Source of the DNA: Occultella glacieicola
GTDB lineage: Bacteria > Actinomycetota > Actinomycetes > Actinomycetales > Beutenbergiaceae
Direction of reading: 5' to 3'
Assembly (NCBI RefSeq): GCF_004353825.1
Contig: NZ_SMNA01000004.1
Coordinates: 496,001 to 519,769, forward strand
DNA: 23,769 nucleotides
Under the pieces are notes generated by a model that was not told the DNA's origin, did not search any database, and saw only the letters and a list, made by a program, of their open reading frames with translations. Position numbers and translations under genes: made by a program. Positions 1 to 23,769 of this stretch are shown here, piece after piece (the stretch's first letter is position 1; each line of letters opens with the position of its first letter).

Positions 1-406
1 CGAGCGGGACGCCGGCCTCCTCGAGGAGCCCGATGCTTCGGCGTTGCTCGGCGCCGAGGATCCAGTCCGGGTCCGGCCGGTCGTGGCTGAGGTTGCGGAC
101 CCCGACGAATCCGGCGGTCGCCGCCAGGCGCGGCAGTTCCCGCGCCACGGTGTCCGGATCCTCCAGCGGCAGGTAGCACACGGCTCCGGCCAGGCGGGGC
201 TCGGCCGCGACCAGCTCAAGCAGGTAGGTGGTCTCGTCGAGGGTCTCGTCCGCCTGCACCAGGATGGCACGCTCCACGCCGTAGGGCGCCAGCGCCGCGA
301 GGCCCTGCTCGAGGGGGTGGTCCGACCGCAGCGGCTCGGGGGCGCCGTCGAGCCATCGATACCGGGACCGGGACCGGTCCCAGACGTGCAGATGGGTATC
401 GATCAC
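1..406 (-). CDS. Amidohydrolase_2-family protein, L-fucono-/L-galactono-lactonase-like (3' end runs off the window)
   Basis: Not in the ORF track; translated by hand from GTG at 406, which overlaps the MaoC stop (GTGA). Reads MIDTHLHVWDRSRSRYRWLDGAPEPLRSDH...GVERAILVQADETLDETTYLL...FVGVRNLSHDRPDPDWI. The IDxHxHxW, LVQA and GVR motifs are typical of sugar lactonases in the amidohydrolase superfamily. Confidence 0.85.
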   Translation of the reverse strand, partial: MIDTHLHVWDRSRSRYRWLDGAPEPLRSDHPLEQGLAALAPYGVERAILVQADETLDETTYLLELVAAEPRLAGAVCYLPLEDPDTVARELPRLAATAGFVGVRNLSHDRPDPDWILGAEQRRSIGLLEEAGVPL

Positions 407-873
407 ACGTGTTCACCTCGCTTGTTGACGAGCTTGTTGACGACGTACAGGTGCACCAGGGACAGCACGGTATCGCCGTGCTGGTTGGTGACCGTGACCC
501 GCTCGTCGACGCGGCCGAGCTCGGACCGGCGCGGGTGGTCGGTCACCTCCACGATCTCGGCCTCGACCGTGATCGTGTCGCCCAGGAACACCGGCTTGAC
601 GAACCGGATCCGGTCGTACCCGTAACTCATCGCCTGCGGGTTCACGTCGCCCGCGGTCATGCCGACGGCGACCGAGACGATCAGGGTGCCGTGCGCGATC
701 CGGCCGGCCAGCCCGGCCTCCTCCACGCACCAGCGCTCGTCCATGTGGTGCGGGAAGAAGTCGCCGGTCTGCCCGGCGTGCAGCACCACGTCCGCCTCGG
801 TGATCGTGCGCCCCAGGGTGCGCCGCACCTCCCCGACCTCGTACTGCTCGAGGTACCGGTCAACCACCTGCAT
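403..873 (-). CDS. MaoC-family (hot-dog fold) dehydratase / R-specific enoyl-CoA hydratase-like
   Basis: 156 aa with GRTITEADV, hydratase motif TGDFFPHH (D-x4-H), IAHG and RFVKPVFLGDTI. GGGAG RBS upstream; 14-nt overlap with the upstream gene. Confidence 0.9.
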   Translation of the reverse strand: MQVVDRYLEQYEVGEVRRTLGRTITEADVVLHAGQTGDFFPHHMDERWCVEEAGLAGRIAHGTLIVSVAVGMTAGDVNPQAMSYGYDRIRFVKPVFLGDTITVEAEIVEVTDHPRRSELGRVDERVTVTNQHGDTVLSLVHLYVVNKLVNKRGEHV

Positions 874-1978
874 GTGCCACTCCCAACGCTGTGAACATCC
901 GGTCCAGGTCCTCCAGCACCGGGGCGGCCGGCTCGCGGCCGGTCAGACCGCGGTGCACGCGCTCGCAGGCCGCGTCCTGCACGGCCATGTAGCCGGGGTG
1001 CTGTGGCCGCAGACTCGCCAGCTCCAGGGTGCGGCGGGTGTCGGCGAAGAATCCGCCGGTCAGCTCGTGGAGGCCCGCATCGGACCAGGCGGCCACGTGC
1101 CCGGGCTGCCCGCCGCCGAGGGCGTACACGCCCCGTTGGGCCTCACCGGAGGCGACCCAGGTCGCGAACGCGATCGCCTCCGCGGGGTGCTGGGTGCGAG
1201 CGGACACGGCCAGCCCGGCGCCGCCGAGCATCGAGCCACGGGGCTCCCCGTCGATCTCGGGGATGTCCCTCCAGTGCACGGGGTGGTCGCGGAAGCCCGG
1301 CCGTGCGTAGTTGCTGTACCCGTAGAGCAGGGGGGCGTAGGCCCACCGGTCGGAGGTGGCCAGCCGGTCGGCGGTCTGGATCGGGTTCTCACCCAGGCAG
1401 GCCTCGGGCACGAGGTCGCGCAGCCGCCCGAGCAGGTCCCACGCCCGCGCGAAGGCGTCCGGGTCCGCGAAACCGGACCGTCCGGCGTCGGCGCCCTGCA
1501 GCCCGGAGGTGAGGGTGAACGTCGAGGCGAAGGCGTCGATCGGCTTCGCAGGCCAGAGCACCGCTCCGGCGCGGGCGAGGTCGAGGACCTCCGGCCACGT
1601 CCGCGGCGGCGCCGGCAACAGGTCGGGCCGGTACGCCGCGACCTGCGCGGCGGCGTCGATCGCCAGGCCGTACTGTGCGCCGTCCCACCGGTAGCTGGAG
1701 AAACTGCGACCGACGAACGCGGCCGGCCCCTCGCCGTCGGGCAGCGCCGCCAGCAGCCCGGCCCGGGCCGCCTGCGGGATGTGCGGGTGATCGATCACGA
1801 GCAGGTCGTAGGACTCGGCCAGCGACTCCAGGCCCTGGTCGGCGAACGCCTGCAGGGAGCGGACCTCCCAGGTGACCTCGACGTCGTGGCCGGCGGCGGT
1901 GTGGGCGGCGGCGGCCGCCACGACGCTGTCCCGGCCACGCTCGTGGTCCCACGTCATGCCGCGCAGCCGGACGGTCAC
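860..1978 (-). CDS. Sugar-ABC solute-binding-protein-fold protein lacking signal peptide and lipobox (372 aa)
   Basis: Coding part of track ORF 860..2704. Likely start is GTG at 1978, overlapping the CoA-transferase stop (GTGA). Sequence [15 protein letters not shown]...RSLQAFADQ...YDLLVIDHPH...QYGLAIDAAAQVAAYRPDLL...PRTWPEV...LGGAGLAVS resembles family 1 SBPs. The in-frame stretch upstream of 1978 is low-complexity shadow of the CoA-transferase. Confidence 0.8.
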   Translation of the reverse strand: MTVRLRGMTWDHERGRDSVVAAAAAHTAAGHDVEVTWEVRSLQAFADQGLESLAESYDLLVIDHPHIPQAARAGLLAALPDGEGPAAFVGRSFSSYRWDGAQYGLAIDAAAQVAAYRPDLLPAPPRTWPEVLDLARAGAVLWPAKPIDAFASTFTLTSGLQGADAGRSGFADPDAFARAWDLLGRLRDLVPEACLGENPIQTADRLATSDRWAYAPLLYGYSNYARPGFRDHPVHWRDIPEIDGEPRGSMLGGAGLAVSARTQHPAEAIAFATWVASGEAQRGVYALGGGQPGHVAAWSDAGLHELTGGFFADTRRTLELASLRPQHPGYMAVQDAACERVHRGLTGREPAAPVLEDLDRMFTALGVAHAGG

Positions 1979-3180
1979 GGCACGCTCCCGGCCACCGGCT
2001 CCCGGTTCGGCGCCAGCTCCTCGCGGACCCGGTCGGTGTCCGCGCCGAGCAGTGGTGCGGCGTCGCCGCCCCAGAGCCGCTCGCCGTCGAGGCGGATCGG
2101 CAGCCGGGTGGTGGTGACCTCGGTGCGCGTACCGTCCGCCTCGTCGCGCCGCAGCGTCTGCACCATGTCGATCGCCCGGAACCCCTCGTGCGCGACGAGT
2201 TCGTCGACGGTGTGCAGCGGCGCGCACCACACGTCGGCGGCATCCAGGACCTCGAGCCAGGCCGCGGTGCTGCCGGTCCGCAGCCGGGCGGCGAGCAGCT
2301 CCTCGATCCGGCCGCGCTGCTCCCACCAGGTCTCCGGGTCGGTCAGCTCGACCAGCTCGGGGATCTCCAGCAGGGCGCCGAGCTGGGGCACCGGGTTCAT
2401 CGCGATCGACAGGTACCCGTCGGCGGTCGGGTAGACGCCGTAGGGGGCGGGCAGGTAGGTGTGCGCGCTGTGCGGGCCGCGGGGCCGCGGGGTGACCGCC
2501 TCCGGCTGCGTCATCCGCACCGAGAGCATCTCGAACTGCAGGTCGAGCATCGCCTCCAGCAGGGACGTCTGCACCTGACCGCCGACTCCGGTGCGCAGCC
2601 GCCGCAGCAGCAGAGCCGTGATCCCGTGCGCCAGGTGGCAGGAGGCCAGGTGGTCCGCGATCGAGATCCCGAACGGGCTGGGGTCCGGGTCCGCCTGCAG
2701 CCACGGCAGGCCGGAGATCGACTGGGCGAGCAGGTCCTGGCCGGGGCGGTCACGCCAGGGCCCGTCGTCGCCGTACCCCGTTATCGAGCCGTAGACCACG
2801 CCGGGGTTGACCTCCCGGACCGTCTCGTAGTCCAGGCCGAGCCGGGTCATCACCCCGGGACGGAAGTTCTCCACGACCACGTCGGCCTGCTCCACCAGTT
2901 CCCGCACGAACGCGAGCTGCTCGGGGTCCTTGAGGTCCGCGGCCACGCTCTGCTTGCCGCGGTTCATCGCGTGGAAGGACACGGTGTCCTCGCCCGCCCG
3001 GGCCCCGGCGAAGGCCAGGCCACGGCCGATGTCCCCGATGCCCGGGCGTTCGATCTTGATGACCCGCGCGCCGAGGTCGGCGAGCCGCAGCGCGGCCACC
3101 GGCCCGGCGAGGAACTGGCTGAAGTCGAGGACCAGGAATCCGTCCAACGGGCGGGGCAGGCCCGGCTGGGAGGCTGTCAT
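1975..3180 (-). CDS. Family III CoA-transferase (CaiB/BaiF)
   Basis: Motifs [53 protein letters not shown], the catalytic Asp region SIADHLAS, and C-terminal [20 protein letters not shown] overlap with the GH95 stop. Confidence 0.95.
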
Positions 3181-5687
3181 GAGGGTCGCTCCTGGGAGAG
3201 GTCTGAGGCGGTCAGGCGCACGGTCGCACCGGGGGGTAGCTCGAGCAGACGTTCATGCGCCCCGTCCACCACCCGGAGCCGGCGGGTGGCGGGGGCATCG
3301 GAGGTGATCCGGACCTCGGTGAGCCGGCCACCGCGCCAGCTCAGGTCGACCTCCAGGTCGCCGCGGGCGCGCAGGCCGCGGACGTCGCCGTCGGGCAGGT
3401 CCGGCGGGAGCGCGGGCAGCAGGTCGAGGTACCCGGCGTGCGACTGGAGCAGGCACTCGGTGAGTGCGGCGACCACGCCGAGGTTGCCGTCGATCTGGAA
3501 CGGTGGGTGCGCCGAGAAGAGGTTGCGGTAGAGGCCGCCCCGCCACCGACCACCGGTGGGGCCGGGCTCGATCTCCACGTTCCGGCGCACGAACAGGTCG
3601 AGGAGCCTGCCCACGGCCTCCGGTTCGCGCAGCCGGGCGCGCATCGCGAGCTTCCAGGCGAGCGACCAGCCGGTGCCCTCGTCGCCACGGGCGTCCAGGC
3701 TGCGACTCGCCGCCGCGGCGTGGAGGTCCGACGGCGGCACGTCGGTCGGGTGGATGCCGACCAGATGGGCGATGTGTCGGTGGTGCGGGTCCGCCATCTC
3801 CTCGACGTCGCCCCACTCGCGCAGCAGGCCGTCGGGGTCGACGCCGACCGACGCGATCCGGGGCAGCGCCGCCTCGGCCTCGGCGCACAGCGCCTCGCTC
3901 CCGGCGCGCAGCCCGTACGTGTCCCCCAGTCGCAGCAGCGAGCGGAGCAGGTGCCGGGACAGCTCGAGGTCCATCGTGGCGTCGGCGGCCACCGAGCTGG
4001 TGCGGTCGGTGCCGGGGGCCACGAACCGGTTCTCCGGTGACGTGGACGGGGACGTGCCGAGGGTGCCGTCCGGCCGTGGCTCCAGCCAGTCGAGGACGAA
4101 CCTGGCCGCGCCGCACAGGGTCGGCCAGAACCGCCGGGCCGCCTCGGGGTCGTGGCTGAAGGTGACCCGGTCGACGAGGTGGGAGGTCAGCCAGACCCCG
4201 GCGAACGGCCAGAATGCCCAGGCCGGGTCGTGGGTGCCGTCGCCCATCGGGTCGGCGAACGCCCAGATGTCGCTCGCGTGGTGCGCGACCCAGCCCGAGG
4301 AGCCATAGATCCGCGTGGCGGGTTCCCGGCCCCGCTCGGCGAACGCCTCGACCAGGTCGAACAGCGGCTCGGCGCACTCGGGCAGGCTGGTGGTCTCGGC
4401 GAGCCAGTAGTTCATCTCGAGGTTGATGTTCATCGTGAAGTCCGAGCTCCACGGTGGTTGTCGCTGCTGGTTCCAGATCCCCTGCAGGTTCGCCGGTGTC
4501 CCACCCGGGCGCGAGCTCGAGATCAGCAGGTAGCGCCCGTACTGGAACAGCAGCGCGACCAGCTCGGGCGCGGCGCCGGCGTGGGCGCCGGCACCGTCGG
4601 CGGCCGCGTCGAGCAGGGCGTCGGTATCGGCCGCGGCACCCGGGGCCGGTTCGGGGGCGACGCCGAGCCGCAGCTCGGCGCGGTCGTAGAGCGCCCGATG
4701 GGCCGCGACGTGGTCGGCGTGGATCCGTTCGGTCCCGGCCGCGGCGGCGGTCCGGGCGAGCTCCCGGGCGCGGGCAAGCGCCGGCGCGACGTCGGCTCCC
4801 GGATCGTGCCCGAGCCGCGTGAAGGTCGTCCGCACGGCCAGGACCAGGGTGGCATCGCCGTCGACCTCCACGACCACGCCCGCGGGCGTGGCGCGGGTGC
4901 GCACGCCGTCACCGACGCCGCGGAGCACGACGGCGGCCTGCACGCCGCGCGGGTCGCTCGCCCACCGCACGGGGTCGGCTTCGCGCTGGTAGGCGGGCAC
5001 GACGTCGTCCGGCGCCCGCACGACGGCCCAGGCCTCGGCCCCGTCGGCCCCGGCCTGTTCCAGGCGCAGTGGGGAGTCGAGCACGAACGAGACCGGTCGC
5101 CCCGAGGCGGAGACCTCGAGCACCAGGACCTGGTGGGGGGCGCTCACGTACGCGCGTTGGGACACGGCGGCGGCCCGGGTCCAGGCCGTCGCGGAGCGCA
5201 GGTCGAGGCCGCGGGCATACCCGGAGGCCGATCCGGGCGTGTCGACGTGGTCGCGTTCCGGGATCACCTCGGCCTGCGGCGCCGGCTCGGGGGTGGGAGC
5301 GCCCACCGTGCGGCGCAGCCTCGCCAGCGGCTGGAAGGACTGCGGGTAGGAGTGCTGCAGCGCCTGCAGCGCCTCCTCGGCGCCGACGTGGTCACCGGCC
5401 GCGATCGCCGCCCGCGAGGCCGCGATGGCGGCCCGGGCTGCCTCGGCGGTCACCGGGTGCTCCGCCGGTCGGCGCGGTGGTCCGGACCAGACCGAACCCT
5501 CGCTGAGCCAGACCAGCTCCTCCTGCTCGCCTCCATATACCATCGCGCCGAGCCGGCCGTCGCCGAGTGGCAACGCCTCGACCCACTCGGACGCGGGGCT
5601 GGCGAACTCGAGCCGGTGGACCGGATGGGCCGACGGCGTCGCCCGGCTCGGCGAGACCTCGGACGAGAACACTGACGACACCGTCAC
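3177..5687 (-). CDS. Glycoside hydrolase family 95 (alpha-L-fucosidase / alpha-L-galactosidase), no signal peptide; exact start uncertain
   Basis: Motifs [72 protein letters not shown] and [16 protein letters not shown]. Confidence 0.93.
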
Positions 5688-5690
5688 CTC

Positions 5691-5706
5691 GGAGAATCGA
5701 TTTTAC
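5691..5706. promoter_or_regulatory. LacI-family operator-like palindrome at the start of the leftward operon
   Basis: GGAGAATCGATTTTAC, centred on CG with AAT-CG-ATT arms; lies between the predicted leftward promoter and the GH95 start. Confidence 0.55.
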
Positions 5707-5718
5707 TGAGTGAGAGAC

Positions 5719-5749
5719 ACCATAGACGGTCCGAGGGCATGGCTGGCAA
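5719..5749 (-). promoter_or_regulatory. Putative housekeeping-sigma promoter for the GH95 operon
   Basis: Minus strand reads TTGCCA-N19-TATGGT; the spacer is slightly long. Confidence 0.4.
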
Positions 5750-5791
5750 CCCCTGTTCCGATTGGTATTGCAACTCAACGAGATTGCGGGG

Positions 5792-5821
5792 TTGCGCTCT
5801 CGTCGATCGACTGGCTAGCAT
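5792..5821 (+). promoter_or_regulatory. Putative housekeeping-sigma promoter for ABC importer 1
   Basis: TTGCGC (5792-5797)-N18-TAGCAT (5816-5821), immediately followed by an operator-like site. Confidence 0.5.
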
Positions 5822-5824
5822 CCA

Positions 5825-5838
5825 GACAAACGATTCAC
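5825..5838. promoter_or_regulatory. LacI-family operator-like site over the predicted transcription start of ABC importer 1
   Basis: GACAAACGATTCAC (reverse complement GTGAATCGTTTGTC); shares the TGAATCG half-site with the site at 9795. Confidence 0.55.
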
Positions 5839-5948
5839 CTGACGACGAGGTCACAGGTGCGCGAGACCAGCCCCCCGGGAGCACGCGCCACGGCCAGCGC
5901 TCATCGAGAGGAGCCTTCAGCGGTGCACACACGGGCGTGGGAACAGCG

Positions 5949-6923
5949 ATGACGCAGGCGCCACCCCTGCCGGCCCTGGCGGCGACCACCAAGCCGCCGG
6001 TCAGGCAGAAGCCGCGCCCCGGGCGTCTGCGCAGATCGGTCCGACGGCACTGGCAGCTCTACGTGCTGGTGCTGCCGCCGCTGGTCTACTTCGCACTGTT
6101 CAAGTACGTGCCGATGGCGAATGCGGTCATCGCGTTCAAGGACTACAACGTGATCGCCGGCATCTGGGCGAGCCCGTGGGTGGGCCTGGAGCACTTCGAG
6201 CGGTTCTTCTCGAACCCGATGTTCACCACGGTGGTCAGCAACACGTTCCTGCTGAGCCTGTACGCGCTGATCGCGAGCTTCCCGATCCCGATCATCCTCG
6301 CGCTCGCCCTCAACGAGGTCCGGTCGCGGTTCTTCAAGCGCACCGTCCAGATGGTCACGTACGCGCCGTACTTCATCTCCACCGTCATCGTCGTCTCGAT
6401 GGCGATCCTGATCCTCTCGCCCCGCATCGGTCTGATCAGCGAGTTCACCGGGTTCTTCGGGCTGCCGACCACCGACTATCTGGCCCAGCCGGACTTCTTC
6501 CGCCATGTGTACGTCTGGACCGAGGTGTGGCAGACGGCCGGCTACTCGGCGGTCATCTACCTCGCCGCGCTGGCCGGGGTCGACCCGGGCCTCTACGAGG
6601 CGGCCAAGGTCGACGGCGCGAACCGGCTGCAGAAGATCTGGCACGTGGACCTGCCGAGCATCATGCCGACGGTGGTCGTGGTCCTGATCCTCTCCGTCGG
6701 CAGCATCATGGCCGTCGGCTTCGAGAAGGCGTTCCTGCTGCAGAACCCGCTGAACCTGTCGCAGTCGGAGATCATCGCCACCTACACCTACAAGATCGGC
6801 ATCCAGAACGCCGACTTCAGCCTCGCGACCGCCGTCGGGCTGTTCAACTCGGTCATCAACCTCGTGCTGATGCTCAGCGTGAACGCCGTGTCCAAGCGTG
6901 TGACGGGAAGTGGGCTCTGGTGA
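5949..6923 (+). CDS. Carbohydrate ABC transporter permease 1 (LplB-like)
   Basis: Coding part of track ORF 5739..6923; likely ATG at 5949. Hydrophobic helices, SPWVGLEHF, and EAA loop LYEAAKVDGANRLQKIWHVDLP. Confidence 0.93.
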   Translation: MTQAPPLPALAATTKPPVRQKPRPGRLRRSVRRHWQLYVLVLPPLVYFALFKYVPMANAVIAFKDYNVIAGIWASPWVGLEHFERFFSNPMFTTVVSNTFLLSLYALIASFPIPIILALALNEVRSRFFKRTVQMVTYAPYFISTVIVVSMAILILSPRIGLISEFTGFFGLPTTDYLAQPDFFRHVYVWTEVWQTAGYSAVIYLAALAGVDPGLYEAAKVDGANRLQKIWHVDLPSIMPTVVVVLILSVGSIMAVGFEKAFLLQNPLNLSQSEIIATYTYKIGIQNADFSLATAVGLFNSVINLVLMLSVNAVSKRVTGSGLW

Positions 6924-7837
6924 GCATCGCAACGAGGGTCCGCGGGGCCGGCCGACCGACCCGGGTGCGGGAGTCCCGGGTGGACCGGTTCTTCCTGGTC
7001 GGCGTCTACATCCTGCTCGTCACGTTCCTGCTCGTGGTGCTGCTGCCGCTGTGGTACATCGTGGTCAGTTCCTTCAGCAGCCCCGCGGCGGTGTCCGCGG
7101 GCCGGGTCTTCCTGTGGCCGGTCGACTTCACGCTCCGCGGCTACCAGGTCGCGCTGAGCAGTCCGCAGATCCTCACCGGATTCGCGAACTCGATGATCTA
7201 CACGGTCGTGGGCACGGCCATCAGTGTCACCCTCACCGTGATGCTCGCCTACCCGCTCTCGCGCGCGGACTTCGTGGGACGCAAGGTGCTCACCGGCGCC
7301 GTCGTGTTCACCATGCTGTTCGCGGGCGGGCTGATCCCCACCTACCTCGTGGTCCAGGCGATGGGGATGCTCGACACCCGCTGGGCGCTGCTGATCCCGA
7401 ACGCGGTGGCCGTGTGGCCGGCGATCCTGGCGATCACGTACTTCCGGACCGCGATACCCGACGAGCTGCGCGAGGCGGGTGAGATCGACGGGGCGAGCGA
7501 CCTGCGGATCCTGTGGAAGGTGGTGCTGCCGCTCGCCGGGCCGATGCTCGCCGTGATCGCACTGATGTACGCGATCGTGCAGTGGAACTCCTACTTCGAC
7601 GCGTTGATCTACCTGCGCGACGACAGCCTGTACCCCCTGCAGTTGGTGCTCCGGAACATCCTGATCCTCAACAACGACGCCGGCGGCGATGCGACCTCGG
7701 CGCTGGAGCGGCAACAGCTCGCGAACCTCCTGAAGTATTCGCTCATCGTGGTCTCCACGGTCCCGATGATGCTGATCTACCCGTTCGTGGCCCGTTACTT
7801 CACCAAGGGCCTGCTCCTGGGGGCCGTCAAGGGCTGA
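6920..7837 (+). CDS. Carbohydrate ABC transporter permease 2 (LplC/MalG-like)
   Basis: GTG at 6920 overlaps the upstream stop (GTGA). EAA-like loop IPDELREAGEIDGAS, QWNSYFDALIYL, and C-terminal FTKGLLLGAVKG. Confidence 0.93.
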   Translation: MSIATRVRGAGRPTRVRESRVDRFFLVGVYILLVTFLLVVLLPLWYIVVSSFSSPAAVSAGRVFLWPVDFTLRGYQVALSSPQILTGFANSMIYTVVGTAISVTLTVMLAYPLSRADFVGRKVLTGAVVFTMLFAGGLIPTYLVVQAMGMLDTRWALLIPNAVAVWPAILAITYFRTAIPDELREAGEIDGASDLRILWKVVLPLAGPMLAVIALMYAIVQWNSYFDALIYLRDDSLYPLQLVLRNILILNNDAGGDATSALERQQLANLLKYSLIVVSTVPMMLIYPFVARYFTKGLLLGAVKG

Positions 7838-7926
7838 CCCCGGCCCCTGAGGCGCAGCCGTCCCACCCCACAACCATCGAGCCGTCGAACCCGGCGGCAC
7901 CCCCTCACGACGAAGAGAGGCACCAC

Positions 7927-9579
7927 ATGACACGCCGCAACAGGACCGCGACGGCGATCGTCGCCGTCGGCGGGCTGGCCCTCACCCTCGGCGCCTGCGC
8001 GCCGCAGGCCGCGGAGCCCGTCGACGACGGCGTCATCACCATCTTCAGCCAGCAGGGCGCGGACTCGGATCTCAACACCAACGAGTTCACCCTCTTCCTC
8101 GAGGAGGAGTTCGACGTCGACCTGCAGTTCGAGACCACCACCTGGGATGCCGGCGCCGCGTCCGAGGCGCGCCAGATCGCCCTGGCGAGTGGCGACTACC
8201 CGGACGCGTTCCTGTTGATCCCGTGGGTCGACCAGTTCACCCAGGCCGAACTGGTCAAGTTCGGCGAGCAGGGCGTGGTCCGGCCGCTGAACGACCTGCT
8301 CGAGGACAACGCACCGAACCTGGTCGCGGCGTGGGAGGAGACTCCCGAGTGGGAGCAGCTCGCGACCGCACCGGATGGCAACGTCTGGGGTCTGCCGCAG
8401 TGGAACGACTGCTTCCACTGCACCTACCCGTCGAAGCTCTGGATGAACTCCGCATGGCTGGACGCGGTCGGGATGGAGCAACCGACGACCCCGGAGGAAC
8501 TCACCGCGGTGCTGACCGCGTTCCGGGACTCCGACCCGAACGGCAACGGCCAGGCGGACGAGGTCCCGCTCTCCGGGTCGCCCGGCGCGAACTCGGTGCT
8601 GCCGTTCCTGATGAATCCGTTCGTCTACGTGCCCTCCTCCACCACCGACGGCTCGATCCCGGCCACGCTCGCACTCGATGGCGACACGGTCACCCTGCAG
8701 GCCACCCTCGACGGCTGGCGTGAGGGGCTGGGCTACATGAACTCCCTCTACGAGGAGGGCCTGGTCGACGAGGCGGCGTTCACGCAGAACCAGGACGCGC
8801 TGCTGGCCCTGGGCGACATCGCCGGGGACCCGATCCTCGGGGCCGCGACGGTCGGCCACCCCGGCGTGTTCGTCACCATCGGGCAGGAGGACGGCCGCGA
8901 CGCGCAGTACAACCCGGTCGCCCCGCTGGCCGGTCCGAACGGGTCGCCCGCCTCGGAGCTGCTCTCGTCGGTGCCGGGCGGAACGCTCGTCATCACGAAC
9001 AACGCCAGTGACGCCGACGCCGCGAGCCTGGTGCAGATCGTGGACTGGATGATCGACTACGACAACCACCTCCGGGCCGAGTGGGGCGAGGAGGGTGTCG
9101 CCTGGGACTACCCGGCCGAGGGTGACGTCGCGCTCGACGAGTCGCTCGAGCCGCTGTACCTGCGGCACCGGCTCAGCGGCGCCGAGGCGACCGAGAACGC
9201 CAACGTGGCCTGGGGTCCGCTCGCGCAGTACTACGGCAGCACGGAGTTCCGTGGCGCACAGGTGGTGTCCGAGGACATCTACGACCTGTCCGGGTACGAG
9301 CGTCGCCTGTTCGAGGCCACCGAGCCGTACGCCGAGAACAGCCCGACCGAGGCGTTCCCGTACTGGAACCTCTGGATCCCCGAGGAGGACTCCGCCGAGC
9401 TGGCGACGGCGCAGACCAACGTCGAGTCGCTGGTGCTGCAGGCCAGCGCCGAGTTCGTGACCGGCGTGCGCGACATCGACAGCGACGCGGACTGGCAGGC
9501 CTTCCAGGACGCGCTCGTCTCGAGCGGGAGCGACCGGTACCTGGAGATCTACCAGGCAGCCTGGGACGCCTCGAACTGA
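7927..9579 (+). CDS. Oligosaccharide ABC transporter substrate-binding lipoprotein (LplA-like, 550 aa)
   Basis: ATG at 7927 after GAGAGG. Signal peptide MTRRNRTATAIVAVGGLALTLGAC ends in a lipobox Cys. Contains LASGDYPD and DPNGNGQADEVP, the latter resembling a Ca-binding loop. Confidence 0.92.
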   Translation: MTRRNRTATAIVAVGGLALTLGACAPQAAEPVDDGVITIFSQQGADSDLNTNEFTLFLEEEFDVDLQFETTTWDAGAASEARQIALASGDYPDAFLLIPWVDQFTQAELVKFGEQGVVRPLNDLLEDNAPNLVAAWEETPEWEQLATAPDGNVWGLPQWNDCFHCTYPSKLWMNSAWLDAVGMEQPTTPEELTAVLTAFRDSDPNGNGQADEVPLSGSPGANSVLPFLMNPFVYVPSSTTDGSIPATLALDGDTVTLQATLDGWREGLGYMNSLYEEGLVDEAAFTQNQDALLALGDIAGDPILGAATVGHPGVFVTIGQEDGRDAQYNPVAPLAGPNGSPASELLSSVPGGTLVITNNASDADAASLVQIVDWMIDYDNHLRAEWGEEGVAWDYPAEGDVALDESLEPLYLRHRLSGAEATENANVAWGPLAQYYGSTEFRGAQVVSEDIYDLSGYERRLFEATEPYAENSPTEAFPYWNLWIPEEDSAELATAQTNVESLVLQASAEFVTGVRDIDSDADWQAFQDALVSSGSDRYLEIYQAAWDASN

Positions 9580-9592
9580 CGAGGTGCCCCCG

Positions 9593-9628
9593 GACGGCGG
9601 CCCGGCGCGATGCGTCCGGGCCGCCGTC
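9593..9628 (+). terminator. GC-rich stem-loop after SBP1 (probable terminator or mRNA stabiliser)
   Basis: GACGGCGGCCCGG (9593-9605) is a perfect inverted repeat of CCGGGCCGCCGTC (9616-9628). There is no U-tract, which is common in actinobacteria. Confidence 0.65.
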
Positions 9629-9640
9629 GTGCACGCCGTC

Positions 9641-9724
9641 AGGCAGGGCCTCGCGCCGTGGGGCGGGCCGTGCTGCCCGAGGCAGTCGCCGGTGGCCAAC
9701 TGCTTCGGGTGAGACGTTCTGCCT
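9641..9724. repeat. Nested palindromic (REP-like) intergenic element
   Basis: Inner stem CCCGAGGCAGT (9676-9686) / ACTGCTTCGGG (9699-9709); outer arms AGGCAGGGC / GTTCTGCCT. Confidence 0.4.
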
Positions 9725-9758
9725 TGGTGGACGCATATCCATTCACTAGCGCACAGAC

Positions 9759-9788
9759 TTGACAGCCTTCGAGATCGCTGCCTACCAT
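9759..9788 (+). promoter_or_regulatory. Housekeeping-sigma promoter for ABC importer 2 and probably the downstream genes
   Basis: Consensus TTGACA (9759-9764)-N18-TACCAT (9783-9788). Confidence 0.7.
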
Positions 9789-9794
9789 CGCGGT

Positions 9795-9806
9795 TGAATC
9801 GCTTCA
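9795..9806. promoter_or_regulatory. LacI-family operator-like palindrome at the predicted transcription start
   Basis: TGAATCGCTTCA, i.e. TGAA-N-CG-N-TTCA, 6 nt after the -10 box. Confidence 0.65.
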
Positions 9807-9843
9807 CTTCATCCCCCGGCATCACCCGTTTCGAGGAGGAAAC

Positions 9844-11178
9844 ATGTCCGCAAGGATCCGCAGACGGCGGACGCGCCTGGTCCCCGCCCTGGCCGGGCTC
9901 GCCGCCCTGTCCATGGTCGCCGTGGCCTGTGCGCCCGCTGGTGGGAACGCCGGCGACGGCGGCGGTGACGCCGACGGCGGGGCCACCGAGTTCACGTTCC
10001 TGACCACCGTGGAGAACCCGCAGATCCGGGACGAGCTCACCCGGCTCAGCGAGAACCAGTGCTCCGCCGAGAACGAGGCGCTGCCGCTCGTGGTCGACAC
10101 CATCCCGCAGGCCGACGTGAACCAGCGGGTCTCCGTGCTGGCCAGCCAGGACGCGCTCCCGGTCATGTTCGTCTCGCCCACCAGCGAGTCCAAGGTCGGC
10201 GGCGACATGTACGAGTCCGGCGCGCTGCTCGACCTCGAGGAGACCCTGACCGACCTGGGGGCCTGGGAGGACGTGCTACCCGCGGCCGCCTCCACGGTGA
10301 ACACGATCTACGGGGACATGGTCTCGCTGCCGTTCCAGTACAACATCGAGGGCTTCTGGTACAACAAGGCGATCTTCGCCGAGAACGGTCTCGAGGTGCC
10401 CACCACCTGGGACGACTTCACCGAGGCCGCCGCGACGCTGCAGGAGGCCGGCGTGCAGCCGCTCACCGCCTCCGGCGGACAGGGCTGGACGATCACCCGG
10501 TACATCAGCACCTACCTGGCCCGGGCCCACGGCGTGGACGCCCTCGCCCAGGTGAGCGACGGGGCGGCGAGCTTCACCGACCCCGACTACCTGGTCGCCG
10601 CTCAGGAACTCGCCGGCCTCGGCGAGGCCGGCTACTTCGGCCAGGGCATCGTCTCCCGCGACATGGACACGGTCACGGCCGAGTTCTTCGGAGGCTCTGC
10701 CGCGATGATGTACAACGGCTCGTGGGTGCTCTCCAACGTCTACGACGAGGAGGACAACACCGTCGGCGTGGACAACATCGGCTTCTTCCCGTTCCCCGAG
10801 GTCACCGGCGGCGCCGGCAGCATCGACGACTACCCGGCCAACACCGGCACCGTGACCGCCGTGTCCGCGGCGCTGTACAACGACAAGGTCGGCGACTGGC
10901 TCGCGTGCATCGCCGAGAACTACGGCTCCAGCCTCCTGGAGAACCAGGGCGCGATCTCCGGGTTCGCGCAGAACACCGAGGTCGAGGGCGTCGAGCCGCT
11001 GGTCGCCGAGATCACCGAGCGGATGGCGAGCGCCGAGGATGCGGTGATCTGGCTCGAGGGGCCGTTCGGACAGCGCTTCGGCGACGCGGCCGGCCTGAGC
11101 GCGGGCAGCCTGGTCGACGGCGGGATCTCGCCCGAGGACTACATGGCCCAGATCCAGGACGCGGTCGAGGCGGAGTAA
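9844..11178 (+). CDS. Sugar ABC transporter substrate-binding lipoprotein (family 1)
   Basis: Strong RBS GAGGAGG. Basic N-terminus, hydrophobic stretch and lipobox VAVAC. Contains GFWYNKAIF, VPTTWDDF and AAMMYNGSW. Confidence 0.93.
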   Translation: MSARIRRRRTRLVPALAGLAALSMVAVACAPAGGNAGDGGGDADGGATEFTFLTTVENPQIRDELTRLSENQCSAENEALPLVVDTIPQADVNQRVSVLASQDALPVMFVSPTSESKVGGDMYESGALLDLEETLTDLGAWEDVLPAAASTVNTIYGDMVSLPFQYNIEGFWYNKAIFAENGLEVPTTWDDFTEAAATLQEAGVQPLTASGGQGWTITRYISTYLARAHGVDALAQVSDGAASFTDPDYLVAAQELAGLGEAGYFGQGIVSRDMDTVTAEFFGGSAAMMYNGSWVLSNVYDEEDNTVGVDNIGFFPFPEVTGGAGSIDDYPANTGTVTAVSAALYNDKVGDWLACIAENYGSSLLENQGAISGFAQNTEVEGVEPLVAEITERMASAEDAVIWLEGPFGQRFGDAAGLSAGSLVDGGISPEDYMAQIQDAVEAE

Positions 11179-11194
11179 CCGGACCGACCACCGA

Positions 11195-11261
11195 CGGTGG
11201 GTGCGCACACCACGCGGCGCACCCACCGCCGTCGGGCCCGAGCCTGTGACGGAGCCGTCAC
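11195..11261 (+). terminator. Intercistronic stem-loops after SBP2 (mRNA stabilisation or partial termination)
   Basis: CGGTGGGTGCGC (11195-11206) pairs with GCGCACCCACCG (11217-11228). A second palindrome is GTGACGG-AG-CCGTCAC (11246-11261). Confidence 0.55.
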
Positions 11262-11321
11262 GGCCCGCCCGGAACACAGACAGCGGCGGCCCGCGGGCCG
11301 CCAGACGCGGAAGGCGCACAC

Positions 11322-12221
11322 ATGAGGGACGTCCTCGGGGACCGGAAGGCGATCGTCATCCTGCTCGCCCCCGCGCTGGCCTTCTACACCCTGATCAAGC
11401 TCGTCCCGATCCTCTGGTCGCTCGGGCTCACGTTCTTCGACGGCAACGTGCTGCGCGGCTACGAGCCGGTCGGCTTCGACAACTTCACCCGCCTGGTCAA
11501 CGACGCGGTGTTCTGGGAGGCGACGGCGTTCACGCTCAAGTACGCGCTGGTCGCCACCGTGCTGCAGGTGGCCGCGGGCTACCTGTTGGCGATCCTGTAC
11601 GTGTTCGTGCTCCGCAAGGGGTCGGCGCTGCTGCGCACGGTCGTCTTCTTCCCGGTGATCCTGCCCACCGTGGCCGTCGGTGTGCTGTTCAAGCGACTGT
11701 TCGGGATCCACCCCACTCCAGGCCCGGTGAACTCGCTGATCGAGTCGTTCGGCGGCCAGTCGCTGGACTGGTTCGCGAGCGGTGACACCTCGTTCCTGGT
11801 GCTGATCCTCATGGACGTCTGGCGCTCGATGGGCTTCTTCGCCGTGCTGCTGTACGCCGGGCTGGTCGACATCCCGGAGGAGGTGATCGAGTCCGCCCGG
11901 ATGGACGGGGCCAAGGGGGCCCGGCTGATCCGGCACATCGTGCTGCCGCTGTCCCTGCCGGTGCTGTTGTCCGCGGTGGTGTTCGCGGTCAACTCCACGC
12001 TCAAGGTCTTCGACTCGATCCTGGCGGTCACGAACGGCGGCCCGGGCACCGAAACCCAACCACTGACCCTCTACATGTACCGCACCGTGTTCACCTACAA
12101 CGAGTACGGCTACGGCTCCACGCTCGCGCTCGCCCTGACCATCATCGCGTTCGCCGTGACGATCGTGATCTTCCGTTCCGCCCGCAAGGACGTCACCGCA
12201 GATAAGGCGGCCAGCCGATGA
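11322..12221 (+). CDS. Carbohydrate ABC transporter permease (MalF/UgpA-like)
   Basis: VGFDNF, EAA loop VIESARMDGAKG, and TNGGPGTET. Confidence 0.93.
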   Translation: MRDVLGDRKAIVILLAPALAFYTLIKLVPILWSLGLTFFDGNVLRGYEPVGFDNFTRLVNDAVFWEATAFTLKYALVATVLQVAAGYLLAILYVFVLRKGSALLRTVVFFPVILPTVAVGVLFKRLFGIHPTPGPVNSLIESFGGQSLDWFASGDTSFLVLILMDVWRSMGFFAVLLYAGLVDIPEEVIESARMDGAKGARLIRHIVLPLSLPVLLSAVVFAVNSTLKVFDSILAVTNGGPGTETQPLTLYMYRTVFTYNEYGYGSTLALALTIIAFAVTIVIFRSARKDVTADKAASR

Positions 12222-13123
12222 CCACCCTCGCCCCGGCCCGTCACCTGCCGCAGACGTCCGCTCCGGCGCCGCAGCGGCGGCGCACCGGCGGTGCCCGCCG
12301 GTTCCTCGCCCGGCTCCCGATCCGGCTGCTCGTGGTGGCGATCGTCGCCATCGAGGTGCTGCCGATGATCTGGATGCTGCTCAGCTCGTTCAAGACCCAG
12401 AACGAGTTCGTCACCGGGTCGGTGTGGGCGCTGCCGAGCTCGTGGGACTTCGGCAACTACATCGAGGCCTGGGTCACCGGGGACTTCGCCTCGAACGTGC
12501 GGAACTCGATCATCGCCACCGTGCCGGCCCTGTTCTTCCTCCTGCTGTTCGGGGTGGCGGCTGGGTTCGCGCTCGAGGTGATGGTCTGGAAGGGCCGCTC
12601 GACGATCCTGCTGATGTTCGTGGCCGGCATCATGATCCCCGGGCAGATGCTGCTCGTGCCGCTGTTCATCACCTACTTCAACCTGGGCCTGACCCAGACG
12701 ATCTGGCCGCTGATCCTCACCTACATCGCGATGGGGCTGCCGCTGACCGTGTTCATGATGGCCGCGTACTTCCGGGCCATCCCACGGGAGGTCTTCGAGG
12801 CCGCGACGATCGACGGCGCCGGGATGATCCGCTCGTTCTGGCTGATCGGGCTACCGATGATCTCCAACGCGATCCTGACCATCGGCCTGGTCCAGTTCTT
12901 CTCGATCTGGAACGACCTGCTCGTGGCGCTGACGTTCGTCACGAACCGGGATCTGGCCACCATCCAGGTGGGCCTGCTGAACTTCAGCGGCGAGTACGGT
13001 GCGATGCAGTACGGTCCGTTGTTCGCCGCGATCTGCCTGAACGTGTTCGGCACGCTCGCGGTGTTCCTGTTCCTCAGCAAGAAGATCATGGCGGGGATGG
13101 CTTCCGGTGCGCTCAAGGGCTGA
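12218..13123 (+). CDS. Carbohydrate ABC transporter permease (MalG/UgpE-like)
   Basis: ATGA overlap with the upstream gene; SSFKT, EAA loop IPREVFEAATIDGAG, and C-terminal GALKG. Confidence 0.93.
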   Translation: MTTLAPARHLPQTSAPAPQRRRTGGARRFLARLPIRLLVVAIVAIEVLPMIWMLLSSFKTQNEFVTGSVWALPSSWDFGNYIEAWVTGDFASNVRNSIIATVPALFFLLLFGVAAGFALEVMVWKGRSTILLMFVAGIMIPGQMLLVPLFITYFNLGLTQTIWPLILTYIAMGLPLTVFMMAAYFRAIPREVFEAATIDGAGMIRSFWLIGLPMISNAILTIGLVQFFSIWNDLLVALTFVTNRDLATIQVGLLNFSGEYGAMQYGPLFAAICLNVFGTLAVFLFLSKKIMAGMASGALKG

Positions 13124-14027
13124 CACACTCCTGACCCCGTCCCCGGTGACGCTCGGCACGTCCGGTCTCGGGCACGGGGCCGACGCCGCCGCCGACGCCG
13201 CAGACGTCGCTGCGGCCAGGGCCCTGCTCACCGGCGGTCACACCCTGATCGACACCGCGAACATGTACGGCGGCGGCCGCTCCGAGGTGATCCTCGGCCG
13301 GGCCATCGCCGAACTCGGCGGGGTCCCCGCCGGCGTGCAGGTGATCTCCAAGGCGGACCGGGACCTGGCCACCGGCACGTTCGACCGGGACCGGGTGCTC
13401 CGCTCGTTCGAGGAGTCCACCGCCAGGCTCGGCCTGGACACGCTGCCCCTGTATCAGTTGCACGACCAGTACACGATCACGTTCGCCGAGGCCATGGGGC
13501 CAGGCGGTGCCGTGCAGGCGCTCGTCGAGCTGCGCGAGCAGGGCGCCGTCGGAGCCATCGGCGTGGCCGCCGGCCCGACGGCGATGCTCGCCGACTACGT
13601 CCGCACCGGTGTGTTCGAGGTACTCCTGACCCACAACCGGTACACGCTCGTCGACCGCTCCGCGGCCGGCCTGATCGCCGAGGCCGCCGAGCGCGGCATG
13701 ACCGTGTTCAACGCCGCCCCGTTCGGGGGCGGACTGCTCGCCGCCGGTGCCCGCCCCGGCGCGACGTACGCCTACCGGGCCGCGCCGGACGCGTTGCTGG
13801 CCTGGGTGACCCGGCTCGAGGAACTCTGCGCCGGGTTCGGGGTGCCCGTGGCCGCCGTCGCCCTGCACTTCTCCGCTCGCAACCCCCGCGTCGCCTCGAC
13901 CGTGGTGGGCGTGCGCTCACCCGAGCGCCTCGCGCAGACGGACGCCCTGCTCGCCACCGAGGTGCCCGAGGAACTCTGGGCCGAGATCGACCGACTCGGC
14001 ACCCCGCCGTCGACCCTGGACGACTGA
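13107..14027 (+). CDS. Aldo/keto reductase, D-threo-aldose 1-dehydrogenase-like (L-fucose/L-galactose dehydrogenase type); start uncertain
   Basis: The AKR catalytic tetrad is visible: IDTANMYGGGRSE (D, Y), VISKA (K), LYQLHD (H). Also HNRYTLVDRSA, NAAPFGGGLLA and STVVG. Confidence 0.85.
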   Translation: MRSRADTLLTPSPVTLGTSGLGHGADAAADAADVAAARALLTGGHTLIDTANMYGGGRSEVILGRAIAELGGVPAGVQVISKADRDLATGTFDRDRVLRSFEESTARLGLDTLPLYQLHDQYTITFAEAMGPGGAVQALVELREQGAVGAIGVAAGPTAMLADYVRTGVFEVLLTHNRYTLVDRSAAGLIAEAAERGMTVFNAAPFGGGLLAAGARPGATYAYRAAPDALLAWVTRLEELCAGFGVPVAAVALHFSARNPRVASTVVGVRSPERLAQTDALLATEVPEELWAEIDRLGTPPSTLDD

Positions 14028-14031
14028 ACCC

Positions 14032-17000
14032 ATGCAGACCACCACCGGCGCCGCCCGCGCCGCTGCCCCGACCGTGCCCGCCGCCGACCCGGCTGGGTCG
14101 CGCGTGCTCCCGTACCACGACGATCCGGTGCCCGGTGCGGGCCGGCGCCGACCCCGCGCGCAGTTCGCCTCGGACGCCGCGAGCCTGAGCCTGAACGGTG
14201 ACTGGGCCTTCACCCTCGCCCCGACCGCCGCCGGGACCGGAACGGCACTGCCCGACCCGGACCTGGACGACTCCGGCTGGGGCCGCATCGACGTGCCCTC
14301 GCACTGGGTGCTGCGCGGGCACGGCGACCCGCTCTACACGAACACCGCGTACCCGTTCCCGATCGACCCGCCGCACACCCCGACGGCGAACCCCACCGGG
14401 GACTACCGGCGCACCTTCACGCTGCCCGCCGGGTGGCGCGCCGAGGGCACCGTGCTGCGGTTCCAGGGTGTCGACTCCTGTGCCGCGGTGTGGCTCAACG
14501 GGGTGGAGCTCGGGCACTCCAAGGGCAGCCGGCTGCCGTTCGAGTTCGACGCCGGCGCCGCCCTGCGGCCGGGTCGCAACGTCCTCGCCGTGCGGGTGCA
14601 CCGGTGGTCCTCGGGCAGCTACCTCGAGGACCAGGACATGTGGTGGCTGCCCGGGATCTTCCGGGACGTGGAGCTGCTCGAGCGGCCCGCCGGTGCCCCG
14701 GACGACGTGTACGTGCACGCCGACTACGACCACCACACCGGAGCCGGCACCCTGCGGGTCGAGGCCACCGACGCCGTCGGCGTGGCGGTCGAGGCCCTGG
14801 TGGACGTCCCCGAGCTCGGGGTGAGGAACCTGCCCGCCGGCACCGCGGTCACGGTCGAGGGCGTGCAGCCGTGGAGCGCCGAGGTGCCCCGCCTGTACGC
14901 CGGCACGCTGCGCGCCGGCGCGGAGACCGTGGACCTGGCGATCGGGTTCCGCACGGTCAGCGTGGCCGGAGGCGTGCTGCGCGTGAACGGTGTGCGGGTG
15001 CACCTGCGCGGGGTGAACCGGCACGAGCACGACCCGGACCACGGTCGGGCCCTGAGCCTCGAGACGATGCGGACCGACATCCTCATGATGAAGGCGCACA
15101 ACATCAACGCCGTGCGCACCTCCCACTACCCCCCGCACCCGGAGTTCCTGCGCCTGTGCGACGAGCTCGGGCTGTGGGTGGTGGAGGAGTCGGACATCGA
15201 GACGCACGGGTTCATCTACGGCGGCTGGGCGGGCAACCCGCCGGACGAACCGGCCTGGACGCCCGCGCTGCTGGACCGCACCGCCCGGATGGTGGAGCGG
15301 GACAAGAACCACCCGTCCGTGATCATCTGGTCCCTCGGGAACGAGAGCGAGGGGGGCCGGGGCTTCGCCGAGATCGAGGAGTGGTTGCGCGAGCGGGACC
15401 CGAGCCGGCCGCTGCACTACGAGCGTGACCGCACCTACGCGCAGTCCGACTTCTACTCGCTCATGTACCCCTCCCTGGAGGACCTCGCCGCGATCGCCGA
15501 GCGCACCGAGGAGACCCCGGAGGCACTCGAGGAGGACGCCGAGGGTGAGCGCCGCCGTCGGGCGTTGCCGTTCCTGTTGTGCGAGTACGCGCACGCGATG
15601 GGCAACGGCCCCGGCTCGCTCGCGGACTACCAGGAGATCCTGGAGTCCTCGGACCGGATGGCCGGCGCGTTCGTGTGGGAGTGGATCGACCACGGGTTCC
15701 ACGGCCGCACCCCGGACGGGGTCGAGTACCTGCGCCACGGCGGCGACATCGACTACCGGCCCAACGGCGGCTCCTACTGCATCGACGGGCTGGTCCGCCC
15801 GGACCGGGTGCCCTCGCCGGGACTGCTCGAGCTCGCGAAGGTCCTGGAGCCGGTCCGGTTCGCGATCGACTCCGGCACCATCACGGTGCGCAACCACTAC
15901 GACGTGCTCTCCACCGACCACCTCGACTTCACCTGGGAACTCGCCCGGGACGGCGTTCCGGTCGCGGCCGGCCGGCTGGACGTGCCGGTGCTGGCGCCCG
16001 GGCAGGAGGTCCACCTGGGCCTGCCCGACGGCGCCGCCGGCACCGGTTCGCGCGGCGACGTGGGGGAGACCTGGCTGACCGTCTCGGCCCGGCTCGCGCG
16101 GGAAACACCGTGGGCCGACGCGGGCCATGAGGTCGGCTGGGGCCAGGCCCGGCTCGCCACGCCGCGACCCCCGGGGCTTGGGCAGAACGTTGCCGAGCCA
16201 GGAGGGCCTGAGGTTCTGCCCCGGGCGGACGGTGCTGCCCCGGCGGGTCAGGGGCAGGTGGTGGTGGGGTCGGCCGTCCTGGACGCCCGGACCGGGGAGC
16301 TCCTCACCCTCGGCGGACTGGAGGTGAGCGGGCTGCGCCTGGACGTCTGGCGCGCGCCCACCGAGAACGACAAGGGCCAGGGTGAGCTGAACAACCTCGC
16401 GAAGGTGTGGCGCGCGGTCGGGCTGGACCGGATGCTGCACTCGGTGCGCGACGTCGAGGCGGTCGACGGCGGAACCCGGGTCCGCGCCCGGCTCGCCCCG
16501 GCCACGCAGCCGTTCGGGCTCGACGTGGCGTACACCTGGACGGTGGCGGCCGCCCCGGTCCCGGCTGCGGGCCCGGCCGCGACCCTGACCGTGGACATCG
16601 CACCGTACGGCCCGTGGCACGAGACCCCGTACGGCAAGCACGAGGTGACCCTGCCCCGGCTCGGTGTGCGGCTCGGCCTGCCCGCGGCGCTGGCCCGGGC
16701 GACCTGGTTCGGGCCGGGGCCGGGGGAGTCGTACGTGGATTCCCGCGCCGCCGCGAGGGTGGGCCGGTACTTCTCGACCGTCGACGACCTCGGCTTCGAG
16801 TACGTGGTGCCCCAGGAGACCGGCAACCGTCACCTCGCTCGCTGGCTCGAACTCACCGGCGCCGGCACCCCCGGGCTGCGCGTGGACGGCTCCCCGACGT
16901 TCGACTTCACCGCCCGGCGCTGGTCCACGGAGGCCCTGGTCGCCGCGCGGCATCCGCACGACCTGCGCCCCGAGGACCGCCTGTACCTGCACCTCGACCT

Positions 17001-17127
17001 GGCCCAGCACGGACTCGGCAGCTCGTCCTGCGGGCCCGCCACGCCCGACCGGTACCGGATCCACCCCGAGCCCACCCGGTTCTCGCTGACGTTCAGCGTC
17101 CCGACCCAGAAGGAGCAGCAGCCATGA
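14032..17127 (+). CDS. Glycoside hydrolase family 2, LacZ/EbgA-type beta-galactosidase (cytoplasmic)
   Basis: Motifs SYLEDQDMWWLPGIFRDV, GVNRHEH, NAVRTSHYP, RDKNHPSVIIWSLGNES (acid/base Glu) and LCEYAHAMGN (nucleophile Glu). C-terminal small-chain domain with WRAPTEND, GPGESYVD and PQETGN. Confidence 0.95.
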   Translation: MQTTTGAARAAAPTVPAADPAGSRVLPYHDDPVPGAGRRRPRAQFASDAASLSLNGDWAFTLAPTAAGTGTALPDPDLDDSGWGRIDVPSHWVLRGHGDPLYTNTAYPFPIDPPHTPTANPTGDYRRTFTLPAGWRAEGTVLRFQGVDSCAAVWLNGVELGHSKGSRLPFEFDAGAALRPGRNVLAVRVHRWSSGSYLEDQDMWWLPGIFRDVELLERPAGAPDDVYVHADYDHHTGAGTLRVEATDAVGVAVEALVDVPELGVRNLPAGTAVTVEGVQPWSAEVPRLYAGTLRAGAETVDLAIGFRTVSVAGGVLRVNGVRVHLRGVNRHEHDPDHGRALSLETMRTDILMMKAHNINAVRTSHYPPHPEFLRLCDELGLWVVEESDIETHGFIYGGWAGNPPDEPAWTPALLDRTARMVERDKNHPSVIIWSLGNESEGGRGFAEIEEWLRERDPSRPLHYERDRTYAQSDFYSLMYPSLEDLAAIAERTEETPEALEEDAEGERRRRALPFLLCEYAHAMGNGPGSLADYQEILESSDRMAGAFVWEWIDHGFHGRTPDGVEYLRHGGDIDYRPNGGSYCIDGLVRPDRVPSPGLLELAKVLEPVRFAIDSGTITVRNHYDVLSTDHLDFTWELARDGVPVAAGRLDVPVLAPGQEVHLGLPDGAAGTGSRGDVGETWLTVSARLARETPWADAGHEVGWGQARLATPRPPGLGQNVAEPGGPEVLPRADGAAPAGQGQVVVGSAVLDARTGELLTLGGLEVSGLRLDVWRAPTENDKGQGELNNLAKVWRAVGLDRMLHSVRDVEAVDGGTRVRARLAPATQPFGLDVAYTWTVAAAPVPAAGPAATLTVDIAPYGPWHETPYGKHEVTLPRLGVRLGLPAALARATWFGPGPGESYVDSRAAARVGRYFSTVDDLGFEYVVPQETGNRHLARWLELTGAGTPGLRVDGSPTFDFTARRWSTEALVAARHPHDLRPEDRLYLHLDLAQHGLGSSSCGPATPDRYRIHPEPTRFSLTFSVPTQKEQQP

Positions 17128-19877
17128 CGTCCGCCGACCAGCCCGAGACCACCGGAGCCCTGGAGCCCTACGCGCTGCGCGTCGAGCACCTCGAGAACCC
17201 GATCGGACTCGACGAGCCGCGGCCCCGGTTCGCCTGGCGGCTGCGCACGAGCGAGCACGGCCGGGGCCAGGGCGCCTACCGCATCGTCGTCACCGGCCGC
17301 CGCGGCGAGCTCGCGTGGGACAGCGGCCGGGTCGAGTCCGCCGACCAGTTCGAGATCGGCTACGCTGGCGCCGCGCTGCGTCCGAACAGCGGCTACTCCT
17401 GGACCGTGCAGGTCTGGGACACACACGGCGCCGCCGGCGCGGGCGAGAGCGCCACCTTCGAGACCGGTCGGCTCGGGCGGCCGTGGGTCGCTCGCTGGAT
17501 CGGTCGCGACCGTCGGGACCGGGCCGCGTTCCTGGCGCCGGCCGACGACGACCTCACCTGGAACACCCGCGGCCTGCCGGCGCCGTCGTTGCTGCGCACC
17601 ACGTTCGAGACCCAGCGCGCCGTGACCACGGCCCGCCTGCAGATCACCGCCCGCGGTCTGTACGAGGCCCGCATCAACGGTGAACTGGTCCACGACACCG
17701 CGCTCAACCCGGGCTGGACCGACTACCAGCGCCGGATCTTCTACCAGACCTACGACGTCACCGACGCCGTGCGGACCGGCGCGAACGCCATCGGGGTGGT
17801 CCTCGCGGACGGCTGGTGGAGCGGCTTCGTCGGCTACGACGCCCGCAACGCCGGCCGGCTCTACGGCGACGCGCCGGCGCTGCTCGCCGAGCTGCACCTG
17901 ACCCTCGCCGACGGCTCCACCCAGGTGATCCGCACCGACGAGACCTGGCGCGAGTCCGCCGGGGAGTGGCTGCACGCCGACCTGCTCATGGGGGAGGGCG
18001 TCGACGCCCGCCGGCGCCCGGAGGGCTGGGACGCCCCGGGCTTCGACGACGCGCACTGGCGCCGGGCCCGGGCCCTCGGCGACGACACCGCGAACGTCAC
18101 CGGGGCCACCGCCCCGCCGATCCGCACGGTCGCCGAGGTGGCGCCGGTGAGCGTGCGGACCGACGCCGACGGCGGCGCCGTGATCGACTTCGGCCAGAAC
18201 CTCGTGGGCCACCTGCGCCTACGGATCCGGGGCGCCGCCGTCGGGCAGTTCCTCGAACTGACCCACGCCGAGACGCTCGACGCCGACGGCAACCTGTACC
18301 GGGAGAACCTGCGCCGCGCGGAGGCGCGTGACCTCTACTACGCCCGCGGCGACGCCGAGGAGACGTTCGAGCCCCGGTTCACGTTCCACGGCTTCCGGTA
18401 CGCCCGGATCGCCGGGCTCGGCGCCGACCTGGACCCGGCGGACGTGCGGGCGGTGGTGCTCAGCAGCGACCTCGAGGAGGTCGGCAGCTTCGACTGCGAC
18501 AACCCCGACGTGCTGCAGATCGTGTCCAACACCCGGTGGAGCCAGCGCGGGAACTTCCTGTCCGTGCCCACCGACTGCCCGCAGCGCGACGAGCGGCTCG
18601 GCTGGCTCGCCGATGCGCAGGTGTTCGCGCCCACGGCCGCTCGGGCCAGCGACGTGTCCGCGTTCTTCGCGACCTGGATGGTGGACGTGGTCTCCGGGCA
18701 GAGCCCGGACGGCGCGTTCGGTGACATCGCCCCCGCCGGCCCGTGGATGGGCGAGGGCGCGCCCGCCTGGGGCGACGCCGGCGTGATCATCCCGATGATG
18801 CTGTTCGACACCTACGGCGACCGGCGCCAGCTCGAACGGTCCTACCCGGCGATGGTGCGCTGGATCGAGCACGTCCGCGGCGCGAACCCGGACCTGCTCT
18901 GGCGCCGACGGGTCGGTTCCAACTACGGCGACTGGCTGCACACCGGCCCCGAGACGGCCCGGGACGTGCTCGCCACCGCGTACTTCGCGAACTCGACCTC
19001 GCTCGTGGCCCGGGCAGCCGCCGTCCTCGGCCGCCCCGACGACGAACTGGCGTACACCGCGCTCGCCCAGCAGATCCGGGACGCCTTCGTCGCCGAGTTC
19101 GTGCGCGAGGGGAGCATCACCTCCGACACCCAGACCTGCTACCTGCTCGCCCTCGATTACGACCTGCTCCCGCCGGACCAGGTCCCGGGCGCCGTCGACA
19201 GGCTCGTGGCGCTGGTCCGTGAGGCCGGGAACCGGCTCACCACCGGGTTCGTGGGCGTCTCGAAGATCTGCCGGGTGCTCAGCGCCCACGGCCACGACGA
19301 CCTCGCCCAGGCGCTGCTGGTCCAGGAGGAGTACCCGAGCTGGCTGTTCCCGATCCGGCAGGGCGCCACCACGATCTGGGAGCGCTGGGACGGGTGGACC
19401 CCCGAGGGTGGGTTCCAGTCCGCGAACATGAACTCCTTCAACCACTACAGCCTCGGCGCCGTGGTCGACTGGATCTACGCGACCCTCGGCGGCATCGACC
19501 GGGCACCCGGTTCGGTCGCCTACCGCGAGGTCCTCGTGCGGCCCCGCCCGGGCGCCGGCGTGAGCCGCGCGTCCGCGACCCAGGAGACCCCGCTCGGTCG
19601 GGTCGCGACCTCGTGGGAGCTCGTCGACGGCCGGTTCAGCCTGGACGTGGAGCTCCCGCCGGGAGCCCGCGGCGTGCTCTCCCTCCCGACGGCGGAACTC
19701 GCCTCGGTCTCCGACGGTTCCGGCGGCGCCGTGGCCGGGGCGGCCTCGGTCGGCCCGCACGGGGAGGTCGAGCTGCGGGTGCCCGGCGGGCGGCACAGGC
19801 TGGTGGTGGACGGGGTGGTCGTGGACGGGGTGGTCGTGGACGGGGCCGCCGCGGGTCTGGTGATGCACTCCGCGTAG
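17124..19877 (+). CDS. Glycoside hydrolase family 78 alpha-L-rhamnosidase (917 aa, cytoplasmic)
   Basis: Coding part of track ORF 16407..19877; ATG at 17124 after AAGGAG, with ATGA overlap. Motifs WDSGRVES, PGWTDY, DFGQNLVG, PRFTFHGFRY, PTDCPQRDERLGW, GATTIWERWD and MNSFNHY. Confidence 0.95.
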   Translation: MTSADQPETTGALEPYALRVEHLENPIGLDEPRPRFAWRLRTSEHGRGQGAYRIVVTGRRGELAWDSGRVESADQFEIGYAGAALRPNSGYSWTVQVWDTHGAAGAGESATFETGRLGRPWVARWIGRDRRDRAAFLAPADDDLTWNTRGLPAPSLLRTTFETQRAVTTARLQITARGLYEARINGELVHDTALNPGWTDYQRRIFYQTYDVTDAVRTGANAIGVVLADGWWSGFVGYDARNAGRLYGDAPALLAELHLTLADGSTQVIRTDETWRESAGEWLHADLLMGEGVDARRRPEGWDAPGFDDAHWRRARALGDDTANVTGATAPPIRTVAEVAPVSVRTDADGGAVIDFGQNLVGHLRLRIRGAAVGQFLELTHAETLDADGNLYRENLRRAEARDLYYARGDAEETFEPRFTFHGFRYARIAGLGADLDPADVRAVVLSSDLEEVGSFDCDNPDVLQIVSNTRWSQRGNFLSVPTDCPQRDERLGWLADAQVFAPTAARASDVSAFFATWMVDVVSGQSPDGAFGDIAPAGPWMGEGAPAWGDAGVIIPMMLFDTYGDRRQLERSYPAMVRWIEHVRGANPDLLWRRRVGSNYGDWLHTGPETARDVLATAYFANSTSLVARAAAVLGRPDDELAYTALAQQIRDAFVAEFVREGSITSDTQTCYLLALDYDLLPPDQVPGAVDRLVALVREAGNRLTTGFVGVSKICRVLSAHGHDDLAQALLVQEEYPSWLFPIRQGATTIWERWDGWTPEGGFQSANMNSFNHYSLGAVVDWIYATLGGIDRAPGSVAYREVLVRPRPGAGVSRASATQETPLGRVATSWELVDGRFSLDVELPPGARGVLSLPTAELASVSDGSGGAVAGAASVGPHGEVELRVPGGRHRLVVDGVVVDGVVVDGAAAGLVMHSA
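19801..19845 (+). repeat. In-frame 15-bp tandem repeat, 3 copies, at the 3' end of GH78
   Basis: TGGTGGTGGACGGGG / TGGTCGTGGACGGGG / TGGTCGTGGACGGGG, encoding VVDGV-VVDGV-VVDG. Confidence 0.9.
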
Positions 19878-19894
19878 TTCTCGGGTGCGATGGA

Positions 19895-19921
19895 TGTCGA
19901 GAACGTTCGGTCGGCTCCGTC
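19895..19921 (+). promoter_or_regulatory. ECF sigma factor promoter, ECF42-like
   Basis: TGTCGA (19895-19900)-N17-CGTC (19918-19921) upstream of the PPOX gene; matches the ECF42 target motif as I recall it. Confidence 0.55.
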
Positions 19922-19975
19922 TCCGGGGTACGAGGCACCGAACGGGCCCCGACCACACCGAAGGAGTGACCCATC

Positions 19976-20497
19976 GTGGAACCCAACGAGATCGCCGAGA
20001 TCCTGAACCGCCCGCTGAGCCAGGAGCTCCTGGCCCGTGACCTGCTCCGGATGGCCTACGTCGCGAAGGACGGCACGCCGCGGAACATCCCGGTCGGATT
20101 CGCCTGGAACGGGACCGAGATCGTCGTCTGCACCCCCACGAACGCGGCGAAACTGGTGTCCCTGCGGCACAACCCCGCGGTGGCGCTGACGATCGACACC
20201 GAGGTGCACCCGCCGAAGATCCTGTTCATCCGCGGCCGGGCCGAGCTGGACGAGGTGGAGGGCATCCCGGAGGAGTACCTCGAGATGAACGGCAGCTACC
20301 GGATGACCCCGGAGCAGCGGGTCGAGTGGGAGGCCGGGGTGCGAGACCTCTACGACCGGATGGTCCGGATCGTCATCACCCCGACCTGGGCCAAGCTCAT
20401 CGACTTCGAGACCACCCTGCCGAGCGCCGTCGAGGAGCTGATCCAGCGGCAGGCCGAGCGGCAGGGCGCCTCGAACCAGCCGCGCGCCGCCGACTAG
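19976..20497 (+). CDS. Pyridoxamine 5'-phosphate oxidase-family (split beta-barrel flavin/F420-binding) protein
   Basis: AAGGAG RBS and GTG start. Motifs MAYVAKDGTPRNIPVGF, AKLVSLRHNPAVALTID and IRGRAE. Confidence 0.85.
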   Translation: MEPNEIAEILNRPLSQELLARDLLRMAYVAKDGTPRNIPVGFAWNGTEIVVCTPTNAAKLVSLRHNPAVALTIDTEVHPPKILFIRGRAELDEVEGIPEEYLEMNGSYRMTPEQRVEWEAGVRDLYDRMVRIVITPTWAKLIDFETTLPSAVEELIQRQAERQGASNQPRAAD

Positions 20498-21144
20498 CCG
20501 CGCGCCAGTACCTCGGCGGCCCGGCGGACACCGAGCTCCGGGCTGGTCAGGACCGGCACGTCCACGCTCACCGTCGCGGCCGCCCCGGCCATCGAGGCCT
20601 GGGCCAGCACCACCACGTCCGCCTGCGCGGCCCACTCGACGATCGCGGCGCCGACCAGTTCGTCGTGGCGGGCCCGGTCACCACCGGAGACCGCCTCGAA
20701 CGCGCCCGCCACGATCACCTCGTGCAGTTCCGGCGACCGCGCGGCCAGCTCGGCGCGCTCACGCAGCAGGGCCGCCGTGGGGGCCAGCGTGGTGGGCAGC
20801 GTCGCGATCACGGCGATCCGCGCCCCGGCACCGATCGCCTCGTCCGCCATCGCCTCGTCGATGCGCAGCACCGGCACGCCGAGCTCGTCGGCCAGGCCGG
20901 CCGCGTACCCGGAGATCGAGGAGCAGGAGAACATGATCGCGTCGGCCCCGGCGGCCCGCGCGGCCCGGCCCAGGTCGAGCAGGCGCTCGCGGACGCCGGT
21001 GCCCTCGGCGTCCCGGCCGAGGTCGGCGACGATCTTGTCGTCGAGCAGGTGATGGGCCTCCACCCCCGGCAGGTGCCTGGCGGCGAGCTCGGCGATCGTC
21101 GGGATCACGACGGCGCCGGTGTGGATGAACGAGATTCGGGTCAT
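20494..21144 (-). CDS. Asp/Glu/hydantoin racemase-superfamily protein (single-Cys type)
   Basis: Motifs ISFIHT, GADAIMFSCSSI, VPVLRIDEAMA, IATLPTTLAPT, DVVVLAQASMA and PVLTSP; GGAGG RBS. Confidence 0.85.
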   Translation of the reverse strand: MTRISFIHTGAVVIPTIAELAARHLPGVEAHHLLDDKIVADLGRDAEGTGVRERLLDLGRAARAAGADAIMFSCSSISGYAAGLADELGVPVLRIDEAMADEAIGAGARIAVIATLPTTLAPTAALLRERAELAARSPELHEVIVAGAFEAVSGGDRARHDELVGAAIVEWAAQADVVVLAQASMAGAAATVSVDVPVLTSPELGVRRAAEVLARG

Positions 21145-21187
21145 GGTGGAGCCTCCGTGCTTTCTGGGCCGTGTCGGGAGGTGCCGG

Positions 21188-23170
21188 TCACCGCAGCCGC
21201 GGCAGCCAGACGGACATCTCGCCGGGGCCGCGGTTGGCCCAGCGGGCGTAGGGGACGAGGGTCAGCGGCAGCGGGGCCGGGTCCTCCTCGCGCAGCTCCC
21301 CGTAGAGCGAACCGGCCGCGACCGGGCTCGGGATCCGGACCGCGTCCGTGTGCAGGGTGACGTAGTCGGTGAAGATGCCCTCGCCGTCGGCCTCCCGCCA
21401 CCGTGCACCCGCCGGGACGTACACGGACTCCACGCCCACGCCGTCGGGCAGGTCCGCGCTCTCCACGCAGTACACGAGGGGCCCCCGCACGATCGCGACC
21501 TGGTTCGTGGCCTCCTCCACGAAGTGGTGGGCGACCATGGTGCGGGTGCGCAGCGGGATCTCGACGAGGACCTCGGAGTCGGACCAGGTGCGCTCGATCA
21601 CCGCGTAGCCGCCCTCGACGGCCGAGGTCGCCTCGCCGTCGACGGCCACCGTGGCCTCGGGGGCCCAGCCCGGGATCCGCACGCGCAACTGCGCCCGCAC
21701 CGGCCGCTCGGCGCGCACCCGGATCCGGACGGTCCCCTCGCTCGGGTAGCGGGTGGTCTGGGTGACCTCGACGGGCACGTCACCGACGGTGAGGGCCGCG
21801 GTGCCGGGCAGGAACTGGTGCACCCAGAGCGCATCGGGGGAGCGCGAGTACACGTAGTACGGCAGTTCCGCGATCACCCGGGCGATGTTCGGCGGGCAGC
21901 AGAAGCAGTTCGTCATGTACTCCTGGCGCAGCCGGTTGTCCGAGGCCGGGGGCGTGGTCCGCTCCGGGTCGCCGGCCCGGCGCATCTGGTAGGGCAGGTC
22001 CCGGACCGCGCGCAGCGGGTTCGTGTAGAAGTAGCTGGACCCCTCGGCGCCGATCATCGCCGGCAGCGAGTTGAACAGGACCCGTTCGATCTCGTCGGCG
22101 TATTTCGCCTCGCCCGTCAGGGCGAGCATCCGCCAGGACCACAGCACGAACCCGAGGGTCGCGCAGGACTCGTTGTACGCCGTCGTCTGCGGCAGCTGGA
22201 ACGGCCGCCCGTACGCCTGGTGCGTCTTCGTGATCGTCGAGTAGTCCTGCCCGGCGTCCGGGGAGGCGCCGTCGTACACGGCGCCGCAGCCGCCGGTCAG
22301 GTACAGCTTCGCGGAGACCACGTCCTGCCAGAGCGCCTCGACGGCCTCACGGAAGGCGGGATCGCCGGTCTCCAGGGCGTAGTCGGTCATGCCGGCGAAC
22401 AGGTAGTTCGCGCGGACGGCGTGCCCGGTGGCCACGTGCTGGTCCTGCACGGGGTGGACGTCCTGGTTGTCGTCCCCGCCGGCGCCGCCCTTGCCCCCGT
22501 GCAGCTCGAGCAGGCGGCGGGCGAGGTCGAGGTAGCGGGAATCGCCGGTGCTGCGGTAGACCTCGATCGTGCCCATGTAGTGCGACGGGCAGATGTTGCA
22601 GTCGGCGAGCGCCTCGGGCTGCTCCTGCGCGGCGCGGACCAGGAAGTCGGCCGCGCGCAACGCCGCCGCGTAATAGGTGTCCGAGCCGGTGAGCCGCTTG
22701 TGCAGGCAGCCGAGCGTCATCAGGTGCCCGAGGTTGTAGGTCTCGAACTGGAGCCGGTCGGTCAGCGGGCGGACGTCCTCGCCGCGGTTCGCGGCGATGG
22801 TGGTCCGCGTGTGCACGTACCCGTCCGGTTGCTGCGCCGCGACGATCGCGTCCGCGGCCTCGGCCACCCGGTCGGCCAGGCCCGGGGCGTCCGGCTCGGC
22901 GACGACGGCGGCCTCGAGCCACTTGTACAGGTCGCCGTCCATGAACGGGGCGGCGTGGTGCTCGCCGGTCGCGCGGCCGGCCGCGATCCGGAAGTTCTCC
23001 ACGGCGTGGGCGATCTCGGGGTCGAACATCAGGTCGCCCATCGAGGGGATCGTCACCTCGAGCGCGTTCGTGCGCAGTCGCCCGAGCGGTCCGTGGCCGT
23101 CCAGGGAGACCGACGACGGCGGCAGGGACGTCATCACGGCGTGCGGGCTGGCGGTGGTGTCGGTCAGCAT
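21188..23170 (-). CDS. Glycoside hydrolase family 127, aceric-acid-hydrolase-like (660 aa)
   Basis: Likely ATG at 23170, overlapping the kinase stop, with GGAG upstream. Motifs FMDGDLYKWLEA, YNLGHL, GHAVRANYL, YDGASPD...HQAYGRPFQLP, YNESCA, CFCCPPN and RGPLVYCVE. The GH127 family call is firm; the specificity is inferred. Confidence 0.9.
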   Translation of the reverse strand: MLTDTTASPHAVMTSLPPSSVSLDGHGPLGRLRTNALEVTIPSMGDLMFDPEIAHAVENFRIAAGRATGEHHAAPFMDGDLYKWLEAAVVAEPDAPGLADRVAEAADAIVAAQQPDGYVHTRTTIAANRGEDVRPLTDRLQFETYNLGHLMTLGCLHKRLTGSDTYYAAALRAADFLVRAAQEQPEALADCNICPSHYMGTIEVYRSTGDSRYLDLARRLLELHGGKGGAGGDDNQDVHPVQDQHVATGHAVRANYLFAGMTDYALETGDPAFREAVEALWQDVVSAKLYLTGGCGAVYDGASPDAGQDYSTITKTHQAYGRPFQLPQTTAYNESCATLGFVLWSWRMLALTGEAKYADEIERVLFNSLPAMIGAEGSSYFYTNPLRAVRDLPYQMRRAGDPERTTPPASDNRLRQEYMTNCFCCPPNIARVIAELPYYVYSRSPDALWVHQFLPGTAALTVGDVPVEVTQTTRYPSEGTVRIRVRAERPVRAQLRVRIPGWAPEATVAVDGEATSAVEGGYAVIERTWSDSEVLVEIPLRTRTMVAHHFVEEATNQVAIVRGPLVYCVESADLPDGVGVESVYVPAGARWREADGEGIFTDYVTLHTDAVRIPSPVAAGSLYGELREEDPAPLPLTLVPYARWANRGPGEMSVWLPRLR

Positions 23171-23652
23171 CGGGCTGGGGTCTCCATCGGGTCGCTGGTG
23201 GCGGAGGTGGTCGTCGCCCGGCCGAGCCGGACGTCCTCGAACAGGTCGGGGTGGCCCATCTGGCCGCCCTTGAGCACCATCTCGGTGCCGTCGTACGCGG
23301 CGCCGGGGGCGTGCGCGCGGCACAGCGCCACATTGCCCCACGGGCGAGACTCGATGCCGAGGGCGCCCACGCCGAGCGCGCGCAGGAGGTGCCCGCTGGT
23401 GTCGCCCCCGCAGACGACCAGCCGGGTGCGCGGTGCGGCGGACAGCCGGGCCCGGCCCACCTCCGCAAGGCCCGCGACCACGTCGTCGGACGACACGGAC
23501 CGGCCGCCCGGGGTGCTCGAGTGGAACACCGTGCTCGCGCCGCCGACATGGGCGGCGATCGCCCGCTCGACGGCGTCGGCCTCGCGCAGGTCGAGCGCCG
23601 TCCAGCCGGCGGCCACGGCCGCCCGGATCTGGTCCCAGGTCCGCCCCGACCG
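23164..23652 (-). pseudogene. C-terminal nucleotide-binding domain of a DUF1537 four-carbon acid-sugar kinase (3-oxo-isoapionate kinase-like), separated from its N-terminus
   Basis: Reads RSGRTWDQIRAAVAAGW...RLVVCGGDTSGHLLRALG...EMVLKGGQMGHPDLF. Similarity ends at about 23652, where the conserved SGS motif should precede. The frame stays open upstream but reads as antisense of plus-strand coding sequence. Confidence 0.75.
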
Positions 23653-23713
23653 GCGCGCGGAGTCGGTGCCGGAGCTTTCCGCGGCCCTAGCCGCGTTCGG
23701 GCCGCCCCGATGA
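23651..23713 (+). pseudogene. Orphan 3' end of a gene, possibly a RuBisCO-like protein C-terminus
   Basis: RRAESVPELSAALAAFGPPR-stop resembles the PELxxALxxFG tail of RuBisCO-like proteins and is coupled by ATGA to the kinase start. At only 20 codons the identity is tentative. Confidence 0.45.
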
Positions 23714-23769
23714 GGTTCGGCTTCTACGGCGACGACTTCACCGGATCGGTGGACGCGCTGCTGCAGCTG
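23710..23769 (+). CDS. N-terminus of a DUF1537 four-carbon acid-sugar kinase (runs off the window)
   Basis: Not in the ORF track. Reads MRFGFYGDDFTGSVDALLQL, containing the diagnostic DDFTG motif. Confidence 0.85.
   Translation, partial: MRFGFYGDDFTGSVDALLQL

Follow-up and report, generated by a model that had tools for sequence, protein, structure and literature searches.

A conserved CoA-transferase, MaoC and signal-less binding-protein-fold module as a candidate route for 2-O-methyl-L-fucose catabolism

Candidate pathway

The analysed window, a 23,769-nucleotide stretch of the Occultella glacieicola genome, contains most of an operon that, according to comparative genomics, appears on balance to encode an undescribed route for the catabolism of 2-O-methyl-L-fucose (MeFuc), which is rare and occurs in the pectin RG-II. 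The substrate itself is probably MeFuc, and with this substrate CoA activation, MaoC dehydration and CoA transfer are quite likely. In the predicted pathway, the Gfo/Idh/MocA dehydrogenase (Gfo) would oxidize MeFuc to its lactone, which the amidohydrolase would open to 2-O-methyl-L-fuconate. The family III CoA-transferase would then form the CoA thioester, acidifying the C2 proton where the usual 2-OH is blocked, and MaoC would remove the C3 hydroxyl to yield 2-methoxy-enoyl-CoA, after which the CoA would be handed to the next incoming acid. Finally, hydrolysis of the enol ether would release methanol and 2-keto-3-deoxy-L-fuconate, the latter entering the ordinary L-fucose route; the candidate enzyme for this step is a cytoplasmic protein with the fold of a solute-binding protein (SBP). 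Taken in full, namely oxygen-independent cleavage of a sugar methyl ether by elimination, with the final hydrolysis carried out in the cytoplasm by an enzyme descended from a MalE-type sugar-binding protein, the scheme is doubtful. No published description of the pathway was found in the literature searched, whose coverage leaves out most subscription journals.

Organization of the operon

The five minus-strand genes described in the earlier note are all present, each scoring above the Pfam cut-off of its own family, and they are joined by the junctions it had listed (ATGA, GTGA, a 14-nt overlap and GTGA). A sixth gene, encoding Gfo, is located beyond the window edge and joined through a TGATG overlap. 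The operon of five genes together with this sixth one is confirmed as real (Table 1). The divergent sugar ABC transporter is likely the importer for the cluster, and its arrangement is the same in close relatives. The operator-like site at the GH95 start, which we take to be of LacI type, is conserved across 10 aligned intergenic regions. Its pattern gives two matches against 0.04 expected, both representing one near-palindromic site from which the pattern itself was derived.

Table 1 Features of the operon and its surroundings (window positions unless marked C18)
Feature	Position	Strand	Remarks
GH95 alpha-L-fucosidase/L-galactosidase, first gene	3177..5687	-	836 aa; PF22124 423 bits
Family III CoA-transferase	1975..3180	-	401 aa; PF02515 316 bits
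Signal-less MalE/SmoF-fold (SBP-fold) protein	860..1978	-	372 aa; candidate for enol-ether hydrolysis or for carrying an intermediate
MaoC-type (R)-hydratase/dehydratase	403..873	-	156 aa; PF01575 77 bits
Amidohydrolase-2, lactonase-like	1..406, continuing outside window to C18:495546	-	286 aa
Gfo/Idh/MocA dehydrogenase	C18:494461-495546, outside window		after amidohydrolase gene
Divergent sugar ABC transporter	5949..9579	+	two permeases and lipoprotein-type SBP with signal
LacI-type operator-like site (presumed type)	5692..5706		AAAATCGATT core; immediately 5' of GH95 start
Promoter-like boxes	5719-5726 and 5744-5749
Second operator-like copy	5825..5838		before divergent ABC operon

Conservation of the module

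CoA-transferase, MaoC and the signal-less SBP fold form a module kept in many phyla. Among 80 MaoC-anchored loci (the best 80 of 97), the CoA-transferase is present in 79, the SBP fold in 77, the amidohydrolase in 63 and Gfo in 50, and the CoA-transferase is likewise found at 74 of 80 SBP-fold-anchored loci. The recurrence of these partners at the MaoC-anchored loci indicates that the gene grouping is not due to chance. GH95, which occurs in only 15 of the same best 80 of 97 loci, is a local add-on outside the conserved core. Crotonase takes the place of MaoC in five of ten MaoC-less loci, and this substitution supports an enoyl-CoA step. The actinobacterial and Bacteroidota proteins are joined in a quick tree whose deep branches are weak. 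A sole apparent CoA-transferase/SBP fusion among 55 adjacent pairs turned out to be a run of N.

CoA-transferase, MaoC and the lactonase-like protein

By its domain and conserved Asp, the second gene product is assigned to the family III CoA-transferases. The PF02515 score of 316 bits stands against a cut-off of 23.3, and D176, presumably equivalent to the catalytic Asp of formyl-CoA transferase as judged by motif, is kept in 272 of 272 aligned matches. In AMACR-type racemases the conserved Asp is preceded by a catalytic His (GHD); this His was not found here, and Gln148 is present in 273 of 274 sequences. The protein forms its own subfamily with a GQDLL motif, and all seven NCBIfam equivalogs (Frc, CaiB, YfdE, succinate-glutarate and mesaconate transferases) score below their cut-offs, the best reaching 205 against 750 bits.

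MaoC matches the (R)-hydratase family through PF01575 and contains the Asp-x4-His dyad (D38/H43). H43 is retained in 212 of 264 matches, the remaining 52 representing a second, His-less paralogue. Its best PDB match is 4FFU (E 1e-44), a component of the S. meliloti module that was crystallised with no function assigned, and the third-best is the beta-methylmalyl-CoA dehydratase 8HGN (E 1.7e-16). The NCBIfam model of the RipB/Ich itaconyl-CoA hydratase scores only 41.5 against 340 bits. As for the amidohydrolase, the name lactonase given to it earlier holds at the family level and fails at the level of L-fucono-1,5-lactonase, whose model NF052480 is the best one found yet stays below its cut-off (149 against 400 bits).

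The cytoplasmic SBP-fold protein

The SBP-fold protein, to which the earlier note gave no role, is the most distinctive part of the operon. Its AlphaFold2 model (pLDDT 94.5) adopts the predicted MalE-type fold of CUT1 ABC solute-binding proteins. Among the matches listed, the best were SmoF in Foldseek (7ofy; TM 0.83, 20% identity) and 6dtq in a second structure search, VIA (Z 36.2, rmsd 2.8, 357 aligned), and no enzymes were seen; a Protein Atlas look-up with the fold returned SBP clusters only. A signal peptide or lipobox is absent from the protein, unlike the two transport SBPs of the window, which carry signals. The N-terminal motif lies within 20 residues of the start in 130 of the 133 homologues that have it (median start residue 8), 17 of the 150 homologues having no motif match. 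No cognate ABC permease was found among the recurring gene clusters of 70 mostly Bacteroidota loci, and ABC systems near the module, where present, have their own signal-bearing SBP.

We tentatively assign the SBP-fold protein as the methanol-releasing hydrolase. It is also possible, though we have reservations, that with the same substrate the protein is no enzyme and carries a ligand (sugar acid, enol ether or thioester) to the transferase or dehydratase, methanol being lost spontaneously or at another active site. The top structure matches listed, all of them binding proteins or MBP fusions, speak for a carrier, as do the usual position of its gene next to the CoA-transferase gene, the separation of this pair from Gfo and MaoC in S. 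meliloti, and the occurrence of two CoA-transferases with a second signal-less SBP fold in some Bacteroidota. Against it stand the polar residues that vary little or not at all, H12, R14, R40, D63, H64, D108, Y221, Y224 and Q291 (139 sequences, 34% mean column identity) and five small Bacteroidota MAGs, which keep the SBP fold and GH139 and contain two UxuA-type dehydratases, and in which no CoA-transferase was found. Retention of the fold in these MAGs suggests that it tracks the sugar rather than CoA.

Association with GH139 and identity of the substrate

GH139 is the family that releases MeFuc. In 351 sampled Bacteroidia genomes, the SBP fold of the module occurs in 10, GH139 in 15 and both in nine (Fisher p 5e-12 with the centre genome excluded, kin not being independent), and in these nine the module and GH139 are located on one contig every time, 15-91 kb apart. 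Among 50 module carriers, with thresholds that differed between markers and many genomes being incomplete MAGs, GH139 is present in 46 and missing from four, GH140 is present in 42 and aceric acidase in 30; GH139 is kept in 19 of 20 carriers without aceric acidase and in all eight without both aceric acidase and GH140. Within 10 kb of the module, GH139 is found in 13 of 70 loci and GH127 in two. The same 70 loci contain RhaT in 36 and FucP-type transporters in 16 (two FucP above cut-off), and RhaM is among the neighbours. In Rufibacter, the GH139 directly upstream matches PDB 9HYQ (E 5e-272) and keeps all listed key residues of BT0984. Less favourably, nine of the 13 module-adjacent GH139s fall into a clade (~31%) whose Trp triad is incomplete, and a tenth has no W162. 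A GH139 studied elsewhere was inactive (PMC12282258).

As a control, B. thetaiotaomicron possesses GH139, and no family III CoA-transferase was found there. A preprint (10.64898/2026.03.13.711244) describes secretion of MeFuc by this species and gives no known pathway for it.

The GH139 co-occurrence, the FucP/RhaT/RhaM neighbours and the embedding among L-fucose genes support the earlier proposal that an RG-II sugar is catabolised through an undescribed CoA-dependent route, and in particular its 2-O-methyl-fucose branch; its 2-O-methyl-xylose branch is less likely. The expected link of the trio to RG-II hydrolases holds in Bacteroidota through GH139 and is weak in Actinomycetes, the window's own class, where GH140 occurs in only one of 13 carriers besides this genome. 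GH139 was found neither in this genome (100% complete by markers) nor in the four other non-Bacteroidota carriers examined.

The operon's GH95 is probably not the enzyme freeing the methylated sugar, because it retains the canonical GH95 active-site motifs. It has the GH95 domains and catalytic Glu/Asn/Asp motifs (N420, N422, E552, W674, H727 and D733), and the N-x-N and His motifs, which are said to block MeFuc binding, are kept in it, as they are in 14 of 14 homologues at the aligned positions. Of the GH139-type features, mapped by motif, it has neither: the Gln-Asn pair is absent and the GH95 His residues are still in place. A 692-aa unknown hydrolase near the operon was considered as a GH139 stand-in and gave a pairwise E of 0.005 only and no Pfam, NCBIfam or PDB match; the Atlas suggests a GH65/GH95-like family for it.

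A different substrate, such as 2-O-methyl-D-xylose, 2-O-methyl-L-rhamnose or -L-galactose, a 3-O-methyl sugar, or one depending on the subfamily, is unlikely. The same preprint (10.64898/2026.03.13.711244) likewise gives no known pathway for the MeXyl-Fuc disaccharide. The variants with crotonase, with the His-less second MaoC, or inside fucosidase/sulfatase loci (Persicobacter) would suit such diversity, as would actinobacterial carriers without RG-II markers. However, the module tracks GH139 and has FucP/RhaT/RhaM neighbours. Moreover, the C3 hydroxyl of L-fuconate agrees in sense with that of (R)-3-hydroxyacyl-CoA, the substrate class of MaoC, whereas that of D-xylonate is opposite and wrong for this enzyme, and a 3-O-methyl acid could shed methanol without CoA. 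A connection of the crotonase variant to GH141 and 2-O-methyl-xylose was discarded, the Streptomyces beta-helix protein in question having only one weak PDB match, and that not to GH141.

We consider it very improbable that plain L-fucose, L-galactose or D-arabinose is the substrate, with the module acting as a CoA-dependent bypass. Such a bypass would fit the embedding of the module in fucose clusters with GH95 and GH29 neighbours, and the S. meliloti Gfo, which we take to carry an L-fucose dehydrogenase annotation based on fitness phenotypes (presumably within SMb21101-21113). Mutarotase, SDR, FAH and an annotated L-fuconate dehydratase flank Gfo and MaoC in both S. meliloti and Roseibium. 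Nevertheless, a homologue of this standard dehydratase (>=50% identity) shares the locus in 38 of the 80 MaoC loci (best 80 of 97), and the present genome, with no enolase-family fuconate dehydratase in the operon, has one elsewhere (C18:365294, 62%). Bacteroidota carriers also hold a separate L-fucose dehydrogenase above cut-off, and the bypass would leave the GH139 link unexplained.

Aceric acid, the other substrate suggested earlier, can be set aside almost entirely: although a GH127 nearest to aceric acidase (640 bits, cut-off 950) sits 15 kb from the operon and aceric acidase co-occurs with eight of 10 module carriers in the random Bacteroidia sample, almost as well as GH139, it is missing from 20 of 50 carriers, and GH127 is near the module in only two of 70 loci and four of 80 MaoC loci (best 80 of 97) and has its own conserved OiaK-like kinase/RuBisCO-like/racemase-like gene set. 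This set at the other window end is a candidate for aceric acid's own operon.

Comparison with known systems

The oxidative (non-phosphorylative) L-fucose pathway shares dehydrogenase, amidohydrolase lactonase and mutarotase with the module, often at the same locus, and the predicted product 2-keto-3-deoxy-L-fuconate would feed its SDR/FAH or aldolase steps. It dehydrates the free acid with an enolase-family enzyme, whereas MaoC is predicted to act on the CoA ester, and the signal-less SBP fold is the addition of the module. Family III transferases recycle CoA around one (de)hydration in CaiB/CaiD, FldA/FldBC, HadA/HadBC and itaconate Ict/Ich. These cycles resemble the module in pairing transferase and (de)hydratase and differ in their non-sugar substrates; the CaiB (62 against 413 bits) and RipB/Ich models are far below their cut-offs, and we know of no member with an SBP fold. 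The beta-methylmalyl-CoA dehydratase 8HGN, like MaoC, is a hot-dog protein dehydrating a 2-substituted 3-hydroxyacyl-CoA, but it is double-domain, serves carbon fixation and acts on a 2-methyl rather than the predicted 2-methoxy compound. The CUT1 sugar-binding proteins (MalE, SmoF, TMBP) share the fold of the SBP-fold protein, which differs by having no export signal and by identities of no more than 21% in the fold matches listed; module loci in Bacteroidota have RhaT/FucP symporters, not ABC permeases. In the deoxyribonyl-CoA route of Klebsiella michiganensis, proposed from genetics, a sugar acid unsuited to ordinary dehydratases is similarly handled as CoA ester, with a CoA-synthetase, dehydrogenase and thiolase and, in the accessible part of the source, no MaoC or SBP fold (10.1101/205583).

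Biological implications

Every primary plant cell wall contains RG-II, and according to the preprint (10.64898/2026.03.13.711244) MeFuc pathways are unconfirmed in gut microbes, B. thetaiotaomicron included. The gene set makes this question testable in tractable strains, for example S. meliloti 1021. If true, our proposal would provide the first pathway for MeFuc, and a microbial source of methanol with cross-feeding on a sugar excreted by some degraders. In that case, at least 831 clusters (50% identity) that presently carry transport-protein annotations would form a new enzyme family. Of 8000 scored candidates, 6506 match the SBP-fold protein at E<=1e-20, and re-annotation as cytoplasmic metabolic proteins would extend to thousands of entries now called 'extracellular solute-binding proteins'.

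Organization of the operon and its surroundings

Both the five minus-strand genes of the operon and their overlaps, as described in the earlier note, match the re-examined sequence. The amidohydrolase gene ends outside the window, so the operon extends beyond base 1, where a Gfo/Idh/MocA dehydrogenase gene (Gfo) follows with a one-base overlap, convergent with a LacI gene. A conserved operator-like site is located immediately upstream of the GH95 start; the divergent ABC operon is preceded by another copy of it. The operon region is an RG-II island: within about 25 kb of the operon, the same contig harbors genes for a GH140 apiosidase and for GH137-like, GH138-like, GH42, GH2, GH78 and GH127 proteins. 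The 692-aa hydrolase, found near the module in 6/80 loci, gave no match in Pfam, NCBIfam or PDB searches and is GH65/GH95-like according to the Atlas; it is a candidate for acting on an uncharacterised RG-II linkage.

Features of the operon, its surroundings and related loci (L, genomic loci, L001 being the operon surroundings; G000, this genome; C, its contigs)
Feature	Locus or window position	Contig position	Remarks
Operon, GH95 to amidohydrolase	window 1-5687 (-)	G000:C18:495546 (amidohydrolase gene end)	
Probable apiose locus	L001:5981-9547	G000:C18:483981-487547	GH140 apiosidase, DeoR-type regulator, xylose-isomerase-like gene; transketolase-like gene further left
692-aa hydrolase	L001:12747-14825	G000:C18:490747-492825	divergent from LacI
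LacI-Gfo interval	L001:15940-16460		about 520 bases; imperfect G-rich direct and inverted repeats
PPOX-class oxidoreductase	window 19976-20497		possibly F420-dependent; under NCBIfam cut-offs; no link to the pathway seen
Second candidate pathway	window 20494-23643 (-)	G000:C7:1-2132	OiaK-like kinase, aceric-acidase-like GH127, Asp/Glu-racemase-like gene; RuBisCO-like protein (RLP) on C7
Inverted copy at window end	window 23644-23769	C7:829-954	126 bases, 98%
Second signal-less SBP-fold family	L164:21574-22701		unrelated-looking; in some two-CoA-transferase modules, also L171, L277 and Bryobacterales loci

A conserved three-protein module

The family III CoA-transferase, MaoC and the signal-less solute-binding protein (SBP)-fold protein form a real and conserved module. 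Among the best 80 of 97 MaoC-anchored loci, predominantly from Actinomycetota, the CoA-transferase is found in 79, the SBP fold in 77, LacI in 68, the amidohydrolase in 63, Gfo in 50 and GH127 in 4. GH95 (15/80), canonical-looking in the operon, is outside the conserved core. The best 80 of 571 SBP-anchored loci, 55 of them 15 kb or longer, cover Proteobacteria, Planctomycetota, Acidobacteriota, Chloroflexota, Bacillota and Verrucomicrobiota and have some genomes in common with the MaoC-anchored set. They contain the CoA-transferase (74), MaoC (70), Gfo (51), a RhaM-type mutarotase (28) and a crotonase (6). Five of the ten loci without MaoC possess the crotonase, which indicates an enoyl-CoA step.

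D176 of the CoA-transferase is conserved in 272/272 matches, a Gln occupies the position of the His in AMACR racemases, and the protein scores under every named equivalog tested. MaoC, whose closest solved relative is S. meliloti 4FFU, retains the D38/H43 dyad. A second MaoC paralogue without the catalytic His (52 matches; L172, L173, L256, L067-L070) suggests a heterodimer with a silent subunit. The SBP-fold protein adopts the MalE/SmoF fold in a confident structure model. Its first motif starts within 20 residues of the N-terminus in 130 of the 133 homologues containing it (150 examined), leaving no space for a signal peptide. Across this family (831 clusters at E≤1e-30) a polar residue set is conserved, which, judging by its place in the fold, would line the ligand cleft.

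Association with GH139 and the probable substrate

In Rufibacter, a DUF5703 gene lies directly upstream of the module, separated by one short ORF. Its product matches PDB 9HYQ (E 5e-272), deposited in PMC12282258, which we identify as BT0984 because the residue numbering agrees. According to that paper, BT0984's family, GH139, is the only one known to release alpha-1,2-linked 2-O-methyl-L-fucose (MeFuc). The Rufibacter protein retains W162, W403, W490, Q411, N412, E561, N639, E641, W683, D723 and N729. The Rufibacter SBP query gave 70 loci (67 from Bacteroidota, 44 of at least 15 kb), flanked by GH139 (13/70, most of a divergent clade with predicted activity), GH138-like (12/70), GH106 (7/70), GH137 (6/70) and GH127 (2/70) genes, and by RhaT (36/70) and FucP-type MFS (16/70) transporters. 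S. meliloti pSymB carries Gfo (43%) and MaoC between genes for an ABC system, a mutarotase, an SDR, an FAH protein and an enzyme annotated as L-fuconate dehydratase. The transferase-SBP pair is found some 18 kb from there; Roseibium has the whole set in one contiguous stretch.

In 351 Bacteroidia genomes, the SBP fold occurs in 10, GH139 in 15 and aceric acidase in 14; overlaps of 9/10 and 8/10 with the SBP fold (gene maps for 9/10) tie the module to RG-II loci without singling out a sugar. Among the first 50 of 67 Bacteroidota carriers, with thresholds differing between markers and MAGs incomplete, GH139 is present in 46 (including the query's own genome), GH140 in 42 and aceric acidase in 30. 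Discordant carriers favour GH139 over aceric acidase by 19 to 3, and GH139 is kept in 8/8 carriers lacking both aceric acidase and GH140. These counts single out GH139's sugar. Of the substrates proposed in the earlier note, MeFuc, one of its 2-O-methyl sugars, is probably correct, and aceric acid, whose acidase trails GH139 in the carriers, is unlikely. The B. thetaiotaomicron control has GH139 and aceric acidase, and no family III transferase was found in it; this species secretes MeFuc and MeXyl-Fuc, with no pathway known, according to a preprint (10.64898/2026.03.13.711244).

The predicted co-occurrence with RG-II hydrolases holds in Bacteroidota and is weak in Actinomycetes, where the SBP fold occurs in 14/301 genomes (counting this genome and one unpublished genome), GH140 in 5/301, and both only in this genome and one other. 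GH139 was not found in this genome, nor in four other non-Bacteroidota carriers searched, which counts against the MeFuc reading, as do the canonical look of the operon's GH95 and the divergence of most neighbouring GH139s. Carriers of this kind could scavenge free sugar, or could act on another substrate; the substrate may also vary among subfamilies.

Chemistry and relation to known systems

We infer every chemical step of the proposed pathway from protein families and gene context. The module resembles the oxidative fucose pathway with a CoA cycle replacing the enolase, and its cycle is similar to that of Cai/Fld-type systems, which run a CoA cycle; by the membership tests it falls outside both. 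It is apparently undescribed: no description was found in the literature searched, a coverage excluding most subscription journals, and the searched passages of PMC9007349 (text and supplement) and 10.1101/2024.04.15.589591 do not mention it. The nearest sugar-acid precedent is a proposed deoxyribonyl-CoA route (10.1101/205583).

SBP proteins of small Sediminibacterium-type MAGs fall within the Bacteroidota CoA clade (SH-aLRT 98-99 in a quick tree of 95 rows). Their loci encode two UxuA-type dehydratases, PhyH-like, enolase, RraA and mutarotase proteins. In five of these six MAGs tested, the transferase was not found (positive controls worked), and GH139 is present in all five; the SBP fold therefore tracks the sugar, and the dehydration machinery is exchangeable. 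This fits an SBP-fold hydrolase for a shared free enol ether. The SBP-fold protein may instead be a carrier, and these MAGs may use oxidative demethylation, which their PhyH-like genes permit. This CoA-free variant, in which a pair of UxuA-type dehydratases accompanies the same SBP fold, occurs at L203, L204, L207, L220, L197 and L202, where Bacteroidota MAGs also have two PhyH-like dioxygenases; a comparable variant surrounds the SBP fold in Microvirga (L166).

A second candidate pathway

The genes at the window end, together with C7, constitute a second candidate pathway, probably for aceric acid. The last 126 bases of the window are an inverted copy of C7 sequence, which gives the contig end the appearance of an assembly fold-back; the GH127/kinase operon probably continues on C7. 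In Bacteroidota, RG-II loci of genomes G232 and G088 again contain the RLP, kinase and racemase-like genes along with a bile-acid-type symporter, adjoining GH127 in G088; the G232 copies score under the OiaX/OiaK cut-offs (499 and 378 vs 700). No RLP was found in the B. thetaiotaomicron control.

Occurrence of the module

At loci L161 and L163, the transferase of the S. meliloti 1021 record and the MaoC of the R14 record are apparently frameshifted, each being split over two HSPs. These are either genuine lesions or sequence errors, and bear on test-strain choice. The module is retained in very small freshwater-type actinobacterial genomes (L242 in G614, a 1.5 Mb genome; L103; L125), which suggests that the sugar in its free form is a genuine resource in the environment.
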